Shown here: positions 1-64,000 of the stretch, in pieces
How positions within the stretch are numbered: the stretch's first letter is position 1
How the letters are laid out: the number at the start of each line of letters is the position of its first letter
Notes under the pieces: model-generated
Seen by the model: only the letters and a program-made list of their open reading frames with translations
The model's database searches: none
What the model was told of the DNA's origin: nothing
Made by a program: the position numbers and the translations under genes
NCBI GenBank assembly: GCA_964464695.1
Contig: CAYXKW010000006.1
Location: 2,489-66,488 of the forward strand
Length of the DNA: 64,000 nucleotides
Direction of reading: 5' to 3'
Source: an uncultured Candidatus Saccharibacteria bacterium
GTDB lineage: Bacteria > Patescibacteriota > Minisyncoccia > Phycocordibacterales > UBA5272

Positions 1-1
1 A

Positions 2-2035
2 ACCGTTTCTGCAACAACAAGTGCATCTAATAACGTCGCAGGACTCTACGGTGCGTATAAGTTCAATCCAACAGATGGCGGTGTGCAAGTTGGTAACAGG
101 TTCACTGTAGAAAATGCACCAACTACAGCAACTAACACAGCGGTTGGAGAAATTATCCGTATGTCTGATAACACAGCACTTGCAAACACTATTAGAGGAC
201 TTGAAGTAGTGGCATCAGTTGGCTCAAATGCAAATGGTATCAACACCGGTATCCGTACAACTGGAGGAACATTTGGTATTCAGGCTCTTACAACAGGACT
301 AGCTGGAGGTGTTGCAACTCCAGCTGCAATTTATGGAGAAAATACTGGCACAACTCAAGGTGACATCTTGAGACTCTATTCAGGAACAATCACCTCAGCT
401 CCTTCAATGGCAAGTCTCTACCAAGAGCTCTCATCATACTCAGGTGCTGGACTACTTATGAATCTTGGTGCAAATGGTGGAGCGTTCACTGGTAACTTTA
501 TTGATCTTCAAAAGAATGGTGTATCACAATTCGTGGTATCAAATGGTGGAAATGTGACATTAAATGGTAACCTCACCGCAACAGGAACACTTTCAATCAT
601 CGGTAACACATCACTTGTGAATGCGTCCACTACAAACGTCACCGCATCTGGCTCACTCTTCCTCTCATCTCTCACCCCAGGATCTGTAGCATTCATCGGA
701 ACTGGAGGTGCTGTATCACAAAGTAATTCAGGGCTTTTCTTTGATAATTCAAACACTCGACTTGGTATCGGTACATCAACCCCAGGCACACGCCTTGATG
801 TCTACCAGAATACTTCTGCTACATCTACTGACATCTTCCGTATTATTTCTGATGTAACATCAACAGGAAACACAGTATTTAAAATAAAAGCAAATGGAGA
901 TGTCTTCACAGATGGAGCAACAACAATCGGAACACCTGCCGACCTTGCAGAAAATTATCCGGTTGCTTCAACCTCAGGCCCACTTCCTGCAGGAACAGTT
1001 GTTGCTCTTGCTACTTCAACACAAGACTGGTCATACGATAACGGCGAGACAGCATCAAGTACATTTGCAATGGCAACTATCAGGAAGTCATCATACGGAG
1101 AAGAAGCTATCGGAGTTATTTCAACGAAGCCAGGTATATTACTTGGTGGTAATACGGTAAATGGTGCACCAGTTGCTTTCTCAGGACGTGTACCAGTATT
1201 TGTAACTAATGAAAATGGTCCAGTTGTGAAAGGAGACGCTCTTACAGTGTCATCAGGTACTCCAGGGTACGCAATGAAGGCAACTGAAAATGCATACACC
1301 ATCGGACGCGCACTCTCTGATGCAGACGTAAACGCTACTGGTACAACAGTGCTGATGGTGGTAGAGAATAAGCAAAAGACAATTACTCTCACAGGAATTG
1401 ATGGACTTGGAGCTCTTGCTATCGCATCGTCATCAGTCTCTGCAACTACAACAGTGTTCGCAACTCTTACGGATAAGATTGCTCGTGGCGGTTCAGTTGT
1501 AAAAGAATATGTAGCGGTAAAGATGAGTGCCGTTGTTGGATACTTTGACAAATTATTTGCTCGTGAAATCTACACAGATAAAGTGTGTATCAAGAAGTCT
1601 AACGGTGAGGATGTCTGTCTCACTGGAGATCAGGTCGAGAGTATGATGAACAACACATCACAAATGCCACTCCTAAGTCCTACGATTTCAAATAACCAAG
1701 GTGGAACAGGTAGTGGAACAAGTACAATTCCTACAGATGAAACAGTCCTCGGCTCATCAACCTCGACTTCTCCAACAGGCACAGATACAGGAACAAGTAC
1801 TAGTCCTATAACAGGAACATCAACAGGAACATCAACAGGAACTGGAACAACGACAGTCGGAACAGGTTCTAGTACTCCCGACACATCAACGACAGGAGGA
1901 AGTACAACTACACCTACTCCTGAACCAACACCAACCCCAGAACCTACACCTGAGCCTACACCGGAACCAACACCAACCCCAGAACCTACTCCTGAACCAA
2001 CACCAACCCCAGAACCAACACCAGTCACTCCATAA
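2..2035 (+). CDS. Large secreted/surface protein, 5'-partial (the reading frame is open to the window edge). It is Thr/Gly/Ser-rich and has a C-terminal (PTPEPTPEP)n repeat tail.
   Basis: The frame from nt 2 has no stop before 2035, so the gene starts upstream of the window; the annotated GTG at 83 is internal. The last ~45 aa are roughly 12 PEPTP repeats. Composition is low-complexity T/G/S/N-rich, typical of cell-surface fibrillar proteins. Confidence 0.6.
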   Translation, partial: TVSATTSASNNVAGLYGAYKFNPTDGGVQVGNRFTVENAPTTATNTAVGEIIRMSDNTALANTIRGLEVVASVGSNANGINTGIRTTGGTFGIQALTTGLAGGVATPAAIYGENTGTTQGDILRLYSGTITSAPSMASLYQELSSYSGAGLLMNLGANGGAFTGNFIDLQKNGVSQFVVSNGGNVTLNGNLTATGTLSIIGNTSLVNASTTNVTASGSLFLSSLTPGSVAFIGTGGAVSQSNSGLFFDNSNTRLGIGTSTPGTRLDVYQNTSATSTDIFRIISDVTSTGNTVFKIKANGDVFTDGATTIGTPADLAENYPVASTSGPLPAGTVVALATSTQDWSYDNGETASSTFAMATIRKSSYGEEAIGVISTKPGILLGGNTVNGAPVAFSGRVPVFVTNENGPVVKGDALTVSSGTPGYAMKATENAYTIGRALSDADVNATGTTVLMVVENKQKTITLTGIDGLGALAIASSSVSATTTVFATLTDKIARGGSVVKEYVAVKMSAVVGYFDKLFAREIYTDKVCIKKSNGEDVCLTGDQVESMMNNTSQMPLLSPTISNNQGGTGSGTSTIPTDETVLGSSTSTSPTGTDTGTSTSPITGTSTGTSTGTGTTTVGTGSSTPDTSTTGGSTTTPTPEPTPTPEPTPEPTPEPTPTPEPTPEPTPTPEPTPVTP

Positions 2036-2054
2036 TTATTAACTACACACATAT

Positions 2055-4283
2055 ATGCAAACCATCTCCACTCAAATAAACTTTCTCAAAAAATATTCTA
2101 AGCTCTCAAAGTACATATTAGCTGTAGTTGTATTTGGTCTGGGGTCTGTCAGTCTGTTGTCTTCCCCAATCTCACCTGTTAATGCCGCCACAACAGTCGG
2201 AGTCTCCAACACCACCATCGTCCCACAAGGTCTTGTCGGTTATTGGACTTTTGATGGTAAAAATATGACGAATGCCACCGCTACGGATATAAGTGGGAGT
2301 GGTCTTAACGGAACACTTAAGAACATGACAACAGCTGGGAGTGCTATCCCAGGTAAGATGGGGCAAGCACTAAAGTTTAATGGAACAAGTAATTACATTA
2401 ATCTTGGGTCATCTGCAGTAGACAACTCAGTTTATTCAATCTCACTGTGGGTTTATAATTATGGATCAACCACTGGGCAAGTATTTATGCGTGGGAATGG
2501 AACAAGTTATTGTTTTTATAATCCATCTATATATATTGGGAATGGAACTATATCTGTTGCGGAAACAGGATGTTCAGGTGGTGGAACTATAGGATCGAAA
2601 GCACTAACAAAAGGTTGGCATCACATAGTAATTACACGTAATGGTCAGAATGCAATTTTCTATGTTGATGGTGTAGTTGTAGCAACAGATAATAGTAATA
2701 ATGGAGGAAATCCAACTCAGGGCGTTTTAATTTTTGGAGCAGCCCCAACAAATCCATCCGGAAGCACTGTAACAAATTATTTTGATGGTGCATTGGACGA
2801 CGTCCGCATCTACAACCGCGCAATCACCTCATCTGAAGTCCAAACCCTCTACAGAGCAGGTGGGGGAGTCCTAACTACTGCAACACCAAGTACAAGTAAT
2901 GCGGTCAGCTTAAATTCAGGACTTGCCGGGTATTGGACATTCGATGGAAAGAATATGACGAATGCTACCGCAACAGACATGAGCGGAAATGGGAACAACG
3001 GAACGCTAACGAATATGTCAAAATTAAGTAATGCGGTTGTAGGAAAGATAGGACAAGCACTAAAATTTGTAGGTGGGACAAATACGTTTGTGAGTGTTAA
3101 AGATAGTAATTCCCTTGATACGACATCTGATTTAACTATTTCAACATGGGTAAAAGCGAATAGTTGGACAGGTGAAAGTATCTATAACTATTCCACACTT
3201 GTAAAAAAAGATCAAAATTATATTTTACGTGCAGATAGTGTAACTATTTCAGGGTGTGGTGCAACAACTCAATTAAAGTTACTTTGGTTTAATGGGTCGT
3301 ATATTGATTCTTATTGTGTAGCACTCCCAACTGTGGGTATGTGGCACCATATTGTTGCTACTGTGCAAGGTGGAACGACTAAAAAAATGTATATTGATGG
3401 GGTACTCCAATCAGGTTCATATCATCCCAATGTAACCACCTTAGCAAGAAATTTAACTGTTAACTTATCAATTGGGGATCATCAAAGTTCCGGAGGAGAA
3501 GGTTTTGATGGACAGTTAGATGAAGTTCGTGTATATACACGTGCACTTTCCGCGCAAGAAGTTCAGTCCCTCTATAAACTTGGCCAAACACTAACATCGG
3601 TCAGTCCAACAAATAATAACGGTACTGGCATCAACTCCGGTCTCATTGGTTACTGGCCATTTGATGGGAAGTATATGACGAATACTACTGTACTCGATGC
3701 AAGTGGGAATGGTCTAACCGGTACATTAACCAACATGACTCGGAATGGTAGTGCTGTTATTGGAAAGATTGGACAAGGTTTAAAATTCACCGGAGCTGGT
3801 CAGTATATATCACTAGGTACTCCAGCATCTTTGGATTTGCGAAGTGCTCATAGTATTTCAGTGTGGGTAAAAACTAACGTTCTAAACACTACACAGACAA
3901 TATTTGCCGCAGGCACACAAGGATGTTGTGGTACAGAGAACTTATTTAGTCTTAATTACAACGGTGGAGGTGGAACATATAGACCACAGTATGCACATAG
4001 TGCATTTACTAGTCTAGATGCCGCACCACCAGACTTGAAAACTAACACATGGTACCACATAGTTGCAACTTGGGACGGATCAGCTACCCAGAAGATATAT
4101 ATAAATGGAATCTTAAGTAATTCAGGAGCGTTAACAGGGATTGGAAGTTTTGGAAATATTGCTAATATTGGAGCAACAGATGGAGGGGCTACATCTTTTA
4201 ACGGAACCATGGACGATCTGAGGGTGTATAGTCGAGAACTTTCTACATCCGATGTGAAAGCACTGTATAAGTTAGGAAATTAA
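2055..4283 (+). CDS. Secreted protein with three tandem LamG / concanavalin A-like lectin domains
   Basis: N-terminal signal/TM segment (LAVVVFGLGSVSLL). There are three ~230-aa internal repeats, each opening with GL(V/A/I)GYW(T/P)FDGK(N/Y)MTN..D.SG.G.NGTL.NM and closing with LD(D/E)VR(I/V)Y.RA(I/L)(T/S)..EV..LY; the third repeat ends MDDLRVYSRELSTSDVKALY. This matches the LamG_3-type pattern. Confidence 0.7.
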   Translation: MQTISTQINFLKKYSKLSKYILAVVVFGLGSVSLLSSPISPVNAATTVGVSNTTIVPQGLVGYWTFDGKNMTNATATDISGSGLNGTLKNMTTAGSAIPGKMGQALKFNGTSNYINLGSSAVDNSVYSISLWVYNYGSTTGQVFMRGNGTSYCFYNPSIYIGNGTISVAETGCSGGGTIGSKALTKGWHHIVITRNGQNAIFYVDGVVVATDNSNNGGNPTQGVLIFGAAPTNPSGSTVTNYFDGALDDVRIYNRAITSSEVQTLYRAGGGVLTTATPSTSNAVSLNSGLAGYWTFDGKNMTNATATDMSGNGNNGTLTNMSKLSNAVVGKIGQALKFVGGTNTFVSVKDSNSLDTTSDLTISTWVKANSWTGESIYNYSTLVKKDQNYILRADSVTISGCGATTQLKLLWFNGSYIDSYCVALPTVGMWHHIVATVQGGTTKKMYIDGVLQSGSYHPNVTTLARNLTVNLSIGDHQSSGGEGFDGQLDEVRVYTRALSAQEVQSLYKLGQTLTSVSPTNNNGTGINSGLIGYWPFDGKYMTNTTVLDASGNGLTGTLTNMTRNGSAVIGKIGQGLKFTGAGQYISLGTPASLDLRSAHSISVWVKTNVLNTTQTIFAAGTQGCCGTENLFSLNYNGGGGTYRPQYAHSAFTSLDAAPPDLKTNTWYHIVATWDGSATQKIYINGILSNSGALTGIGSFGNIANIGATDGGATSFNGTMDDLRVYSRELSTSDVKALYKLGN

Positions 4284-4715
4284 ATAATAGAAGTTTTACG
4301 ATAACGCGCCCTAAGTAGGGTACTTATTTAAAATTATTTAAGACAGTAATCAGCACAAACTTATCAACAAGTTGTACAAACTAAAGATGATTATTAACAT
4401 TATGAATGCTCTTGCAAAATCAGAAATATTTTTTGGCGTGTCATCAATTTGATTTATTTCCCTTGTAATTCTCCTCGAAGTGTCTCTTGTGTACCTCATT
4501 ATCATTGCATATAAGTTCGTTACTATCTCTGAAACAATAAAAAAGAAGACAGGAGGGTCTCCTTAAACAATTAATAGCGAAGGCAAGACCTTTGTTCTTT
4601 TTCGATATACGTCCATTATTTTTATAATGGCGCAATTTACAGCTAGTGTATTAAAAATAGTGCTCCACAGAAAGTCACATTAAGAAATGCTATAATTAGA
4701 GTACGTTATATATCT

Positions 4716-5747
4716 ATGATTGTCAGACATATTCACTTTTTAAAAATTGCTCTGTTGGTGTTTACTTTTCTTTTTGTACTGACAAATAATAATCTCTACG
4801 CTGAGACGGTAACTGGCGGAGGATACACAATTGAACAGGTTATTGCTCCGATTCAAGGGGCTATTTCTGGTAATGGGTACATTTTACAACAGTCTTCCCA
4901 AGTGCCTGGTTCAAAAGAAACAGGGGGAGGGTATGTTATCACAAGTGTTTTTGGGTCAGGTACTGTTGCTGTGATTACCCCACCACCTGCACCGTACACT
5001 CCACAAGTAAGTGGCGGTAGTTTCTTTGTTTTCCTTGATCCATATGGATACAGAATTCCACCCACACCAATTGCACCATCTTCTACGCCACAAGTTACGC
5101 CCACTAATCCAACCTCAACATCTCATGTTGTTATAGAAGGAACTTCCACTGACCCAATTGTTGTTGATTCAGGAAGTACTTGCTCATCAAGAATTACTTT
5201 TACTCGTGCGATAGATATTAATTCCCCAGACAACCTAAAAGAAGATGTTCAGAAACTGGAAATTTTCTTGAACACTTATGAAGGTGAGAAACTTCCGGTA
5301 AACGGAATTTATGAAAATCGTGATATTGTTGCAGTAAAAAAATGGCAACAAAAATATAGGACATTTGTGCTTGATCCTATGCTCCTTAAGCAACCAACAG
5401 GTACTATTTATACACTAAGTCAGCGCCAGATTGAGCGTCAGACTACAAAGCCGTGTGGTGAGCCAGTTGTTGTCACAGCATGTCCGTACTTTAAAGAATA
5501 TGCATATTATGGACAAAGAGGTCCAACTGTCCGAAAGATTCAGCAGTTCCTCAATGTTGTACGTGGTGAAAACTTACCATTAAGCGGTGTTTACGGTCCA
5601 CTAACTCGCGCTGCCACGAAGCGATTTCAGCAGGCGTATAGAAAAGATATTTTTAATATCCTTAAGCTAAGTTTCATTTCTGGAAACTGGAATGAAGCAA
5701 CCAGAGTAAAAGCCAACCAAGCAATTGGTTGTGATATAATCGAATAA
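4716..5747 (+). CDS. Secreted protein with a Pro/Thr linker and two putative peptidoglycan-binding-like repeats
   Basis: Signal peptide (LLVFTFLFVLTNNNLYA). Two C-terminal repeats, LPVNGIYENRDIVAVKKWQQKY and LPLSGVYGPLTRAATKRFQQAYRKD, resemble PG_binding_1 helices. TGGGY(T/V)I motifs are repeated near the N-terminus. Confidence 0.5.
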   Translation: MIVRHIHFLKIALLVFTFLFVLTNNNLYAETVTGGGYTIEQVIAPIQGAISGNGYILQQSSQVPGSKETGGGYVITSVFGSGTVAVITPPPAPYTPQVSGGSFFVFLDPYGYRIPPTPIAPSSTPQVTPTNPTSTSHVVIEGTSTDPIVVDSGSTCSSRITFTRAIDINSPDNLKEDVQKLEIFLNTYEGEKLPVNGIYENRDIVAVKKWQQKYRTFVLDPMLLKQPTGTIYTLSQRQIERQTTKPCGEPVVVTACPYFKEYAYYGQRGPTVRKIQQFLNVVRGENLPLSGVYGPLTRAATKRFQQAYRKDIFNILKLSFISGNWNEATRVKANQAIGCDIIE

Positions 5748-5762
5748 ATACAATCTATCGTT

Positions 5763-6281
5763 ATGGACCTCAATCAATTCGAAAAACGAAATACAGATCA
5801 AGAACATTTAATTCACGCAGAAGCACTCGGGGAAGTCGAAGCATCTTTTGCTCGAGGTGAAATGGAAAAAATCAAGCATAAACTTGAGGTCAGAAAGAAA
5901 AAACAAAAGCGACTAAAAATTATTTTCCTAAGTCTGGGAAGTGTCATTACATTACTTATTATTTTTGCAGTGTATTCCCAATACAAGTTATATACACTCG
6001 CTCGAGATGAAAAAATGATTCCGGCAGCTGTAACCACAGCAACCACTGGAACAGAAGTTGTGAAAATGCTTGGAAGACATGTCTTATTACCGGAAGGGGA
6101 GCCACAGATAGCAGAAGTGAAGGATATTGAAAAGTTACGAGATACTCAGGCATTTTTTAAGAATGCAGAAAATGGAGATCTTATTATTCTGTACCCAACC
6201 ACAATATTTATTTATCGGCCTTCGAAGGATATTGTGGTTTCTTCAGGTGATATTTCTGGTCTTGGTCAAACAAAACCATAA
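5763..6281 (+). CDS. Hypothetical single-pass membrane protein
   Basis: ORF with a Lys-rich region followed by one TM segment (IIFLSLGSVITLLIIFAVY). No recognisable motif. Confidence 0.35.
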   Translation: MDLNQFEKRNTDQEHLIHAEALGEVEASFARGEMEKIKHKLEVRKKKQKRLKIIFLSLGSVITLLIIFAVYSQYKLYTLARDEKMIPAAVTTATTGTEVVKMLGRHVLLPEGEPQIAEVKDIEKLRDTQAFFKNAENGDLIILYPTTIFIYRPSKDIVVSSGDISGLGQTKP

Positions 6282-6350
6282 GCAACTGGTGTTTTATCTA
6301 TTAATTAGATTACCTACAGTTATATAACTTTTGTATGTTATATTTATTGT

Positions 6351-6977
6351 GTGATTGTACTTACGAAAAAAGACACCATTGAAGGTAAAATTAAAGCGCT
6401 TTATTCTGCAAATTTTTCTATTGCTGAAGTAGCAGAAGAACTCAATATGTCACCATCGGGTATTCGGTATCATTTGGTAAAAAATGGAGTAAACATAAGA
6501 AAACGATCTGATGCTGTTAGGGTTAAGCATAATAAAAAATTAAATAGTCATAGTTCGCATATTCCAAAAAATATTCCTATTAATTTACAAAAGATTTATT
6601 TTATAGGATTGTCGCTTTATTGGGGTGAAGGATCGAAAACTGGTAACACGGTTGCAATTACAAATAGTGACCCGTCACTTATTCTCTCTTTTCTTGTGTT
6701 TCTACGTAAAATTTGTTTAATAGATGAAAAAAGACTTCATATCCTTATTCATTACCATGAAAATCAAAATGAGGATTCATTAATTAGACATTGGTCGGAA
6801 ATATGTAAAATTCCAAAGGCGCAATTCTATAAAAGCAGTCTTCATAAAAAAAGTAGTAAAAAGTCGACAAACTATTTAAAATTTGGTACTATTTCACTAC
6901 GCTATGCAGATACAGTCTTGTTTAATGAGTTATTAATAAGGATTGAGCAGTTGAAGATAGTAAATAAGCCAGAATAG
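6351..6977 (+). CDS. HTH-containing protein with a LAGLIDADG-like motif (possible free-standing homing endonuclease); its 3' end overlaps tRNA-Thr
   Basis: N-terminal HTH-like stretch (FSIAEVAEELNMSPSGIRYHLVKNG). A central YFIGLSLYWGEGSKTG resembles the LAGLIDADG core (compare LAGFVDGDGS and LLGLWIGDG). The stop codon (6975-6977) lies inside the tRNA-Thr acceptor stem. Confidence 0.35.
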   Translation: MIVLTKKDTIEGKIKALYSANFSIAEVAEELNMSPSGIRYHLVKNGVNIRKRSDAVRVKHNKKLNSHSSHIPKNIPINLQKIYFIGLSLYWGEGSKTGNTVAITNSDPSLILSFLVFLRKICLIDEKRLHILIHYHENQNEDSLIRHWSEICKIPKAQFYKSSLHKKSSKKSTNYLKFGTISLRYADTVLFNELLIRIEQLKIVNKPE

Positions 6978-7043
6978 CTCAGTTGGTAGAGCAATTGTTT
7001 TGTAAACAATAGGTCCTCGGTTCGAGCCCGAGTTCTGGCTCCA
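6968..7043 (+). tRNA. tRNA-Thr (anticodon TGT)
   Basis: Folded by hand: acceptor GCCAGAA/TTCTGGC, D-arm AGCTCAGTTGGTAGAGC, anticodon stem ATTGT/ACAAT with loop TTTGTAA (TGT), T-arm CTCGGTTCGAGCCCGAG, 3' CCA encoded. Confidence 0.85.
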
Positions 7044-7139
7044 ATAGAATGTTGAAAGTAGAAGGTGGAGAGTCGACTGAAGGGTCGACTTACATATAAT
7101 CTTAACCACCTACCACATTCCATACTCTACTTGCCAAAT

Positions 7140-7829
7140 ATGATAGACACAAAAAAGTATACATTCACGTTTTTCGTCACTACCGCTATTTTTGCGACGG
7201 CTTTTTTTGCGTCAACTTTTTTCTCTCAGAAGCGAGTAGAAAATGTTAAATTTATTCAAGACAATATTGCGATAGATATTCTTTCAAGTGAAACACAATT
7301 TGACCTGCTTAAAGAAGTCCCATGTCAGAATGTGAACGACTCAATCTTATCTCCGGAGTTAAGTGACTTAGGGGACAGACTTTCTCATACAGAAAATATA
7401 CGTGGTGAGAAAGATGCAGATGTGGTTTATCTAAAGAAATATTACTCATTACTTCAGGTAAAAGATTACTTACTTTCAAAAAAAGTTGCAGAGAAATGTG
7501 GGTCGCTTAAAAAGCAGGTATTTATTATTTATTTCTATTCAAATAAAGGAAATTGTTTAGACTGTCAAAAGGAAGGGTATGTGCTTACACGTCTTAAAGA
7601 AAAATATCCTGAGCTTCGAGTGTATTCATTTGATTTTGATTTAGATCTTTCTGTAATCAATTCATTGAAGTCAATTTACAAAGTACAATCAGCTCTCCCT
7701 GTGCTTATTATTGATGACAAGACATATACAGGGTATCAATCGATAGAGGACCTCGAAAAACTACTTCCAGAAACACTTAAGAAAATTGAGACTGCGTCGA
7801 CGACAACCTCAACAACTTCAAAAAAGTAG
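7140..7829 (+). CDS. Membrane-anchored thioredoxin-like protein (CxxC)
   Basis: Likely start is MIDTKKYTFTFFVTTAIFATAFFA (TM helix); the track's start at 7065 would include a hairpin (AGTCGAC..GTCGACT, 7070-7091) just after the tRNA. FYSNKGNCLDCQKEG has a CxxC motif in a thioredoxin-like context, and there is a C-terminal Thr-rich tail. Confidence 0.45.
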   Translation: MIDTKKYTFTFFVTTAIFATAFFASTFFSQKRVENVKFIQDNIAIDILSSETQFDLLKEVPCQNVNDSILSPELSDLGDRLSHTENIRGEKDADVVYLKKYYSLLQVKDYLLSKKVAEKCGSLKKQVFIIYFYSNKGNCLDCQKEGYVLTRLKEKYPELRVYSFDFDLDLSVINSLKSIYKVQSALPVLIIDDKTYTGYQSIEDLEKLLPETLKKIETASTTTSTTSKK

Positions 7830-7853
7830 CGTATACTTTTTTACAACTAACGT

Positions 7854-9116
7854 ATGATTGATACTATTTTACAAGGTCTAATGTATCCATTTCTGTACAT
7901 GTCTATGTATTTTCAGGTGATACTCCTCACTTCTTTTTTTGAAAATGCAAAGAAAATAAAAAATGAGGAAACTTTGGATGTTAAAAAATTTCCATCTGTA
8001 AGTGTGGCTGTACCGTGTTGGAATGAGTCAAAGACAATAGGAGGGACAATAGAATCTCTTCTTGCGCTTGATTATCCAAAAGATAAGTTGCACGTCATTG
8101 TTGTGGACAACAATAGTACAGATGACACACATGCAATCGCACTTACGTACCAAGAAAAATACCCTCAGCAAGTGGAGGTACTTTTAGAGACTAAGCAAGG
8201 CAAGCATCATGCAGTGAATGCTGCACTTCATCATTCAGAATCTGATTTATTCGGTTGTTTGGATGCCGATTCATTTGTCGACACAAAATCACTCAGGATA
8301 ATTGCGTCATATTTCGAGCATCATCCAGAAGCTATGGCGGTTACACCTTGTATTCATATTAAGTCTCCAAAAACAATTATCCAGCGCCTGCAAGCGGTCG
8401 AGTATCTTATGGGTGTTTTTTTACGAAAAGCTTTTGGAGAGATGGATGCTATTCAGGTAACACCTGGTCCTTTTTCTATTTTTAAACGTGGAGTATTCGC
8501 TATTATAGGAGATTACAGAAAGGCGCACAATACAGAGGACTACGAGATTACACTTCGTATGCACAAGCACAGATTGAAGATTATGAATTCTCATAAAGCA
8601 CTTGTGTACACAGTAGGGCCTTCGACATTTAGAGGATACTTCGCGCAACGGTTACGCTGGGCGCGAGGATTTTTAGAAAATTCAATCGACTACAAAGAAC
8701 TTTTCTTTAAGAAGAAATATGGAAACTTTGGGATGTTTACCTTACCAACAGCATTTTTATTTGTATTCTATAGTGTCTATGTTGCTTTCTTTGTTGTGTA
8801 CACAACAATAAAACATTATATCCAAGTAGTAAATCAATGGCTAACAATAGGGATACATCCAAGCATGCCATCATTTGATTTATTTTATTTCAATACTACT
8901 ATTATATCTTTCGTTGCCATGGTAATGCTTTCTATGTTCTTGTTAACCTTATACATCGGAAGTGTACTTTCTGATGACAAGCAGGAGTTGTACAGAAATT
9001 TTCCTATTTTCTTTTTTATCTATCCATTTTTAGGAATGATACTTTTACCCCGAGCTGTTTTCGACACTCTCACTCATCGAAAAAATGAATGGGTACTCCA
9101 GGATACGAAGAAGTAG
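7854..9116 (+). CDS. Family-2 processive glycosyltransferase (cellulose/chitin-synthase-like) with C-terminal TM helices
   Basis: VAVPCWNE...HVIVVDNNSTDDT (DxD region), CLDADS, and the processive GT2 QxxRW motif (AQRLRWARG), followed by 4-5 hydrophobic helices. Confidence 0.75.
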   Translation: MIDTILQGLMYPFLYMSMYFQVILLTSFFENAKKIKNEETLDVKKFPSVSVAVPCWNESKTIGGTIESLLALDYPKDKLHVIVVDNNSTDDTHAIALTYQEKYPQQVEVLLETKQGKHHAVNAALHHSESDLFGCLDADSFVDTKSLRIIASYFEHHPEAMAVTPCIHIKSPKTIIQRLQAVEYLMGVFLRKAFGEMDAIQVTPGPFSIFKRGVFAIIGDYRKAHNTEDYEITLRMHKHRLKIMNSHKALVYTVGPSTFRGYFAQRLRWARGFLENSIDYKELFFKKKYGNFGMFTLPTAFLFVFYSVYVAFFVVYTTIKHYIQVVNQWLTIGIHPSMPSFDLFYFNTTIISFVAMVMLSMFLLTLYIGSVLSDDKQELYRNFPIFFFIYPFLGMILLPRAVFDTLTHRKNEWVLQDTKK

Positions 9117-9134
9117 GAGAAGAATATAGACAGT

Positions 9135-9194
9135 GGAATATAGAGTATAGATAAGACAAAGAAAGACAGTAAACTTTTCTATACTCTATACTCC
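9135..9194. repeat. 17-bp near-perfect inverted repeat (GGAATATAGAGTATAGA ... TCTATACTCTATACTCC) with a ~27-nt spacer, between the GT2 gene and pheS
   Basis: Read directly from the sequence; the arms differ at one base. It could be a terminator-like hairpin or a protein-binding site. Confidence 0.5.
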
Positions 9195-9242
9195 ATTTAC
9201 TATTAAATTTCTTTAACTCAATAAATCTGTTATTATGTAGTC

Positions 9243-10055
9243 ATGAATGGTCATTTTCACCCAATTACACAGGCTGTAGATAAGGTTGCGCAGATTTTTA
9301 CGGATATCGGTTTTGATGTGGTTGATGGCCCAGAACTTGAAAGTGAGTGGTATAACTTTGATGCTCTGAACACTCCACGAGATCACCCGTCAAGAGATAT
9401 GCAGGATACGTTCTGGATTAAACCAGATACGTTCACTCCTTCGTCACTAACGACCGCTGAACAAGAGGCGCTTACAAAATATGGAAGTATGGGGCATGTT
9501 CTACGTACTCATACCTCAGGTGTTCAAGTTCGTACTATCGAGAGATGGATTAAAGAAAAAAAAGAATTTCCAGTTGCTGTAGTAGTTCCGGGAAAAGTGT
9601 TTCGTAACGAAGCAACAGACGCACGACACGAGGCGCAGTTCTACCAAGTTGAAGGTCTTATGGTTGGAAAGGATATCACACTCGCAAACTTAAAAGGTGT
9701 TCTTGAAAACTATTTTTCAAAATTTTTAGAGAAGGATACGCCGGTACGTTTCCGTTCATCTTTTTTTCCGTTCACTGAGCCTTCAGTAGAAGTAGATATG
9801 CTGTGTTTTAAATGTGAAGGAAAAGGTATAAAAAATGAAGAACGTTGTTCGCTTTGTTCAGCTTCAGGGTGGATAGAAGTCATGGGGGCAGGGATGGTGC
9901 ATCCAAATGTACTTCGTAATGCTGGACTTAATCCAGACGAATACCAAGGGTTCGCATTCGGCGGCGGGCTCGACAGACTTGTTATGTTAAAGACAGGAAT
10001 TGATGATATTCGTATGTTGTATAACGGGGATCTAAGGTTAGTAAGTCAATTCTAG
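9243..10055 (+). CDS. pheS: Phenylalanine--tRNA ligase alpha subunit, short form lacking the usual N-terminal extension
   Basis: Class II motifs FRNEATDARHEAQFYQVEG, FPFTEPSVEVD and GAGMVHPNVL, plus a Cys-rich insertion (CFKCEGKG..CSLC). Only 270 aa. Confidence 0.9.
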   Translation: MNGHFHPITQAVDKVAQIFTDIGFDVVDGPELESEWYNFDALNTPRDHPSRDMQDTFWIKPDTFTPSSLTTAEQEALTKYGSMGHVLRTHTSGVQVRTIERWIKEKKEFPVAVVVPGKVFRNEATDARHEAQFYQVEGLMVGKDITLANLKGVLENYFSKFLEKDTPVRFRSSFFPFTEPSVEVDMLCFKCEGKGIKNEERCSLCSASGWIEVMGAGMVHPNVLRNAGLNPDEYQGFAFGGGLDRLVMLKTGIDDIRMLYNGDLRLVSQF

Positions 10056-10060
10056 CCCAT

Positions 10061-11995
10061 ATGAAATTCTCTAAAGCATGGTTGCAAACCTATAGTAAAG
10101 AAGCATTGCCTGACACTAAAGTAATTGAAGAGGTTGTTACTTTTAATGCATTTGAAATAGAAGAAGTAACACAGGTAGAGGGAGATGATATTTTGGATAT
10201 CAAGGTGCTTCCAAACCGTGCACACGATGCTCTTGGTCACAGAGGGATGGCACACGATGTATGTGCGCTTACTGGTTCTACGTTTAATGACCCACATTCA
10301 TACTACAAAGGGGAAGGTGATACAACGGTAGTCTCACCAGTACTTCATATAGATGATACAACGGCTTGCACACGGTTCATGAGTGCTCGTATTGATGGTG
10401 TTACAGTTTTAGAGTCACCGGAGTGGCTCAAGACTCGCTTACAAGCTATTGGACAGAAGAGTATCAACTCAATTGTAGATATTACCAACTTCGTGCAGTT
10501 CTCAATTAATAAACCAATGCACGCTTATGACGCAAATCTTATTTCAGGAGGAATGCTTTCTGCAAGGTTCGCAACTCTTGGAGAGACACTCACTACGTTA
10601 GATGACAAGTCTCTTACCTTAGACGAAACGACGCTCGTCATAGCAGATAATGAGAAACCTCTAGGTCTAGCTGGTATAAAAGGGGGTAAATTTTCTGGCA
10701 TATCACAAGACACCACATCAGTAGTTTTAGAATCAGCCAATTTTAATGGTCCACTCATCAGAAAGACATCTCAGAAATATGGCATTCGTACCGATGCTTC
10801 CAAACGTTTCGAGAACGTCATTAGTGACACATTGGTTGAAGAGGGGTTGCGACTTACCATTTCACTCATTCTTGAATTATATCCTCATGCAAAAGTCTCT
10901 CCTATTGTAGACGTTTATCCAGTCACTCAAGAAAAAGTTACCGTAGATGTATCTGTTACACAGATAAATAAAGTGCTAGGTACGAAACTTACTGTAGAAG
11001 ATGTTACAAAAGTTTTTTCGTCGTTACTTTTTATTCACACGGTAACTGGAGATATTTTTACAGTTTTTGTCCCGGACGAGAGACTCGATGTCAGAATTAA
11101 AGAAGATTTAATCGAAGAAGTAGCACGTGTGCGTGGACTTGCGAGTATTCCGTCAGTCCTCCCAACGCTTTCTAGAAAAGGATTGCCACACAAGCGAATG
11201 TACTACGAAAACAAAATTAGAAAGATTCTTTTTGAACAAGGATTTTCTGATATTATGACGTATTCATTTGGGGATACTGGCGAAGTTGGAATCATTAAGG
11301 GACAGGCAAGTGACAAAGAAAAGCTTCGAAATATTTTGGGTAATGGGGTGCTTGAAGCTTTTCAGATGAACATGCTTAATGCTCCGCTTATGAAGTTAGA
11401 AACAATTAAAATGTATGAGTTTGGAAATATTTTTACAAAAGAATCAGGACAAGGATTCTCTAGCGGAGAGAGACGACATTTCGCAATTTGTTTTGACGAT
11501 GGAAAAAAGAAAACATCGTTTACTGATGAAGTGGATATGATACTAAGTGAGATCAAACGCACTCTGCAGGTTTCTAAAGTTGAATATGAAACTATATCAA
11601 CGAAACCATATGTAATAGAGATTGATTTTGATACACTTATTACATCTCTTCCAGAACCAACCTCCTATGAACCTCTTACACAGAATCCACTTTCTCATGC
11701 TTACCAAGCAATCTCTGCTTATCCGTTTATCACCCGTGATATTGCTATGTGGGTACCTGATTCTACAACATGGGAGAGTGTCAGCGCTCTTTGTTCTCAA
11801 GTGGGTAATCCTCTTGTTGCTCGTACTGATCTTTTTGATACCTTTTCAAAAGAAATTGAAGGTGTAAAAAAGACATCCCTTGCGTTTCGTCTAGTATTTC
11901 AAAGTTTTGAAAAGACGCTTACTGATGACGAAGTTAATGAAATGATGAAGCCATATTATGAGCTATTTAATACTAAAGGTTTTGAAATTAGATAA
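10061..11995 (+). CDS. pheT: Phenylalanine--tRNA ligase beta subunit (compact, 644 aa)
   Basis: N-terminus MKFSKAWLQTY is typical of PheT, it lies immediately downstream of pheS, and B3/B4 and B5 regions are recognisable. Confidence 0.85.
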   Translation: MKFSKAWLQTYSKEALPDTKVIEEVVTFNAFEIEEVTQVEGDDILDIKVLPNRAHDALGHRGMAHDVCALTGSTFNDPHSYYKGEGDTTVVSPVLHIDDTTACTRFMSARIDGVTVLESPEWLKTRLQAIGQKSINSIVDITNFVQFSINKPMHAYDANLISGGMLSARFATLGETLTTLDDKSLTLDETTLVIADNEKPLGLAGIKGGKFSGISQDTTSVVLESANFNGPLIRKTSQKYGIRTDASKRFENVISDTLVEEGLRLTISLILELYPHAKVSPIVDVYPVTQEKVTVDVSVTQINKVLGTKLTVEDVTKVFSSLLFIHTVTGDIFTVFVPDERLDVRIKEDLIEEVARVRGLASIPSVLPTLSRKGLPHKRMYYENKIRKILFEQGFSDIMTYSFGDTGEVGIIKGQASDKEKLRNILGNGVLEAFQMNMLNAPLMKLETIKMYEFGNIFTKESGQGFSSGERRHFAICFDDGKKKTSFTDEVDMILSEIKRTLQVSKVEYETISTKPYVIEIDFDTLITSLPEPTSYEPLTQNPLSHAYQAISAYPFITRDIAMWVPDSTTWESVSALCSQVGNPLVARTDLFDTFSKEIEGVKKTSLAFRLVFQSFEKTLTDDEVNEMMKPYYELFNTKGFEIR

Positions 11996-11997
11996 CT

Positions 11998-13281
11998 ATG
12001 AAATTACGAGAGTATAAAAATGTTCACTGTATAGGAATTGGCGGGATTGGATTGTCTGCACTCGCGCGGTACTGCTATTCACAAGGTGCACATGTTACTG
12101 GAAGTGACGCTGGTTCTTCACGTGTTACACATGATTTACAAAAAGAGGGAATTACGGTGTATCTACGTCACAACGTCGCCCATCTATCACCAGAAACCGA
12201 TTTGGTTATATATTCTATTGCAGTTGAGGATACAAATCCTGAACTACGTGCCGCACAATCAAAAGGACTACCTTGTATGACCTATCCAGAAGCCCTTGGG
12301 TTACTTACACAAGAATATAAAACAATTGCAGTATGTGGTACACATGGCAAAACGACAACGACTGCAATGGTTGCTAGTATGTTACAAAGTTGCGGTATTT
12401 CTCCAACAGTAGTAGTTGGCAGTTTGTTGTCTAACAAGGGAACTAATTTTATGTTAGGTGACAGTGAATATCTTGTTATTGAAGCATGTGAATACAGACG
12501 ATCCTTTCTTAACTTTAAACCAACATATACAATTGTTACAAACATTGATGAGGACCACTTAGATTATTACAGAGATTTGGCGGACATTCATTCTGCGTTT
12601 CAATCTTTTGTTGAAGTGCTTCCAGAACATGGAGCACTTATTACCCACAACGATACATCTCTCTCTACAGTGGCTAAAAAATATAACGCGGACGAAATAC
12701 CTAAAGACACAATTGAGCTTTCAGTGTTAGGTGAGCATAACAAGAAAAATGCCCAACTTGCGCTCATGCTTGCGCACGTTTTAGGATTGGATGAAACACT
12801 AGCTCGCAGTGGTCTACAGTCATTTTCTGGTACATGGAGACGTCTTGAATATCGTGGTATGCAAAAAGGAGCGGTCCTCTATGATGATTACGGTCATCAT
12901 CCACGAGAAATACAAGCAACATTGCAAGCTCTCAGAGAAAAGTATTCTACTCAAAAATTTAAAATTGTCGTCGTGTTCCAGCCACATTTGTACTCACGAA
13001 CTAAGTTACTACTTGAAGAGTTTTCTACAGCATTTACACTTGCAGATACAATTATTATCCTCCCAATTTATGCATCACGTGAAGAAGATGACGGAAGTGT
13101 TTCCTCGGAGGATTTGGTTGAAAAAACAGACAACGCAATCTATATGCAAACATTTGAAGAGGTTAAAAAATATTTAGATAAAAACGCCCACACTGGCTCC
13201 GTTGTTCTAACACTTGGCGCCGGGGACGTCTATCGCCTTTATGATATTTTCAAGACTGAAGAGGATGTGCTAAATGGTTAA
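11998..13281 (+). CDS. murC: UDP-N-acetylmuramate--L-alanine ligase
   Basis: GIGGIGLSALA Rossmann N-terminus, Mur-ligase P-loop GTHGKTTTTAM, DEDHLDYY. Confidence 0.85.
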   Translation: MKLREYKNVHCIGIGGIGLSALARYCYSQGAHVTGSDAGSSRVTHDLQKEGITVYLRHNVAHLSPETDLVIYSIAVEDTNPELRAAQSKGLPCMTYPEALGLLTQEYKTIAVCGTHGKTTTTAMVASMLQSCGISPTVVVGSLLSNKGTNFMLGDSEYLVIEACEYRRSFLNFKPTYTIVTNIDEDHLDYYRDLADIHSAFQSFVEVLPEHGALITHNDTSLSTVAKKYNADEIPKDTIELSVLGEHNKKNAQLALMLAHVLGLDETLARSGLQSFSGTWRRLEYRGMQKGAVLYDDYGHHPREIQATLQALREKYSTQKFKIVVVFQPHLYSRTKLLLEEFSTAFTLADTIIILPIYASREEDDGSVSSEDLVEKTDNAIYMQTFEEVKKYLDKNAHTGSVVLTLGAGDVYRLYDIFKTEEDVLNG

Positions 13282-13334
13282 GGCGAACAACAAGAATCTA
13301 CACAAACAATCCAAAAATATACTATACTGTCAGT

Positions 13335-14666
13335 ATGATACAAGATATGTTCGCTGAATACTTTTATGGTAAAAAAGTAACCGTCATGGGCTTGGGGTTA
13401 CTTGGTCGCGGTGTTGGGGATACGATGTTTCTTGCAGAAAACAGTGCTGAGTTAATTGTTACAGATATGAAAAGCGCTGAAGAGCTTGCTACGTCAGTGC
13501 AAGCTCTCAGTGGCTTCCAAGGTATTACCTATCATCTCGGCGGCCATACTGCTCCTGATTTTGAAAAGCGTGATTTTATTTTAAAGGCTGCGGGAGTCCC
13601 GTTAGATAGTGAATTTATTGCATATGCAAAATCACAAAATATTCCCGTCTACATGTCAGCAGCACTTGTATCTCATATAATTACAAAAGCAAATTTCGGA
13701 GTTACTATTATTGGTATTACGGGTACCCGTGGTAAAAGTACTGTTACACAAATGGTTGCTCATATCTTGGCTTCATCTGGACTTAGGGTTTTTTTAGGTG
13801 GAAATGTTAGAGGTGTTTCTAACTTACCGCTTCTTAAAGCGCTTGAAGAAGGTGATTATCTTGTGCTTGAGCTTGACTCATGGCAACTCCAAGGATTTGG
13901 AGATTTGAAAATCAGTCCACACATTTCTGTCTTCACAAGTTTCTTGGATGATCATATGAATTACTATAAAGATAATGTTGAAACATATTTTAATGATAAG
14001 GCTCAAATTTATCGCCACCAAAAAGAATACGATGTTCTTATTGCAAGCAAACAAGCTCTACAAGAAATTAAAAAACGTGATACCGTCACATCTATTGTTC
14101 CTGAGCTGCATAATTTTGAAATGGAGCTTATCGGTGAGCACAATCAAGTAGCAGCAGGACTCGCATACGAAGCAGCTACACAGTGTGGGCTGTCCGAAGA
14201 AGAAATTAGAAACGCTTTAAAAACCTTTAAAGCTGTCGAAGGTCGACTTCAGAAGATGGGGACATATCGTACAGAAAAAAAAGTTCAAGTATTTAATGAT
14301 AATAATGCAACATCAGGGGACGCAACCATTGCTGCAATTGATGCAATTAATGAAACGTACCATAAAAAACCAATACTTATTATTGGTGGAACAGATAAAG
14401 GTCTTTCACTAGATTCCCTAGAACAAAGTATTATTATTGGGGTTAAAAAATGTATTTTCCTTAAAGGTTCAGGCACAGACAGAATGACTCTTGCGAAAGA
14501 ATATGTTTTTGAGACTCTTCCAGAGTGTTTAGAAAAAGCATTTGAGATTGCTCGTGATGATGACATCATTCTTTTTTCTCCAGGATTTGCTTCTTTTTCA
14601 AAACACTTTAATAATGAATACGAAAGAAATGATGCATTTACAGAAGCTCTCAAAAAGTATTCGTAG
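13335..14666 (+). CDS. murD: UDP-N-acetylmuramoylalanine--D-glutamate ligase
   Basis: GITGTRGKSTVT P-loop, located downstream of murC, with Mur-ligase middle and C-terminal domains. Confidence 0.8.
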   Translation: MIQDMFAEYFYGKKVTVMGLGLLGRGVGDTMFLAENSAELIVTDMKSAEELATSVQALSGFQGITYHLGGHTAPDFEKRDFILKAAGVPLDSEFIAYAKSQNIPVYMSAALVSHIITKANFGVTIIGITGTRGKSTVTQMVAHILASSGLRVFLGGNVRGVSNLPLLKALEEGDYLVLELDSWQLQGFGDLKISPHISVFTSFLDDHMNYYKDNVETYFNDKAQIYRHQKEYDVLIASKQALQEIKKRDTVTSIVPELHNFEMELIGEHNQVAAGLAYEAATQCGLSEEEIRNALKTFKAVEGRLQKMGTYRTEKKVQVFNDNNATSGDATIAAIDAINETYHKKPILIIGGTDKGLSLDSLEQSIIIGVKKCIFLKGSGTDRMTLAKEYVFETLPECLEKAFEIARDDDIILFSPGFASFSKHFNNEYERNDAFTEALKKYS

Positions 14667-14703
14667 TAAGTAGGTTTTTACTTGATTATTAGTAGCACAG
14701 TAA

Positions 14704-16878
<2,175 letters not shown>

Positions 16879-16905
16879 ATTGCTAAACAAGTGCTACAAA
16901 GAAAA

Positions 16906-16948
16906 GAGGACACTGAGTCGCAAGGCCCGAGTGTCCTCTTTTCTTTTT
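16906..16948 (+). terminator. Rho-independent terminator after gyrB
   Basis: GAGGACAC...GTGTCCTC stem followed by TTTTCTTTTT. Confidence 0.7.
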
Positions 16949-17006
16949 CTCTCAACTATAGTAGAGTTAGTTTGGTTGTTTTATAAATCACGAAAGGAAA
17001 CAAACA

Positions 17007-17336
17007 ATGGGAACAGTAACTGTGCATATGACAGACATCCAAGGTGTACTTCTTGGGTTTTGCGATAGACACCAAGGATGTAGGAATATGTCATGTGTTG
17101 AATTTAAAAGCTGTCAGTACCACTGTGAAGACGCCTTGCTTTTGCATCAAGAAAAAAGAAGAAAAAATGGTTTGGGTGCAGGTGATGGGGCACATCTGCC
17201 ATCTGGATTACCAGGTGAACGTGGTGGGCCTGATGATTTCATTGCTGGGGAAATTGCCTGGGATTCGGGTACATCAAACGCTAAAGATCCTCATGATGGA
17301 GACTTTGACGATAGGCAGTTGCCGATCTTTCGGTAA
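17007..17336 (+). CDS. Hypothetical small Cys-rich protein (109 aa) in a GC-elevated island
   Basis: SD AAAGGAAA lies 7 nt upstream. The N-terminus has 5 Cys (CDRHQGC..C..C...C). It overlaps alternative-frame ORFs, so coding status is uncertain. Confidence 0.25.
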   Translation: MGTVTVHMTDIQGVLLGFCDRHQGCRNMSCVEFKSCQYHCEDALLLHQEKRRKNGLGAGDGAHLPSGLPGERGGPDDFIAGEIAWDSGTSNAKDPHDGDFDDRQLPIFR

Positions 17337-17438
17337 AACAGTTTCTTATATGCTTCGCGTCCGCGGAGCATTTTTTATTGACTTAGTGTGACTGTTTCTT
17401 TACTATTGTATATAGGTGTAACTACAGAAGGAATCATC

Positions 17439-17672
17439 ATGCTCGAAATTGACATGAAAGATCTCAGTTCATTGTCCGCAATCGCAGAGGCTTTACGGGA
17501 AAATAGGATTCTTGCAGCAACATGTCAGTTGATGCAGCCTCACTGTGTTGCTTCAAATGAGGAACGGTTTAGGCCAATTGCTACAGTATGGATCAATTCT
17601 ACCCCTTTAAAGCTCAATGTGTACGCACTGGAAATATCACCAGCTGGAGGAAATGATGGGAAATCAAAATAA
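17439..17672 (+). CDS. Hypothetical small protein (about 78 aa)
   Basis: Internal Met MLEIDMKD preceded by SD GAAGGA with 6-nt spacing. No known motif. Confidence 0.25.
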   Translation: MLEIDMKDLSSLSAIAEALRENRILAATCQLMQPHCVASNEERFRPIATVWINSTPLKLNVYALEISPAGGNDGKSK

Positions 17673-17835
17673 TGACATGAAGCCAGGTAAAGGGGAGGCT
17701 ACCTCTTGCCCTCGTCAATCGTGGCCGATATCTCAAGATTGGATGTTTTCAAAAGATAGTCTTCCGCATTTTGTGGGGCTAACAAAGAAACCCACGAATA
17801 AGGATCCACTTTCTTGTGATTCATTGAAAAAATAA
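17653..17835 (+). CDS. Hypothetical small protein (about 60 aa)
   Basis: SD GGAGGA 4 nt upstream of ATGATG. Followed by hairpins and a terminator (CTCGCA..TGCGAG + T6) at 17868-17893. Confidence 0.25.
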   Translation: MMGNQNNDMKPGKGEATSCPRQSWPISQDWMFSKDSLPHFVGLTKKPTNKDPLSCDSLKK

Positions 17836-17970
17836 ATTTCATATCTGTAACATATGTGTTACAACTTCAAACTCGCAAGTATTGTGCGAGTTTTTTCTTG
17901 CATGATTTATAAATAGGAGTAGGATTGAGCGAGGTAGTTACATATAGAAATATTAAAGAAAGGCAAAAAG

Positions 17971-18522
17971 ATGGAAAAAGCACTCCAAAGAATTTACAGT
18001 GATGCTGAAATTGCATATCAAGAGGTAGTACTCCTTGTGTCACTCTATAATGACGACCATCAAAAGAATGGCCCATGCAAGCAATTACTTGGAATAGAAG
18101 AAGATATGTCGAGACATCTTCTTGTTAAGTCATTTGCACTTGTGCTCGGCTCTTCTTTTGAGGCACATTGCGGAAAAGTTTTGCAAGCCTCAGTTGATCT
18201 TACTCGGTCAGACTGGGTTAAAACCGTCGTTAGCTATGTGATGAATGACAAACATCCACAAAAAGTATTAACAAAGGAAGATGAACATTCTTGGCTTTGT
18301 ATTAAAGATTCGAATGTATGGGTTGATATTTTACCTCAGGGTTCTGGTATGAGTTGGTTAACACCGGTAAAGTATTTACCTGGTCCACGTAGACCAGGTT
18401 ACTCACGGGGGCTAATAGATAAAAAAAATACACCAAGCATGCAACAGTTTCTTGAATTTTCGAAATATCTTGAAGCTCTTAGGTTAAATCGAGACCCAAG
18501 AGTATTTGGCGGAAACAAATGA
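17971..18522 (+). CDS. Hypothetical 183-aa protein with no recognisable family
   Basis: Clean ORF with SD-like AAAGAAAGG upstream and a bidirectional terminator right after (18531-18560). Confidence 0.4.
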   Translation: MEKALQRIYSDAEIAYQEVVLLVSLYNDDHQKNGPCKQLLGIEEDMSRHLLVKSFALVLGSSFEAHCGKVLQASVDLTRSDWVKTVVSYVMNDKHPQKVLTKEDEHSWLCIKDSNVWVDILPQGSGMSWLTPVKYLPGPRRPGYSRGLIDKKNTPSMQQFLEFSKYLEALRLNRDPRVFGGNK

Positions 18523-18530
18523 AGTGAAAC

Positions 18531-18560
18531 AAAAAAACCAGCGTAGCGCTGGTTTTATTT
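18531..18560. terminator. Bidirectional terminator (A7-CCAGCG tag CGCTGG-T rich) between the 17971 ORF and thrS
   Basis: Perfect 6-bp stem flanked by an A-run and a T-run. Confidence 0.6.
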
Positions 18561-18576
18561 TTTAATAATAGTATAT

Positions 18577-20337
18577 TTATTTTTTCTCGTTAATTTCAGT
18601 CTTTATTTTTTCAATCAATTCATCTAATTTCATTTCTCCAATTTTACCAAGCGCTCGATGTTCAAGAGTTACTGTCCCATTTGTTACTTCAGCATCTCCA
18701 ATGACTGCCCAGTACGGTGTTTTCATTTCACGAACTGCTCGAATTTTTTTACCTAGCCCTTCTCTCGAATTATCTAATTCTACTCGAATATCTTGATTGA
18801 GCAATTCTTTGTGAATTGTCTCTGCATATTCCTGATGCTTATCCGAAATAGGGAGCAAGGTGATTTGGTTCGGAGAAACCCAAAGAGGGAAGTTCCCTGC
18901 AGTATGCTCAATAAATGTAGACATAAACCGTTCAAGACTACCCATAACTGCACAGTGAATCATAACTGGAGTTTCTTTTTTTCCTTCATCATTTACAAAT
19001 TCAAGTTCAAGATTAACTGGCTGTACGAAGTCTAGTTGGATTGTAGCTACTTGCCATGTGCGTCCGATTGAATCTTTTGCCATGAAGTCGATTTTTGGGC
19101 CATAAAAAGCAGCTTCTCCAGGACCGTCTATCCATGTATCACTACTACGAGCATCAATTAGATTCTTAATTGCACTTTCAGCCTTGTCCCATCCGTCAGT
19201 GCTCCCCATGTACTTTTCAGGAAGTGCAGGGTCACGACGTGAGAATCGAGGAACAAGCGAGAAACCAAATGTTCCATAAAATTCTGAAATAATATCCCAG
19301 ACATTACCCATTTCTGTTTCGAGTTGAGATTCACGACAAAATACGTGCGCATCATCTTGTGTAATAGAGAGTACTCGTGCAAGACCCGATAGCTCGCCAG
19401 ATTGCTCATCGCGGTATACCATTGTTGTCTCGCAGAAACGAATAGGGAGTTCTTTGTATGAACGCATCTCACTTGCATATATCTGTGCGTGGTGTGGACA
19501 GTTCATCGGTTTCATACAAAATGTATGTCCGTCACGAGTGTTTATTTTGAAGAGGTCCTCAGCATACTTTGCCCAGTGCCCACTCTTAATATACAAATCA
19601 TTTTTAGTGATATGAGGGATGGTAACTTTTTGGTAGCCTTGTTTACGTCTGAGTGACCATAGGTAGTCATTTAAAGTCTCTCGCACTATTGTTCCACGTG
19701 GTGTCCAGAGTGGTAGTCCAGGCCCAACGAGGTCGCTGAATGTAAAAAGCCTCAACTGCTTCCCAAGAATTCTATGATCTCGCTTCTTAGCTTCTTCTTG
19801 TTGAGTTGTGTATGCGTCTAATGCCTCTTTACTTTCAAAAGCAATACCATATATACGCGTAAGCATTGCGTTTTTTTCATCTCCTCGCCAATATGCTCCA
19901 GCAACATGAGAAAGCTTGAAGCTGTCTTGTGGAATTTCTTTTGTGTTAGTAACGTGAGGCCCTTCACAGAGATCAAAGAAGTCTTTTCCTGTACGGTAGA
20001 GCGTTACATCAACTCCTGCTTTTTCTATACTATCAATTATTTCTAGCTTGAAGCTGTTATCTTTAAATAGTTCTTTTGCTTGTAGTACAGGGACCGTTTC
20101 GACAATAAATTCAAGATTTTGCGAAAGGATTTTTCGCATATCTTTTTCTAGAGCGTCGAGGTCATCTTCTCCAATTTTTATACCGCCGAAGTCTACATCA
20201 TAATAAAAGCCGTTATCGGTCACAGGGCCAATTGTTGGGAGTGCTTTTGGGAACTTCTTCGAAATAGCCATAAGAAGCACGTGTGCCAAAGAGTGTCGAT
20301 TGTTAAATAATTGGTTTGTTTCCTGATTGTTTGCCAT
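18577..20337 (-). CDS. thrS: Threonine--tRNA ligase
   Basis: Class II aaRS motifs, a Zn-binding catalytic core (CPHHAQIY, HCAVMGS) and a C-terminal anticodon-binding domain. 586 aa. Confidence 0.9.
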   Translation of the reverse strand: MANNQETNQLFNNRHSLAHVLLMAISKKFPKALPTIGPVTDNGFYYDVDFGGIKIGEDDLDALEKDMRKILSQNLEFIVETVPVLQAKELFKDNSFKLEIIDSIEKAGVDVTLYRTGKDFFDLCEGPHVTNTKEIPQDSFKLSHVAGAYWRGDEKNAMLTRIYGIAFESKEALDAYTTQQEEAKKRDHRILGKQLRLFTFSDLVGPGLPLWTPRGTIVRETLNDYLWSLRRKQGYQKVTIPHITKNDLYIKSGHWAKYAEDLFKINTRDGHTFCMKPMNCPHHAQIYASEMRSYKELPIRFCETTMVYRDEQSGELSGLARVLSITQDDAHVFCRESQLETEMGNVWDIISEFYGTFGFSLVPRFSRRDPALPEKYMGSTDGWDKAESAIKNLIDARSSDTWIDGPGEAAFYGPKIDFMAKDSIGRTWQVATIQLDFVQPVNLELEFVNDEGKKETPVMIHCAVMGSLERFMSTFIEHTAGNFPLWVSPNQITLLPISDKHQEYAETIHKELLNQDIRVELDNSREGLGKKIRAVREMKTPYWAVIGDAEVTNGTVTLEHRALGKIGEMKLDELIEKIKTEINEKK

Positions 20338-20399
20338 GATATACCTTATAGTATCAGAAAAAGTGCTTTTTAGGGAAATTTTGTACAGATAATTTCAAT

Positions 20400-20427
20400 T
20401 GACTTCCTTTGCCAGTCTTGTATTATT
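20400..20427 (+). promoter_or_regulatory. Sigma70-like promoter TTGACT-16-TATTAT upstream of the first lemA
   Basis: Sequence match only. A divergent thrS promoter with TATAAT is also present on the opposite strand. Confidence 0.35.
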
Positions 20428-20492
20428 AATTATACGGCAGTGCTTCAGAAGACAGTCATGATAGATGGGCACTGTAAACAATTAATTTAACT

Positions 20493-21053
20493 ATGACAAC
20501 ACTATATATTATTCTTGGAATTCTCGCAGTCGTTATTATTACGATTATTGGAATCTATAACGGCCTTGTTACGCTTACTCAGCGAGTAAAAGAAGCATGG
20601 TCAGACATTGACGTACAACTTAAGCGTCGCTATGATCTCATTCCTAACCTTGTTAATACAGTAAAAGGATCTTCAAATTTTGAGACTTCAACACTTGAAA
20701 AGGTTGTGGAAGCTCGTGCAAAGGCGATGGGGGCAGGGACAACTGCAGAACATGCTGCTGCTGAAAATATGCTTTCAGGTGCACTTAAGAGTATTTTTGC
20801 ACTTGCAGAAAGTTACCCTGATCTTAAAAGTAATCAGAACTATCTCTCATTACAATCAGAACTATCAGATACTGAAAACAAGATTCAGGCAGCACGTCGT
20901 TTCTATAATAGTAATGTTATGGCATACAACACCAAGATAAAGACCGTACCGTCAAACATCATTGCAAGTTGGTTTTCATTTACTGAAAAAGAATTCTTTG
21001 AACTAAATGAAGGTGAGCAAGCTGCTCGTAATCCTGTTGAAGTAAAGTTCTAA
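20493..21053 (+). CDS. LemA family protein
   Basis: N-terminal TM followed by QLKRRYDLIPNLVNTVKG and a LemA-type helical domain. Confidence 0.8.
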   Translation: MTTLYIILGILAVVIITIIGIYNGLVTLTQRVKEAWSDIDVQLKRRYDLIPNLVNTVKGSSNFETSTLEKVVEARAKAMGAGTTAEHAAAENMLSGALKSIFALAESYPDLKSNQNYLSLQSELSDTENKIQAARRFYNSNVMAYNTKIKTVPSNIIASWFSFTEKEFFELNEGEQAARNPVEVKF

Positions 21054-21135
21054 TTGAGACATTAAGAACGCAATTATCTTTATAAGCAAATTAGTAATCT
21101 ACTGATTCTTATTTGCTAATTGCAATAGTACTACT

Positions 21136-22044
21136 ATGACACTTTATTCTAATCAAGCTGCAAACATACGAACAACCTGGTTTATGATGACGGGATTCTT
21201 GTTGCTAGTTATAGCAATCGGACTCGGACTTTCTTTTGTGTACAACAATGCGCTACTTCTCTATATAGCGATTGCTATTAGTTTACTCATGAACATAGGA
21301 GCGTACTGGTTTTCCGATAAGATTGTTCTCTCAATGGCAAATGCTGAACCCGTAAAATCAAGAGAAGATTATCCTGAGCTTTGGAATATTCTTGAGAATC
21401 TTTCTATTTCAGCAGGTCTTCCGATGCCAAAACTATACGTCATTAACGATCCTGCACCAAATGCCTTCGCTACCGGACGAAACAAAGATCACGCTGTGGT
21501 CGCTGTAACAACGGGACTACTTCCACTCTTGAGTAAGTCAGAACTCGAGGGAGTTCTCGCTCATGAATTAGCGCATATTGGTAACAGAGATATGTTACTC
21601 CAAACAGCAGTTGTTGTTTTTGCCGGAGTTATTTCTCTTGTTGCGGACATGGCGTTTAGAGCTTCTATATTTGGAGGAGATAGTGGTGAGAAAAAAAGTC
21701 CTGTATTTTTAATAATTGGCATTCTTGCAATTATTCTTGCTCCAATTGCTGCAACGATTATTCGACTCGCTATATCACGTGAGCGAGAATTTTTAGCAGA
21801 TGCAACTGGCGCACTCATTACTCGCTACCCAGAAGGGTTAGCATCAGCGCTCCAAAAGATAAGTGGTTTTCATCAACCAATGAAGGTGCAAAATAATGCG
21901 ATTGCCCACCTTTTTATTTCCGACCCAAGTGGTATTAATAGTATTTCTGAAGCGCGAAAAGGGGAGAAAGTTTCGTTCATGCAAAAGATGTTTATGACCC
22001 ACCCACCTGTTGAGGAACGTGTTGCAAGACTTCTTATAAAATAA
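21136..22044 (+). CDS. htpX: M48 zinc metalloprotease HtpX
   Basis: HELAHIGNRD (HExxH), two N-terminal TM segments, and a further hydrophobic pair in the middle. Confidence 0.85.
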   Translation: MTLYSNQAANIRTTWFMMTGFLLLVIAIGLGLSFVYNNALLLYIAIAISLLMNIGAYWFSDKIVLSMANAEPVKSREDYPELWNILENLSISAGLPMPKLYVINDPAPNAFATGRNKDHAVVAVTTGLLPLLSKSELEGVLAHELAHIGNRDMLLQTAVVVFAGVISLVADMAFRASIFGGDSGEKKSPVFLIIGILAIILAPIAATIIRLAISREREFLADATGALITRYPEGLASALQKISGFHQPMKVQNNAIAHLFISDPSGINSISEARKGEKVSFMQKMFMTHPPVEERVARLLIK

Positions 22045-22076
22045 TACGCAAAACTATTTTGTGGTAGTATATAGAT

Positions 22077-22640
22077 ATGAAAAATAAATTACTTATTGGG
22101 TTCCTTATTGTTATTGTTGGTATGGGCTTATGGGCTATTTCTGCGTATAACATGTTAGCTAAAGGGAATGTTGCTGTAGATTCTAAATGGGCGCAAGTCG
22201 AAACTCAGTATCAACGTCGATTAGATTTAATTCCTAATCTGGTTTCTTCTGTTCAAGGAATATTTACTCAAGAAAAAGATGTGTTTACTGCAATTGCAGA
22301 AGCGAGAAAAGGTTATGCTGGCGCAACCACTGTGGACGAAAAAGCGGCTGCAGCAACTAATGTAGAAAGATCTCTTGGACGACTTTTAGTTATTACTGAA
22401 AATTACCCACAACTTTCTTCGAACCAAACAGTGCAAAATCTAATGACTCAACTTGAGGGGGCAGAAAATAGAATTTCTGTGGAAAGAAAAAGATACAATG
22501 ACGAGGTAACAATATTCAATACTCATCTTGTCACATTTCCGTATACCATCATAGCTCCGATGTTTGGTTTCACTAAACGATCTTTTTTTGAAGCAGATCA
22601 AAACGCATCCATTGCACCCGTCGTTAAATTTAATCAATAA
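22077..22640 (+). CDS. LemA family protein (second copy)
   Basis: TM followed by QYQRRLDLIPNLVSSVQG; paralogous to 20493..21053. Confidence 0.8.
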   Translation: MKNKLLIGFLIVIVGMGLWAISAYNMLAKGNVAVDSKWAQVETQYQRRLDLIPNLVSSVQGIFTQEKDVFTAIAEARKGYAGATTVDEKAAAATNVERSLGRLLVITENYPQLSSNQTVQNLMTQLEGAENRISVERKRYNDEVTIFNTHLVTFPYTIIAPMFGFTKRSFFEADQNASIAPVVKFNQ

Positions 22641-22646
22641 TAAGTT

Positions 22647-23528
22647 ATGAGGAAGATAGCATATATTTTTGCTGTTTTTCTAGGTACGTTACTCTACACG
22701 AGTGCTTTCACCGTACCTGTAAAGCCCTCTGGATATGTAAATGACTATGCTGGAGTTCTTTCATCGAAGGAAACATCTTTTCTTGAAAATGAAATCAGAG
22801 CTTTTTCGGCAAGTACTACCAATGAAATTGCTGTTGTTGTGGTGCCTGACATGAACGGAGAAACAATTGAAAACTATGCCATAAAGATATTTGAACAATG
22901 GAAGATAGGCACATCAAAAAATGATAATGGCGCACTCCTACTTGTTGCAATACAAGAACGAAAGGTTCGGATAGAAGTTGGTTATGGTTTAGAAGGTGCT
23001 TTACCAGATATTTTGACAAAACAAATTATCGATACTCAAATTACTCCTGAATTTAAGAAGGCTGATTATTTCAAGGGAATATCCCAAGCGGTGGATTCAA
23101 TAATGAAAGCAACCGAAGGTGAATATCTTCTAGAGCCAACAAGTCAATCAAAATCAATAACTGGAAAAATGATAGAATCAATTTTATTGATTTTGTTTTT
23201 TATTGTTCAAATTTTGTCCTCGATTTTTGCACGCAGTAAGTCTTGGTGGGCAGGTGGTATTGTTGGAGGAATTATCGGTGTTACAATTATCATATTTGGC
23301 ATTTTCGGACTTTCACTAGTTGTTGGGTCTATTTTAACAGTTGCATTGATTCTTTTTGGTTTAATGTTTGATTATTTTGTTTCGAATGCGTACTCAAATT
23401 CTACTTCACAAGGTGGTGGAATTTCCTGGTGGGCAGGAGGAGGGTCTGGAAGTTCCAAGTCATCAAGTTCGTTCGGAGGTTTTTCTGGTGGGTCCTCAGG
23501 GGGAGGTGGGTCCTCAGGGAGTTGGTGA
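22647..23528 (+). CDS. TPM-domain (TLP18.3/Psb32-like) membrane protein with a Gly/Ser-rich C-terminal tail
   Basis: YVNDYAGVLS...IAVVVVPDMNGETIENYA...ALLLVAIQERKVRIEVGYGLEG matches the TPM domain. Followed by TM helices and a GGGSSGSW tail. Confidence 0.7.
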   Translation: MRKIAYIFAVFLGTLLYTSAFTVPVKPSGYVNDYAGVLSSKETSFLENEIRAFSASTTNEIAVVVVPDMNGETIENYAIKIFEQWKIGTSKNDNGALLLVAIQERKVRIEVGYGLEGALPDILTKQIIDTQITPEFKKADYFKGISQAVDSIMKATEGEYLLEPTSQSKSITGKMIESILLILFFIVQILSSIFARSKSWWAGGIVGGIIGVTIIIFGIFGLSLVVGSILTVALILFGLMFDYFVSNAYSNSTSQGGGISWWAGGGSGSSKSSSSFGGFSGGSSGGGGSSGSW

Positions 23529-23563
23529 TATACTTATAGTATATTATAAGTAACTTTTATTAC

Positions 23564-23956
23564 ATGTTGTCACTTCAAGTTATTGTAGGAATTATCGTAG
23601 GAATAGTTGCGTATACAATTACGTTTGTTTCTTTTGCAGTTGTTGTTTCATTTTTAGTATGGATGCTTGTTGATGCAGCTAAACAGGATCGTTTTTGGTG
23701 GATTGTTATAATGCTTGGGGTTCCAATCATCGGTCCAGCGGTTTACTATCTGACTGAAAAAAAACATGAGTACGCAAAAGCTCCCTCACATCATATTCAT
23801 GATTCAGAAACTGAGTCACAACATGAAACTTCGCATAAACATCATCGAAAGGATGATGTTATAGAAGAAAGTAGAGAAAAAATAATTCTTGCCGAAAAAG
23901 TAGAGAAAATAGAAGATGTCCCAAGTAAGAAAGTTGACCATAAGGAAGAAAAATAA
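23564..23956 (+). CDS. Small membrane protein with a PLDc_N-like segment and a charged, His-rich C-terminus
   Basis: LVWMLVDAAKQDRFWWIVIMLGVPIIGPAVYYL resembles the cardiolipin-synthase N-terminal (PLDc_N) domain. Confidence 0.4.
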   Translation: MLSLQVIVGIIVGIVAYTITFVSFAVVVSFLVWMLVDAAKQDRFWWIVIMLGVPIIGPAVYYLTEKKHEYAKAPSHHIHDSETESQHETSHKHHRKDDVIEESREKIILAEKVEKIEDVPSKKVDHKEEK

Positions 23957-23967
23957 GTAATTAAAAT

Positions 23968-24819
23968 ATGACTGTTGTTGTAATTACTGTACTTGCAACA
24001 TTTTTACTCCAAGCTGGCTATCTTTTGTGGAAAATTTCTACAGACTCTCTGCCAAAAATTGGTAAAGATAAGCCGGCTACTGTCATCAAAGGTTTCCTCA
24101 GTAACCCGAAATGGGTGATCGGGTATTTTGCAACTTTCATTGGATGGATTTTACTTGTAAAAGCTATGGATCTTGGAGAAATTAGTTTAGTCCAGCCACT
24201 CGTTTCGGTCGGAGATGTTTTTCTTGTAACTATGGCGGTCGTTTTTTTGAAGGAGAAATTACGTACCTATGAGTGGCTTGGGCTATTTTTAATTATGCTT
24301 GGTGCTATTTCAATCGCAACAGATGTACGAGAAAGTATTGTTACTGTACTTAACTGGTCTCACATTTTTATTTTTGTTGGGGTACTTATAACGCTTTGGG
24401 GAGCACTTATGCTGTTTAAAAAATGGGGACGACTTGAGATTATTCTTGCATTAGTAACAGGGGTTTCGTTTGGATTAGGTGGAGTGCTTACAAAAGTAAT
24501 GACACTTTATTTAGTGGCAAACAACCAAGCTCTTGAATCATGGTATTTTATATTTAATCCAATATTTCCATACATGGTTTTGGCGAATGTTGCTGGTCTT
24601 ATTATGTTACAAATGGCCTTTCAAAATGGTCGTGCTTCCGTTGTAGTTCCTGTACAGTTGGCTGTCCTCAATGGAATTTCTGTTCTCGCCGGTATGTTGT
24701 TATTTTTAGAATCTATTTCGATATTTCGACTATTTTGTGTTCTTTTAATTATAACGGGCACAGCAGTCTTACAGTGGGTAGGTAGTAATAAAGAACATTC
24801 GATTGTATATTCTGTGTAA
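23968..24819 (+). CDS. Polytopic membrane protein (8-10 TM, possibly DMT/EamA-like)
   Basis: Hydrophobicity pattern only. Confidence 0.35.
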   Translation: MTVVVITVLATFLLQAGYLLWKISTDSLPKIGKDKPATVIKGFLSNPKWVIGYFATFIGWILLVKAMDLGEISLVQPLVSVGDVFLVTMAVVFLKEKLRTYEWLGLFLIMLGAISIATDVRESIVTVLNWSHIFIFVGVLITLWGALMLFKKWGRLEIILALVTGVSFGLGGVLTKVMTLYLVANNQALESWYFIFNPIFPYMVLANVAGLIMLQMAFQNGRASVVVPVQLAVLNGISVLAGMLLFLESISIFRLFCVLLIITGTAVLQWVGSNKEHSIVYSV

Positions 24820-24889
24820 TTACTATAAAAGTTCCTCATGCTATACTTACGTAGAAACACACGTAGAGTGTTTCTTTTCAGTTAAAAAT

Positions 24890-24977
24890 GGAGAGATGCG
24901 AGAGTGGTTTAATCGACTACCTTGGAAAGGTAGCAACTGGGTAACTGGTTCGAGGGTTCGAATCCCTCTCTCTCCGC
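24890..24977 (+). tRNA. tRNA-Ser (anticodon GGA), type II with a long variable arm
   Basis: Acceptor GGAGAGA/TCTCTCC, 3-bp D-stem with a long loop, anticodon stem CTACC/GGTAG with loop TTGGAAA, variable arm AACTGG-GTAA-CTGGTT, T-arm GAGGGTTCGAATCCCTC. Confidence 0.85.
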
Positions 24978-25276
24978 AAAATCGCGAGTGTAATCACGAC
25001 CAGATTTTGCGCAGTGCAGAATGGCAAGTGTATCCACGACCACATTCTGCCTCCGCAGTATTATAAAAAATCGCGAATATACTTACGACCAGATTTTACT
25101 AGTGCATTTCAAGGAGCCCTAAAAGATTGCGATTTCAACAGGTTGAGTACAACCTAAGAAATCGGGAACGTACTCGCGACTATGAATATGCCTCCGCAAA
25201 ATCGCGAGTATACTTACGACCAGATTTTGCTAGTGCATTTCAAGGAGCGTAATCGCGACTATGAATATGCCTCCGC
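24973..25276 (+). repeat. Array of degenerate direct repeats that repeat the tRNA-Ser 3' end (CTCCGCA) four times, each followed by an AAAATCGCGAGT.TACTTACGACCAGATTTTGC.AGTGCATTTCAAGGAGC-type module. This is an att-site-like scar array.
   Basis: CTCCGC(A) occurs at 24971, 25050, 25190 and 25270. Near-identical ~55-bp modules sit at 25066-25120 and 25200-25258, shorter variants at 24978-25012 and 25026-25049, and CGCGACTATGAATATGCCTCCGC occurs twice. Each module has an internal 8-bp inverted repeat GCAAAATC/GATTTTGC. Confidence 0.6.
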
Positions 25277-25971
25277 TATTTTGCAAAACAATAGTAAAGG
25301 CCAGCACCACCGGTTGCCTTGAGTGCTTCCAGACTACATCCTCGGGTCAGGTGTGAAGAATTCCACGATTTCATTGGAGCTGAATCATTTGTGCCGATTC
25401 TGTCATGATGACCAACGTATGCCGCACCTGCATTGCTTGATGTCCAGTTAGAGCATGTTGTGTCCGTTGTTGTTGCTACAAGATTTCCATCGCTATCTGA
25501 ACCTGTTAAAATATCGTGTTCATTAGGTGTGTCACCTCTGCCGTTTACAATAACTCCATTTTCGGTGATCGCTGTGGTTTTAGAAAGAAAATTATTAGTA
25601 TGAAGTTCTTCAATTGTGTTGGCAATGAGTTCTCCGTTATAGTTATACCAAGGACCATCCCCAATTCTTTCTCGAGCGTTTATTGCTGGTGAGTTGTTTC
25701 CTGCTGTTGAGCTTAGATAAGCTACCCATGTTTTGCCATAGACCCCGGACGCTTCTGCAAGCGCTGTACAATAAGCATCAGCACCTACCAAGCCACCTAA
25801 GTTTCCGCCGGCACCTTTGTTTTTACTAGTAATAAAGAATGACATTTCTTTTGAAGATTTCGAAGTCTGAGGGCTGTGTGTAGTTCTAGAAGAATAATAC
25901 AAACTAAGTGCGAGTATTAGGATTATCCCTGAAAGTAACAAGTACATCTTTTTTGTTTTAATGTTCTTCAT
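25276..25971 (-). CDS. Hypothetical secreted protein (signal peptide/TM at the N-terminus)
   Basis: MKNIKTKKMYLLLSGIILILALSLYYS signal. No confident domain. Confidence 0.4.
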   Translation of the reverse strand: MKNIKTKKMYLLLSGIILILALSLYYSSRTTHSPQTSKSSKEMSFFITSKNKGAGGNLGGLVGADAYCTALAEASGVYGKTWVAYLSSTAGNNSPAINARERIGDGPWYNYNGELIANTIEELHTNNFLSKTTAITENGVIVNGRGDTPNEHDILTGSDSDGNLVATTTDTTCSNWTSSNAGAAYVGHHDRIGTNDSAPMKSWNSSHLTRGCSLEALKATGGAGLYYCFAK

Positions 25972-26099
25972 AAATATGTTTTTGAATTTAGGTTGGTACT
26001 GTATTTATTGTACGCACATTTGTAGAAATTATCAAACAATTTTTAGGTAATGCATCTCACTTTTAATGTTAATGTCGATAGTCTCAATAGGTAGATTTT

Positions 26100-26411
26100 T
26101 TGAAGGTAACTCATGTATACTTAAAACAAATGACTTTCAAAGATAAAGTTCTGGATATTGTACAAAACATCCCTGAAGGAAAATTCCTTACCTATTCCCA
26201 GGTTGCTACATATGCTGGTAATAAAAATGCAGCACGTGCAGTTGGTACGATTATGGCAAAAAATCAAGATATAAGTATTCCTTGTCATCGTGTAGTTAGG
26301 TCTGATGGAACAATTGGAATGTATAATGGACTACGTGGTAAAAATAAAGAATTAATTTTACAACAAGAAGGGGTTGTATTTCTTAAAAATGGTAAAGTTG
26401 CTATACACTAG
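26100..26411 (+). CDS. MGMT-family (methylated-DNA-protein-cysteine methyltransferase) DNA-binding/active-site domain protein
   Basis: TYSQVATYAGNKNAARAVG plus the active-site IPCHRVV motif with the Cys retained. It is about 100 aa and standalone. Confidence 0.75.
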   Translation: MKVTHVYLKQMTFKDKVLDIVQNIPEGKFLTYSQVATYAGNKNAARAVGTIMAKNQDISIPCHRVVRSDGTIGMYNGLRGKNKELILQQEGVVFLKNGKVAIH

Positions 26412-26416
26412 TAAGT

Positions 26417-26689
26417 ATGTCAATTATAAATCCCTCCTACAATAGATTCTTACAAGCATTTTTATATCTCATGTTGATTTCAGCTGCGCTTCACATCATT
26501 ATTGCATGTATACATTTTTTATATTCAGGAGACGTTACCTCATTTAATTTTTTTAGGATTATAGAACTACATATTTTCTTTCCTCTTTTTGTTGTAAGTG
26601 GAATTGGTCAGTATTTTGCAGCAGCAGTAGCATTTTTTGTGTATGTCTTTGCTTACATTTTTTTAGCTCAAAAAAAGAAATCAAAGTAA
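26417..26689 (+). CDS. Small hydrophobic membrane protein
   Basis: Three hydrophobic helices. No motif. Confidence 0.3.
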   Translation: MSIINPSYNRFLQAFLYLMLISAALHIIIACIHFLYSGDVTSFNFFRIIELHIFFPLFVVSGIGQYFAAAVAFFVYVFAYIFLAQKKKSK

Positions 26690-26711
26690 TCGTGTGTGAT
26701 AGTATAGTAAG

Positions 26712-27323
26712 ATGTATAAAAATATTGCAATAAGTTGGTCTATTGAATTTGGGCCAATTATAGTTTTTTTCGTTGCGCTGAATTTTCTTGGTAGTACAGA
26801 CAAAGGATTTATTACGTCAACGACAATTTTTAGTGTGTTAACAGCGGTTGCTCTTATTGCATCTTATTTGTATGAACAAAGAATTGCCTGGTTCCCACTA
26901 CTTGCTGGCGTCTCTGTAGTGCTGTTTGGAGTTTTGACTGCGGTATTTAATGCACCGCTTTTATTTATCATTAAAGACACCATCTATAATGGAATATTTG
27001 GGGTTTTTCTTCTAGGTGGTGCTTTCCTGGGTAAAGGTCTTCTTAAGAAATTGTTTGTTGCATTGTTTGATATGACTGACAAGGGTTGGTTTATTCTTTC
27101 AGTGCGATGGGGAATATTTTTTATGTTACTTACAATATTTAATGAAATTAGTTGGAGAATGTTCGGGCGTGACGTATGGGTTATGTATAAATTCTGGTCG
27201 ACTATTGCAACGGTAGTATTTGGGTTTTACCAAATTACATTATCAAAAAAATACCGTAACGAAACTGCGAGTCCTTGGGGCATGAGGACCAAGCCATACC
27301 ACGCAAAGACTCTCACGGATTAA
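26712..27323 (+). CDS. Polytopic inner-membrane protein (possibly YciB/IspZ-like)
   Basis: The N-terminal pattern ...FGPIIVFFVALNFLG... resembles YciB. Weak call. Confidence 0.3.
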   Translation: MYKNIAISWSIEFGPIIVFFVALNFLGSTDKGFITSTTIFSVLTAVALIASYLYEQRIAWFPLLAGVSVVLFGVLTAVFNAPLLFIIKDTIYNGIFGVFLLGGAFLGKGLLKKLFVALFDMTDKGWFILSVRWGIFFMLLTIFNEISWRMFGRDVWVMYKFWSTIATVVFGFYQITLSKKYRNETASPWGMRTKPYHAKTLTD

Positions 27324-27341
27324 ATATGGTAGTATATTCAC

Positions 27342-27812
27342 ATGAAAATTGTAGTTCTCGATAATCTTCGCTCAGTCCATAATGTTGGTTCTATTTTCCG
27401 TACCGCAAATGCTGTAGGAATAGATAAAATATATTTATGTGGTACAACTCCAACTCCGCTTGATAACAAAGGTATACGTAGAAAAGATTTTGCAAAAGTT
27501 GCTCTTGGCGCTGAAGATACTATTACTTGGGAGTATCATGAGGACACCTTAACAGTGCTTAAAGATTTGCATACAACTAACAATTATATTATTGCATTTG
27601 AGCAAGATGAACATGCTGCTGACTATAAAGAAGTGGTCGTAGATGAGGCAAACAATATTACATTTGTCATTGGTCCTGAGGTTACGGGTATCTCACAAGA
27701 AGTGCTCTCAGAGTGTGATGTCATAGCAGAAATTCCCATGCTTGGAACCAAGGAGTCCTTGAACGTAACAATTGCTTTTGGTGTAGGTGTGTATAGGATT
27801 TTAAATATCTGA
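27342..27812 (+). CDS. SpoU/TrmH-family RNA 2'-O-methyltransferase (SPOUT)
   Basis: IVVLDNLRSVHNVGSIFRTANAVGIDKIYLCG and the C-terminal motif EIPMLGTKESLNVTIAFGV. Confidence 0.8.
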   Translation: MKIVVLDNLRSVHNVGSIFRTANAVGIDKIYLCGTTPTPLDNKGIRRKDFAKVALGAEDTITWEYHEDTLTVLKDLHTTNNYIIAFEQDEHAADYKEVVVDEANNITFVIGPEVTGISQEVLSECDVIAEIPMLGTKESLNVTIAFGVGVYRILNI

Positions 27813-27815
27813 CAT

Positions 27816-28688
27816 ATGGAGATAACAAAAATTACCAGTAGTCTTTTAGACACTAAAGTGGCACTGCCAGCTTCTGAAAAAGAATGGTTAGATAAAAATA
27901 TATTTACGGAAGTGTTCTTGCGGGTCGAAGAAAATACCATCAGATGTGCTGTTGCTAATTGTAAGGTGCAAGGTACTCTTGTTGTCATGGTGGGAGGAGT
28001 TCCAAGAGATGAAAAAGAGAGAAAGAATCTCCCGCTCATTAATACTTTTTTTGGACACCTTGCTGAGAGTTTGAGGGGTTCTGGTGTAACGAGTGTGCTG
28101 TATAATCATCCTGGTACAGGATTATCAACAGGGGATTGGAACAAAGAAACACTCAACACTCGATCTTCAGTTCTTGCCCAGGTTACAAATTATTTTTGTA
28201 AGAAAACACAATCTTTTGATGTTGCTATTGTCGGAGTAAGTGCTGGTGGGTATATGGCAGTACAAGCAATGAGAGAACTACAGAATTGCGGAGTGTCTGT
28301 CTCCAAACTTGCACTCATTTCTCCAGCTGCATACCCAGATTCTCTACTAGATATTCCGTATGGTGATGATTTTTCAAGAATTCTCAGAACTCCGTGGGAT
28401 TTTACAACGTCTACAATATTTGAAGATATACAAAAGTTTACCTTAGAAGGGGGGTCAAGTTTCATTTCATTTTTTGAAAATGATGATCCGCCTATTCCAA
28501 AGTTAGTTCAGGAGTGTTTTACGTCAACGGTAGAAACTCTGCGACGTAAAGGAGGAAATATTGAATTAGCAACCATTATGGGTGTAGCGCATAATTTTAG
28601 GAATCCTGGGGAGGAAAAAAGTATTGTAAATATTGAGAGTATTTTTGCAACAGCGGCATATCTAGTGTCATTTTTAACAAAAAAATAA
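27816..28688 (+). CDS. Alpha/beta hydrolase (esterase-like)
   Basis: Nucleophile elbow GVSAGG (GxSxG) and a C-terminal His in GVAHNF. Confidence 0.5.
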   Translation: MEITKITSSLLDTKVALPASEKEWLDKNIFTEVFLRVEENTIRCAVANCKVQGTLVVMVGGVPRDEKERKNLPLINTFFGHLAESLRGSGVTSVLYNHPGTGLSTGDWNKETLNTRSSVLAQVTNYFCKKTQSFDVAIVGVSAGGYMAVQAMRELQNCGVSVSKLALISPAAYPDSLLDIPYGDDFSRILRTPWDFTTSTIFEDIQKFTLEGGSSFISFFENDDPPIPKLVQECFTSTVETLRRKGGNIELATIMGVAHNFRNPGEEKSIVNIESIFATAAYLVSFLTKK

Positions 28689-28748
28689 ATATATAGCTTG
28701 TGGGCTCAGTTTTACCCCATCGTGTTATAATTATCGTATAAAAAGATT

Positions 28749-29228
28749 ATGAAAAATACTACACTTTTATTTCTTATCAGAAAATCAAGCGATGGGGTCA
28801 CAGATATTTGTCTTGCTATGAAGAAGCGCGGGTTTGGTAAAGGTAGATTTAATGGTGTCGGTGGAAAAGTAGAAGAAGGGGAATCAGTAGAAGATGCAGT
28901 GCACCGAGAGGCAGAGGAAGAGGTTGGTGTGAAGGTTGGAGAGATACAGAAATGTGCAGAACTTACATTTACGTTTCCTCACGAGCCATCTTTTGATCAG
29001 CTTGTCCATGTTTTTATAACCGAAGACTTTGAAGGCGAGCCATCAGAAACAGAAGAGATGAGTCCTTCATGGTTAAGTACAACGTATATTCCGTATGCAG
29101 AAATGTGGCCAGATGATATTTTCTGGTTACCAAAAGTTCTTGAAGGAAATAAAATAATAGGACGATTTACTTTTGGAGAAGGAGATACAATTCAAGAAAA
29201 AGAAGTTTCTGTCGTTGAAACTTTTTAA
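28749..29228 (+). CDS. NUDIX hydrolase (MutT-like)
   Basis: Nudix box GGKVEEGESVEDAVHREAEEEVGV. Confidence 0.75.
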   Translation: MKNTTLLFLIRKSSDGVTDICLAMKKRGFGKGRFNGVGGKVEEGESVEDAVHREAEEEVGVKVGEIQKCAELTFTFPHEPSFDQLVHVFITEDFEGEPSETEEMSPSWLSTTYIPYAEMWPDDIFWLPKVLEGNKIIGRFTFGEGDTIQEKEVSVVETF

Positions 29229-29243
29229 GAAGACGTCTATCTA

Positions 29244-29807
29244 TTGTCACTCATTATGCATCCATATTGTGCGTACGCAGCAACTATTACAAGTAAAGAA
29301 GATGTAGATAAGGTATATCATGATAATCATTATGGAATCAGAATTGATGATGATAATGAGCTTTTTGGACGCTTGGTAATGGAAATTAACCAAGCGGGTT
29401 TATCATGGCGAACTATTCTCATGAAAGAGAAGAGATTTAGAAAAGCGTATCATAATTTTAATATTAAAAAAGTTGCAAAATATAATGAAAAAGATTTCAA
29501 CCGTCTTATGAATGATGTTGGAATTATTCGTAATCGACTGAAGATTAATGCTGCTATTTATAATGCACAGCAATTACTTGTAATTCAAAAAGAGTTTGGA
29601 AGTTTTAGAATATGGCTGGATATTGAAGACAGAAAGTTAAAGGGAGAAGACACAAAAAAATTAGATAAAAAAGCACAGTGGCTAAAACTTTTTAAAAAAC
29701 AATTCAAATTTGTCGGTGGAGAAATAGTCGGGGAATTTTTGATGAGTATAAATCTATTACCTGGCAGTCACGGTAATGAGTGTTTTAGATATAAAAATAT
29801 ACAATAA
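29244..29807 (+). CDS. tag: DNA-3-methyladenine glycosylase I
   Basis: YHDNHYGIRIDDDNELFGRLVMEINQAGLSW matches the Tag family signature. Confidence 0.8.
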   Translation: MSLIMHPYCAYAATITSKEDVDKVYHDNHYGIRIDDDNELFGRLVMEINQAGLSWRTILMKEKRFRKAYHNFNIKKVAKYNEKDFNRLMNDVGIIRNRLKINAAIYNAQQLLVIQKEFGSFRIWLDIEDRKLKGEDTKKLDKKAQWLKLFKKQFKFVGGEIVGEFLMSINLLPGSHGNECFRYKNIQ

Positions 29808-29944
29808 GTATTTTGTAAAATATTTGAAATAAATTACGATGTCACTCTGTAGTAATAGGTGTGAAGGGGAAGATACGTATCCACGCAACACATTACAGAC
29901 AATACTATAATTACAGAAATACTTACAATAAAAATCAATCAACT

Positions 29945-30694
29945 ATGAAACTAAACAAAAAATATCTTGGGATAACCGCACTTTTATCAGCAACGGCAGC
30001 AGTAAGTGTATTTGCCGCAGGAGCAACAGGGACAACTGCTACAGTAATGAATAAAGCATTTGGCAACAGAAGTCATGCAACGGAAACGGCTGAACAAAAA
30101 ACAGAACGACAAAGCAAAATGGCAACATCTCTCGCAAGTGCACTCGGCACTACCCCTGAAGCTATTATCGCTCAGCTTACTGCAGGTAAGACACCTCGCG
30201 ATATCATTAGTGCATCTGGAATGGATGAGACAACGGTAAAAGCTCAGCTTGAAGCATCTCGTGAAGCAGATATGAAGGCACGACTTCAAGCAGACGTAAC
30301 TTCAGGTAAAATAACACAATCAGAAGCAGACACGATGCTTGCTAATAAAGGTGACAACCATGACAGAGGAGGTCGAGGAGGTGATAAAGAGAGAAACTCA
30401 GATGGGATGCTCACAAATGCCGCAACTATATTAGGCACAACCAAAGAAGCGCTTCAATCACAGCTAACTACAAGTAAGACATTGCAGGATATTGTAACGG
30501 CATCAGGTATAACAGAAGCTGATTTTCGAACAAAAATGGATGCACTTCATCAAACTGAAATGAAGACTAAACTTCAAGCAGACGTAACTTCAGGTAAAAT
30601 GACACAATCAGAAGCAGATACAAAGCTTACTGATATGGTTAATCACAAAGGAGGACCAAGAGGAGCTCAAGGTGCTGCACCAGTTACACAGTAA
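29945..30694 (+). CDS. Secreted protein built from two ~105-aa internal repeats
   Basis: Probable true start is MKLNKKYLGITALLSATAAVSVFA (signal peptide); the track's ORF starts 84 nt earlier. Repeats: ...TPEAIIAQLTAGKTPRDII..LQADVTSGKITQSEADTML... and ...TKEALQSQLTTSKTLQDIV..LQADVTSGKMTQSEADTKL.... The terminator is at 30763-30797. Confidence 0.5.
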   Translation: MKLNKKYLGITALLSATAAVSVFAAGATGTTATVMNKAFGNRSHATETAEQKTERQSKMATSLASALGTTPEAIIAQLTAGKTPRDIISASGMDETTVKAQLEASREADMKARLQADVTSGKITQSEADTMLANKGDNHDRGGRGGDKERNSDGMLTNAATILGTTKEALQSQLTTSKTLQDIVTASGITEADFRTKMDALHQTEMKTKLQADVTSGKMTQSEADTKLTDMVNHKGGPRGAQGAAPVTQ

Positions 30695-30914
30695 TTTCAG
30701 CTAAAAATAGTTTTCACAAATCAATAACAATAGAGGAAGGGAGTGCAGGTACTCCATGCTCCAAAAATCAGCCATAGAATTTCTTGGCTGATTTTTGTCA
30801 TGACATAAACACTAAAATTTCTGATTCAGATTAAGGTAGCAGTATTCTAATTTTTGTTGATCTGAATGTTTTTCTAGAAAATGCATACTATATAAAAAAG
30901 TGTTAGAATTGACA

Positions 30915-31066
30915 GGCACAATCGCGTGCGCACTAGGAGAGTTGCTAATGCGTGAGGAAGTCACCTACTGATTGCAGGCCTACGGGAGAATGCCGTCGCA
31001 CGCATCAGGCGATATAAGGCCATACCTCCCAGAAACCCCAGATCCGCTAATAACGGGTCTGGTTTT
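30915..31066 (+). ncRNA. Candidate structured RNA or leader ending in an intrinsic terminator, immediately upstream of the M3 peptidase gene
   Basis: Locally GC-rich ~150 nt. Long-range pairing GCGTGCG(30925)/CGCACGC(30997), an internal hairpin GTGA-GGAAG-TCAC, and a terminator CCAGATCCG-CTAATAA-CGGGTCTGG-TTTT (31038-31066). TTGACA at 30909. No match to a riboswitch class I can recognise. Confidence 0.25.
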
Positions 31067-31090
31067 ATTGTATGTTAGAATAGACTGATT

Positions 31091-33106
31091 ATGATTACAA
31101 AAACGCTCCCTCTCACATCAAAAGATTTCACTTGGGTAAACATGACTCCTGCGCTTATGAAAAAGCAGGCAGATGCATATATCTCTCACAAGAAAAAAGC
31201 CTACAGTGAAATAAAAAAGATTCTTCCTGAGAATCGTACGTTTTTAAATACACTTTATGCACTTGAACGATGTGACGACTCTTTTGATAACTTTTTCAGT
31301 AAGATGGGGTTGCTCTCAGAAGTTTCACCAAAAAAAGAAGTACGTGATGTTGCACACCAAGTTGCGACAGATTTGTCTCAGAAATTGGTGGATATTGAAT
31401 ATGACAGAGACTTATTTATTGCACTCACTGAGTACTATGAAGGGAATTTTAGTGATGAGAAGAAAAGTTTAAGAAAGGAAGACATAAAATTGCTAGAAGA
31501 TACCATTCGTGAATACAAGCGTATGGGCTTTGATTTGCCAGATGAAAAGCAGAAAAGATTAAAGCTTCTTATGAAGAAGACATCCAAACTTTCTATCGCG
31601 TTTCGGCAAAATATTAATGACTATCAAGACTATATTCTCTGTTCTAAAGAAGAGTTGTCTGGTCTTTCAGAAAGATTTATTTCGACACTTCCACAAAATG
31701 AGAAAGGTGCATATCTCGTAACACTTCAATATCCGCACATTGGTCCGTTTATGGCAGAAGCTAATAATAGAGAAAAAAGAAAAGAACTTGCAGAAAAGAA
31801 TCTCAAGAAAGGTGGTTTGAAAAACTTGAAAATAATTGAGGAACTAGTTGTGTTGCGTCAAGAAATTGCAAAAATTCTCGGTTATAAACATCATGCAGAT
31901 TTTAGAACAGAAAATAGAATGGCTAAAAGTGCTCAAGTTGCAGAGGAGTTTCAGGAATCATTGTTAAAAAAATGTGCACCTGGTGCAAAAACTGATCTCG
32001 ACACCTTACAAAAACATGCAAAAACAATTGGTATTAAGAAACTGGAACACTATGATATTGGGTACGTTGCAACGAATCTCAAGAAAAAGTTGTATGACCT
32101 TGACCCAGAAACAGTAAAGGGGTACTTCCCACTCGAACATGTAAAAGCTGAGATGTTTAAACTCTGCGAAGCACTCTTTTCTATTTCTATTAAAGAAATT
32201 GAGGGTAAGCTTTGGCATAAAGACGTGAAGTTGTTTCAAGTTGATGACTCGGCACAGGAAAATAAAGGTGGACTCATTGGTTATTTTACAATGGATGTTT
32301 TTCCACGTGATGGAAAGTTTGGTCATGCGGCGATGTTTGATGTTATTGTTCCTCATGAAGAAGGATATGGAACAGAAGCATATGTTGCCCCATTGTCAGG
32401 AATGGTCTGTAATTTCCCTGCACCAACAAAAAAAGTTCCATCGTTGCTTTCGGTTGATGAAGTAGAGACACTATTTCATGAGTTTGGTCACTGTCTTCAT
32501 ATGACGTTATCTCGCTCACGCCACGAGTCACAAGCAGGAGCTAGTGTTGCGTGGGACTTTGTCGAGACACCATCACAAATCATGGAGAACTGGGTATGGG
32601 ACAAAGAAGTAATGAAGAAACTCACAAAACATTATGAGTCAGGGGAGCATATGGATGATGCAATGATAGACAGAATAATTAACGGAAAGAAATTCCAGAG
32701 CGCATACTTTTACTCTCGGCAACTTGTCATGGGAAAACTCGATTTAGATTTACACACTGGTAAAGTAAAAGATGCACGTGTTGCATACAGAAAAATGAGT
32801 AAACTTTATTTCAACATTGAGCTCCCAGAAAAGGAGACACTTTTCCCAGCAGGATTTGGTCATCTCGTTGGATATGATGCTGGATACTACTCATACCTCT
32901 GGGCACTTGTCTATGCATGTGATGCGTTTGAGAGTTTTAAGACAAAAGGAAATAAAAATCTCATGACAAATAAAGAAGTCGGTATGAGATGGCGTCGTGA
33001 AGTGCTAGAGAAGGGGTCAAGTGATGACGAAATGAAACTTGTAAAAAATTTTCTTGGCCGCGCACCAAATCAGAAAGCGTTTTTGAAGGAGGTGATAGGT
33101 CAATAA
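31091..33106 (+). CDS. M3-family zinc metallopeptidase (oligopeptidase A / thimet-like)
   Basis: HEFGHCLH (HExxH) plus a downstream E, 671 aa, M3 family architecture. Confidence 0.85.
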   Translation: MITKTLPLTSKDFTWVNMTPALMKKQADAYISHKKKAYSEIKKILPENRTFLNTLYALERCDDSFDNFFSKMGLLSEVSPKKEVRDVAHQVATDLSQKLVDIEYDRDLFIALTEYYEGNFSDEKKSLRKEDIKLLEDTIREYKRMGFDLPDEKQKRLKLLMKKTSKLSIAFRQNINDYQDYILCSKEELSGLSERFISTLPQNEKGAYLVTLQYPHIGPFMAEANNREKRKELAEKNLKKGGLKNLKIIEELVVLRQEIAKILGYKHHADFRTENRMAKSAQVAEEFQESLLKKCAPGAKTDLDTLQKHAKTIGIKKLEHYDIGYVATNLKKKLYDLDPETVKGYFPLEHVKAEMFKLCEALFSISIKEIEGKLWHKDVKLFQVDDSAQENKGGLIGYFTMDVFPRDGKFGHAAMFDVIVPHEEGYGTEAYVAPLSGMVCNFPAPTKKVPSLLSVDEVETLFHEFGHCLHMTLSRSRHESQAGASVAWDFVETPSQIMENWVWDKEVMKKLTKHYESGEHMDDAMIDRIINGKKFQSAYFYSRQLVMGKLDLDLHTGKVKDARVAYRKMSKLYFNIELPEKETLFPAGFGHLVGYDAGYYSYLWALVYACDAFESFKTKGNKNLMTNKEVGMRWRREVLEKGSSDDEMKLVKNFLGRAPNQKAFLKEVIGQ

Positions 33107-33252
33107 AAAAAGCAGACGTTTGTGCGTCTGCAAAGCTTCCGTAGAAGCACCCTTGGTCCGTTAACTTAGGCGTATGTAGTCCTTGAGTGCCTCGTAAGAC
33201 ACTCTCAACCTACAGGATAAATGATGGTTACATTGTCCGCCTAAGACCTCGG
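33107..33252 (-). ncRNA. Candidate small RNA on the minus strand with its own -10 box and intrinsic terminator
   Basis: On the minus strand, TATAAT lies at 33259-33264. The transcript is rod-like: GUCCG/CGGAC and CUUAGGCG/CGCCUAAG outer helices, UGUAG/CUACA and GAGUG/CACUC inner helices, a large asymmetric internal loop, then a GCUUC-UACG-GAAGC hairpin and a terminator GCAGACG-CACAAA-CGUCUGC-U7 (33112-33131). No ORF. Confidence 0.3.
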
Positions 33253-33371
33253 ACACTCATTATACGGAGTATCGAAAGAAAAGTAAAATCACGCCGTATT
33301 TGTATTATTTTATGGTTATAGCGCCGTGTTATATTTTGCATTCTGTAATATGCTCGGTGTATACTTATCCT

Positions 33372-34178
33372 ATGAGTACTCGCGATGATGAAATTGAAGA
33401 TGAAATAGTTAGGGAGGAACCTGAAGAAGAGGTTGAGCGCCACACTAAACCCCATGACTCTTATAGGGAGGCGACTACAACTGACGACGTTGAAGATATG
33501 ACTCAACCCCCGCTTGAACCACAAATAGAAGAGCTGGAACAGGAGTTAGAATTAACAATGAAAGCAGTAGGACTTACCCCAGAAGTCGATGAAGCACCTG
33601 AAGAAGTTATGGAAGTGGGAAAAGTTGAGGATCTTCCTCGCGTTAATGATGTTGATCCTTCTTATGGCAGTAATGTCGTTACCCAAGATGAGATTCTTGC
33701 TATTAAGGATCCTGTTGTAACAAATGTAGACATTCAAGCAGAAGTTGCCCATGAGGAAATTGTCCCTGAAGTAATCAATAATCAAGAGGTAGTTCTTCCT
33801 GAAGCGTCAACAGATCTACAACAAGCGGGTACACCACAGCAGGTAGAAGAAGGAGGGTACCACACTGTTTCGGGAGGCCCAGAAACAATTCATGATAAAT
33901 ATGTAGTTGGTAAAAATGGCACTTCTTCAGATCCTTTGAATTCATCACAATATTCAAGCGCTCAGGCTGCGTCAGGGTATTCTATTCCCAATCAAAATTA
34001 TGTAGCGCCACAGCCAATGGATTTACAAACGCAGAGTAACTTCGGTTCATTTTTCATGTTAATAATCCTAGCCATTTTCGGAGGAGCAATTTCTTATGTG
34101 TATTTTTATATGCCACAAACATTTGATCAGATTTTTGATGCTATAGTAATAATAAAAAATCAGTTACTAAAACAGTAA
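33372..34178 (+). CDS. Highly acidic protein with a single C-terminal TM anchor
   Basis: D/E-rich for ~240 aa, then FGSFFMLIILAIFGGAISYVYFY. No homology is recognisable. Confidence 0.4.
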   Translation: MSTRDDEIEDEIVREEPEEEVERHTKPHDSYREATTTDDVEDMTQPPLEPQIEELEQELELTMKAVGLTPEVDEAPEEVMEVGKVEDLPRVNDVDPSYGSNVVTQDEILAIKDPVVTNVDIQAEVAHEEIVPEVINNQEVVLPEASTDLQQAGTPQQVEEGGYHTVSGGPETIHDKYVVGKNGTSSDPLNSSQYSSAQAASGYSIPNQNYVAPQPMDLQTQSNFGSFFMLIILAIFGGAISYVYFYMPQTFDQIFDAIVIIKNQLLKQ

Positions 34179-34341
34179 GAAAGGGTTTTGACATATCCGA
34201 TTCAGTAGGCTCGTATACTAGCGTTTTTCTAAAAAATGTGTTATTATATCTTCCACCTAAGCGGCTTTGACCGCTTTATGTTTTTCTCAAGGGTGATTCA
34301 TTTTATTAGCAACATCCCTTTGAAATTAATTAACTATAACC

Positions 34342-36126
34342 ATGCAACAAGAAATTCGTAATATCGCCATAATCGCTCACGTTGACCACGGAAAAACAAC
34401 GCTCACAGACGCACTCATGCAACAGTGTGGTGTTGGTGTTGAAGGTCAAACAATGGACTCAAATCCAATGGAAAAAGAGCGCGGCATTACAATTACTGCA
34501 AAGAATACTTCTGTACCATACAAGGGAGTGAAGATAAACATTCTTGATACCCCAGGTCACGCTGACTTCGGTTCTGAAGTGGAGCGAGTATTACGCGCTA
34601 TCGACTGTGTGCTTCTGGTTGTTGATGCTCAAGAAGGTCCAATGCCTCAGACACGTTTCGTGCTCAAGAAATCTCTAGAACTAGGACTTAAGCCAATTGT
34701 TGTTATCAATAAAATTGATAAGCCGGCAGCAGATGCAAGTCGAGTGCACGATGAGGTGTTTGAACTATTCTTGGAACTAGGTGCAACTGATGAACAGTTA
34801 GACTTTACAACTGTATATGCAATTGGACGCCAAGGTGTTGCGATGAGAACAATGGATGATGAGCGAAAGGATCTTACACCACTACTTGATATTATTTTAG
34901 AAAAAGTACCAAAGGCTACGGGAGATATTAACAATCCATTTAAGGCTCAAGTGTTTAACTTAGCATACGATAACTTCTTAGGTCGTATTGCTGTCGCTCG
35001 TATTTATGATGGAGTTGCAAAAGTTGGTGAAGAAATAACTGTTAAGAAAGCTACAGGGGAAATGCGAAAGGGCAAGATTACAAAAATTTATACCTTTAAC
35101 GGTATCGCTCGAGTGGATGCACAAACTGCAGAAGCAGGAGATATTGCTATGATTGCAGGATTTTCTGATATTTTTATTGGTGAGACTTTTGTAAAAAATG
35201 CTGACCAAGAGCCGATGGGTGCAATTCATATTGATGAGCCAACGATTGCGCTTAACTTCCTCGTTAACGATTCACCATTTGCTGGAAAAGAAGGAAAGTT
35301 CGTAACGGGACGTCAAATTCGTGACCGTCTTGAGAAAGAGCTTGAGATAAACGTAGGGCTTCGTGTTGATTTTGATACAGATAAGTATCTCGTGTACGGT
35401 CGTGGAGAGTTACACATCGGTGTGCTTCTTGAAACAATGCGTCGTGAAGGGTATGAGCTCCAAGTGTCACAACCACAAGTTATTTTCCATGAAAATAATG
35501 GAGTGAAAGAAGAGCCGTATGAAGAGCTTGTTATTGATGTACCAGTAGAATCTTCTGGTGTTGTTATGGAAAAACTTGGTCGTCGTAAAGCGATGATTAC
35601 AGATATGTCAGAAAAAAATGGTATCAATCGTATTAAGGCGGAAATCCCAACCCGTGGCCTTCTTGGGTATCGTGGAGAATTCGTGATTGATACGAAAGGT
35701 CTTGGTATTTTATCTGCTCGATATCTCAAGTTTGCACCATATGCAGGTGAAATTGTTCGACGCCTTGTTGGATCTATGACTTCAATGGCTGCAGGGAAGT
35801 CTCTTGCATTCTCACTGTGGAATCTTCAGGATCGTGGAGTTATTTATATCCTTCCGACAACAGAAGTCTATGAAGGTATGGTTATCGGTAACACTTCCAA
35901 AGGGGAAGAAATGATGGTGAACCCAACGAAAGGAAAGCAACTTTCTAACATGAGATCTTCTGGAGCTGATGAAGCTATCGTTCTTGTGCCTGCATGGGAA
36001 ATTACCATTGAGAGAGGTCTTGAAATCATGAATGCTGATGAGTATCTTGAAGTAACACCGAAGTCAGTGAGACTGCGCAAACAATTACTCACAGAAAGCG
36101 AGCGTTCAAGATCGGGGAGAAAATAA
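34342..36126 (+). CDS. typA: Translational GTPase TypA/BipA
   Basis: AIIAHVDHGKTTL, DTPGHADF, NKID; 594 aa with the BipA C-terminal domain. Confidence 0.9.
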   Translation: MQQEIRNIAIIAHVDHGKTTLTDALMQQCGVGVEGQTMDSNPMEKERGITITAKNTSVPYKGVKINILDTPGHADFGSEVERVLRAIDCVLLVVDAQEGPMPQTRFVLKKSLELGLKPIVVINKIDKPAADASRVHDEVFELFLELGATDEQLDFTTVYAIGRQGVAMRTMDDERKDLTPLLDIILEKVPKATGDINNPFKAQVFNLAYDNFLGRIAVARIYDGVAKVGEEITVKKATGEMRKGKITKIYTFNGIARVDAQTAEAGDIAMIAGFSDIFIGETFVKNADQEPMGAIHIDEPTIALNFLVNDSPFAGKEGKFVTGRQIRDRLEKELEINVGLRVDFDTDKYLVYGRGELHIGVLLETMRREGYELQVSQPQVIFHENNGVKEEPYEELVIDVPVESSGVVMEKLGRRKAMITDMSEKNGINRIKAEIPTRGLLGYRGEFVIDTKGLGILSARYLKFAPYAGEIVRRLVGSMTSMAAGKSLAFSLWNLQDRGVIYILPTTEVYEGMVIGNTSKGEEMMVNPTKGKQLSNMRSSGADEAIVLVPAWEITIERGLEIMNADEYLEVTPKSVRLRKQLLTESERSRSGRK

Positions 36127-36170
36127 TAGTTTTGTTAGACTGTAGCTAGTAGCCTTTAGCTTTAGATGCA

Positions 36171-36731
36171 ATGAAAAAAAATAAACATAATAAACAAAAG
36201 TATCGTTCACAAGAAACACCTGTGAAGTGGTCTTTTGTGGTGCGTGCTGTGCGAAATGTTGGGTTAGGTCTACTTCTTGTTGGTTTGTTTTTTTCAAGTA
36301 TGTATGGGTTTAAGTGTCTCACCACAAAAGTATGTGATTCAATTGTGGTTGATAAGTTCGTACGACATGATCTAACAATCCTTATGCCAAAAGGGGCTCT
36401 TAGTGTAGAGGTTGTAGATACTGTGGCATCTCGAGAATTAGGGCTTTCAGGAAGAACAAAAATGGGAGACGACGAAGGAATGTTATTTATTTTTGACGCT
36501 CCTGGACGGTATGGTTTTTGGATGAAGGATATGGCTTTCCCTTTAGATATTGTTTGGATTAATCAAAATGGTGTTGTTGTGAACATTGAGCGAGATCTTA
36601 CTCCAGAGTCTTATAATCAAAAGAAAACATTTATTAATCAGGCGGACGCAAGTTATGTACTTGAGGTTAATGCTGGCATGGCTGCGAAGTTTGGACTCTA
36701 TCTTGGATCAAAAGTAAAAATTGTCGATTAA
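36171..36731 (+). CDS. DUF192 (COG1430) family protein with an N-terminal TM
   Basis: MLFIFDAPGRYGFWMKDMAFPLDIVWINQNGVVVNI matches the DUF192 signature. Confidence 0.7.
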   Translation: MKKNKHNKQKYRSQETPVKWSFVVRAVRNVGLGLLLVGLFFSSMYGFKCLTTKVCDSIVVDKFVRHDLTILMPKGALSVEVVDTVASRELGLSGRTKMGDDEGMLFIFDAPGRYGFWMKDMAFPLDIVWINQNGVVVNIERDLTPESYNQKKTFINQADASYVLEVNAGMAAKFGLYLGSKVKIVD

Positions 36732-36970
36732 AAATAAAATTTGGCGAACTACTCGACTTTTCTAATATAAGTTTAGTCTCCAACAAAATAAGAAGCACTG
36801 CACTGCGACTATATTTTGTGCAGTACAGAATAATGAGCGTAGCGACTATATTCTGCCGCCCTACCTGCACATAGAACTTTCCAAACATTACATTAGTCCA
36901 AGTCTGCGTATTTCATCCAGAATTTTACTTTTTGTAATATGACTAATTGATTGTGTGGGCATGGAAAAGA

Positions 36971-36996
36971 AAAAGTGGCACCTTGCGGTGCCACTT
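36971..36996 (-). terminator. Intrinsic terminator of rnpB (minus strand: GUGGCACC-GCAA-GGUGCCAC-U5)
   Basis: Perfect 8-bp stem with a GNRA loop and a T-run on the minus strand. Confidence 0.7.
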
Positions 36997-37003
36997 TCCC
37001 ATC

Positions 37004-37348
37004 TTTGTTCTACCTATAAGCCGAATTCTGTCCGTGTGGTTACCCACACTGTGTAATCATGTATCTGGGCGCCGTGTTACCACTTCGCTCAAGCGACGCT
37101 CCCATATTGCTACGGGCACGGTCTTGCACACACGTAAGGATTTAGCCGTTTCAATCTCACCTCTCGGTAAGCATATTCCCGAAGGAATCCTAGCCTTTCG
37201 GCATCGGCGTCACTGCTCGCACCTCTGTAGTTGCCTACGACGGGGGTTACCCGCTACGCTTATTTTATTTAAAAAATTGAGTGTTCGGACTTTCCTCTCT
37301 CAAGGCTACATTTAAAACTGTAAGAGCGATTACCCAGTAGAACGTTGT
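37004..37348 (-). ncRNA. rnpB: RNase P RNA (ribozyme subunit), compact at about 345 nt
   Basis: Minus-strand sequence contains the P4 strands GAGAGGAAAGUCCGAACAC and ACAGAAUUCGGCUUAUAGG, a 5' segment GGGUAAUCGCU as in Bacillus-type RNase P RNA, GGGUAACCCCCG and GUGGUAACACGGCGCC modules, and a P1 helix GUUCUAC (37338-37344) with GUAGAAC (37008-37014). Confidence 0.85.
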
Positions 37349-37418
37349 AACAATACAACTAAATAGTATAAAAAGCAAATCATACAGTGCTTTTATGATA
37401 ACTTTTTGTTAGTATTAA

Positions 37419-38699
37419 ATGAACATGATTTTCAAAAATTCAGTACTTCTCGCAGTATTTTCTATTCTTTCTGTGCTACTTGGAATTGTGCGAGACAGAC
37501 TTCTCGCAACTCAAGTTGGTGTTGGTCCAATTTTGGATATATATAATGCAGCATTTAGGCTTCCAGATTTTTTGTATGCAATGTCACTTGCCTTTGTGAC
37601 CGCAGGGACTGTGGTCCCATTCCTTACTGTAGAAAATAAGTCAGGGGATATCGTCGATTCACGGCATAAGTTGTCGTCAGTCGCACTCTTCTTCGGAGGA
37701 GCTGCGTCACTTATCGCGGTTATTATAGTAATAACCATACCGTTATATGCAAAATTTATTGTTCCTGGGTTTACAGAAGAACAATTAGATCTCTTTATAA
37801 CCACAACTCGTATTATGATGATTCAGCCAATTATTCTAGGTATTACATCTCTCATCTCATGTTTTGCACAACTAAAGAATCATTTTGTACTTTATGGTAT
37901 TGCGCCACTTGGATATTCGCTTGGAATTATTTTTGGAATCGTAGAATTGTACCCACGTTACGGTGTGCATGGTCTTATCTATGGAGTACTTATTGGCGCA
38001 GTATTCTCGCTCGGTATTCAGTCTTTCTCACTTCGAAAGGCTAAGATGCTTGATGTTCTGCCGTACTTCGCAGGTAAACATATTAAAGAATTATTTCATC
38101 TTGCTCTTCCTCGTTCAGGGGTTAACGTACTCACACAGCTTCGTGTTATTTTCTTCACTGCATTTGCAACAACACTTGGCCCTGGGGTACTCTCGAGCTA
38201 TCTTTTTGCGCAACGTATTACGGATGCAGTTCAGCAGATTATTCAGCAGAGTATTACAACCGCAAGCCTCCCTGTGCTTTCGAAAGAATTTATTGAAAAT
38301 AGATTTACCGAGTATAAACAAGTGGTAAAGCGTTACGTTTTATTTCTAGGAACTATTGGAATCTTTGCTTCTATTTTCCTGTATCTCCTTCAGGATATTG
38401 TAATCAGTATTTTATATGGGAATACTGATGCAAACCAAATGATTGCTTTTTTCTTGATCGGATTCCTGGTGGCGCTCCCACTTCAGATGATGATAGGATT
38501 CTTTTCGATCAGTCTCTATTCTGCAAAAGATACAAAAAGTGTTTTTTATTCAAATACGATTTCCACGCTTGTTGCAGTCTTTACGTGTTATGCAACGCAA
38601 CCACTCGGGAATATTAGTCTGGTCTACGGAGTAATCGCAATGGCGATTTCAAACTTCATAACTATTTCACTTTTATATGGGAGGAAAAAATTAGTCTAA
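37419..38699 (+). CDS. murJ: Lipid II flippase MurJ/MviN family
   Basis: N-terminus SILSVLLGIVRDRLLATQVG...NAAFRLPDFLYAMSLAFVTAGTVVPFL matches the MurJ signature; about 12 TM. Confidence 0.7.
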   Translation: MNMIFKNSVLLAVFSILSVLLGIVRDRLLATQVGVGPILDIYNAAFRLPDFLYAMSLAFVTAGTVVPFLTVENKSGDIVDSRHKLSSVALFFGGAASLIAVIIVITIPLYAKFIVPGFTEEQLDLFITTTRIMMIQPIILGITSLISCFAQLKNHFVLYGIAPLGYSLGIIFGIVELYPRYGVHGLIYGVLIGAVFSLGIQSFSLRKAKMLDVLPYFAGKHIKELFHLALPRSGVNVLTQLRVIFFTAFATTLGPGVLSSYLFAQRITDAVQQIIQQSITTASLPVLSKEFIENRFTEYKQVVKRYVLFLGTIGIFASIFLYLLQDIVISILYGNTDANQMIAFFLIGFLVALPLQMMIGFFSISLYSAKDTKSVFYSNTISTLVAVFTCYATQPLGNISLVYGVIAMAISNFITISLLYGRKKLV

Positions 38700-38766
38700 G
38701 TAACACCTCCATATTTTGTAAATTTAGTGTAGTATGTAAGTAAGTACTTTTACCTAGGGAGGTTAC

Positions 38767-39243
38767 ATGATAAAAGTTGCAGATCTTTATAGTGGTGGTT
38801 ATTTTACAGCACTGCAAACAAGTCGAATTCTTAGCCAAGTGAGTAGGCCTTTTCTTCAGAAAGAAGATAAGGTGCAGATTGCAAAACATGCGATCGGAGA
38901 ACTTTCTTGGAGTTATAGTACCGGAGGTATTTCTGCAGGCCGTTCCTTGAGGTCAGTTGTTTTAGATGAAGCTATTTCTTGCCTCAACTCTGACCTCATT
39001 GAAGAAACTAAAGAACTGATTGCTGTTTTACTTGCAATGTATCACAGTGCAGACTATATCAATAAAAAAAATTGGTATGACTACCATGTGACTATGGAGA
39101 GTCTTCCGGTTCAGCACAGAATATGGCTTTTAACGATTGCGTATGGGCTTAATGTTACTGAAATGCCAGATATTACTACTTGTACAGATGAATATATTTT
39201 TGCATTAGTGGCAACATCAAAAACTACAAGGCGAAAGAAATGA
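38767..39243 (+). CDS. Hypothetical protein (158 aa)
   Basis: ORF with no recognisable motif; immediately upstream of lepA. Confidence 0.3.
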   Translation: MIKVADLYSGGYFTALQTSRILSQVSRPFLQKEDKVQIAKHAIGELSWSYSTGGISAGRSLRSVVLDEAISCLNSDLIEETKELIAVLLAMYHSADYINKKNWYDYHVTMESLPVQHRIWLLTIAYGLNVTEMPDITTCTDEYIFALVATSKTTRRKK

Positions 39244-39314
39244 GCCAACAACAAAGGGTGACCAAAAGGTCACCCTTTATAATTGGGTCATTTTCGTGTA
39301 GTATAGAAAGACTT

Positions 39315-41117
39315 ATGGAGATTAGAAATTTTTCAATCATTGCACATATTGACCATGGAAAGTCGACCCTCGCGGATCGACTTTTAGAAGTGACGTCCAC
39401 TGTAGATAAGCGTCACATGAAAGAGCAAGTTCTTGACTCGATGGAGCTTGAGCGTGAGCGTGGAATCACCATTAAAATGACACCTGTTCGAATGAACTGG
39501 AAAAGTAAGGATGGTAAAGAGTATATTCTTAATCTCATTGATACTCCAGGACACATTGACTTCTCCTACGAAGTATCGCGCGCGCTTCAAGCTGTGGAAG
39601 GGACGCTACTTCTTGTGGACTCAACACAAGGTATTCAAGCACAAACACTTACCACTCTTGAAATGGCAAGAAACTCTGGCCTTACGATTATTCCGGTTGT
39701 TACAAAAATTGACAGCCCACTTTCTCGAGTAGATGATGTTAAAGAAGAAATCATGGAATTACTTGGTTGTACATTTGAAAGTATTTTAGCGGTATCTGGA
39801 AAAACAGGTGAAGGTGTTAAGGACTTACTTGAAGAAATAATTACAAAAGTCCCAGCTCCAAAAAGTGAATTTATTGACGCATCTGGAAACCAGGCCCGTG
39901 CTCTTATCTTTGATTTCGAGTACAGCAATCACATGGGGGTTATTTTGTATGTTCGAGTACTTGATGGGAGTATCAAAGCAGGGGATACACTCCTTTTCTT
40001 ACAATCAAATCATAAATTTATCATCCGTGAAGTTGGAACATTTTCACCAGAAAAAAGAGAAACAAAAGTAGTCGGTGCAGGTGAGATTGGATATATCGTA
40101 ACTGGCATTAAAGAACCAGGTATCGCGCGTGTTGGAGATACGGTTACAACTGCATCTCGTCCACTTACTGCATTCCCTGGATATGCAGAGCCGGTGCCGA
40201 TTGTATTTGCGTCTATTTATCCAGAATCACAAGATGAATTCGATGATCTCCGTAGTTCACTTTCTAAGCTTAAGCTCTCAGACTCATCTCTTACATTTGA
40301 AGAAGAGTCGTCCGGTGCGCTTGGGAGAGGATTCCGTTGTGGGTTCCTCGGGATGCTTCACTTAGAAATTATTACTGAACGATTGAGACGTGAATTTGAT
40401 CAAGAACTTGTGGTAACGACACCATCAATTACGTATGAGGTGACACTTAAAAATGGGGAGGTAGAAATGGTGTACACGCCAATACATTTTCCTGATCACG
40501 GGCAGTACATATCTGTACGAGAACCATGGATTCTTTTGACCATAATTGCACCTCATGATTACGTGAGCCCACTTATGCAGCTTTTCCCTCCACATGAGGC
40601 TACCGTGTCAGATTTGGCCGATTGGGGGCACGATAGAGTGAGAATCAAACTCATGATGCCACTTCGCGAGCTTATGCGTAACTTTTTCAATGAAGTAAAG
40701 TCTGCATCGAGTGGGTATGCGTCTATTGTGTACGAACCGCTAGAGATGCGACCAGCAAATGTAACAAGACTTGATGTCTATGTCGCAGAAGAGCGAGTGG
40801 CTGCGTTTTCTCGTGTGATACCAGAATATCGTGACCGTGAAGAATCAGAAGAAGTGGTAGAAAAATTAGAAAGAATTCTTCCCTCTGAAATGTTCCGTGT
40901 GAAGATACAAGCATATGTTCACGGGCGAATAGTGGCGTCAAGATCAATTGCTCCGATGAAAAAAGATGTTACCGGGCATTTATATGGTGGAGATATTTCT
41001 CGTAAGATGAAACTACGAGATAAGCAGAAGAAAGGAAAAGATAGAATGCAGAGAGAAGGAAAGGTGAATATTTCGCATGATACGTTCCTTAGTATGATGA
41101 AGCCAGGGGATAAATAA
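39315..41117 (+). CDS. lepA: Elongation factor 4 (LepA)
   Basis: Start taken at MEIRNFSIIAHIDHGKSTLADR (the track's ORF begins 75 nt earlier); DTPGHIDF, TKID, and the LepA C-terminal domain. Confidence 0.9.
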   Translation: MEIRNFSIIAHIDHGKSTLADRLLEVTSTVDKRHMKEQVLDSMELERERGITIKMTPVRMNWKSKDGKEYILNLIDTPGHIDFSYEVSRALQAVEGTLLLVDSTQGIQAQTLTTLEMARNSGLTIIPVVTKIDSPLSRVDDVKEEIMELLGCTFESILAVSGKTGEGVKDLLEEIITKVPAPKSEFIDASGNQARALIFDFEYSNHMGVILYVRVLDGSIKAGDTLLFLQSNHKFIIREVGTFSPEKRETKVVGAGEIGYIVTGIKEPGIARVGDTVTTASRPLTAFPGYAEPVPIVFASIYPESQDEFDDLRSSLSKLKLSDSSLTFEEESSGALGRGFRCGFLGMLHLEIITERLRREFDQELVVTTPSITYEVTLKNGEVEMVYTPIHFPDHGQYISVREPWILLTIIAPHDYVSPLMQLFPPHEATVSDLADWGHDRVRIKLMMPLRELMRNFFNEVKSASSGYASIVYEPLEMRPANVTRLDVYVAEERVAAFSRVIPEYRDREESEEVVEKLERILPSEMFRVKIQAYVHGRIVASRSIAPMKKDVTGHLYGGDISRKMKLRDKQKKGKDRMQREGKVNISHDTFLSMMKPGDK

Positions 41118-41340
41118 AAAAATAACATCCAAAAAGATGTTATTTTTTGTTTTCGTAAAACAGAGGGTTACTGAAAGAGTGCTATGAGTGTAAACCCAAG
41201 CATACCAACCATAGCAAGTATTGAAACAACTGCGAAAATTCTGTGGACTGTTTTTTTGTTTTTAGGGTTAAACATAATATATTTTGGACCAAAGCCTTTA
41301 CAAGCTATATGGTATTATTAAGTACAATACTAGCAAAATT

Positions 41341-41730
41341 ATGCGAGAATATCAACAAAAACACATGGTAAGGACTCTTGTCTATTCAAGAGTGACTCTC
41401 GTCATACTTTTCCTCTTAATTGTACTCCTTCTGCGCTCCATCATGGAATTAAATGATAAGAGAGTTGAGGTAACAAAAATACGTAATGATTCAGTGAAAG
41501 AACGGGATGAGTTACAAAAGAAAGTTGATACTGCACAGGCTCAAACTGATTTAATTGGTACCCAAAGAGGCTTCGAAGCGTATATTCGTACAACGTACCC
41601 AGTTGTTAAAAAAGGCGAAGGGGTGATAGTGATTTATGATGATGATAAAGTTCCGGTAAGTACTGTTCGAGAGGATATGACTGTTTGGGAGCATTTAAAT
41701 GTATGGTGGAAAAACTTTTTCGATTTTTAA
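41341..41730 (+). CDS. FtsB/DivIC-like septum-formation initiator (TM plus coiled coil)
   Basis: TM (VTLVILFLLIVLLL), a coiled-coil stretch, and C-terminal GFEAYIRTTYPVVKKGEGVIVI resembling the DivIC/FtsB C-terminus. Confidence 0.4.
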   Translation: MREYQQKHMVRTLVYSRVTLVILFLLIVLLLRSIMELNDKRVEVTKIRNDSVKERDELQKKVDTAQAQTDLIGTQRGFEAYIRTTYPVVKKGEGVIVIYDDDKVPVSTVREDMTVWEHLNVWWKNFFDF

Positions 41731-41745
41731 GCGTAAAAATCGCGT

Positions 41746-41800
41746 CCGAATTGGAGTTTTTTGCAAACGAAGTGATCTATACAAAAAAGCTCCAATTCGG
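41746..41800. repeat. 11-bp perfect inverted repeat CCGAATTGGAG/CTCCAATTCGG, extended by T6/A6, with a ~21-nt loop
   Basis: Read directly from the sequence, 15 nt after the stop of the DivIC-like gene. Confidence 0.5.
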
Positions 41801-41901
41801 TTCGCTGTGTCTCATCTAGAGATATAAGAACACAGCAACTTTCGACGTAACTAGATTAGTAAATTTTCTTTTTTTTACATATTTCTGTATACTAAAACTA
41901 T

Positions 41902-42183
41902 ATGGATACAGATACACAAAATACAATAGAAGAAACATCTACACAAAAAAAGGTAGAAATTTATAGCACACCATCATGTCATTTTTGTCATATGGCAAAG
42001 GAATGGTTAACAGAAAAGAATGTTCCATTCGTGGATTATAATGTAGGAGAGGATATGGCAAGACGTAAGGAGATGGTAGAAATTACAGGTCAAATGGGGG
42101 TGCCAGTTATTAAGATTGGAGAGGAAGTTATGGTTGGGTTCAACCAGGAACAGATGGCGAAGATATTGGAGATTGCAGATTAG
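41902..42183 (+). CDS. Glutaredoxin-like protein (NrdH/YruB-type)
   Basis: VEIYSTPSCHFCHMAKEWL (CxxC) and the ...GVPVIKIGEEVMVGFN glutaredoxin fold signature. Terminator at 42217-42240. Confidence 0.7.
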   Translation: MDTDTQNTIEETSTQKKVEIYSTPSCHFCHMAKEWLTEKNVPFVDYNVGEDMARRKEMVEITGQMGVPVIKIGEEVMVGFNQEQMAKILEIAD

Positions 42184-42243
42184 GTTTATAGAAAGACAAT
42201 AAACAAAAAGCGACACTGAGGTGTCGCTTTTGTTGTTTGGGGG

Positions 42244-42345
42244 CTACACGCGGGAATCTGTCACAAATCTGCCTCGCGTTGCTCGAAGCAGATTCGCGAC
42301 CCCGTATTCGATTCCCTGTAAGTAACGCAGATCACTTAGTTTCTG
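42244..42345. repeat. GC-rich imperfect palindromic element downstream of tRNA-Arg that carries a tRNA T-arm-like segment (GCGGGAATC) and the GTCACAAATCTGC motif shared with the element at 63575..63840
   Basis: CGCGGGAATCTGTCACAAATCTGC...GCAGATTCGCGACCCCGTATTCGATTCCCTG; arms pair as GGGAATC/GATTCCC and AATCTGC/GCAGATT. Confidence 0.4.
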
Positions 42346-42402
42346 TTGGCATTGTAAAGTTAAAGACACTGACTGGTTACAGTCAGTGTCTTTAACTTTA
42401 TG

Positions 42403-42474
42403 TGCCCTCGGCGGGAATCGAACCTACAATAACTCCTTAGGACGGAGCAGTTATATCCATTTAACTACGAGGGC
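42403..42474 (-). tRNA. tRNA-Arg (anticodon CCT)
   Basis: Minus strand: acceptor GCCCTCG/CGAGGGC, D-arm GTTA-AATGGATA-TAAC, anticodon stem GCTCC/GGAGT with loop GTCCTAA, T-arm GTAGG-TTCGATT-CCCGC (one A-C mismatch). Confidence 0.7.
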
Positions 42475-42537
42475 TGTATTGTCGATTCTACCATATTGTT
42501 CATTTGGTGACATTATGAAATAAGATATACTTACTAC

Positions 42538-42846
42538 ATGATTGATAAAATGACAAATGAAGAAAAATTAGATCACCTGCTTCGGCTAACTGACGAAAAT
42601 AATCGAATTCTCAGAAGTATGAACCGAAGGCAGATTTTAAGTTCTATTTTTCGATTGATATATTTAGCATTAATCATCGCTTCAGTTTTTGGTGCTTATT
42701 ACTTTATTAAGCCACTCATGGCTTCTTTTACGGGGGTATCGGGTAACTCTGGAAGTAGTAGTTTTATGCAACAATTAGAAGCATTAAAATCCCAATTACC
42801 AGATACTAATATCCTTCAAGAAGCACTTAATACACCAAAAGAATAA
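42538..42846 (+). CDS. Hypothetical membrane-anchored protein (102 aa)
   Basis: One TM (IFRLIYLALIIASVFGAYYF). No motif. Confidence 0.3.
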   Translation: MIDKMTNEEKLDHLLRLTDENNRILRSMNRRQILSSIFRLIYLALIIASVFGAYYFIKPLMASFTGVSGNSGSSSFMQQLEALKSQLPDTNILQEALNTPKE

Positions 42847-42947
42847 GGGGTCAAAAGTGATAGGTGCTGTCTTTTATTTACAGGTATAATATGATAGGAT
42901 AGAGAGACTAGTTTTTAGAAATTAGTTGCTGTAGATAGATGTAATAT

Positions 42948-43020
42948 GCTGGGATAGCTCAGTTGGTAGAGCATTTGCCTGAAGAGCAAAGGGTCCCCAG
43001 TTCGAGCCTGGGTCCCAGCA
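42948..43020 (+). tRNA. tRNA-Phe (anticodon GAA)
   Basis: Acceptor GCTGGGA/TCCCAGC, D-arm GCTCAGTTGGTAGAGC, anticodon stem TTTGC/GCAAA with loop CTGAAGA, T-arm CCCAGTTCGAGCCTGGG. Confidence 0.9.
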
Positions 43021-43062
43021 CAGAATATAAAAAACCACGAACAGGTCATGGTTTAGTTTATT

Positions 43063-43323
43063 TCATTTGCTATACAGAGTTGTTTTGCCGTGTTTGTTCG
43101 TAGATATCTCACCAATGTATCCAGAATTGTCTCGTAACATTTCTAGAAGAGAGCGAACTGCATTTTTTAAGGTGAGGATAGTTTTCCCATGTCCATGAAT
43201 TCTTGGTTGATGAGGGTGATGAACAAAAATACTAAATGCACCATGTATATCGACAGAAGGGAATTTTGAACAAATATCACACACCGTTTCCCGTATTTCA
43301 TTTTCAGATATAATGATTGACAC
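43063..43323 (-). CDS. Small protein with Smr-like signature residues (DIHG ... HGHGK)
   Basis: VDIHG and RIHGHGKTILTLKNAV resemble the DLHG / HGxGxxxL(K/R) motifs of Smr domains (compare SmrB VMHGHGKHILK), but the spacing is atypically short. Confidence 0.3.
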   Translation of the reverse strand: MSIIISENEIRETVCDICSKFPSVDIHGAFSIFVHHPHQPRIHGHGKTILTLKNAVRSLLEMLRDNSGYIGEISTNKHGKTTLYSK

Positions 43324-43432
43324 AGTTGTTCTCCTTAAAGGTTATTAGTTTCAGAGAGCTCCGTGTAGTAGTCTACTCTCACTTTGTGATATGTAAAGAT
43401 GCTGCCTGTGAATTGGTATACTTATAAGATAG

Positions 43433-44398
43433 ATGAAAATAAGAAAATCTACAGTAGTTCTTGTTGCTCTAGCGATGGTATTGCCAGAACTTGCAACGGG
43501 GAGTACACCGCTGCACACTTTTTTTAATCCTGTAGTTTTTCTTATTCTATTTTTAGGATATGGGGTAATGGTTTTACTCATTCGAGAATTCGTTGTGCGA
43601 AATAATCTTAATCTATTTGGATTGTTTATTATAGGGTTAAGTTATACGGTTGTAAATGAGGGATTATTTGCAAAAACACTTATTCATGAAACTGGTTTAC
43701 CAATTGGTTTTTATGATAGTTATGGATATCTGTTTGGGATAAGTTTTCCATTTTTCATTGTTATTGCACTTTTCCATTCATTGTACTCAGTCCTCTTCCC
43801 AATTTTAGTGACTCATTATTTCTTCAAAGAAGGAAGCGCTGTTCCTTGGTTAGGTAAAAAACTTTCTTATTTTCTACTTGTGCTGCCGATTACCGTTGGA
43901 ATTTTAAATTTCTTTGGATCTAATAAAGGAGAAGGAACTTTTGGTCAGTTTTTTGTACTCGCCATACTTTCGCTTATGATAATAGCCGCTGGGTATTATT
44001 TTGGTAAAAAAACATACATTGAAGGTCTTAGAGAAAAAGTCACAATGAAATTTTTCTGGTTAGGCATGAGTACTTTTTTGTTCTCAATGGTACTTCTTAC
44101 GTTCGTAATGGCCGGACTTAAATTACCTGTCATATTATTTTTAATTGTAGCCTTAGGTGGAGTAATCTTCTACATTACAAAACTCAGAACACAGCAAGCA
44201 ATACAAAAGGTAATACTTATTCTTTTCCTTGTTGGGTGCTATATACAAACGACGATAACTACATTCCTTATTGTATTCTTCACTAATCCCGCACTTCTCG
44301 TCGAGTCTTTAGGGTCTTCTCTTATTATTTTTTCAGGCGCATATTTCTTAGTAAAGAAAATTAGAAAAGATATAAGATTAAGTGGGTCAACTAATTGA
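43433..44398 (+). CDS. Polytopic membrane protein (about 9 TM), unknown function
   Basis: Hydrophobicity only. Bidirectional terminator at 44403-44430. Confidence 0.4.
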   Translation: MKIRKSTVVLVALAMVLPELATGSTPLHTFFNPVVFLILFLGYGVMVLLIREFVVRNNLNLFGLFIIGLSYTVVNEGLFAKTLIHETGLPIGFYDSYGYLFGISFPFFIVIALFHSLYSVLFPILVTHYFFKEGSAVPWLGKKLSYFLLVLPITVGILNFFGSNKGEGTFGQFFVLAILSLMIIAAGYYFGKKTYIEGLREKVTMKFFWLGMSTFLFSMVLLTFVMAGLKLPVILFLIVALGGVIFYITKLRTQQAIQKVILILFLVGCYIQTTITTFLIVFFTNPALLVESLGSSLIIFSGAYFLVKKIRKDIRLSGSTN

Positions 44399-44438
44399 AA
44401 ACAAAAAAAACGACTTCTGGTCGTTTTTTTGTTTGTAT

Positions 44439-44990
44439 TTAAATAGACTTTACTTTCAATTTTGTCTGTCGCGCCTTATCTACTTTTGGAAGACGGATAA
44501 TGAGTAGTCCATGCTTTTCCACCGCTTCTGCCTCTTCTATCTCAACTTCGTGAGGAAGGAGGATGGTTCTGGTAAACGTACCCCAGTAGAGTTCCTTGTA
44601 GAAGTAATCGTCGTGGTTTACTTGAGTATTACCATCTCGGCGTCCTTTGATGGTTACCATATCACGAGTAATGGAGAGGTGGAGATCTTCAGGCTTTACA
44701 CCAGCAACCATGGCTTCTATGATTATTTCAGCATTTGTTTGGTACACATCAACAGAAAGTTCACCTTCTTCCATTTCGGGTTCTTCTTGTTCTTCTTCTA
44801 CGACATGGTGCTTAGGGCGTGCAACTTGTGATGCAAGCGGAGATTGCTTGCTACCTACATGCTTAATAGGAAGTTCCTCCTCAGGTTCATCGTGAGATAT
44901 CTCAGGTGTGTAGTCTATCTGGTCATCTTCATCTTCAACACTAATAGAGCCAGCGAGGCGCTCGAAAAATGATTTTTTTTCTTTAAGCAT
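44439..44990 (-). CDS. Hsp20/alpha-crystallin small heat-shock protein with an acidic N-terminal extension
   Basis: ACD core LSVDVYQTNAEIIIEAMVAGVKPEDLHLSITRDMVTIKG...EVEIEEAEAVEKHGLLIIRLPK. Confidence 0.8.
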   Translation of the reverse strand: MLKEKKSFFERLAGSISVEDEDDQIDYTPEISHDEPEEELPIKHVGSKQSPLASQVARPKHHVVEEEQEEPEMEEGELSVDVYQTNAEIIIEAMVAGVKPEDLHLSITRDMVTIKGRRDGNTQVNHDDYFYKELYWGTFTRTILLPHEVEIEEAEAVEKHGLLIIRLPKVDKARQTKLKVKSI

Positions 44991-45090
44991 AAATAATAAA
45001 ACGAATTGTTAGTTGTGTATGCGTACAGTATACATCTCTTTATATCTAAGTATGTCAATAGTTATACACAGTCGATACAATGAGCAACTT

Positions 45091-45157
45091 CTTAGAAACT
45101 TTTTTAAAAATAATACGACACAAGGTGTGTCGTATTATTTTTAAAAAAGTTTCTAAG
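45091..45157. terminator. Perfect 32-bp inverted repeat (67-nt hairpin, 3-nt loop) between valS and hsp20; a probable bidirectional terminator
   Basis: CTTAGAAACTTTTTTAAAAATAATACGACACA-AGG-TGTGTCGTATTATTTTTAAAAAAGTTTCTAAG; the reverse complement of the left arm equals the right arm exactly. Confidence 0.6.
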
Positions 45158-45176
45158 TACGTGCAAGGAGTAATTC

Positions 45177-47330
45177 TTACCAATGAGTTATCATGAGAAG
45201 CTCATCGTCATCTTTTCGTACGTACTTCCATAGCTCTTCTGTGATAAAAGGCATAAATGGGTGAAGTGTGATGAGTTGTTCACGCAAAAGTGTTATAAGG
45301 AGTAACTGAGCACTGTCTTTGTCATTGTTTTCTAAGATTCTTACTTTTCTCGTTTCAATTATCTCGTCACAGAATGTTTTCCAGAAATAATCATACATTT
45401 TTTCTGATGCAAGGTGAAGTCGATAGTTTTCAAGGTCACTCGTAATATCTTTATGAGCTTCTCGCCACGCGTCATATACGGCTTTATCTTCATCAGTAAA
45501 TGATGTGATAGGGGAATTACTGAAATCAGCTGTTCTTTCTAATACGAATCGCGCTGCATTCCATATTTTATTGGCAAACATCTTGTATGCCTTTACCTTA
45601 TCCTCACTTAGTTTTAGGTCATTCCCTGGGCCATTTGCAACCATAAGTGACATACGAAGTGCGTCTGTTCCGTATTTAGAAGAAAGATCTCGTGGATCAA
45701 GAACATTTCCAATTGATTTACTCATTTTTTTACCTTGAGCATCACGAACAAGACCATGTAAGTACACATGCTTAAACGGCACTTCGTTTAATGCATATGT
45801 TGAGAACAAGACCATACGCGCAACCCAAAAGAAAAGAATATCGTGACCAGTCTCAAGTAGGTCTGTTGTGTGGAATGTTTTTAAGTCCAAGGTTTCTTGT
45901 GGCCACCCAAGTGTAGAAAATGTCCACATACCAGAAGAGAACCATGTGTCTAAGGTGTCCTCATCTTGTACCCATCCATCTCCAACAGGTGCTTCTACTC
46001 CAACATAGATTTCTTCTCCTTTGTACCAAACAGGGATTCGGTGTCCGTACCAAATCTGTCGTGATATACACCAGTCGCGAAGATTTTCTATCCAGTGGAA
46101 GTAGACCTTCTCGAAACGCTCAGGTAATACGACCGTTTTCTTACTTTCAACTGCTTCCCTCATCAGATTTTTAAGAGTTGTTTCTTTTCCAAAATGTGTA
46201 AATGGTTTATTGACTGCAACGAACCATTGTTTCATAATTTGCGGTTCAATAATTCCTCCTGTTCGCTCTGCTGTTGAAATATTGTGAGTATAGTCTTCTA
46301 CTTTCTCAACAAGACCTTTTGATTCTAATTTTGCAACAATTTTTTCACGAACATCTTTTATTTTTAGTCCTTTGAACTCTTCTCCGCACACAGGAAGGAG
46401 TTTTCCGTATTTATCAATTATTTGTTCGTAGTCTAGTTTATACTTCTGAGCAATTTCAAAGTCCACAACAGAATGCCATGGGGTAATCGTCATAACACCG
46501 CTTCCAAATGTTGGGTCAGCAGATTCATCCTTGATAATAGTTGCTTCAATAGGGCCATTGATCCACTCAACGGTTAGTTTTTGTCCATGAGTGTATTCTT
46601 TGTAGCGCTCATCATCAGGATGCATGACCACATACTTGTCACCAAACTTTGTTTCAGGACGTGCAGTACCTATGGTGAATGGTCCATACTTAAAGTAATA
46701 GAATTTTGTTTTTTCTTCAACGTAGACGAGTTCATCATCAGAAATAGTTGTTTGGCCTTTTGGGTCCCAGTTTACAATTCTGTGTCCTTGATAAATAAGA
46801 CCATCTTCGTACATTTTTTTGAACATGGTCTTTACAGCTAGGTTTCGAGTGTCATCAATTGTAAAAGCAAGCCGAGACCAATCTAGTGATGCACCCATTG
46901 AGCGGAATTGTGAGAGGATTGTATCTTGAGAAGCAAGAGCAAACTCATTGATACGACGGAGAGTCTCTTCACGCCCTAAATCATGACGAGATTTACCTTC
47001 TTCTTTCATTATTTTTTTCTCAACAACTGACTGAGTGGCAATAGCCGCGTGATCTGTTCCTGGTAACCATAATGTCTTATATCCTTGCATTCGCTTGTAA
47101 CGAATGAGTGTATCTTGAATAGCAAGCATGATTGCATGTCCTGCATGAAGTGTTCCGGTAACGTTCGGAGGAGGTAATATAATAGTATATGCGTCTTTTC
47201 TTCCGCCCGGTAGATTATCCGGGTTGAAATATCCACTTTCTTCCCAGATAGTATAAAGTGACTTTTCAACCTTTTCAGCATCGAACGGCTTCATGAGTTC
47301 TGATAAATCTTTGTTGGCATCTTGTTTCAT
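45177..47330 (-). CDS. valS: Valine--tRNA ligase, compact form (717 aa, no C-terminal coiled coil)
   Basis: PPPNVTGTLHAGHA (HIGH), LWLPGTDHAAIATQ, KMSKSIGNV (KMSKS); the ValRS-specific PGxDHAGIATQ motif is present. Confidence 0.8.
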   Translation of the reverse strand: MKQDANKDLSELMKPFDAEKVEKSLYTIWEESGYFNPDNLPGGRKDAYTIILPPPNVTGTLHAGHAIMLAIQDTLIRYKRMQGYKTLWLPGTDHAAIATQSVVEKKIMKEEGKSRHDLGREETLRRINEFALASQDTILSQFRSMGASLDWSRLAFTIDDTRNLAVKTMFKKMYEDGLIYQGHRIVNWDPKGQTTISDDELVYVEEKTKFYYFKYGPFTIGTARPETKFGDKYVVMHPDDERYKEYTHGQKLTVEWINGPIEATIIKDESADPTFGSGVMTITPWHSVVDFEIAQKYKLDYEQIIDKYGKLLPVCGEEFKGLKIKDVREKIVAKLESKGLVEKVEDYTHNISTAERTGGIIEPQIMKQWFVAVNKPFTHFGKETTLKNLMREAVESKKTVVLPERFEKVYFHWIENLRDWCISRQIWYGHRIPVWYKGEEIYVGVEAPVGDGWVQDEDTLDTWFSSGMWTFSTLGWPQETLDLKTFHTTDLLETGHDILFFWVARMVLFSTYALNEVPFKHVYLHGLVRDAQGKKMSKSIGNVLDPRDLSSKYGTDALRMSLMVANGPGNDLKLSEDKVKAYKMFANKIWNAARFVLERTADFSNSPITSFTDEDKAVYDAWREAHKDITSDLENYRLHLASEKMYDYFWKTFCDEIIETRKVRILENNDKDSAQLLLITLLREQLITLHPFMPFITEELWKYVRKDDDELLMITHW

Positions 47331-47440
47331 ATATAGTATCTATCCTATCATATAGGAATTACAAAGTGTATGAGAATTACAATTGTTTATTCCTGTATTC
47401 ATTGCCTCTTGATATCTATATATAGTATGCTTCCTCTATC

Positions 47441-48028
47441 ATGAAGAAAAACATTAAGAATAAGCAGTCTGTTATTTTACAGAAAGGTGGGAAAATAAAT
47501 AGAGAGGCGGTTAAAAAAATTAGTAAAGCAGTTGCAAAGCATTCCGCAAAAAAGATTTTTATGAAAGTTGGAGGAAAGGAGATAGAAGTTAAACTTCCAG
47601 ATCATCATTTCAAGCAAGTGAAAGTAAAGCGTGGATTAGACGGTCTTGGGCTTTTTGCAGGTGAAGACATTAAGAAAGGGGAAATGATTATAGAATACAT
47701 TGGGAATATTTTAAATAAAGAAGAAGCTGCAAAGATTGCAACGAATCAATATTTATTTGAGGTAAACAAAAACAAAACAATCGACGGAACCGTAAGATGG
47801 AATATTGCGCGATACTGCAATCATGCATGTGAAGAAGCGGGGAACGCCGAAAGTGAAGTTAAAAAAGGAAGAGTCTTTATTAAAGCTATTAAGAATATTA
47901 AAGAAGGGGAAGAAATTGTGTATGATTACGGAGAAGAATTTGTTAATGAGTACATAGCAGATAAAGGTTGCAGGTGTCTTGCGAAAGAACATAGTTACAA
48001 AGCAAAGAAGACAGCTGTTGGTAATTAG
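47441..48028 (+). CDS. SET-domain protein (putative protein-lysine methyltransferase) with a Lys-rich N-terminal region
   Basis: GLGLFAGEDIKKGEMIIEYIG (GxG / N-SET), RYCNHACEEAGNAE (NHSC-like), EEIVYDYGEEF (ELxFDY-like), and a post-SET Cys pair CRCLAKEH. The N-terminal 45 aa are K-rich. Terminator at 48072-48099. Confidence 0.75.
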   Translation: MKKNIKNKQSVILQKGGKINREAVKKISKAVAKHSAKKIFMKVGGKEIEVKLPDHHFKQVKVKRGLDGLGLFAGEDIKKGEMIIEYIGNILNKEEAAKIATNQYLFEVNKNKTIDGTVRWNIARYCNHACEEAGNAESEVKKGRVFIKAIKNIKEGEEIVYDYGEEFVNEYIADKGCRCLAKEHSYKAKKTAVGN

Positions 48029-48189
48029 CTATTAGCTTGTAGCTAATACGAATTCAAATATAAATGAACATAAAAGCGGCCACGAAGTGGCCGCTTTTGT
48101 ATTAAAGCCAACAGCTAAAGGCTAACAGCTAACAGCTATTTATGCGAATACTTCGCATTTGCATAAATATAAAAAACAAAAAACAAAAG

Positions 48190-48198
48190 TTATCCACA
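48190..48198 (+). promoter_or_regulatory. Consensus DnaA box TTATCCACA
   Basis: Exact 9-mer match. Confidence 0.4.
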
Positions 48199-48303
48199 TA
48201 TTTTTGAGTAAACACTATTGTATGTAGTTATGTAAGTGAGATACTTGTATGTAAGAGAGTAATGGTCGTGGTCGCGATCAACATATTACAAGCACTCTCG
48301 GAT

Positions 48304-48312
48304 TTGTATAAT
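48304..48312 (+). promoter_or_regulatory. Extended -10 element TGTATAAT about 14 nt upstream of the H1-like ORF start (leaderless or near-leaderless mRNA)
   Basis: A TGnTATAAT match. No SD between it and ATG 48326. Confidence 0.4.
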
Positions 48313-48325
48313 AAAAATAAATTTT

Positions 48326-48433
48326 ATGGCAGCAAAAAAGAAGGCAGCTAAGAAAGCGGTAAAGAAAGTTGCAAAGAAGGCAGTGAAGAAAGTTGCTAAG
48401 AAGGCAGCTAAGAAGACTGCAAAGCGTGCGTAA
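48326..48433 (+). CDS. 35-aa Lys/Ala-rich histone H1/Hc1-like basic protein (MAAKKKAAKKAVKKVAKKAVKKVAKKAAKKTAKRA), absent from the ORF track
   Basis: Hand-translated ATG..TAA ORF of AKK repeats, like bacterial H1-like nucleoid proteins. Flanked by the extended -10 promoter and a hairpin terminator GAAGCATCA-CTCCCA-TGATGCTTC-T4 (48467-48495). Confidence 0.55.
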   Translation: MAAKKKAAKKAVKKVAKKAVKKVAKKAAKKTAKRA

Positions 48434-48582
48434 TCGCAACTTGCAAAAGTTTGTTCTTTCAGAAAAGAAGCATCACTCCCATGATGCTTCTTTTCTATTT
48501 GGTTAGGATGATATGTTTGCTTTATGTAGATATGTTCATCTAATAAAGTAATCTTGAAATTGATCGATTGCCAGTAATTTAA

Positions 48583-48591
48583 TTATCCAAA
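48583..48591 (+). promoter_or_regulatory. Near-consensus DnaA box TTATCCAAA
   Basis: 8/9 match, in the same orientation as the other two boxes. Confidence 0.3.
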
Positions 48592-48627
48592 AAAATTAGT
48601 CCTACACATTATTTAAGTATAAAATAA

Positions 48628-48636
48628 TTATCCACA
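48628..48636 (+). promoter_or_regulatory. Consensus DnaA box TTATCCACA
   Basis: Exact 9-mer match. Confidence 0.4.
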
Positions 48637-48767
48637 TAAAAACTTTACATACATATAACTTAGGTGTAGTATTCCTATCAGATGTTCATGTTGGTCGAAA
48701 AACAATGTGTGCGTCGTGCATCTGCTCCACCCAATGAGCAGTTCCATCGTCAATCCAGGAGAAATCC

Positions 48768-48929
48768 ATGAAACGTTCCATCGTCGCTCCCGCCGGCCAA
48801 AGCGCCAATTCCGCCGCCTCCGCACACGCTGGCCACAACGCCGTCAACCGCCGTGCCGCCGAAGATCGCTCCAGTCGTGGCAGTACCGTTCACGCTGGCG
48901 TCCACCTCGAAGGCACCATCGGCCGCTGA
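48768..48929 (+). CDS. SD-led 53-aa ORF inside a strongly GC-rich ~300-bp island upstream of secA; coding status uncertain
   Basis: AGGAGAAATCC-ATG gives a strong SD. The product MKRSIVAPAGQSANSAASAHAGHNAVNRRAAEDRSSRGSTVHAGVHLEGTIGR is Ala/Ser/Gly/His/Arg-rich. The region is ~60% GC, and an overlapping 111-aa Arg-rich frame (48707..49042) also stays open. Terminator CCCACC-CCAAA-GGTGGG-T6 at 48983-49005. Confidence 0.2.
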   Translation: MKRSIVAPAGQSANSAASAHAGHNAVNRRAAEDRSSRGSTVHAGVHLEGTIGR

Positions 48930-49063
48930 TACAAGGTCACGTCAACGGCTTCTTCACAGCAAGCTGTACTTTCAGCAAGAAGCCACCCCACCCCAAAGGT
49001 GGGTTTTTTATTGCTGTATCACGACTACATTCTGCATTATAAATATGATATAATCACGTAACT

Positions 49064-51643
49064 ATGTCTTTCATTCACAAGGGTTTAAGTATTATTTTTC
49101 CAGACGAATCCAAAAATACAATTAAAAAGCTTGCGCCTATCGTTGATAAGGTTTTTTCATACGAAGAAGAACTAAAGACCATCTCTGGGGAAGACCTCAA
49201 GGGTAGAAGTCTTGCATTGAAAGAAAAAGTAATGAAAGAGATTTCTGGACTTACCGGAGAGGAATTAAAATTAAAAGAAAAGAAAGTGCTCGAAGATGTT
49301 TTACCTGAAGCGTTTGCGCTTGTGCGCGAAAGTGCCCGTAGAACACTTCACATGATGCATTATCGAGTACAAGTAATTGGTGGTATCTTACTGCACCGTG
49401 GTCATATTGCAGAAATGAGAACAGGTGAAGGAAAGACTCTTGTTGCGACACTACCAGCGTACTTAAATGCACTCACTGGTCGTGGTGTTCATATTGTTAC
49501 GGTGAACGATTACTTGTCTCGACGTGACGCGGTGTGGATGGGGCAGATTTATGATACTTTAGGTATAACAAGTTCAGTTATTAATCATCAGTCATCATTC
49601 ATGTATGACAGTACGCATTTAACAAAAGAAGAAAGTAAAGAAGAAGATGCTGTTCGTGATGAAGTTGGTTCATATAAAGTTGTGTATGAATATTTGAAAC
49701 CATGCAATAGACAAGAAGCGTATCTTGCAGACATTACGTACGGAACCAATAATGAGTTTGGCTTCGATTATCTACGAGATAATATTGGATATGATAAAGC
49801 TGCTATTACTCAACACACACACCACTATGCAATTGTGGACGAAATAGACTCTATATTAATAGACGAAGCACGTACACCGCTTATTATTTCTGCGCCTGCA
49901 TCACAGTCAAGTGATATGTACACGCGTTTTGCGCAAGTTGCCGAGTCACTTGTAGAAGGTGATGATTACACAGTAGATGAAAAGCAACGCGCTATATCAC
50001 TAACTGAGGATGGAATTACAAAAGCAGAAACTGCACTTAATATTTCAAATATCTATTCAGTCGAAGGAATGAAATATGTTCATCACCTAGAGTCAGCCGT
50101 AAAAGCAAAGGCGCTTTTCCTTCGTGAACGAGAATACGTGGTCAAGGATGGTGAGGTTATTATTGTTGATGAATTCACCGGACGCATGCAACCAGGGCGT
50201 AGGTGGTCAGACGGGCTCCATCAGGCGGTAGAAGCAAAAGAAGGTGTGAAGATTGAGCAAGAAAGTCGAACACTTGCTTCTATTACATTCCAGAACTACT
50301 TTAGATTCTACGAGAGACTATCAGGAATGACAGGAACTGCCGATACTTCAAAAGAAGAGTTCTATAAAGTGTACGGCCTTGTTGTTACACCAATCCCAAC
50401 ACATAATCCAATTAATCGTAGAGATCATAGTGATTTTATTTTTCAAACAGAAAAAGGAAAGTGGCAAGCACTTTCAAAAAAAGTAAAAGAACTTCATGCA
50501 AAAGGTCAACCAGTGCTCATTGGTACGATTTCAATTGAGAAAAATGAGGCAATCTCAAAGTATCTTGAACGTGAAGGAGTGCCACACGCAGTGCTTAACG
50601 CGAAGAATCATGAAAAAGAAGGAGAGATTATTGCTGACGCTGGGAAAAAAGGCGCAGTAACAATCGCAACGAACATGGCAGGTCGTGGAGTGGATATTAA
50701 ACTTGGTGGCCCACAGGCGACAGATAGTGAACGCGAGGATGTTCTTGCTCTCGGAGGACTTCTTGTTATCGGTACTGAGCGTCATGAGGCTCGTCGAATT
50801 GATAATCAGTTACGAGGTCGTTCAGGACGACAAGGGGATGCCGGGGAAACACAATTCTATGTGTCACTTGAAGATGATCTTATGCGTGTCTTTGGTTCAC
50901 AGAACATTAAGACAATGATGGGTAAATTTGGAATACCAGAAGATGAGCCAATCGAAAGTAGACTCGTTTCTCGAGCTCTTGAAGGTGCTCAAGAAAAAAT
51001 TGAAGGATTCCATTTTGATACCCGTAAGCACACACTTCAATATGATGATGTGCTCAATCAACAACGTACAAGTATTTACGCAAAACGTCGTAAGATTTTA
51101 TTTGAAGACGATGTTTTTGTTACAGAAGTCTTAGCTGAATTGATCTCGTACAAGCCAGAGTTAGCGGATATTCTTGCAGAAAAAGAGAAAAAATATGAAA
51201 AAGATGCCGTACGACATATTTTCCGGATTATGATGCTTCAGATTATCGATACATTATGGATGGATCATTTGGACGCAATGGAGCACCTTCGTTCAAGTGT
51301 TAACCTTCGAGCGTATGGCCAGAGAGACCCGCTTGTTGAGTACAAGAAAGAAGGTCTACGAGCATTCCGTACACTTGAAGCAACGCTTCGACATGAATTA
51401 ACGATGTTTATTGAAAACATGGATGGATTTTTTGCACAACAACATGCTCGAAATATGGCAGAGAGTAGCTTCGTGTCTGTCATTCCGAGTGTAGAAGGGC
51501 AAACTTCAACAGGGGCTAACCATGCTGAGAGAGTAAAAGTTGGACGTAACGACCCATGTCCATGTGGAAGTGGTAAGAAATGGAAGAAGTGTGGCGAACT
51601 AAATACTGAGGAACATAAAGAGTTGCTCTCAAAAATTGCTTAG
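49064..51643 (+). CDS. secA: Preprotein translocase ATPase SecA
   Basis: DEAD-like motor (GEGKTLVATLPAYLNAL, DEIDSILIDEARTPLIIS), preprotein cross-linking domain, and a C-terminal zinc finger CPCGSGKKWKKC. Confidence 0.95.
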   Translation: MSFIHKGLSIIFPDESKNTIKKLAPIVDKVFSYEEELKTISGEDLKGRSLALKEKVMKEISGLTGEELKLKEKKVLEDVLPEAFALVRESARRTLHMMHYRVQVIGGILLHRGHIAEMRTGEGKTLVATLPAYLNALTGRGVHIVTVNDYLSRRDAVWMGQIYDTLGITSSVINHQSSFMYDSTHLTKEESKEEDAVRDEVGSYKVVYEYLKPCNRQEAYLADITYGTNNEFGFDYLRDNIGYDKAAITQHTHHYAIVDEIDSILIDEARTPLIISAPASQSSDMYTRFAQVAESLVEGDDYTVDEKQRAISLTEDGITKAETALNISNIYSVEGMKYVHHLESAVKAKALFLREREYVVKDGEVIIVDEFTGRMQPGRRWSDGLHQAVEAKEGVKIEQESRTLASITFQNYFRFYERLSGMTGTADTSKEEFYKVYGLVVTPIPTHNPINRRDHSDFIFQTEKGKWQALSKKVKELHAKGQPVLIGTISIEKNEAISKYLEREGVPHAVLNAKNHEKEGEIIADAGKKGAVTIATNMAGRGVDIKLGGPQATDSEREDVLALGGLLVIGTERHEARRIDNQLRGRSGRQGDAGETQFYVSLEDDLMRVFGSQNIKTMMGKFGIPEDEPIESRLVSRALEGAQEKIEGFHFDTRKHTLQYDDVLNQQRTSIYAKRRKILFEDDVFVTEVLAELISYKPELADILAEKEKKYEKDAVRHIFRIMMLQIIDTLWMDHLDAMEHLRSSVNLRAYGQRDPLVEYKKEGLRAFRTLEATLRHELTMFIENMDGFFAQQHARNMAESSFVSVIPSVEGQTSTGANHAERVKVGRNDPCPCGSGKKWKKCGELNTEEHKELLSKIA

Positions 51644-51737
51644 GGAAATATCACAAAGGGTGAAAGCAAAGCTTTCACCCTTTGTGATATAATTTATGAA
51701 TTAATAGCCAGTCACCTTAAGACTACTTCTTGTTGTT

Positions 51738-53018
51738 ATGAAAGAACTTATTAAAAAATTTGTTGTCAAGGCTCTTATGTGGCAAGCAAAGGCTGTACTT
51801 TTAAGGCATAAACCATTTATTATCGGTGTAACTGGCAATCTTGGTAAGACTTCCACAAAGGATGCAATTTATGCAGTCATGAAAGATCACTTCTATGTAC
51901 GTCGAAGTGAGAAGAGTATGAACAGTGAATTTGGAGTACCTCTTACTATTTTAGGGGAAAAGTCAGGTTGGAATAACCCATTTAGATGGGGGATAATTAT
52001 TGCACGTGGTTTTTTTGTGCCTTTTGCAAAAGAGTACCCAACTCATCTTGTTCTTGAAATTGGTGCTGATAGACCAGGGGATATTAAAAGTATTGCTTCA
52101 TGGGTAAAGCCTGACATTACTGTTGTCACACAGTTTGGACAAGTTCCTGTACATATAGAATTTTTTAAGGACAGAGATGCAGTTGTGGAAGAAAAAGGGT
52201 ATCTCGTTGAAGCACTTAGAGAAAGTGGTGTGTTTATTTTTAATAAAGATGATCATGATGCGGAGAAGCTAGTAATAAAGACTCTTGCACGAAAAGTTAG
52301 TATTGGAATTCATGAAGCGTCAGATATTCACGCAACACATGTAAAAATGTACGGCGATCCACTTGCGGGTACTGAAGCGGATGTTATAGTTGATGGTAAG
52401 AATCATCATCTAGTCTTGCCTGAGGTTGTTGGTAAGTCACCTGTATATTGTGCACTACCAGCGCTTGCAGTAGCTCATGAGCTTGCTATTCCTCTTGAGA
52501 TAGCATGCGCATCATTACGAGATGCTGATAAACCAAAAGGAAGAATGCGACTTCTTTCTGGAATGAATGAATCGATGATTATTGACGATTCGTATAATGC
52601 CTCACCAAAAGCTACAGAGCATGGACTTAAGAGTCTAAGTGAAATAGAAACAACGGGGAGAAAAATAGCTGTACTTGGAGACATGCTTGAGCTTGGTGAT
52701 CATACACGAGATGAGCATTATAAAATGGGGAAGGTTGCAGCGAAATGTTCTCATAAACTTTTCACCGTTGGAATACGTGCAAAAGTTATTGCGGAAGGTG
52801 CTCTTGATGAAAAGATGTTAGATGACAATATCATGCAGTGTGACTCATCAATTGATGCTGGAAAAGAATTGGTAAAAATACTTCAAAAAGGTGACGTTGT
52901 TTATATAAAAGGTTCACAAGGTGTTCGAATGGAACGAGCAATTAAAATGATACTGGCAAGCACCCATAATCCAGCATCTGTTCTTGTTCGACAAGAAGAT
53001 GAGTGGTTGCGAAGATAG
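51738..53018 (+). CDS. murF: UDP-N-acetylmuramoyl-tripeptide--D-alanyl-D-alanine ligase
   Basis: IIGVTGNLGKTSTKDA P-loop variant and DDSYNASPKATEHGLKSL (the MurF DDSYNANP motif). Confidence 0.75.
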   Translation: MKELIKKFVVKALMWQAKAVLLRHKPFIIGVTGNLGKTSTKDAIYAVMKDHFYVRRSEKSMNSEFGVPLTILGEKSGWNNPFRWGIIIARGFFVPFAKEYPTHLVLEIGADRPGDIKSIASWVKPDITVVTQFGQVPVHIEFFKDRDAVVEEKGYLVEALRESGVFIFNKDDHDAEKLVIKTLARKVSIGIHEASDIHATHVKMYGDPLAGTEADVIVDGKNHHLVLPEVVGKSPVYCALPALAVAHELAIPLEIACASLRDADKPKGRMRLLSGMNESMIIDDSYNASPKATEHGLKSLSEIETTGRKIAVLGDMLELGDHTRDEHYKMGKVAAKCSHKLFTVGIRAKVIAEGALDEKMLDDNIMQCDSSIDAGKELVKILQKGDVVYIKGSQGVRMERAIKMILASTHNPASVLVRQEDEWLRR

Positions 53019-53073
53019 ATTAAAAGAACTCTGTAAAAAAACTCCAAGCTGTGTTTGGAGTTTTTGCAATGAT

Positions 53074-53709
53074 CTAGTTTCGCCAACTTGAAATAATGAA
53101 TTTCTCAAAGTAGTCAGAATTTTTTACGGCAAGGGGAACAGATTCTGGATCAATTCCAGGTTTATATATTTTAACAACCTGAGAAATAGGGAAAAAGTAA
53201 CTTTCGCGAGAGTAGAGTCTGACTACTTCCATCCTCCTATTTCCAGATATATAAAATGTAAAAGTCGCTTCTTGCCACACTCCGCTTACCAAACGCACCC
53301 TCACAAAGAGTGGCCACGACTCTTTTATTTCATCTGTGTTTGTATCTCTGATATTCATATATCCAAAACTTGTTCCTCCTACCCCTACTCTATTTGGTGA
53401 GACAGAAAGAAATTCCTCTTGATAGATATTTTGACCCTCCGCTTTTATTATTCGTAGCCACCAATACGGCGTTGCATAAATGTCCTCAGTGGTGTGGACA
53501 ATAGGATCAGAGCTAGCAACACTTTTTGTAGTAATGATGCCTGGATATTTTGGGTCATACAGCAAGTCAATATTTTCTTGGAATACTTTGCCAGTCAGTT
53601 CATCTCGAATTTGGTATTCGGAAACAACAGTTTGTGCGTGTGCAATTAGAACAACAGAAGTAAAGCACAGGAAGACAAAAACTCGCGCAACCAATTGAAT
53701 GATGTTCAC
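53074..53709 (-). CDS. Hypothetical secreted protein (signal peptide)
   Basis: MNIIQLVARVFVFLCFTSVVLIAHAQT signal. No motif. Confidence 0.4.
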   Translation of the reverse strand: MNIIQLVARVFVFLCFTSVVLIAHAQTVVSEYQIRDELTGKVFQENIDLLYDPKYPGIITTKSVASSDPIVHTTEDIYATPYWWLRIIKAEGQNIYQEEFLSVSPNRVGVGGTSFGYMNIRDTNTDEIKESWPLFVRVRLVSGVWQEATFTFYISGNRRMEVVRLYSRESYFFPISQVVKIYKPGIDPESVPLAVKNSDYFEKFIISSWRN

Positions 53710-53791
53710 GATAGCTCCTTTTTAGAATTGAAGTATCAAAGTATAGTAGCCAGAACAACCTATCCAAGACTACGTTATTCTATAGACAAAA

Positions 53792-54415
53792 TCAACTAAT
53801 TCTTCTCTTTCGAATATACACATAGATAAGAAAACATATTCCTGTTATAGAAAAGACGATAATTTGAGTCGTTATACTAAAAATCCCTATATATGAAAAA
53901 ACAAAAGAAAAAGGAGTAATACCTATTAGGGTGGTTATCGCATTTTGCTTCCAGCTGATACGTTTACTAAATAATCCGATAGCATAAGAAAGTATATCAA
54001 CAGGCATAGTCATCCGTAAGAAAATAAGTGAAGGAAAAATGTGCTCCTTTGGAATAAGAGTGTCAATGAGTTCATATTTATGCAGCGATGGGTATTTTGT
54101 AAGTAGCCATTCTTTGTACTTTCTTGCTATAAAAAAAGATACAACTGAACCAAAAAACCACCCAGTGATACAAAAAATAGCGGTAAGAAATGGCCCCCAA
54201 GTTACGATACCAAACGGAAGTAAAAAAATGTTACTCCAGACAGGGATTACCACCGCAAGCATAGCAAGGGCTGTGAAGAGCATCTTACCTTCCATTCCTA
54301 AGCTTTCGATAAGTAAGGAAATTTCGCTGCTATAGGTATTTGTGAGAACACTTGCCCCGATAAATAAAACAAGAACAACAAGTACGCCAAATATTTTCGA
54401 GGAAAAAATTTTCAT
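53792..54415 (-). CDS. Polytopic membrane protein (possibly DedA/TVP38-like)
   Basis: 5-6 TM with a LPFGIVTWGPF segment. Weak. Confidence 0.3.
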   Translation of the reverse strand: MKIFSSKIFGVLVVLVLFIGASVLTNTYSSEISLLIESLGMEGKMLFTALAMLAVVIPVWSNIFLLPFGIVTWGPFLTAIFCITGWFFGSVVSFFIARKYKEWLLTKYPSLHKYELIDTLIPKEHIFPSLIFLRMTMPVDILSYAIGLFSKRISWKQNAITTLIGITPFSFVFSYIGIFSITTQIIVFSITGICFLIYVYIRKRRIS

Positions 54416-54475
54416 TGCTATATAGTGTACTCTAAATAATGATAATATGCTTAGAGATGCCCTCCGCTTTTTTGT

Positions 54476-54943
54476 TTAGAGGTATGAAAGTAATGAATCG
54501 ATGTACTTAAATTCTTTTTCTCTGACAGGTGTAATCGATAAACGACTTCCTTTTTGTAATAACTTCATAGCTGATAACTCAGTGTGTAGTCTCATGTCAT
54601 TGATTGAAAGTGATTCTGAATATTTTTTAACAAAGGCTACATCCACCGAAACCCAAGAAGGGTTTTCTCTTGTAGCTTTTGCAAAATAGTAAAGACTTTT
54701 CTTATTGAACTGTGTTTCGTCAGGATAGGGATTGCTTGCAATTTTTGCTACACCAACAATTGCAGATGGTTTCCCATTCGAGTGATAAAAGAAAACAAGA
54801 TCGCCTATCTTCATCTCATTTTTCATAAAATTCCGCGCTTGGTAATTTCTGACACCGAACCATGGTGCTTGTTTGTCTCGCTGTAAGTCATCAATTGAGT
54901 ACTCTTCCTCCTCGGATTTCATTAACCAGTAGTTCATATACAA
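54476..54943 (-). CDS. EVE (PUA-like) domain protein
   Basis: NYWLMKSEEEEYSIDDL...WFGVRNYQARNFMKNEMKIGDLVFFYHSNGKPSAIVGVAKIASNPYPD matches the EVE/Thy1-like signature. Confidence 0.7.
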   Translation of the reverse strand: MYMNYWLMKSEEEEYSIDDLQRDKQAPWFGVRNYQARNFMKNEMKIGDLVFFYHSNGKPSAIVGVAKIASNPYPDETQFNKKSLYYFAKATRENPSWVSVDVAFVKKYSESLSINDMRLHTELSAMKLLQKGSRLSITPVREKEFKYIDSLLSYL

Positions 54944-55196
54944 CTAGCAGAAACTATCTTCTCTTTTTTCCAGATTTTGATGTGGTACTCTTTCGGCACT
55001 TGCTACTACAAAAGCGAACACTCTCCCAGTCTTCTCGTTCTTGAAAACTCTTCTGTAAATTAAGGTCTATTTTGCACACAACACATTTTTTATCGGCTTT
55101 TTGGGTAGTCATATTGTGAATAGTTTATTATTCCTACTATAGCATTTCAATCTTAATCATGCACACCTCATTGTAAAGTACTTTACCTGTTGTTGT

Positions 55197-56465
55197 ATGT
55201 GTAGTATCGTTAGATTACAGTCTATGCGCATCATGCACCACATATTTAAAAATAGATTTCTAACATTACTGCTCGGGATAGTTATCGGGTTTGTTGTCTT
55301 TGTGTTGTATAACACGTACGACCGAGCAACTTCACAACATGTAACCATAGACCCTGTACTTGTTGCTCAAGTAGAGAATAATACATATCAAGAGATTGTG
55401 GTTGCAGGAGGATGTTTTTGGTGTACAGAAAGCGAATATAATCATGAACCAGGAGTTATTTCAGCAATATCAGGATATGCAGATACTGAGATGATGTACG
55501 CTACAGGTAGTGGTCCAAGTTATAGTGATGTTGGAAGTGGCAAGGTGAAAGCGCGTGAAGCGGTACAAGTAATTTATGATCCTACAAAAATCTCCACCGC
55601 AAAGATTCTCGAATTATATTTTAGGCACATCGACCCAACGGATAATGGAGGACAATTTGCAGACAGAGGGTACCAGTATAGTCCTGCAATTTATTACAAA
55701 ACAGATGAGCAACAAAAACTTTCTTTGGCACTTATCGCAAAAATAGATGTAACCAAAAAGTTCCCTAAGAAAGTTGTTGTTGAAGTGCTACTATATAATA
55801 ACTTCTACCCAGCTGAAGAATACCATCAGGATTATAAAGATAAGAACACTGTGCGGTATAATCTTTACAAAGAAGGAAGCGGAAGAACTGGGTATGTAAA
55901 GGAAACATGGTCAGACACAAGTCCATATGTTAAAGAAATTTTTGAAGACACTAAAAATTCTACAATTATAAATAATTCACCGTCAACAAAAAATATGACT
56001 GTAAATAATAATGTTTCTTGGAAGAACTTTACACCAAGTATGAAAGAAGAAAAATTAAAGACTTTGACACCTTTACAGTTTAATGTCACTCAAAAAGAAG
56101 GGACTGAACCATCTTTTAGTAATGCGTATGATACCAATAAAGAAAAGGGTATTTATGTAGATATTGTGAGTGGAGAGCCACTCTATCTTTCAACAGATAA
56201 ATATGACTCAGGGACTGGGTGGCCAAGTTTCGTAAAGCCAATTAATGCATCAGTCATTACGTTGCATGAAGACAAAGGTTTTTTCACAACTCGTACTGAG
56301 GTACGTAGTACAATTGCTGACTCCCACTTAGGGCACGTCTTCCCAGATGGACCTGCAGATAGAGGTGGTATGAGATATTGTATGAATAGTGCTGCAATGA
56401 GGTTTGTTCCACTCGCTGAAATGGAACAAGAAGGGTACGGAGAATATGTAGTTAGCATCAAGTAG
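55197..56465 (+). CDS. msrAB: Membrane-anchored fused peptide-methionine sulfoxide reductase MsrA-MsrB
   Basis: N-terminal TM; MsrA GCFWCTE motif; Asn-rich linker; MsrB C-terminal motifs (..GTGWPSF.. and [11 protein letters not shown]). Confidence 0.85.
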
Positions 56466-56470
56466 TCTCC

Positions 56471-57019
56471 ATGTTTTTAGAACATATCCAGGAACTGATA
56501 GCAATGTATCCAAGTGCTTCCGCGCTCATACTTATTCTTGCTAAAATTATCGGTGCAATCATATTATTCCCAGGGACACCACTTACGTTACTTGCGGGTG
56601 CAACATTCGGAATAGTGACAGGCAGTATTGTTTCTCTTATTGGGAATATCCTTGGGGCAACACTTGCGTTTTTTGTATCGAGGTATTTTTTACAATCGTA
56701 TGTAAAAAAGAACATTCTTTCAAAATATCCAAAAATTGCAGATTATGAAAAAAGATTTTCATCACACGGTTTTCAAACTGTCGTATTACTTCGACTTATT
56801 CCACTATTCCCATTCAACGCACTGAATTACTTACTTGGAGTTACACAAGTTAGCACACGAGACTATATACTAGGAACAGCAGTTGGAATTATTCCAGGAA
56901 CAGTTGCTTTTGTATATTTTGGGCAATCACTTGCTATGTTAAGTATCTTCCACATCGGAGTATCAGTTGTTGCTATTATTGGCCTTATCTTCATTGGGAA
57001 ATATTATGAAAAAAAATAA
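56471..57019 (+). CDS. TVP38/TMEM64 (DedA-superfamily VTT-domain) membrane protein
   Basis: TPLTLLAGATFGIVTGSIVSLIGNILGATLAFFVSRY....LLRLIPLFPFNALNYLLGVT matches the VTT domain. Confidence 0.7.
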   Translation: MFLEHIQELIAMYPSASALILILAKIIGAIILFPGTPLTLLAGATFGIVTGSIVSLIGNILGATLAFFVSRYFLQSYVKKNILSKYPKIADYEKRFSSHGFQTVVLLRLIPLFPFNALNYLLGVTQVSTRDYILGTAVGIIPGTVAFVYFGQSLAMLSIFHIGVSVVAIIGLIFIGKYYEKK

Positions 57020-58436
57020 GTATGATGTGATAGTTATAGGTGGTGGATCAGGGGGCTTAAATGTAGCTTCATTTTTTGCTCGTATCCAGATGAGTGTGCT
57101 TCTGGTTGACAAGAATGAAGAATCTCTGGGAGGTGACTGTTTAAATACTGGATGTGTACCGAGTAAAGCCCTTATTCATATTGCTTCATTATGTAAAGCG
57201 TCCAGAAGTTCTCATAAGTATGGCTTAACTTCACAAGGTGAAGTAGATATAGCTCTTATTATGAATGAAATAAAGAGAAAGCAGGGAATAATCAGAGCCC
57301 ATGAAAATAGCACAGCCCTAGAAGAAAAGGGAATTGATGTGGTCCTAGGAAAAGCATTATTTACAGGAAGAAATTCTGTGAGTGTTAACGGAGAAAGTTT
57401 TGTATTTAAAAAATGTGTGCTTGCAACTGGTTCACGAGCGCGTATGCTCGATATCCAAAATGATATGAGCGTGAGAATGTTTAGTAATGAGACAATTTTT
57501 GATATAGATTATTTACCCAAGCAATTTGTGTTTATCGGAGGTGGTCCAATTAGTTGTGAGCTCGGACAAGCATTTGCTCGACTAGGATCACACGTGACGA
57601 TACTTAATACTCAAGATAGAATTGTCCCTCGAGAGCTACAAGCGACTAGTGAGATACTTTCGTCTAGTTTTCAAAATGACGGTATTACTATAATCAATAA
57701 AGCGACAATCACTAAGATACAAGATCAAAAAGTATATTTCACAACAGAGAATGATGAGACGATGAGAGAATTATCGACAGATGCTATTTTTGTTGGAATT
57801 GGTCGGGTGCTCAATGTTGAAGGATTGGATCTAGAAAATGCCCTAGTTGAAACTGATGAGAAAAAAACTAAAGTACTTGTTAATGAATACTTGCAAACAA
57901 CCAATCCAGTTGTCTATACAGTAGGGGATATCGCTGGGTCATTTATGTTTACACACACTGCAGAGGAACATGCAAAAGTAGTTATTAATAATATGGTGTC
58001 GCCATTACGCAAAAAAATGCCAATAACGATGCCATGGGTAACCTATACAAGTCCGCAGATTGCGACATTTGGAAAAGGAGAAGCAGACCTTGATAAGGAT
58101 GGTGTATGGTATGAAGTGCTTGAGACTTCGTTTGAAGATGAAGATAGGGCAATTACTGATGATGCTCAAATTGGTTTCGTTCGAGTCTACATAGACAAGA
58201 AAGGGCTATTACTTGGTGGAACAATGGTGGGTGATGATGCAGGAGAGTTAATTCAAGAACTTTTATTGCTACATACGCTCAGCCTTCCTCTTTTAGAGTT
58301 GTATAAGAAAGCGTATCCATATCCAACGAAATCGAGAATCAATAGAAAACTAGTAGCTGGATATCTTTCTAGAAGATTGACGTATAGAAACAGTGTAATA
58401 CTACGATTACTATTCAAAATAAAATCATTATTCTAG
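57006..58436 (+). CDS. Class I pyridine nucleotide-disulfide oxidoreductase (dihydrolipoamide dehydrogenase / mercuric-reductase-like)
   Basis: DVIVIGGGSGGLNVA FAD fold, redox-active GGDCLNTGCVPSK, an NAD fold, and a C-terminal dimerisation domain with a His-Glu pair. The start overlaps the upstream VTT gene's end. Confidence 0.8.
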   Translation: MKKNKYDVIVIGGGSGGLNVASFFARIQMSVLLVDKNEESLGGDCLNTGCVPSKALIHIASLCKASRSSHKYGLTSQGEVDIALIMNEIKRKQGIIRAHENSTALEEKGIDVVLGKALFTGRNSVSVNGESFVFKKCVLATGSRARMLDIQNDMSVRMFSNETIFDIDYLPKQFVFIGGGPISCELGQAFARLGSHVTILNTQDRIVPRELQATSEILSSSFQNDGITIINKATITKIQDQKVYFTTENDETMRELSTDAIFVGIGRVLNVEGLDLENALVETDEKKTKVLVNEYLQTTNPVVYTVGDIAGSFMFTHTAEEHAKVVINNMVSPLRKKMPITMPWVTYTSPQIATFGKGEADLDKDGVWYEVLETSFEDEDRAITDDAQIGFVRVYIDKKGLLLGGTMVGDDAGELIQELLLLHTLSLPLLELYKKAYPYPTKSRINRKLVAGYLSRRLTYRNSVILRLLFKIKSLF

Positions 58437-58805
58437 ACATTGCAAAGCGTAAGAGATTGACAATCTTAGTTTTATTATGTATTGTGTTTATAAATAGCAC
58501 TTTAGTAAAGGGTCTCAAATGAATTTAGTTTGTTCAGAGTGCGCTAAATTAATAGTGCCTCACTTAACCAAATATGTCGCTGGATATGGAGTTCTCCAGA
58601 TTGCACCAAGCAGTCAGAGGCCATTTGTACCAAAACATGGACCACAAAGAGGTAAGGCTCAAGCTCTTGTCCTTGATACTTCGTCCGGCAAAGTGACGGT
58701 AATCGATAAGGTATGTATTGGATCCTATCGTCAACCGGCATCCACACATCCTTAAATAAATCAAAAAGCCCCCATACGAATATGGAGGGCTTTTTCTTGT
58801 AGTCA

Positions 58806-59060
58806 TTATTTAGGCACAGCTCCTCCGACTCGGTCCATCGAAGCACGAAATTCATCTACAGCGTCACTAAATGCTGGGATAACTCCTGCGATGTTAAGTA
58901 TCCATCCAACAATCGTAAGAATAATAGCCGCTCCAACAAGGTACCCCGCACCTTGTAACATCCCACGCACAAAATACGAAGAAAAATTAGTGATACCTTT
59001 TCTAATTAAAACTAGTTCCTTCTCAATTTTTTCTAAATGGTTTTCTAAGTCTGGATTCAT
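58806..59060 (-). CDS. Small membrane protein (84 aa)
   Basis: One or two TM helices (LVGAAIILTIVGWILNIAGV). Bidirectional terminator at 58768-58797. Confidence 0.3.
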   Translation of the reverse strand: MNPDLENHLEKIEKELVLIRKGITNFSSYFVRGMLQGAGYLVGAAIILTIVGWILNIAGVIPAFSDAVDEFRASMDRVGGAVPK

Positions 59061-59120
59061 ATTAAAATAGTATAGCGTATTTGTGGGGATTTGTGATCTG
59101 TATCTACATGTATTAACTTT

Positions 59121-59149
59121 ACAGTGTCTACCATATACCCTATACTATA
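59121..59149. promoter_or_regulatory. Perfect 29-bp palindrome CCATATACCCTATA-C-TATAGGGTATATGG carrying the ATACCC..GGGTAT CsoR-type operator core, immediately upstream of csoR
   Basis: The reverse complement of the left arm equals the right arm exactly. The ATACCC-N-GGGTAT core matches the known operator type of CsoR-family repressors. Confidence 0.6.
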
Positions 59150-59155
59150 GGGTAT

Positions 59156-59434
59156 ATGGTACAATACAACACACTTAAACATGGCGAGCCAAATATAAAA
59201 GCTCGTAAAGTTATTAATATGGCGATAGGGAGTGTCGCTAAGATTCCTCATATGGTTGATGAGAATAGATACTGTCCGGAAGTAATTCAACAAATAGATA
59301 GTGTTATAGGACTGCTCCACAGCGCTCGTAAAGAATTACTTAAAGGCCACTTAGAATCTTGTCTTGCCGAGCGTCTCAAGACTGATAAGGAAGGTTCAAT
59401 CAAAGAACTTCTTAAAATCTATAACATGCAGTAA
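59156..59434 (+). CDS. csoR: CsoR/RcnR-family metal-sensing transcriptional repressor
   Basis: ARKVINMAIGSVAKIPHMVDENRYCPEVIQQIDSV...HSARKELLKGHLESC gives the Cys-His-Cys metal ligands of the DUF156/CsoR fold. Confidence 0.75.
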   Translation: MVQYNTLKHGEPNIKARKVINMAIGSVAKIPHMVDENRYCPEVIQQIDSVIGLLHSARKELLKGHLESCLAERLKTDKEGSIKELLKIYNMQ

Positions 59435-59438
59435 TCAT

Positions 59439-61748
59439 ATGAATACAATAAACGTCTACAGAGTAAAAGGAATGCACTGCGCATCGTGTGCATCAATTAT
59501 CGAAAGAACTGTCAAAAAAATGGATGGTGTGGAAGATGTCTCGGTAAATAGCGGCACTGAGAACGCAAAAATTACTTTTAATGAAACTAAGGTAACAGGA
59601 GAAGATTTTAACAAGAAATTAGTACCACTTGGGTATACTCTTACTGAAAACATGCCTACGAATCTCTCTGCTCATGATATGGGTATGAGTGAAGATGAGC
59701 ACGCCACTCATCTTGGACTTAATCAGTCAAAAACTGAGAAATTACAAGAAATAAAGGACATGAAGAAAGGTGTGTACGGAGCTCTCCCCCTTGCGGTATT
59801 TAGTGTCCTTATTATGGCATGGGAAATCCTTGGCAAGTATGATGTCGTTCCTCAGATGTCTCACACTATCTATGAATTTTTCCACCATTTGCTTCCACTA
59901 TTTGCTACGTATATTTTTGTAACAATTGGTAAGCCGTATCTACTAGGTGTATATAGATTTTTACGATACGGGAAAGCAAACATGGATACGCTCATTGGTA
60001 TCGGTACATCAGTTGCTTTTATCTATAGTTTTATAGTGACAGCGTTTGAAGATGTGTTAAAGCCATATCTTAACGTCCAGTATAATTTCTACGACGTAAC
60101 TATTGTCGTGATAACCTTTGTCGCGCTTGGTAAATATCTTGAAGCAAAGTCAAAAGTAAAAACAGGAGATGCGATTGAAAAGTTATTAGGACTGCAGGCA
60201 AAAAAAGCTGTCGTTATAAGAGATGGAAAAGAAATTGAGATTCCTGCAGATATGGTAGTCATAGATGATATTGTTGTTGTTAAGCCAGGATCCAAAATTC
60301 CGGTGGATGGAGTGGTGGTTGAAGGAAGCTCCTATGTCGACGAATCGATGATCACAGGTGAGCCGGTACCAACAGAGAAAACAATTGATTCCTCAGTTGT
60401 ATCTGGAACCATAAACACAAATGGAACGATTAATTTCAGGGCGACAAAAGTTGGCTCTGAAACATTGCTCGCACATATTATCCACATGGTAGAAGAGGCG
60501 CAGGGTTCAAAAGCCCCAATTCAAGCTCTTGCGGATAAGATATCTTCAGTCTTTGTTCCTGTTGTGCTTGTCGTTGCTTTCCTTTCATTTGGTGCATGGA
60601 TGTATTTCGGAATTCCTGCACTTGGGTTTTCACAAGCTCTTTCGTACGGCCTAACTTCTCTTGTTGCTGTATTAGTAATAGCTTGTCCGTGTGCGTTAGG
60701 GCTAGCAACTCCCACTGCGATTATCGTTGGGGTTGGGAAGGGGGCTAAAGAAGGGATTCTTGTTAAAGATGCAACCGCACTTGAAACATTGTATAAAGCA
60801 AACGTCATTGTGGTTGATAAGACAGGAACCATTACAAAAGGTAAACCAGAGTTTAGTAAGATAGATGTACTTGGCACTATGAATCAAGAGGATGCTATTG
60901 CGATTCTTTCAACACTTGAATCAAAGTCAGAACATCCAATTGCTCATGCAATTGTAACCTATGCGCAAGAGAACAATATAGCAGTACAAGAACTGAGTAA
61001 CTTCGAAAGTATTAAAGGTAAGGGGTTACAAGGTCTTATCAACGGTACGGAATATTTTGCAGGTAATAGTAAAATTCTTGATGACCTACACATTCCACAT
61101 GACGTGAATCTTCTTGAAAAAGAAACAAAAGAAGGAAAAACTCCCGTACTTCTTGCAACTAAAGACACATTACTAGCGGTTGTGTATGTGGCAGATCAAG
61201 TAAAACCAGAAGCTAAAGATATGGTAGAAGCACTTCACAAGCTAGGCAAGAAAGTAATTATGCTCACAGGCGATACTAAAAATACGGGTGAATATATTGC
61301 CAATCTAGTAGGTATTGATGAAGTGATTGGAGATGTAATGCCAGAAGATAAACTAAACGTTATCAAGGATTTACAAGCACAAGGAAATATTGTGGTTATG
61401 GCAGGTGATGGGGTAAATGATGCACCAGCACTTGCACAAGCAGATGTTGGGGTCGCTATGGGAACAGGGACAGATGTTGCGATTGAGTCCGCAGGAATAA
61501 CTCTTTTAGGAGGGGACGTTTCGAAGCTTGTAAAAGCTGTACGACTATCACAGATAACAATGAATGGTATAAAGCAAAATCTTTTCTGGGCGTTCTCCTA
61601 CAATATTATTGGTATTCCTCTTGCGGCAGGAGTTTTCTTTCCTTTTTTTGGATGGCTCCTATCACCAGTATTTGCAGGACTCGCTATGGCGCTCTCGTCA
61701 GTCTCAGTTGTTTCAAATTCCCTACGAATTAAAGTAAAAACACTATAA
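59439..61748 (+). CDS. copA: Copper-translocating P1B-type ATPase
   Basis: N-terminal HMA GMHCASCASIIE, TM CPC motif (ACPCALGLATP), DKTGTIT, GDGVNDAPAL. The start is taken at MNTINVYRV; the track begins 75 nt earlier. Confidence 0.9.
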   Translation: MNTINVYRVKGMHCASCASIIERTVKKMDGVEDVSVNSGTENAKITFNETKVTGEDFNKKLVPLGYTLTENMPTNLSAHDMGMSEDEHATHLGLNQSKTEKLQEIKDMKKGVYGALPLAVFSVLIMAWEILGKYDVVPQMSHTIYEFFHHLLPLFATYIFVTIGKPYLLGVYRFLRYGKANMDTLIGIGTSVAFIYSFIVTAFEDVLKPYLNVQYNFYDVTIVVITFVALGKYLEAKSKVKTGDAIEKLLGLQAKKAVVIRDGKEIEIPADMVVIDDIVVVKPGSKIPVDGVVVEGSSYVDESMITGEPVPTEKTIDSSVVSGTINTNGTINFRATKVGSETLLAHIIHMVEEAQGSKAPIQALADKISSVFVPVVLVVAFLSFGAWMYFGIPALGFSQALSYGLTSLVAVLVIACPCALGLATPTAIIVGVGKGAKEGILVKDATALETLYKANVIVVDKTGTITKGKPEFSKIDVLGTMNQEDAIAILSTLESKSEHPIAHAIVTYAQENNIAVQELSNFESIKGKGLQGLINGTEYFAGNSKILDDLHIPHDVNLLEKETKEGKTPVLLATKDTLLAVVYVADQVKPEAKDMVEALHKLGKKVIMLTGDTKNTGEYIANLVGIDEVIGDVMPEDKLNVIKDLQAQGNIVVMAGDGVNDAPALAQADVGVAMGTGTDVAIESAGITLLGGDVSKLVKAVRLSQITMNGIKQNLFWAFSYNIIGIPLAAGVFFPFFGWLLSPVFAGLAMALSSVSVVSNSLRIKVKTL

Positions 61749-61750
61749 TC

Positions 61751-62755
61751 ATGAAATCATATACATTCTATGTTTCGGGGACTCATTGTGCGTCTTGTAA
61801 AATCTTAATTGAAGATATTTTACGTGAAGAAAAAATTGTTTCAAATGTACAGGTTAATCTTAATGACCAAACAATAACAGTGGACAGCAACGAAACAAAC
61901 ACAACCACACTTGCCAAAATGCTCAGTGAAAAAATAAAAGACAATGGTTATAGTGTTTCTACTGAAAAAGTACAAGAAGAAAAGAAGGGTGAGGATAATT
62001 TATGGCAAGCTATTCTTATAGGTCTTATTTTTCTTGTGGCATTTTACATGTTACAAAAATCAGGAGTACTTAATTTTGGTATCGGTGGACAATTAACACC
62101 GACTACAGCTTTTCTTGTTGGCCTTGTAGCGTCTGTTTCCACTTGTTTGGCAGTAGTTGGAGGACTCATTCTTTCACTTTCAGCCAAGGTTTCTCAAGAT
62201 GATAAACATAACAAGAAATCTATCTATCTATTCCACGTGGGGAGAATGCTGGGCTTCGCAGTTCTGGGTGGACTACTAGGTCTTCTTGGTAAAGGGCTTG
62301 GAGTTAATTATATTTTCTCTTCTGTGCTTGGAATACTTGCTGCTTTAATTATGATTGTGCTTGGGCTTAACCTAGTCGGGGTGTTTAAACAGAATAAATT
62401 CACTCTACCTCCTACACTCTTTAGTTTTTTTAGAAAAATTGAGCATCAAACACTTGCACCATTGTTACTTGGTATTGGAACGTTTTTTTTACCGTGTGGG
62501 TTTACACAATCAATGCAAGTGTCTGCACTTTCTAGTGGGTCATTTATGTCTGGCTCGCTGGTTATGTTTTTCTTTGCTCTTGGAACACTCCCAATGCTTG
62601 CACTCCTTTCATTTGGAGCGTCTTCGTTTGCAAATTCAAAGTATGCATCATTATTTTTCAAGTCCGCTGGCGTTGTCGTCTTAGGATTAGGATCATTTGC
62701 GGTACTTTCTGGTCTTGTTGGACTAGGCATTATTAATCCATTATTCAATATTTAA
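61751..62755 (+). CDS. HMA (copper-chaperone-like) domain fused to a polytopic membrane domain with conserved Cys (DsbD_2/CcdA-like)
   Basis: The N-terminal GTHCASCKILIE heavy-metal-associated fold is followed by about 6 TM containing VSTCLAVVGG and FFLPCGFTQS motifs. Confidence 0.55.
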   Translation: MKSYTFYVSGTHCASCKILIEDILREEKIVSNVQVNLNDQTITVDSNETNTTTLAKMLSEKIKDNGYSVSTEKVQEEKKGEDNLWQAILIGLIFLVAFYMLQKSGVLNFGIGGQLTPTTAFLVGLVASVSTCLAVVGGLILSLSAKVSQDDKHNKKSIYLFHVGRMLGFAVLGGLLGLLGKGLGVNYIFSSVLGILAALIMIVLGLNLVGVFKQNKFTLPPTLFSFFRKIEHQTLAPLLLGIGTFFLPCGFTQSMQVSALSSGSFMSGSLVMFFFALGTLPMLALLSFGASSFANSKYASLFFKSAGVVVLGLGSFAVLSGLVGLGIINPLFNI

Positions 62756-62774
62756 ATTTGGTATACTTACACGT

Positions 62775-63191
62775 ATGAACAAAACAACCTCCATCATTCT
62801 TGCAGTCTTGTTAATCGGTGGAACACTATACTTTACAAGCCGAGACAGTGCTTCTTCTAGCTCTCAAACAGGAACTACACAGAAAGTTGGAAATATTCCT
62901 GTAGAAAATAGTGTTATACAAGATGGCATTCAATATATAACCATAACCGCACAAGGTGGTTATTCCCCAAGAATGTCTGTTGCAAAATCCGGCATCCCAA
63001 CCAAACTAATTGTAAAAACAAATGGAACCTACGACTGCTCATCCTCATTAGTCATTCGGTCTCTTAGCTATAGAAACATACTGCCTAATACCGGAGAAAC
63101 AACTATTGACGCAGGAACCCCGAAAGTAGGGGACACATTACAAGGAACATGTAGTATGGGGATGTATAGTTTTTTGGTGACGTTTAGTTAA
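62775..63191 (+). CDS. Secreted cupredoxin-like domain protein (cop-operon associated)
   Basis: Signal/TM, then ITAQGGYSPRMSVAKSGIPTKLIVKTNG...GDTLQGTCSMGMYSFLVTF, matching the Cupredoxin_1 pattern (C..M.M..G.l.V). Confidence 0.55.
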   Translation: MNKTTSIILAVLLIGGTLYFTSRDSASSSSQTGTTQKVGNIPVENSVIQDGIQYITITAQGGYSPRMSVAKSGIPTKLIVKTNGTYDCSSSLVIRSLSYRNILPNTGETTIDAGTPKVGDTLQGTCSMGMYSFLVTFS

Positions 63192-63296
63192 TGTTTGCGA
63201 CTGCTACATAATTAAGAAACCTCCAAGTATTGAGCTAATCTTGTAGCTCTCTAGAGCTGTATTTAATTAAACTAAGTAACTTTAGTCTACATAAAT

Positions 63297-63500
63297 CTAT
63301 TTCGACTTAATTTTCTTTATTAAAAATAGTATTCCTAATAACAAAAATAATACTAAACTAATAATAAGGGCAAATGCTCCGAGAGGAAGAAATAAACTGT
63401 CATGAAGTACACCGTCATCACTAACATATCCATAGAAAGTGTTTTGAATACCCAAAAAGACAATGCCGACAAATAATAAAATTACACCAGCTATTTTCAT
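63297..63500 (-). CDS. Small two-TM membrane protein (67 aa)
   Basis: Hydrophobicity only. Confidence 0.25.
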   Translation of the reverse strand: MKIAGVILLFVGIVFLGIQNTFYGYVSDDGVLHDSLFLPLGAFALIISLVLFLLLGILFLIKKIKSK

Positions 63501-63574
63501 AGTTTAATGGTATCACATTTGTGAACCCTAAAGCTGCATTTCCAATTGATTGAGTACAATCTGTTAAAAATGGG

Positions 63575-63840
63575 AGGATCAAGTCACAAATCTGCTGATT
63601 TGCTTCCCGGAGAATCTTCTACAAGTCCCATGTCGCCGCTCGTCGGACTCGACTTTGCCTCCCGGCATGATTTACTAATCGGCTGCCGCTCGTTCAGCAG
63701 AATGACTCTTGGAGTATGCGATTCGGCCTGCTGGCCTCATAACGCTCTTCCATCGATTCTCCACGCAAGTGACGCAGGTCACTTACTGTGAGGTCACAAA
63801 TATAAGAAACCACCCAACATTGGGTGGTTTCTTATATTTG
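63575..63840. repeat. GC-rich ~260-bp element with imperfect terminal inverted repeats that embed tRNA-Glu T-arm-like segments (CCCGGAGAATC / GATTCTCC) and the GTCACAAATCTGC motif. It abuts the tRNA-Glu 3' end and may be a MITE-like or structured-RNA element.
   Basis: Left end GTCACAAATCTGCTGATTTGCTTCCCGGAGAATC; right end GATTCTCCACGCAAGTGACGCAGGTCAC; then GTCACAAAT begins the perfect palindrome. The core is ~60% GC, against a much lower genome GC. Confidence 0.35.
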
Positions 63841-63847
63841 TGACCTC
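63790..63847. terminator. Perfect 27-bp inverted repeat (58-nt hairpin, 4-nt loop) overlapping the tRNA-Glu 3' end
   Basis: GAGGTCACAAATATAAGAAACCACCCA-ACAT-TGGGTGGTTTCTTATATTTGTGACCTC; the right arm overlaps the tRNA acceptor 3' strand. Confidence 0.55.
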
Positions 63848-63912
63848 ACGGAGAATCGAACTCCGATTACAGGCATGAGAAGCCTGTGTCCTAACCGTTA
63901 GACGATGAGGCC
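63841..63912 (-). tRNA. tRNA-Glu (anticodon CTC)
   Basis: Minus strand: acceptor GGCCTCA/TGAGGTC (one G-U pair), D-arm GTCT-AACGGTTA-GGAC, anticodon stem CAGGC/GCCTG with loop TTCTCAT, T-arm CGGAG-TTCGATT-CTCCG. Confidence 0.8.
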
Positions 63913-64000
63913 AATATTTATATTTAATGTAATCTAGTGTGCTTATTGAATCTTTTACTTTACTCCGGACACAGGAAACCTGTTAAGCCTCACGGCACGA

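Follow-up and report, generated by a model that had tools for sequence, protein, structure and literature searches.

The first 5747 bases of the window (the whole 64,000-nucleotide stretch of DNA that was analysed) carry three consecutive genes on the + strand, as the preliminary description had it: ORF1 (2-2035), ORF2 (2055-4283), and ORF3 (4716-5747). The organism is a small-genome bacterium of the Paceibacteria type (CPR). The window also contains a SecA gene and genes for MurC/MurD-like ligases, and the latter indicate that the cell makes peptidoglycan. ORF1, ORF2, and ORF3 are genuine genes for secreted proteins, since homologues exist for all three and the dN/dS values of ORF1 and ORF3 against a sister strain are 0.04-0.08 (0.02-0.08 when segments of ORF1 are included). 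The preliminary description took the LamG triplication of ORF2 as a sign of diversifying adhesin specificity; for ORF1 and ORF3, selection is strongly purifying. The earlier assignment of the products as secreted or surface proteins also holds: by inspection, ORF2 and ORF3 begin with signal peptides, and Sec signals are present in full-length relatives of ORF1.

The reading frame of ORF1 is open from base 2, at the window edge, to the stop at 2035, and comprises 677 codons (+ strand). What it encodes is the C-terminal part (677 aa) of a giant secreted fibre protein whose N-terminal portion falls outside the window. As first described, the protein is rich in T (17.4%), G (12.4%), and S (10.3%), and its place in a giant fibre is borne out by the closest full-length relative, the 2075-aa protein of L004. 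The amino acid identity is 97% to the L022 protein and 73% to the L004 protein. The ORF1 family comprises 4844 representative clusters, with members up to 5000 aa. In full-length fibre relatives, a Sec signal peptide opens the protein and a conserved N-domain follows. P0343, P0345, P0035, and the L009 fibre combine a signal peptide with a conserved 'INYQG' domain; in the full-length L004 orthologue, the first start codon is not followed by a signal peptide. Two-thirds of the AF2 model of the ORF1 monomer, including the stalk, is of low confidence. The fragment begins with a conserved module, hereafter module A (aa 4-210; 11-631, + strand), which recurs alone in many giant relatives and is the top-scoring stretch in most family matches. 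Module A has a dN/dS of 0.018, an AF2 pLDDT of ~50, and no match in Pfam; it is a candidate for the distal part or for a binding region.

The sole confidently modelled domain of ORF1 spans aa ~270-465 (809-1396, + strand; AF2 pLDDT 80-95). According to AF2, Foldseek, and hhalign, it is a phi29-gp12-type (Peptidase_G2-like) intramolecular chaperone domain, and its predicted fold is that of the C-terminal auto-chaperone of phi29 gp12. In particular, Foldseek matches the model to 3suc (E 2.3e-5) and 3gqh_A (E 2.8e-4) in the PDB, and to a 'Preneck appendage protein' (E 4.5e-11) and a Peptidase G2 IMC protein (E 5.4e-5) in BFVD. The hhalign match to gp12 has an E-value of 8.5e-6 with a probability of only 64%. 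Against the Pfam Peptidase_G2 family (PF11962; cut-off 25 bits), ORF1 stays below threshold, with 10.5 bits for the whole protein and 17.2 bits for the isolated domain; the family member P0054 (E 4.7e-39 to ORF1) scores 30 bits and clears it. Peptidase_S74 chaperones (K1F endosialidase, T5 pb1, and MyRF) do the same job in similar proteins, and Peptidase_S74 is present in several other relatives of ORF1, sometimes in tandem with a G2-like module. ORF1 differs from them in that it has no Pfam HMM match to Peptidase_S74 (PF13884), and the SDxxxK motif is absent from both ORF1 and the L004 orthologue.

Processing of gp12 is ATP-dependent and intracellular. In the hhalign alignment, S691/D692-F-A-E-Y-F of phi29 gp12 corresponds to aa 313-319 of ORF1 (A-D-L-A-E-N-Y; 938-958, + strand), which places a putative autocleavage site at A313/D314. 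In accordance, the last residue of mature gp12* is 691 (PMC6542822). The D, A, and E of the motif are kept in 33-36 of the 37 family members, and the aromatic residue is aligned and conserved. At P1, 27 of the 37 have Ala, where gp12 has Ser. ORF1 and phi29 gp12 (PF11962; 3suc, 3gqh) share the fold of this region, the motif x/D-x-A-E-x-[YF] can be aligned between them, and in both the module follows a β-structured shaft, which is trimeric in gp12 and putatively so in ORF1. ORF1 differs from gp12 in its P1 residue, in the ~210 aa beyond the module, in a similarity that lies below the Pfam threshold, and in its Sec export, with which maturation would be extracellular; moreover, it is no part of a virion.

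The chaperone module is followed by a conserved extension (aa 466-560; 1397-1681, + strand) with helices and a Cys-x10-Cys hairpin, 'VCIKKSNGEDVCLTGDQVE'. The extension is conserved in P0001, P0003, P0006, L004, P0340, and P0343, has a dN/dS of 0.027, and has no equivalent in phi29 gp12. The remainder of ORF1 is a low-complexity tail rich in T, S, and G (aa 561-677; 1682-2032, + strand), the last 42 aa of which are TPTPEP/TPEP repeats (1907-2032). About 12 PTPEP repeats had been reported here; we count seven 'PEP' units (TRF, 18-nt period x 6.3). Even between ORF1 and the 97%-identical L022 protein the repeats vary in number and sequence, with indels and a dN/dS of 0.18 for the tail, and other relatives have unrelated low-complexity tails in this place. 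The repeats had also been taken for a cell-wall-spanning stalk. This is unlikely, because the repeats close the protein, beyond the chaperone module, and sequence inspection reveals nothing behind them that could serve as an anchor, neither a transmembrane segment nor a sortase signal. They also lie ~210 aa downstream of that gp12-type module, and in characterised relatives the module is cleaved off.

ORF2, which starts 19 nt after ORF1, encodes a secreted protein of 742 aa with three LamG (Laminin_G_3) repeats (2055-4283, + strand). The Sec-type signal peptide (aa 1-44; 2055-2186) is recognised by inspection and hydropathy only, from a basic and hydrophobic N-terminus and an A-x-A-like site, VNA/A. 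The repeats, found by Pfam and repeat analysis, span aa 59-269, 289-510, and 529-741 (2229-2861, 2919-3584, and 3639-4277, + strand). An HMM search with Laminin_G_3 (PF13385; cut-off 27.6 bits) gives 245 bits (E 4e-73) in three stretches, and the DNA shows the triplication as well, as three copies with spacings of 690 and 720 nt. The repeats are divergent, as stated before, with a pairwise identity of 44% on aligned columns, or 38-39% with gaps counted, in place of the ~35% given previously. Tandem Laminin_G_3 domains are shared with more than 1760 proteins, among them secreted CPR proteins of Moranbacteria, Uhrbacteria, and Paceibacteria with 3 to 5 repeats and 700-1200 aa. The haloarchaeal Tat-fimbria subunit TafC also has a LamG domain (NCBIfam, 137 bits). 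We reject ORF2 as a TafC protein (NF052521), as its score of 136.7 bits compares with a cut-off of 410 and the match is limited to the LamG domains; unlike TafC, ORF2 has a Sec rather than a Tat signal and no pilin-type signal. The best non-self homologue of ORF2 is 38-42% identical, and no orthologue above 42% is found among the homologues searched. ORF2 is strain-specific accessory cargo of the lectin type.

ORF3 (4716-5747, + strand) encodes a protein of 343 aa that, from Pfam, AF2, and alignment, is predicted to be secreted, non-catalytic, and peptidoglycan-binding. A signal peptide (4716-4802; basic and hydrophobic N-terminus and A-x-A-like site LYA/E, by inspection and hydropathy only) is followed by a conserved GGGY/GNGY β-hairpin region (4803-4955), a P/T/S linker (4956-5180), and two PG_binding_1-like repeats (5181-5456 and 5481-5732), all on the + strand. 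The two PG-binding-like helical units of the preliminary description are thus recovered. Repeat 2 (aa 268-309) scores 36.1 bits against PG_binding_1 (PF01471; cut-off 23); repeat 1, at 13.3 bits, is sub-threshold. The repeats are 37% identical over 52 aa (E 1e-10) and are modelled with the same helical fold (AF2 pLDDT 80-94 over aa 160-250 and 260-340). Every meaningful Foldseek match bears PG_binding_1 (9h68, 5tv7, 6tci, 1lbu, 4c2c), and no catalytic domain is found in Pfam, the AF2 model, or Foldseek. The helical fold is that of the PG_binding_1 modules of SleB, SleC, CtpB, the Streptomyces DD-peptidase (1lbu), and phage endolysins, here in two copies. In contrast to these proteins, ORF3 carries the β-hairpin module and the linker instead of an enzymatic domain, and each repeat is bracketed by Cys residues; the four Cys are invariant in 40 homologues. 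ORF3 is a candidate wall anchor or adaptor.

Comparison of related loci distinguishes two parts of the region. ORF3 is the first gene of a conserved core in the order ORF3, ORF4, thioredoxin-like protein, GT2, PheS, PheT. ORF4 (5763-6281, + strand) begins 15 nt 3' of ORF3 and encodes a 172-aa single-pass membrane protein (hydrophobic segment aa 49-75); ORF3 and ORF4 are syntenic in 12 of 12 informative loci. Upstream of ORF3, gene content varies. The near-identical strain L022 (nucleotide identity 88-93%) is without ORF2 and ORF5 and has an IS200-like gene in the slot of ORF2; the LamG gene is also missing in L023 and L024. L001, L002, L007, and L009 have no LamG gene, and the fibre gene directly adjoins ORF3 (in L009, in the order tsf, fibre gene, ORF3). 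L008, L011, and L012 have neither gene upstream of ORF3, and in L011 and L012 tsf is immediately upstream. The spacer between ORF2 and ORF3 (4284-4715, no strand; 432 bp) contains terminator-like hairpins at 4308-4321 (+ strand) and 4543-4596 (both strands), and its match to L022 is confined to the last 56 nt. In relatives, an IS200-like Y1 transposase gene occupies this position; no transposase remnant is found in the spacer itself. In bases 1-5747, a variable surface-protein slot probably meets a conserved core of envelope genes on a Paceibacteria (CPR) chromosome. ORF1, ORF2, and ORF3 lie in this variable slot and do not form a fixed three-part attachment machine.

The closest cellular parallel to the stalk may be the mosaic adhesive trimer (MAT) fibres of Bdellovibrio bacteriovorus (Bd2133, Bd3182, and others; PDB 8ond, 8oml, 8on4, 8ol4; PMC10769870). 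The ORF1 family profile matches 8ond (E 5e-5) and 8oml (E 3.9e-4), with the aligned motif GN[VL]G[IL]GT..P...L.V. The corresponding 'capping-loop'-type motif, common to MAT fibres, is LGIGTSTPGTRL in ORF1 (aa 254-265; 761-796, + strand); it occurs once in the window fragment and nine times in the L004 orthologue. This short repeated motif weakly suggests a sequence link between the ORF1 stalk and MAT fibres. Both are cellular, non-viral, phage-tail-fibre-like surface proteins of ~1000 aa or more from bacteria that live on other cells, with a repetitive β-rich stalk that carries the loop motif and a C-terminus that is variable or of the chaperone type; in layout, MAT fibres and full-length ORF1 relatives also share a signal peptide followed by a conserved N-domain. 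They differ at the C-terminus, where MAT fibres have an S74 module (SDxxxK) or an adhesive tip and ORF1 has a G2/gp12-type module, the conserved extension, and a low-complexity tail. Furthermore, the ORF1 family, unlike MAT fibres, reaches 5000 aa, and ORF1 is produced by a CPR bacterium whose envelope is Gram-positive-like, whereas MAT fibres belong to a deltaproteobacterial predator.

The three genes had been read as a single co-functional host-attachment apparatus, with a PT-stalk-anchored fibre, a LamG specificity factor, and a peptidoglycan-binding base. The genes are adjacent on one strand, ORF1 and ORF2 being almost contiguous, the three products all look exported, the order fibre, LamG, ORF3 is seen again in L004, and LamG genes lie upstream of ORF3 in L005, L006, and L010. 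However, the absence of the LamG gene from L022 and four further loci, the occurrence of ORF3 without either partner, the hairpin-containing spacer before ORF3, and an unconserved PT tail that has no anchor and lies beyond the chaperone-type module make such an apparatus improbable. That the region is a prophage or phage remnant, with ORF1 as tail fibre, ORF2 as LamG virion protein, and ORF3 as endolysin, is more improbable by far. The structural neighbours of ORF1 are viral, and PHROG matches include tail fibre for ORF1 (E 1.2e-3), virion structural protein for ORF2 (E 7e-38), and endolysin families for ORF3, but these matches span generic LamG and PG-binding domains only. ORF3 is not catalytic, Sec signal peptides are present on ORF2, ORF3, and full-length fibre relatives, and the surrounding genes have housekeeping functions (in relatives, rpsB and tsf on the upstream side; GT2, PheS, PheT, MurC/D, and GyrB downstream). 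In addition, synteny and purifying selection hold over more than 10 genomes, and tblastn against 50,697 phage records yields three weak matches only.

As for ORF1 itself, the gp12-like domain could be a permanent, uncleaved trimerization knob, comparable with capsid decoration or cement proteins and the C-terminus of the P22 tailspike; the extension and PT/TSG tail would then stay on the fibre and could serve, for instance, as a glycosylated brush or as a contact for ORF3. P22 retains its C-terminal auto-chaperone (PMC3357383), Foldseek also finds the fold of the ORF1 domain in uncleaved trimeric decoration proteins (BB1 8pkh, phi29 gp8.5, and Pam3), the Ala at P1 is not the Ser of gp12, and purifying selection on the extension is stronger than expected for a discarded pro-piece. 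On the other hand, a near-invariant D-x-A-E-x-[YF] lies exactly at the cleavage position of gp12, and relatives carry bona fide self-cleaving S74 modules, so we regard a permanent knob as rather unlikely.

We favour, with some confidence, a reading in which ORF1 is a phage-fibre-like trimer, ORF2 is swappable, and ORF3 is a conserved wall-binding protein. For ORF1 we infer trimerization, cleavage, and a particular orientation on the cell, as well as any part it plays in host attachment; the order of events would be as follows. ORF1 would make up the distal third of a giant fibre that is exported by Sec and has the plan of phage tail fibres and MAT adhesins, in which a long β-rich repetitive stalk leads to a conserved distal module and then to a C-terminal phi29-gp12-type (Peptidase_G2-like) chaperone. 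After export, three chaperone modules would associate and set the three chains in register, and the stalk would fold as an intertwined trimer. The chain would then probably be cut at A313/D314. The chaperone would thereby be shed together with the conserved extension and PT/TSG tail, and module A would become the exposed tip of a fibre held on the cell via its N-terminal end. ORF2 would be exported independently, as one occupant of a slot whose content is swapped among strains: it may hold a LamG or an IS200-like gene, or be empty. ORF3 would bind the peptidoglycan of its own cell through its two PG_binding_1 domains and display the β-hairpin N-module on the flexible linker; together with ORF4, the thioredoxin-like protein, and the GT2 glycosyltransferase, it would make up a conserved envelope cluster. 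Adhesion or host attachment by these proteins is plausible.

More tentatively, Paceibacteria and related CPR bacteria may possibly possess an uncharacterised and very large family of giant surface fibres exported by Sec, which comprises at least 4800 clusters at 50% identity. Such fibres might be folded outside the cell by phi29-gp12-type (G2) chaperones, in some cases in tandem with S74 modules, and be encoded in a strain-variable slot, with ORF3 as a wall-docking adaptor, and might act with LamG lectins on host range. If this is true, the giant fibres would be the CPR counterpart of the MAT prey-recognition fibres of Bdellovibrio, and fibres and swappable LamG lectins would determine the episymbiotic host range.

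ORF1 (2–2035), ORF2 (2055–4283), and ORF3 (4716–5747) are all present on the plus strand, where the preliminary description placed them. The frame of ORF1 is open from base 2 through the stop codon at 2035 (677 codons), and the orthologue in the near-identical strain L022 extends 283 residues further upstream. The protein is rich in T (17%), G (12%), and S (10%), as described, but its tail contains about seven TPTPEP/TPEP units (42 residues, 6.3 copies of an 18-nt period) instead of about 12 PTPEP repeats. Nothing in Pfam matches ORF1 above threshold, and a faint Peptidase_G2 match lies at the segment ADLAENYP. The Pfam match of the PT tail is dismissed as an artefact, as are the low-complexity matches to Trypan_PARP, TonB, and SslE in Pfam and NCBIfam. 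A phmmer search of PDB sequences matches the PT tail alone, through compositional similarity to SslE/AcfD.

The AF2 model of ORF1, built from 37 sequences, is confident for residues ~270–460 only (pLDDT 80–95). In the PDB, this domain is closest to premature phi29 gp12 (3suc, E = 2.3e-5); its other near neighbours are the C-terminal fragment of gp12 (3gqh, E = 2.8e-4) and capsid decoration proteins that are trimeric. Among viral models, the best match is a "preneck appendage protein" (E = 4.5e-11), together with tail proteins and a "Peptidase G2 IMC" (intramolecular chaperone) protein. In a profile–sequence alignment, T-P-A|D-L-A-E-N-Y of ORF1 falls on T-W-S|D-F-A-E-Y-F of gp12. The C-terminal residue of mature gp12* is 691 (PMC6542822); therefore, the position aligned with A|D of ORF1 is the gp12 cleavage site. 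The D, A, E, and aromatic residues of the motif are conserved in 33–36 of the 37 family members, and one relative, P0054, exceeds the Pfam G2 threshold (30 bits). The motif of the Peptidase_S74 (S74) chaperone type is absent from ORF1. A tblastn search of 50,697 phage genomes with the G2-like domain returns just three weak jumbo-phage matches, and no paper on an intramolecular chaperone in Patescibacteria was found in our literature searches.

The gp12-type reading of ORF1 has several weak points. The sequence scores are below threshold, and Ala occupies P1. The long conserved extension beyond the G2-like module counts against a gp12-type mechanism, as does the setting of maturation, which would be extracellular and without ATP, whereas gp12 processing is ATP-dependent. 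A further weak point is that the gp12-like fold also occurs as an uncleaved trimeric knob. Beyond the G2-like module, ORF1 continues with the conserved extension, whose ~95 residues include a Cys-x10-Cys hairpin, then with a stretch rich in T, S, and G, and finally with the PT repeat. Two relatives carry double chaperone modules: P0003 (L002:15–2654) combines an internal Peptidase_S74 domain (residues 276–336, 42.8 bits) with a C-terminal G2-like module, and P0359 has two G2-like D-I-A-E modules in a single chain. Thus, one precursor may give several fibre pieces.

A word search for relatives of ORF1 retrieves 96 hypothetical proteins of 400–1150 residues, several with Peptidase_S74, one with Peptidase_G2, and some named "tail fiber domain-containing". 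Exhaustive scanning with HMMER extends the family to 4844 representative clusters, 1075 of them at E ≤ 1e-10 and the longest protein having 5013 residues, and separates two modules, residues ~4–210 and ~240–590. The closest full-length relative, encoded in the related locus L004, is 73% identical and 2075 residues long, with NTTG-type repeats and nine VGIGTxTPxxxL motifs; its N-terminus presents a DGQTW...YGNGIFVAV repeat, and a signal peptide is not visible. In three other full-length fibres (P0340, P0343, and P0345), SGRYAYV...S.IDIS.P repeats are strung together over long stretches and resemble LVIVD/beta-propeller repeats.

The ORF1 family profile also matches crystal structures of the mosaic adhesive trimer (MAT) fibres of Bdellovibrio (8ond, E = 5e-5; 8oml, E = 3.9e-4) through a GN[VL]G[IL]GT..P...L.V motif common to both. 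MATs are trimeric, surface-displayed fibres that recognise prey, in which a signal peptide precedes a conserved N-domain and the chain carries either an S74 chaperone or an adhesive tip (PMC10769870). Full-length ORF1 relatives likewise begin with a Sec signal followed by a conserved N-domain ("INYQG"). The most interesting element of the locus is the ORF1 family, which represents a CPR analogue of the MATs and of phage-tail fibres and has a chaperone of G2 type. No description of it was found in the literature searched.

The PT repeat had been taken for a wall-spanning stalk. Inspection of the ORF1 C-terminus reveals no hydrophobic segment or sorting motif, and the tail differs across all relatives, including the L022 protein, which is 97% identical in amino acids; this role is therefore not retained. 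Anchoring of ORF1 or ORF2 through sortase, LPXTG, or a C-terminal TM helix is rejected, since both lack a hydrophobic segment at the C-terminus. Elsewhere in the 64-kb window there are no paralogues of ORF1, ORF2, or ORF3.

In ORF2 (742 residues), three stretches are recognised by Pfam Laminin_G_3 (245 bits), consistent with the proposed LamG repeats, which span residues 59–269, 289–510, and 529–741. The triplication holds and is also detectable at the DNA level, but the pairwise identity of the repeats is 44% over aligned columns, or 38–39% counting gaps, rather than the ~35% proposed. By inspection, the N-terminus is of Sec type, with a basic segment, a hydrophobic stretch, and VNA|A. A type IV pilin-like LamG protein is dismissed, as the N-terminus lacks the G|FTLxE prepilin signal. 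A comparison with 5.8 billion proteins gives no orthologue of ORF2, its closest non-self homologue being 38–42% identical. More than 1760 multi-LamG proteins of 700–1200 residues exist, mostly in CPR lineages. No direct or inverted repeats flank ORF2 as insertion marks.

ORF3 (343 residues) contains one PG_binding_1 repeat above threshold (36 bits) and a second below it (13 bits). The two are 37% identical over 52 residues (E = 1e-10) and, by sequence, clearly homologous, in line with the two peptidoglycan-binding segments proposed. In the AF2 model (40 sequences), an N-terminal helix corresponding to the signal peptide and short, low-confidence hairpins at the GGGY/GNGY motifs accompany a disordered P/T/S linker (residues ~80–155), which is followed by two confident helical domains. 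The fold neighbours of these domains (SleC, SleB-N, CtpB, 1lbu, and endolysins) all carry PG_binding_1, and no catalytic domain is found in Pfam or NCBIfam. The N-terminus is of Sec type by inspection (basic, hydrophobic, then LYA|E), and A29 and E30, on either side of the predicted cleavage point, are conserved in 90% or more of a set of 40 homologues. Four Cys residues bracketing both repeats are invariant in the same set. Relatives of ORF3 are 85%, 75%, and 71% identical.

ORF4 (5763–6281, 172 residues) lies 15–100 nt 3' of ORF3 in all relatives and matches no family above threshold. Its N-terminus is charged, and it contains a single TM helix and, at the C-terminus, a conserved domain of ~95 residues. 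ORF6 (7065–7829) always adjoins ORF3, ORF4, and the glycosyltransferase gene GT2. Its membrane-anchored product contains a C-L-D-C motif and faintly matches thioredoxin/glutaredoxin-like proteins. It could oxidise the invariant Cys residues of its exported neighbours.

The window is ordinary chromosome, encoding GT2, PheS, PheT, two Mur ligases, GyrB, ThrRS, SecA, LepA, BipA, a P-type ATPase, and five tRNAs. With these housekeeping surroundings and no phage genes near ORF1–ORF3, a prophage module is rejected. The homologues of the three proteins come from Paceibacteria/Parcubacteria-type MAGs. We compared fifteen related loci, mapping genes by tblastn. The order ORF3–ORF4–(HTH)–thioredoxin-like–GT2–PheS–PheT is kept in all loci that are long enough. 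Upstream of ORF3 is a fibre gene only in L001, L002/L003, L007, L009, and L022/L023; a fibre gene plus a LamG gene in the window and L004; a LamG gene, with the sequence ending further upstream, in L005, L006, and L010; and neither, with tsf or uvrB directly upstream, in L008, L011, and L012.

L022 is 88–93% identical to the window in nucleotides and has no counterpart of 1997–4659 and 6286–6962; an IS200-like Y1 transposase gene (3272–3928) takes the place of ORF2, and ORF5 is absent. Such a gene also separates LamG from ORF3 in L004 (9180–9884), L005 (1003–1848), and L010 (2756–3454), in all four loci on the minus strand immediately upstream of the ORF3 homologue. No remnant is found in the 432-bp spacer (4284–4715) or the rest of the window. 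The comparison shows that the LamG gene beside the fibre is strain-specific cargo, not part of a fixed machine, and the three genes do not form the conserved module envisaged. ORF5 (6351–6977, 208 residues), with an N-terminal HTH and a weak Cbp1-like match, is the second gene that varies between strains: it occurs in L002 and L010 but not in L001, L004, or L022. Its 3' end runs past the tRNA-Thr start at 6968. The PheRS beta subunit is ~794–800 residues long in L001 (6974–9355), L002, L007, L008, and L011, and in these related Paceibacteria a peptidase domain of the NlpC/P60 type (Pfam, 42 bits, residues 356–474) is inserted in its B5 region. The insert is absent from the window PheT (10061–11995, 644 residues), L004, L006, and L012.

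Between the window and L022, dN/dS is 0.044 for ORF1, 0.076 for ORF3, 0.058 for ORF4, 0.020 for ORF6, and 0.028 for GT2. Therefore, the C-terminal third of the fibre and ORF3 carry no sign of diversifying selection. The relaxed part is the ORF1 tail only (dN/dS 0.18, with changes in repeat number).

The earlier interpretation thus stands for surface or secreted proteins with a giant fibre, and not for the PT stalk or the three-gene module. With some confidence, we favour a fibre that is exported and folds with the help of a gp12-type chaperone, next to a lectin gene that strains can swap and, in ORF3, an adaptor bound to the wall. The analysis shows the identity and fold of the domains, the conservation of the motif, the synteny, and the variability in gene content. 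Trimerisation of ORF1 and its cleavage at A313|D314 would follow by analogy with gp12 (PMC6542822, PMC3357383) and MATs (PMC10769870). The same analogy suggests that the fibre would be retained on the cell by its N-terminus and adhere to the host.

To our knowledge, how ultra-small CPR bacteria recognise and hold their hosts is largely unknown, and type IV pili are the usual suspects. The individual domains at this locus are ordinary. The locus suggests a second candidate class, trimeric fibres that resemble phage tail fibres, carry a self-chaperoning C-terminus, and parallel the prey-recognition fibres of Bdellovibrio. It also offers a defined genomic slot for surveying host-range variation.

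Follow-up and report, generated by a model that had tools for sequence, protein, structure and literature searches.

Organization of the gyrB-thrS interval

The interval described here lies in a window of 64,000 nucleotides, by which we mean the whole stretch of DNA that was analysed. The gap between gyrB and thrS measures 1.7 kb and contains four small ORFs and no other gene. The original prediction had described them as small ORFs led by Shine-Dalgarno (SD) sequences, set between these two genes and belonging to no family that could be named. The identity of both bordering genes was confirmed by Pfam matches, and the four reading frames were recovered at the positions listed below. Loci of relatives are referred to by L numbers.

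14782-16878, + strand: gyrB, 698 aa; conserved upstream flank; Pfam DNA_gyraseB, Toprim, DNA_gyraseB_C and HATPase_c
16898-16946, + strand: intrinsic terminator of gyrB; perfect 17-nt inverted arms, then a T-run; -28.7 kcal/mol
17007-17336, + strand: ORF1, 109 aa with five Cys; knuckle of four Cys (plus His) and disordered acidic tail; SD -5.6 kcal/mol
17350-17377, + strand: terminator-like hairpin (17350-17371) with T-run at the end of the ORF1 unit; 9-bp stem with five GC pairs, TTTTTT tail; -14.1 kcal/mol
17378-17406, + strand: sigma-70-like promoter candidate for ORF2-ORF3; TTGACT-17 nt-TACTAT, 9 of 12 consensus positions
17439-17672, + strand: ORF2, 77 aa, acidic; SD -5.7 kcal/mol; dN/dS 0.25
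17653-17835, + strand: ORF3, 60 aa, basic (pI 9.1); own GGAGGA SD, -9.3 kcal/mol
17846-17863, no strand assigned: perfect 7-bp palindrome TGTAACA-tatg-TGTTACA; AT-rich, no T-run; -5.8 kcal/mol
17869-17899, + strand: terminator-like hairpin (17869-17893) with T-run at the end of the ORF2-ORF3 unit; 9-bp stem; -10.8 kcal/mol
17898-17925, + strand: weak promoter candidate for ORF4 in a conserved block, TTGCATGATT(T)AT...; TTGCAT-16 nt-TAGGAT, read from the sequence
17971-18522, + strand: ORF4, 183 aa; unnamed alpha/beta family, here called famA; SD -3.2 kcal/mol
18534-18556, called on both strands: bidirectional terminator common to ORF4 and thrS; -13.3 kcal/mol
18577-20337, - strand: thrS, 586 aa; convergent conserved downstream flank; Pfam tRNA_SAD, tRNA-synt_2b and HGTP_anticodon

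None of the four products matched an entry in Pfam, NCBIfam, PHROGs or PADLOC, and PDB sequences, searched by profile for ORF1, ORF3 and ORF4 and by single sequence for ORF2, gave no match. In Pfam, this applied to ORF1 of the window at E<=1 and to nine members of its family at E<=10. Rfam was likewise negative, and scans of JGI metagenomes with the ORF1 and ORF3 profiles gave no confirmed relatives. The products were predicted to have no transmembrane segments. Each gene is a member of a tiny, CPR-restricted and previously unnamed family.

Transcription and translation signals

The terminators expected after gyrB, at 17868-17893 and between ORF4 and thrS were all found, and the element upstream of ORF2 proved promoter-like by a consensus match only. 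A hairpin terminator proposed at 17843-17862 did not hold up: the sequence there is a weak AT-rich palindrome that has no T-run and was not called by the terminator scan. This palindrome could be a putative protein-binding site. Four TGTAAC half-sites, the palindrome among them, are clustered in the non-coding DNA of the interval; a reading of these half-sites as a conserved operator was rejected because they are missing at equivalent places in relatives.

The block at 17898-17925 is a weak candidate promoter for ORF4, with a score under the threshold of the promoter scan. It was noted that L001 possesses a hairpin and T-run equivalent to the ORF2-ORF3 terminator, likewise followed by a matching block, TTGCATGATTAT...TAAGAT. 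With terminators and a promoter-like site separating the genes, three apparent transcription units are predicted, comprising ORF1, ORF2-ORF3 and ORF4. The SD/anti-SD duplex energies listed above compare with a mean of -1.5 kcal/mol for the gene proxies of the window; a good SD had been claimed for every ORF, which stands for ORF1 to ORF3 and fails for ORF4, at only -3.2 kcal/mol.

Base composition and inheritance with the flanking genes

The interval had been described as an island of elevated GC, and its composition had been taken as a sign of horizontal acquisition. Both GC and GC3 proved ordinary. With a GC of 0.398, where the window averages 0.386, the island falls at the 73rd percentile of 1.6-kb sliding windows, which is not significant, and the GC3 z-scores of its ORFs range from -0.16 to +1.75. 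ORF4 has a GC of 0.39. A raised value is confined to ORF1 (0.45; 95th percentile), where it stems from Gly, Asp, Ala and Pro codons (GC1 = 0.59); the GC3 of ORF1, 0.33, is within one standard deviation of the window genes (0.29 +/- 0.04).

The order gyrB, ORF1, ORF2-ORF3, ORF4, thrS is repeated in at least five other Paceibacteria lineages (L001, L015, L093, L095 and L097). L015, L093, L095 and L097 keep it with a famA gene next to thrS, ORF2 and ORF3 being fused into one ORF in L097, and in L001 the gene order is present with a degenerate ORF1. The closest relatives by ThrRS identity, L097 (94%), L095 (89%) and L093 (84%), all possess this order, and gyrB shares 90-93% identity with the closest species representatives. 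Compared with L097, the closest relative, dS is 1.3-1.6 in ORF1, ORF2, gyrB and thrS alike; this is close to saturation, and the dN/dS values of 0.21 for ORF1, 0.25 for ORF2, 0.011 for gyrB and 0.024 for thrS are approximate. Since ORF1 and ORF2 match the flanks in dS, the islet, as we call the four genes, has co-diverged with the chromosome while its proteins evolved roughly tenfold faster. ORF1 and ORF2 are under purifying selection roughly ten times weaker than that on the flanks, and for ORF3 and ORF4 conservation was demonstrated at the protein level. All four ORFs are genuine protein-coding genes.

The gyrB-thrS junction across the clade

Relatives of thrS were found in 80 species-level loci, and the convergent gyrB/thrS pair is kept in 38 species-level loci with a gap of about 50 bp to 2.9 kb. 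The cargo of this gap differs between species and includes famA, a SLOG-like family (famB), NUDIX, 2H phosphoesterase and Ham1 genes and, in the single species of L075, an IS1595 transposase. Tandem copies of famA were encountered in L009, L086 and L087. It was also noted that famA occurs without ORF1 in L007, L009, L014, L020, L024 and L025, and that ORFs with ORF1-like motifs occur without famA in L006 and L012. Because their co-occurrence is not strict, the four islet families may not constitute one functional system.

The junction is thus a hotspot of cargo gain, loss, duplication and swapping among relatives, and the expectation of a variable, accessory-type locus was borne out across the wider clade. 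Ordinary composition and purifying selection in a syntenic position had been named beforehand as marks of a core rather than an accessory locus. They were largely found in the immediate lineage, while across the wider clade the genes are patchy and not core.

ORF1 and its family

The knuckle of ORF1 has the spacing C25-x4-C30-x5-C36-x2-H39-C40 and is followed by an acidic tail (pI 4.6) carrying the invariant motifs GLGAGDGAHLPSG, PDDF.AG and DPHDGDFDDRQLPIF(R). Homologues were grouped into nine clusters of 53-124 aa, one of which is a 53-aa fragment, and all family members of known context lie directly after gyrB. The conserved part of the C-terminal tail is DPHDGD(F/W)(D/N)D..L. Among eight complete tails, five finish with QLPIF(R) or QLHLY(R/P) and the other three with RLGK.

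Invariant short motifs within a fast-evolving disordered tail would be the signature of a docking peptide. ORF1 would be pictured as a metal-binding four-Cys knuckle whose disordered acidic tail exposes invariant linear motifs for recognition by a conserved partner in the cell. Such a partner might be found by co-folding or pull-down, in organisms where regulation is almost uncharted.

ORF2 and ORF3 as an overlapping pair

Homologues of ORF2 occupy the equivalent position in L097 (53% identity), L095, L093, L001 and L015, and share an N-terminal helix motif, (I)EIDM.D(L/I)SS(L/F), and a C-terminal motif, N(E/D)ERFRP..TVW(I/V). The first 20 nt of ORF3 lie over the end of ORF2 in the +1 frame, an overlap kept in L001, L093, L095 and L015. 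Its core, WP..QDWMF.K(D/E)SLPH(F/Y)VGLT, is conserved in L001, L015, L093 and L095, and the motif was found almost only in gyrB-thrS gaps. Because the two genes overlap and each has its own SD, they are probably translationally coupled. Programmed frameshifting was considered and dropped: in both the window and L001, ORF3 starts at an ATG with a strong SD of its own, and no slippery site was seen on reading the overlap.

The acidic ORF2 and the basic ORF3 may associate as a heterodimer. In L097, the core of ORF3 is reduced to the C-terminal LPHFVGLT within the in-frame fusion to ORF2. This fusion may represent decay rather than a 'Rosetta-stone' sign of interaction, because the best-conserved motif of ORF3, WMF.K, is gone.

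ORF4 and the famA family

The famA family comprises about 45 clusters, and 42 representatives were collected by exhaustive profile search. Residues G68 and D119 are invariant, and H106, W108, L109 and P122 nearly so. ORF4 of the window carries Arg48, followed by His49, where about half of famA has a Cys in the motif NCH...RA.A..F..F.V.DG. Based on alignments and the tree, this Cys is present in the NCH or CP[HY] clades and is missing from the clade of the window and L001. A syntenic homologue, P0002, is 49% identical to ORF4, and the copy in the distant L001 (ThrRS 70%) is 50% identical, against only 25-32% in partial alignments for the copies of the close relatives L097, L095 and L093 (ThrRS 94, 89 and 84%). 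This phylogenetic incongruence may reflect either paralogue sorting or lateral replacement, which these data fit equally.

AF2 models reached a pLDDT of 82 for ORF4 and 94.6 for the family member P0005, the latter with unusually long strands of 13-16 residues. In these models, H106 and D119 are located on consecutive beta strands, which agrees with the papain/transglutaminase-like pattern in motif and secondary structure only. Foldseek returned no significant neighbour in the PDB for either model or in BFVD for the ORF4 model, and 45 famA members gave no match in Pfam, PADLOC or PHROGs. The motif shapes (C..A.A..F...V.DG / HSW / D..P) resemble transglutaminase-core motifs; canonical transglutaminase-core proteins were sought in the fetched loci and none was found. 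ORF4 would be a His/Asp-centred alpha/beta domain. The Cys-His subfamilies are possibly enzymes, in which case the Cys-less copy of the window could be a binding or pseudo-enzyme variant. With a very confident predicted structure (P0005) and no detectable solved neighbour, famA may be an inexpensive place to look for a new fold or class of enzyme.

Alternative explanations

The original prediction regarded the interval as horizontally acquired cargo, which would make it a recently inserted toxin/immunity, toxin-antitoxin (TA), defence or phage-derived module with ORF2 and ORF3 as a TA-like pair. The variable junction with its IS1595 transposase in L075, the faster evolution of the islet genes relative to their neighbours, and the incongruence of the ORF4 subfamily with the phylogeny of the flanking genes all fit this account, as do the small size, overlap and opposite charge of ORF2 and ORF3, features of many type II TA pairs. 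Recent insertion is contradicted, however, by the flank-like dS of ORF1 and ORF2 and by the identical gene order in at least five other lineages, and neither GC nor GC3 is anomalous. Beyond the four ORFs the gap contains no integrase or recombinase; it lacks flanking att-like direct repeats other than short, imperfect matches at chance level, and no tRNA adjoins it, the nearest being at 6968 and 24890. A phage origin found no backing in PHROGs or in relatives from IMG/VR (scanned with each of the four proteins as single sequences), INPHARED (tblastn of ORF4 only, blastn of the islet DNA) or PLSDB (blastn of the islet DNA), and PADLOC, Pfam toxin/antitoxin families and NCBIfam likewise gave no hit that would point to a toxin/immunity or defence module. 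We regard acquired cargo as unlikely. We give next to no weight to the proposal that, at least at 17007-17391, the interval holds chance ORFs, a decaying pseudogene remnant (earlier suggested to be frameshifted) or a structured non-coding RNA. It is true that this stretch has two long open frames that overlap, and that L097 and L095 each have a comparable second one. Yet nine clusters preserve the frame of ORF1 together with invariant motifs, and its dN/dS of 0.21 comes with synonymous change as fast as in the flanks, which implies no second constraint. The similarity of the second frame, 17044-17391, is limited to stretches where ORF1 itself is invariant, and this frame is a by-product of ORF1. 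The RNA fold is no better than that of shuffled sequences (z = -0.36), and Rfam gave no match in the region at a permissive threshold or in the whole window at the gathering threshold.

Two further accounts assign ORF1 a specific activity. It could modulate DNA topology or replication: its acidic C-terminal motif, DFDDRQLPIF, would dock on gyrase, on partners of SSB or on the sliding clamp in the manner of YacG or of SSB-tail and clamp-binding peptides, with the rest of the islet being accessory. The position of every family member of known context immediately after gyrB, the combination of a four-Cys knuckle with an acidic tail whose end reads DFDDRQLPIF(R) or DWDDRQLHLY, and one distant ORF4-family member adjoining topA and dprA are consistent with this; the tail tip also resembles DFDDDIPF of the SSB tip and QL[SD]LF of the clamp motif. 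However, ORF1 has no homology to YacG or any zinc-finger family, its Cys spacing is unlike that of CxxC zinc ribbons, and three family members end in ...RLGK without a hydrophobic tip. The ORF1 loci are moreover all syntenic descendants of one arrangement, so that the gyrB adjacency counts as a single observation. A topoisomerase linkage of the ORF4 family was rejected as a general rule, since another distant famA member follows tmk. SSB was looked for among the fetched loci and none was present. We judge this role of ORF1 very unlikely. A peptide-maturation pair, conceived in analogy to papain-like double-glycine peptidases or transglutaminases, appears very improbable. ORF1 would then be a Cys-rich precursor or substrate, recognised by its invariant GLGAGDG or C-terminal motif and cut or modified by a Cys-His-Asp enzyme of the ORF4 family. 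The triad order of papain and transglutaminases does appear in about half of famA, with N-C-H at a helix start and His (HSWL) and Asp (IIDV.P) on consecutive strands; ORF1 carries four conserved Cys and a Gly-rich motif that does not vary, and an ORF4-family gene is present at each ORF1 locus with enough contig. Against this, ORF4 of the window and its entire subclade lack the Cys (Arg48), none of the 45 famA members matches a Pfam peptidase or transglutaminase model, and the model with a pLDDT of 94.6 has no papain-like PDB neighbour by Foldseek. No transporter or other RiPP gene is nearby, and famA occurs without ORF1 in many loci.

A chromosomally inherited variable islet

The interval is a 'variable islet' that is chromosomally inherited, non-mobile and fast-evolving. 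In a genus- or family-level clade of the ultra-small Paceibacteria (Patescibacteria/CPR), it takes up the space between the terminators of two convergent core genes, gyrB and thrS. Taken together with the functional part suggested here, this reading is moderately probable. Weakened constraint and the exchange of variants may hint at conflict or adaptation, such as host or phage interaction or the control of a housekeeping machine, rather than a core function. The functional proposals draw only on motifs, charge and gene arrangement. That the products are soluble cytoplasmic proteins working by protein-protein contacts rather than in metabolism, jointly with the roles proposed for ORF1, ORF2-ORF3 and ORF4 and with a part in conflict or adaptation, is a tentative picture that we would hold doubtful as a whole. 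A bolder version seems quite unlikely: a CPR-restricted module of four new families, in which ORF4 would be a new alpha/beta fold with a His/Asp(/Cys) centre, ORF1 a metal-knuckle adaptor docking on the neighbouring replication/topology machinery, and ORF2/ORF3 a two-subunit regulator, the swapping at the junction being the mark of an arms race, perhaps against the host or against phages of these episymbionts.

Lineage-specific hypothetical genes are abundant in CPR genomes. Here, one cluster of them is shown to be real, under selection and vertically inherited, in a recombination-prone gap between convergent housekeeping genes. As it stands, this is a tidy example rather than a surprise. It also cautions that small ORFs of unknown function between core genes should not be called foreign without a test of their composition.

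Comparison with known systems

YacG is a small zinc-finger gyrase inhibitor with paired CxxC...CxxxC ligands. ORF1 shares with it and with SSB-tail or clamp-binding peptides a small size, a Cys cluster, an acidic tail with an aromatic or hydrophobic tip and gyrB as neighbour. It has no sequence relationship to them, however, with C-x4-C-x4/5-C-x3-C in place of paired CxxC and no match to PF03884, and one third of its family does not conserve the tip motif. Type II TA pairs resemble ORF2 and ORF3 as two small adjacent and overlapping genes (77 and 60 aa) of opposite net charge at a variable locus. The two differ from such pairs in their vertical inheritance with neighbours, their fusion in one relative, and their lack of homology to a toxin or antitoxin family or a DNA-binding antitoxin fold, with nothing significant in Pfam, NCBIfam, PADLOC, PHROGs or PDB sequences. 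Many famA members, like enzymes of the papain, transglutaminase and NAT type, have Cys-His at a helix start followed by His and Asp on successive strands, but the family has no profile match, its model of pLDDT 94.6 has no Foldseek neighbour, its strands are long, and the Cys is missing from ORF4 of the window and about half of famA.

No relevant publication on similar CPR islets came out of a literature search. The locus is also comparable to accessory-gene hotspots found at conserved junctions of the chromosome, above all between convergent core genes, which share with this junction collinear flanks (here in 38 species), unrelated cargo, small hypothetical genes and an IS in one species. In contrast to such hotspots, the islet has no mobility genes, att repeats or compositional signal, and ORF1 and ORF2 have co-diverged with the flanks and are no recent arrivals. 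The turnover at the junction looks like the duplication, loss and variant swapping of lineage-specific families.

Gene layout and signals of the gyrB-thrS gap

The flanking genes gyrB and thrS, both identified by Pfam, converge on a 1.7-kb gap in the window. All four ORFs of the original prediction, termed the islet here together with the DNA between them, were recovered at the coordinates that it had given.

Features of the gyrB-thrS gap (window coordinates)
14782-16878, + strand: gyrB (flank)
16898-16946: gyrB terminator, a perfect 17-bp-arm hairpin (-28.7 kcal/mol)
17007-17336: ORF1, 109 aa
17350-17371: terminator-like hairpin and T-run after ORF1
17378-17406: promoter-like site, TTGACT-17-TACTAT
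17439-17672: ORF2, 77 aa
17653-17835: ORF3, 60 aa, sharing 20 nt with the end of ORF2
17869-17893: terminator-like hairpin and T-run after ORF3
17971-18522: ORF4, 183 aa
18534-18556: terminator-like hairpin and T-run after ORF4, called on both strands
18577-20337, - strand: thrS (flank)

These signals predict that the islet is organized into three terminator-delimited units. An additional hairpin terminator proposed at 17843-17862 proved to be a weak AT-rich palindrome (-5.8 kcal/mol) without a T-run, and is not a terminator. A good Shine-Dalgarno (SD) sequence had been proposed for every ORF, which held for ORF1, ORF2 and ORF3 (SD/anti-SD duplexes of -5.6, -5.7 and -9.3 kcal/mol) but not for ORF4, where it was weak (-3.2 kcal/mol); the long-ORF gene proxies of the window averaged -1.5 kcal/mol. 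It was noted that this average, taken over the starts of 48 long ORFs, was no better than that of random ATGs (-2.4), reflecting either many wrong longest-ORF starts or a sparing use of SD-led initiation by the organism, and that the islet genes stand out among the window genes by having SDs. Of the 36 TGTAAC(W) sites in the window, four cluster within 530 bp in non-coding DNA of the islet (17417-17942), with one just past each promoter candidate and two forming the perfect palindrome TGTAACAtatgTGTTACA at 17846-17863; these sites were not conserved in the related loci L001, L093, L095 and L097.

The islet encodes genes under selection

Several lines of comparison demonstrate that the islet contains four coding genes under selection. 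Four other samples contain ORF4 in identical form. Its homologue P0002 (49% identical) comes from a 20.9-kb contig (L001) whose neighbourhood matches that of the window: the end of gyrB, small ORFs, P0002 itself, thrS in the opposite orientation, LemA, M48, LemA and TPM. Homologues of ORF2 (1520-1765) and ORF3 (1758-1940), whether called or not, overlap there as they do in the window. An ORF1 profile, built from ORF1 and its homologue in L015, retrieved nine clusters, and the contigs of three further members (L093, L095 and L097) carried the order gyrB, ORF1, ORF2, ORF3, ORF4-family gene, thrS. The ORF3 core WP..QDWMF.K(D/E)SLPH(F/Y)VGLT was kept in five loci.

Compared to the closest relative, L097, the C-termini of ThrRS and GyrB were 94% and 98% identical, and ORF1 and ORF2 61% and 53%. 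The dN/dS values (Nei-Gojobori) were 0.21 for ORF1 and 0.25 for ORF2, against 0.011 for gyrB and 0.024 for thrS, while dS was 1.3-1.6 for all four genes alike. Thus ORF1 and ORF2 are coding, under purifying selection roughly ten times weaker than that on the flanks, and their divergence is as old as that of the flanks, in vertical co-divergence. The suggestion of a frameshifted remnant or structured RNA over ORF1 was rejected, because similarity of the second open frame (17044-17391) to relatives was confined to stretches that are invariant in ORF1, change at the synonymous sites of ORF1 was not suppressed, the region folded no better than its shuffles (z = -0.36), and Rfam gave no match.

Composition and the question of foreign origin

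The GC elevation that was the main feature of the original prediction disappeared once computed. The interval has 39.8% GC compared to 38.6% for the window, and sliding windows of equal length place it at the 73rd percentile; ORF4 has 39.0%. Only ORF1 is GC-high (45%, 95th percentile), owing to its first codon positions (GC1 0.59; Gly/Asp/Ala/Pro-rich), with a GC3 of 0.33 within one standard deviation of the window genes (0.29 +/- 0.04). Among long ORFs, by far the top compositional outlier was a 122-aa ORF elsewhere in the window (36947-37315, + strand; GC 0.49, GC3 0.48; no Pfam match), which deviates far more than the islet.

Because the islet contains no integrase, att-like repeats, adjacent tRNA or compositional signal, and since none of its four proteins had relatives in IMG/VR and searches of INPHARED (with ORF4 and the islet DNA) and PLSDB (with the islet DNA) gave no match, it is not a recent foreign insertion. 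The proposal that it is toxin/immunity or phage cargo gained by horizontal transfer is unsupported, although the locus does vary among relatives.

The junction is a hotspot of gene turnover

Scanning one genome per GTDB species with thrS yielded 80 loci. Every one comes from a Patescibacteria/CPR MAG, in most cases bearing the label Paceibacterota, Nomurabacteria or 'Saccharibacteria', and the best identities were 78-80% for ThrRS and 90-93% for GyrB. The two genes were convergent neighbours in 38 of the 80, separated by gaps of about 50-70 bp (L033, L054, L056, L066) up to 2.9 kb, and the junction is hypervariable. Its cargo included the ORF4 family, a second and unrelated 172-aa SLOG/DprA-like family, many unknowns, and a NUDIX hydrolase, 2H (LigT-like) phosphoesterase, Ham1 NTP pyrophosphatase and IS1595-type transposase (these last four across L021, L027, L082 and L075). 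The second family (motif TGGATGVD) is unnamed and occurs in the gaps of other species, at times alongside the ORF4 family (L008 3701-4222, L010 12755-13546, L016 12139-12669, L021 10201-10719, L024 13049-13570, L025 13191-13712, L089 1-510); its sole Pfam similarity was to DprA/DNA_processg_A (E = 0.055).

Both families were scattered through the window's clade in a ThrRS+GyrB tree, and tandem ORF4-family duplicates were present in L009, L086 and L087. The window's ORF4 grouped with the copy from L001, a distant locus (50% identity; ThrRS 70%), and not with the 'CP[HY]' subfamily of the close relatives L097, L095 and L093 (25-32% over partial alignments). Given this varied cargo, scatter, duplication and grouping, the junction is a hotspot where lineage-specific genes are duplicated, lost and exchanged.

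It was also noted that L015 has the closest GyrB of all species representatives (93%) yet a ThrRS of only 71%, with 90-92% and 78-79% in L006-L008. The two flanks may thus differ in history, in which case recombination inside the gap would be indicated. Downstream of thrS in L087, a 119-aa gene matching 23S_rRNA_IVP/bAvd (4139-4498) lies between LemA and an M48 peptidase and is absent at the equivalent place in the window.

Features of the encoded proteins

TM segments and signal-like N-termini are absent from all four proteins. In ORF1 (11.9 kDa), a small Cys4(+His) knuckle precedes a tail in which Gly, Pro, Asp, Glu and Ser make up 52% of residues (pI 4.6). Common to the family are QGVL.GF, a pattern of four Cys with one His (C-x4-C-x4/5-C-x-H-x-C), the invariant GLGAGDGAHLPSG and PDDF.AG, together with a C-terminal DPHDGD(F/W)DDRQL(P/H)(I/L)(F/Y) whose tip varies, three of eight complete tails ending in RLGK; the few invariant blocks of the tail resemble docking motifs. 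The reading frame of ORF3 (pI 9.1) is +1 relative to that of ORF2 (pI 5.7), and the two overlap in this way at all loci but L097, where an in-frame deletion of ~100 nt fused them into one 91-aa ORF (758-1033) that lost the WMF.K motif of ORF3 and kept LPHFVGLT. This fusion could represent physical partnership or incipient decay.

The ORF4 family is tiny: a word-seeded search of 5.8 billion proteins turned up six clusters, and an exhaustive HMMER search of 1.84 billion gave 42 representatives, all single-domain proteins of 137-238 aa. Two residues, G68 and D119, never vary, and H106, W108, L109 and P122 come close to invariance. In approximately half of the members the second helix starts with Cys-His (NCH...RA.A..F..F.V.DG), where ORF4 and its clade have Arg, Ser or Val in place of Cys. 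AF2 modelling gave a pLDDT of 82 for ORF4 and of 94.6 (pTM 0.88; 44-sequence alignment) for P0005, a member with the Cys; the predicted topology is alpha-alpha-beta(13)-beta-beta(16)-beta-beta-alpha. Foldseek found no significant neighbour in PDB (both models) or BFVD (ORF4 model), with a best E-value of 0.095 and TM < 0.26, and no member matched Pfam, PADLOC or PHROGs. The C...H...D order and motif shapes resemble those of transglutaminase/papain-type enzymes, taken as a lead only; every test run (Pfam, Foldseek against PDB) was against this identity. Two distant Cys-bearing members (L090 609-1091, L098 4497-5102) lie outside the gyrB-thrS junction, one convergent with topA beside dprA and another downstream of thymidylate kinase.

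Possible functions

The four products would be soluble proteins working via protein contacts: ORF1 a metal-knuckle adaptor displaying its conserved peptide motifs, ORF2 and ORF3 an acidic/basic heterodimer held at a fixed ratio by translational coupling, and ORF4 a His/Asp-centred domain, whose Cys-bearing relatives may be enzymes and whose Cys-less version in the window is more likely a binding variant. We consider it unlikely that this sketch is correct as a whole. Relaxed constraint, duplication and variant swapping would sit better with a role in conflict or adaptation than with a housekeeping one. Other readings would have a product act on the adjacent gyrase or replisome, in the manner of YacG or through an SSB-tail/clamp motif, or would see a peptide-maturation pair or a toxin-antitoxin pair; as each lacks at least one feature expected of its class, we assign all three a low probability.

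What stands out is the ORF4 family, whose confidently predicted fold has no detectable structural relatives, together with the sharp conservation seen in the linear motifs of ORF1. The islet comprises lineage-specific orphan genes at a conserved convergent junction, which is a familiar phenomenon represented here by a new, uncharacterised case.

Follow-up and report, generated by a model that had tools for sequence, protein, structure and literature searches.

What kind of element stands directly behind the tRNA-Ser(GGA) gene of the window (the whole 64,000-nt stretch of DNA analysed here)? The initial annotation saw the gene followed by reiterations of its 3′ end, each leading into a ~55-bp module, and took the series for the scars of mobile elements that had come and gone. 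The locus therefore has to be judged on three counts: what exactly is repeated, whether the repeats are merely remnants, and where else they occur.

The repeated unit and its two loci

The tRNA gene and the reiterated array behind it were borne out by ARAGORN, by Rfam and by the CTCC(GCA)-bounded repeats themselves. The reiteration is thus real, but the true repeat is not the heptamer plus a ~55-bp module: it is an ~86-nt unit in three tandem copies, each formed by two ~35-nt hairpins that lie in direct orientation, are joined by GCAGT or TAGT and are bounded by CTCC(GCA) (Table 1). CTCCGCA starts at 24972, 25051 and 25192, and at 25271 stands a hexamer, CTCCGC, followed by T; the three later recurrences had been rightly noticed, although with positions 1–2 nt off and with the last copy counted as a heptamer. 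A module does follow directly at 24972 and 25192, as had been stated for every copy, whereas a 7-nt spacer intervenes after 25051 and nothing follows after 25271. The description of near-identical and degenerate modules holds, with a 33-nt version at 24978, 25067 and 25198 (at most 3 mismatches; 0 matches in shuffled sequence) and a fourth copy at 25012–25050 that is 74% identical; a 51-nt version occurs twice (96% identity). The second repeat, GGARCGTAMTCGCGACTATGAATATGCCTCCGC, was likewise found twice in the array (94% identity), and every module carries the 8-bp inverted repeat.

Table 1. Features of the two unit loci in the window (hp, hairpin; R1, covariance model of the hairpin).
Feature	Position	Strand	Basis	Layout
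tRNA-Ser(GGA)	24890–24977	+	ARAGORN; Rfam RF00005, 54.3 bits	
Unit 1, 86 nt, intact	24972–25057	+	R1, 54.9 + 49.7 bits	CTCC; hp1a 24976–25010; linker GCAGT; hp2a 25016–25050; CTCCGCA 25051–25057
Spacer GTATTAT, 7 nt, separating units 1 and 2	25058–25064	+	Sequence reading	
Unit 2, decayed	25065–25198	+	R1, 42.9 bits for hp1b; repeat families D2, D3	hp1b 25065–25099, foot mutated (AAA...TAC); TAGT; second hairpin split, 25104–25117 and 25165–25191; CTCCGCA 25192–25198 as unit end
Unit 3, intact	25192–25276	+	R1, 53.8 + 39.9 bits	CTCC; hp1c 25196–25230; TAGT; hp2c 25235–25270; CTCCGC 25271–25276
Solitary unit, diverged, not at a tRNA	36778–36860	+	R1, 29.9 bits (E 8.5e-5) and 35.5 bits (E 3.7e-6)	CTCC; hairpin 36783–36819; GCAGT; hairpin 36825–36856; CGCC

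The tRNA gene ends in ...TCTCTCC-G, then CA, with no encoded CCA, and unit 1 has these terminal bases (CTCCG+CA) as its left boundary; as the boundary is the tRNA's own CTCC, the tRNA is left intact. The second hairpin of unit 2 is interrupted by a 47-nt hairpin insert (25118–25164) that is flanked by GGAGC and GGAAC and is unique within the window. Units 2 and 3 are neighbours of 94–96% identity. At the distal end the last base of unit 3 doubles as a stop-codon base of the convergent ORF 25276–25971 (minus strand), and the array as a whole sits between convergent transcription units, in a neighbourhood that includes genes for LemA, HtpX, TPM and EamA. These genes, a GC content of ~38% and the name given to homologue P0094 mark the uncultivated, ultra-small organism as a Pacebacteria-like CPR bacterium. 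An empty form of the locus would have the tRNA end joined to TATTTTGCAAAAC.

Two JGI metagenome contigs from other samples hold the same 456-nt intergenic region with an identical array, differing from the window by two substitutions, both upstream of the tRNA; the array, being present in independent contigs, is therefore not an assembly artefact. Logan short-read contigs end at the repeat borders, as repeats would predict. Contigs sought past position 64000 of the window all stop at tRNA-Glu. A contig from ERR4405439 joins a unit-2-type half hairpin directly to the downstream flank, a junction compatible with an array one 79-bp unit shorter.

Scanning the 64-kb window with R1 gives two unit loci, the second being a solitary unit whose hairpins were left out of the R1 training alignment (A1, described below). 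It follows a DUF192 gene (ending at 36731), in whose 3′ untranslated region it stands ahead of a terminator hairpin; on its other side is the RNase P RNA gene (37001–37345, minus strand), with its 3′ end towards the unit. The sister strain L035 has this unit; L036 and L037 do not. In L036 the terminator comes straight after the DUF192 stop codon, and the 232 nt by which this region differs from the window have the unit in their middle.

Structural selection on the hairpins

The hairpins are under structural selection. Alignment A1, in which 18 hairpin copies taken from the window and four related contigs represent 5 genomes, reveals one build throughout: an 8-bp outer stem (GCA....../......TGC), an inner stem of 2–7 bp, a freely variable tip and an asymmetric internal loop (5′ NNGA / 3′ GACNA) that is common to all. 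Standard pairs fill 94.4% of the cells, and compensatory (double) changes affect 7 of the 11 pairs, in 37 cells; none of 500 shuffles reached these values, and pairing falls to 20–56% when partner columns are slid by 1–3 positions. No variation is seen in the unpaired columns A13, G25-A26-C27 and A29, nor in the G14–C24 pair that closes the inner stem (G14 in at least 90% of copies). Given 11 whole units, RNAalifold predicted both hairpins independently, and the array folds much better than its shuffles (z = −5.4).

This covariation joins the two halves of each hairpin, not half-sites flanking CTCC or GCAGT, which points to a folded single strand, of DNA or RNA, and argues against a dimeric protein site on duplex DNA. 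The element is strand-asymmetric, with R1 scores of 40–55 bits on the plus strand against no more than 16.7 bits on the minus strand. Cells with U–G or A–C amount to 1 each among 196, and their near absence is compatible with folding of either strand, as DNA or as RNA. Orthologous stems are nearly invariant, and paralogous hairpin types differ.

Such properties invite a role at the level of RNA. The unit would then form a structured spacer or 3′ trailer, either in tRNA-Ser precursors or in mRNA 3′ untranslated regions. Once released by RNase P and RNase Z, it would bind a protein, confer stability or work as a small RNA with an anti-Shine–Dalgarno-like CCUCC in its single-stranded tail (...UGCCUCCGCA), and the extra copies would be tandem duplications. 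The covarying stems with their invariant unpaired bases and the folding score of the array are in keeping with this, as are the fixed orientation, the exact abutment of the unit on the tRNA 3′ end and the solitary unit's place in an mRNA 3′ untranslated region before a terminator hairpin. An Rfam 15 covariance search of the array, however, matched no family beyond tRNA and sub-threshold overlaps with tRNA; a permissive search gave tRNA-derived noise only, and a GlsR5 match downstream of the array is noise (12.5 bits against a gathering score of 100). The scarcity of G–U pairs also speaks against an RNA role, as it provides no strand-specific RNA signature, and the pattern of invariant orthologous and differing paralogous stems suits recognition subfamilies better than one conserved RNA.

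Other structured elements were considered and set aside. An intrinsic terminator is not supported: the terminator scan gave no site within 24976–25276, the array has no U-tract, and in relatives the unit stands 17–25 nt upstream of a co-oriented tRNA. The GA/GA arrangement, as read from the A1 columns, is incompatible with the bulge geometry of a K-turn. A tRNA-derived pseudogene or minihelix would have a T-arm, which is missing, and only 3 of 7 acceptor pairs could form. Irregular spacing and the lack of a partner gene disagree with a CRISPR-like or ToxI-like antitoxin array, and the loop reads ACCA instead of the UGGN of a T-box.

Distribution among relatives and integration at tRNA 3′ ends

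The unit belongs to a dispersed family, apparently of low copy number, that is limited to a few related CPR (Pacebacteria-like) genomes. In a genome collection, a pattern scan found a single true case, nzgw467 with two loci, besides four chance matches; the same approach in metagenomes returned two real contigs and five GC-rich chance matches, from a collection that is incomplete for such searches, since the pattern-bearing JGI contigs L002 and L003 were missed. The nzgw467 locus syntenic with the window (L013) reads tRNA-Ser(GGA), 27 nt, a 54-nt tRNA-Ser 3′ fragment that derives from a different tRNA-Ser(GGA) type, and one unit. On the same contig, L010 reads tRNA-Ser(GCT), unit, 25 nt, tRNA-Ser(ACT), unit. 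Metagenome contigs L017 and L020 share this layout of tRNA, unit, tRNA, unit, and additionally hold degenerate, chimeric and tRNA-less units, among them a non-tRNA unit of L017 at about 3103–3250. Units are accordingly found behind three tRNA-Ser isoacceptors (GGA, GCT and ACT), and chimeric, truncated and hybrid forms speak of shuffling and decay. Gene content next to the unit-associated tRNAs varies between relatives, with a restriction-modification methylase behind the L020 array.

The order tRNA, unit, tRNA, unit is kept in 3 of the 3 contigs seen, MscL being adjacent in L010 and L017. From the unit to the next co-oriented tRNA-Ser the gap is 25 nt in L010, 19 nt in L017 and 17 nt in L020; a separate promoter would not fit into these gaps, and most likely the unit is transcribed as part of a dicistronic precursor and is not an efficient terminator. 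Both this placement between co-oriented tRNA-Ser genes and the constancy of the order add to the case for an RNA role. Closer relatives weigh on the other side. With model filters off, no unit was detected at the orthologous tRNA-Ser(GGA) loci L024, L025, L027/28 and L029/30, and GCA_964516655.1 has none at either locus examined (L024 and L036). These four unit-less relatives are closer to the window (70–85% identity in ThrRS) than is the unit-bearing nzgw467 (65%), and HtpX and LemA identities rank them likewise. A unit that is missing in closer relatives is dispensable, and we regard the RNA role, the strongest of the rival readings, as possible but rather unlikely.

Units are more alike across genomes than the genes beside them. 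Unit 1 is 94.3% identical to the L010 unit and 91% identical to that of L017, whereas the tRNA-Ser(GCT) genes beside units are mutually only 70–79% identical; local GC content differs as well, at mostly 40–57% in L017 against ~38% in the window. Within its own array, moreover, unit 1 has no match in units 2 and 3 as close as the L010 unit (94%). We therefore give very little credence to purely local slippage or tandem duplication of an ordinary terminator-like hairpin, with neither family nor function. Such a process would suit the 94–96% identity of units 2 and 3, and hairpins are common between convergent transcription units, but copies in four other genomes or contigs, and at the second window locus, exclude a purely local origin. 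Neither a U-tract nor a terminator call falls inside the array, and the internal loops are conserved.

The reading first proposed for the locus demands more attention, namely that integrase-borne elements serially integrated and excised at the tRNA-Ser 3′ end and left arms of their attachment sites behind as modules. In this clade, large serine recombinases do use the 3′ ends of tRNA-Ser and tRNA-Glu genes as attB sites. At L040/L041 a large serine recombinase gene and an S24 repressor-like gene directly follow tRNA-Ser(GCT). Recombinases with 77% and 71% identity to that enzyme are encoded on the IMG/VR contigs L047 and L048, respectively, both of which terminate in a tRNA-Ser(TGA) gene, arranged as in L040/L041. 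At L044 an element with a 571-aa serine recombinase starts exactly after tRNA-Glu(CTC), and L043 and L045, as empty strains, provide a clean filled/empty comparison. The L040 junction falls directly after CTCCGCA, where the L020 units begin behind the same tRNA type. Also in favour are the displaced 54-nt tRNA-Ser 3′ fragment before the L013 unit, the variable gene content beside the tRNAs and the methylase behind the L020 array. Serine-recombinase attachment sites share short cores only, so a 7-nt repeat is compatible with scars of this type. That tRNA 3′ ends here are genuine integration sites was hence well seen, although the enzymes found are serine recombinases, not the tyrosine integrases proposed, and only 6–7 nt are reiterated.

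The units themselves do not resemble the ends of these elements. The three tRNA-Ser junctions share a P′ arm (ACAAT-N(4–7)-TATCGG-N-GT) that is unlike the unit, and the motif ACAAT-N(4–7)-TATCGG occurs at these three attL junctions only, not in units. R1 matched no hairpin in the recombinase or viral loci, and no attP of the L040 element was found in the viral stretches examined. IMG/VR was scanned with five patterns, four of them for the unit or its linker (module; tRNA end plus module; inter-hairpin linker; unit ends) and one for the L040 P′ arm, with no matches or chance matches only, and phage and plasmid collections likewise held nothing that BLAST could match to the array. Recombinase and transposase domains were absent from the 30 window ORFs scanned and from the 2 ORFs adjoining the array, in agreement with the earlier remark that no integrase is adjacent. 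Between HtpX and NUDIX, no called ORF bears a Pfam mark of a recombinase or transposase, and the ORFs beside units at other loci include no integrase, recombinase or transposase; an enzyme gene common to the arrays was looked for and rejected, the 282-aa L010 protein and the 324-aa L020 protein being mutually unrelated.

Further properties of the units tell against attachment-site scars. Compensatory changes within the hairpins are unlike the evolution of a double-stranded recombinase site, units occur at non-tRNA sites too, the repeated cores are only 7–130 nt apart, and a junction at CTCCGCA is expected of any sequence that follows a tRNA. The modules, as selected hairpins that are unlike the P′ arms and occur away from tRNAs, do not look like decayed element ends. 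The suggested search for the module beside integrases, phage or plasmids elsewhere revealed no association, either in related loci or in the collections. The initial annotation had named one outcome that would speak against its reading, a lineage-wide conserved structured element at this tRNA that never accompanies such elements; half of this outcome is seen, since integrases and phage are not associated with the unit, whereas several relatives have no such element at this tRNA. On balance, the reading is supported in part, and scars of serial integration are an improbable source of the array.

A dispersed repeat proposed to dock on tRNA-Ser

Our literature search found no published description of the unit. 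Among the systems closest to it are repetitive extragenic palindromes (REP/BIME, REPIN), which are mobilised by RAYT Y1 transposases (PMC2817692, PMC3116915, PMC3733652). Common to both are ~35-nt imperfect palindromes in extragenic 3′ regions, often between convergent genes, composite arrays, and sequence subfamilies with conserved stems and structure; the unit hairpins fall within the 20–40 nt and the extragenic location that characterize REP sequences. The unit differs in having no GTAG or CGTC tag (its flanks are CTCC, GCAGT or TAGT), in the uniform orientation of its hairpins, where REP clusters alternate, and in its 4×5 internal loop, variable tip and precise association with the tRNA-Ser 3′ end. 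REP sequences are also high in copy number, against two unit loci in 64 kb, and no RAYT/Y1 gene is among the scanned ORFs.

Genomic islands at tRNA genes usually carry a direct repeat of the tRNA 3′ segment well over 10 bp long. Like such islands (Islander, PMC4383910), the array leaves the tRNA intact and repeats its terminal bases distally, at a locus that varies between relatives and in a clade where recombinase elements use the same tRNA ends. The array differs in a repeat of 6–7 nt, in the absence of cargo and integrase between cores 7–130 nt apart, and in modules that are selected hairpins, found off tRNAs as well. No substantial tRNA 3′ segment is displaced in the window, the 54-nt fragment being confined to L013, and the units lack the P′ motif that the L040/L047/L048 family of attachment sites bears by the tRNA end.

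Integron attC sites share with the unit a basal stem, an unpaired central spacer, a second stem and a variable terminal structure, a structure conserved more than sequence, and tandem arrays. The unit, with two hairpins, has no RYYYAAC/GTTRRRY cores (its stem feet read GCA.../...TGC), no IntI/attI platform and no ORFs between hairpins, and no tyrosine recombinase was found nearby. IS200/IS605 elements and their miniature derivatives, too, bear a subterminal hairpin at either end, both pointing the same way on one strand, and insertion of that type beside a given short sequence, without true duplication, would give CTCC/GCA...CTCC/GCA (slashes marking the joints). Unit hairpins, however, abut the putative cleavage sites, with no room for guide sequences; their loops are large, and no Y1 transposase was found. 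As to MITEs, the units have no terminal inverted repeats: their halves are direct repeats, and the only flanking repeat is the direct CTCC(GCA). The unit fits the full definition of none of these systems and is a small structured extragenic repeat with proposed tRNA-end docking.

Patchy occurrence, contexts other than tRNAs, conservation greater than that of the flanking tRNAs, shuffled hairpins and the ERR4405439 junction are together best fitted by a low-copy dispersed repeat. We tentatively favour, with rather less than even confidence, the view that this repeat depends on its hairpins, settles wherever CTCC(GCA) offers a site and builds up arrays by accretion. Its mode of mobilisation, its enzyme and the DNA or RNA nature of its folded strand are matters of inference: the unit would spread as DNA, by insertion or by short-homology or site-specific recombination at CTCC(GCA), and that the tRNA-Ser 3′ end (acceptor CTCC plus discriminator G) would be the best-conserved target of this kind. 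A protein would recognize the hairpins on single-stranded nucleic acid, and arrays would grow and shrink through accretion at the distal CTCCGCA and unequal recombination between units. No filled/empty pair that differs by a single unit was obtained, the difference from L036 at the solitary locus being larger than a unit.

The constant order of tRNA, unit, tRNA, unit suits vertical inheritance under functional constraint as well as it suits mobility, and the high identity of units between genomes could reflect purifying selection on an RNA instead of recent spread. A mobile repeat and an RNA role would not be mutually exclusive if the unit behaves as REP elements do, which are mobile DNA and RNA-level elements alike.

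A further idea, drawn by analogy with attC and in our view quite improbable, is that the double hairpins serve as folded single-strand recombination sites, with tRNA-Ser plus unit, or the unit alone, as exchangeable cassettes at tRNA-Ser loci. If true, it would explain why three tRNA-Ser(GGA) sequence types are scattered among close relatives regardless of phylogeny, why an unusual tRNA-Ser(ACT) stands in tandem with tRNA-Ser(GCT), and why hairpin types are shuffled and tRNA-less units lie at distal array ends.

Small structured repeats and the enzymes that mobilise them are essentially uncharted in CPR bacteria (Patescibacteria), in which few mobile elements are recognizable. The unit marks loci where short-read assemblies of these genomes break. 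The serine-recombinase elements at tRNA ends supply candidate integrase/attB pairs for organisms that currently have no genetic tools. Integrases solve the problem of a safe landing site with much longer copies of tRNA sequence; if the dispersed repeat favoured here does dock on the invariant end of tRNA-Ser without damaging it, this would be a new solution to that problem.

tRNA-Ser(GGA) and its surroundings

By sequence, close relatives carry three types of tRNA-Ser(GGA) gene, with 78–84% identity between types and 99% within a type; the genes compared are those of the window, of L013 (the nzgw467 locus syntenic to the array) and of the unit-less loci L024, L025, L027 and L029. These types are discordant with the protein phylogeny, and the gene shifts position among relatives with respect to the LemA, TPM and EamA genes; together, these observations suggest that tRNA-Ser(GGA) has been replaced or relocated. 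In the window, a 10-mer with a -10-like TATACT, TATACTTACG, lies upstream of the gene and recurs in the tips of the first hairpins of units 2 and 3 (hp1b and hp1c). A hairpin (AGAAACAC...GTGTTTCT) separates the upstream copy from the tRNA and is found upstream of the L029 gene too. In two relatives, both without hairpin units, a LAGLIDADG homing-endonuclease-like ORF ends in the first bases of tRNA-Ser(GGA).

The array itself has a junction variant: in a contig from ERR4405439 (L007), the half hairpin of unit-2 type (ACGTACTCGCG...) runs straight into the downstream flank. Either the 79-bp unit 3 is missing from the array of this sample, or the two copies have undergone gene conversion; the junction fits both.

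Features at tRNA loci and at the RNase P RNA locus
Feature	Sequence	Positions	Strand	Remark
tRNA-Ser(GGA)	window	24890-24977
10-mer TATACTTACG	window	24842-24851		upstream of tRNA-Ser(GGA)
10-mer TATACTTACG	window	25078-25087		hp1b tip
10-mer TATACTTACG	window	25209-25218		hp1c tip
AGAAACAC...GTGTTTCT hairpin	window	24853-24875
LAGLIDADG-like ORF	L027	8976-9653
LAGLIDADG-like ORF	L028	6935-7612
Junction variant	L007			window 25168-25197 joined to 25277 onward
tRNA-Ser(ACT)	L010	2118-2205	-
tRNA-Ser(ACT)	L017	2183-2269
tRNA-Ser(ACT)	L020	542-628
GC-rich block	L017	2395-2630		~230 nt
RNase P RNA, bacterial class A	window	37001-37345	-	95.8 bits
122-aa ORF, probably spurious	window	36947-37315
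AAGTGAYCTGCGTYACTT hairpin	window	42320-42337	-	65 nt downstream of tRNA-Arg(CCT)
AAGTGAYCTGCGTYACTT hairpin	window	63767-63784	-	56 nt downstream of tRNA-Glu(CTC)
tRNA-Glu(CTC)	window	63840-63912
Serine recombinase element	L044	6738-8487		at tRNA-Glu(CTC) 3' end

Further RNA features

Three related contigs carry, in tandem behind tRNA-Ser(GCT), a tRNA-Ser with anticodon ACT; A34 is unusual among bacterial tRNAs, tRNA-Arg(ACG) excepted. One of them, L017, also has a GC-rich block with strong predicted pairing, flanked by two unit-bearing sites. A comparison with Rfam gave no significant match (HgcC at 17.8 bits only), and the block could represent an undescribed RNA.

The window also encodes an RNase P RNA, missed by the default scan because its score is just below the Rfam gathering score of 100. 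This stretch is conserved in the matching loci L035 (sister strain, with a solitary unit) and L036 (without), and the gene's overlap with a 122-aa ORF makes that ORF probably spurious.

tRNA-Glu(CTC) as a candidate integration site

The 18-nt hairpin AAGTGAYCTGCGTYACTT has just two copies within the window, behind tRNA-Glu(CTC) and tRNA-Arg(CCT). On the tRNA strand, the two differences between the copies turn two pairs into G-T wobbles; the hairpin may be another small tRNA-trailer element. All four short contigs bearing the gene neighbouring tRNA-Glu(CTC) end within or just past this tRNA, and in the relative GCA_964369115.1 (L044) an element with a 571-aa large serine recombinase is inserted exactly at the tRNA-Glu(CTC) 3' end. 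It follows that the tRNA-Glu of the window, too, may serve as an integration site that varies between strains.
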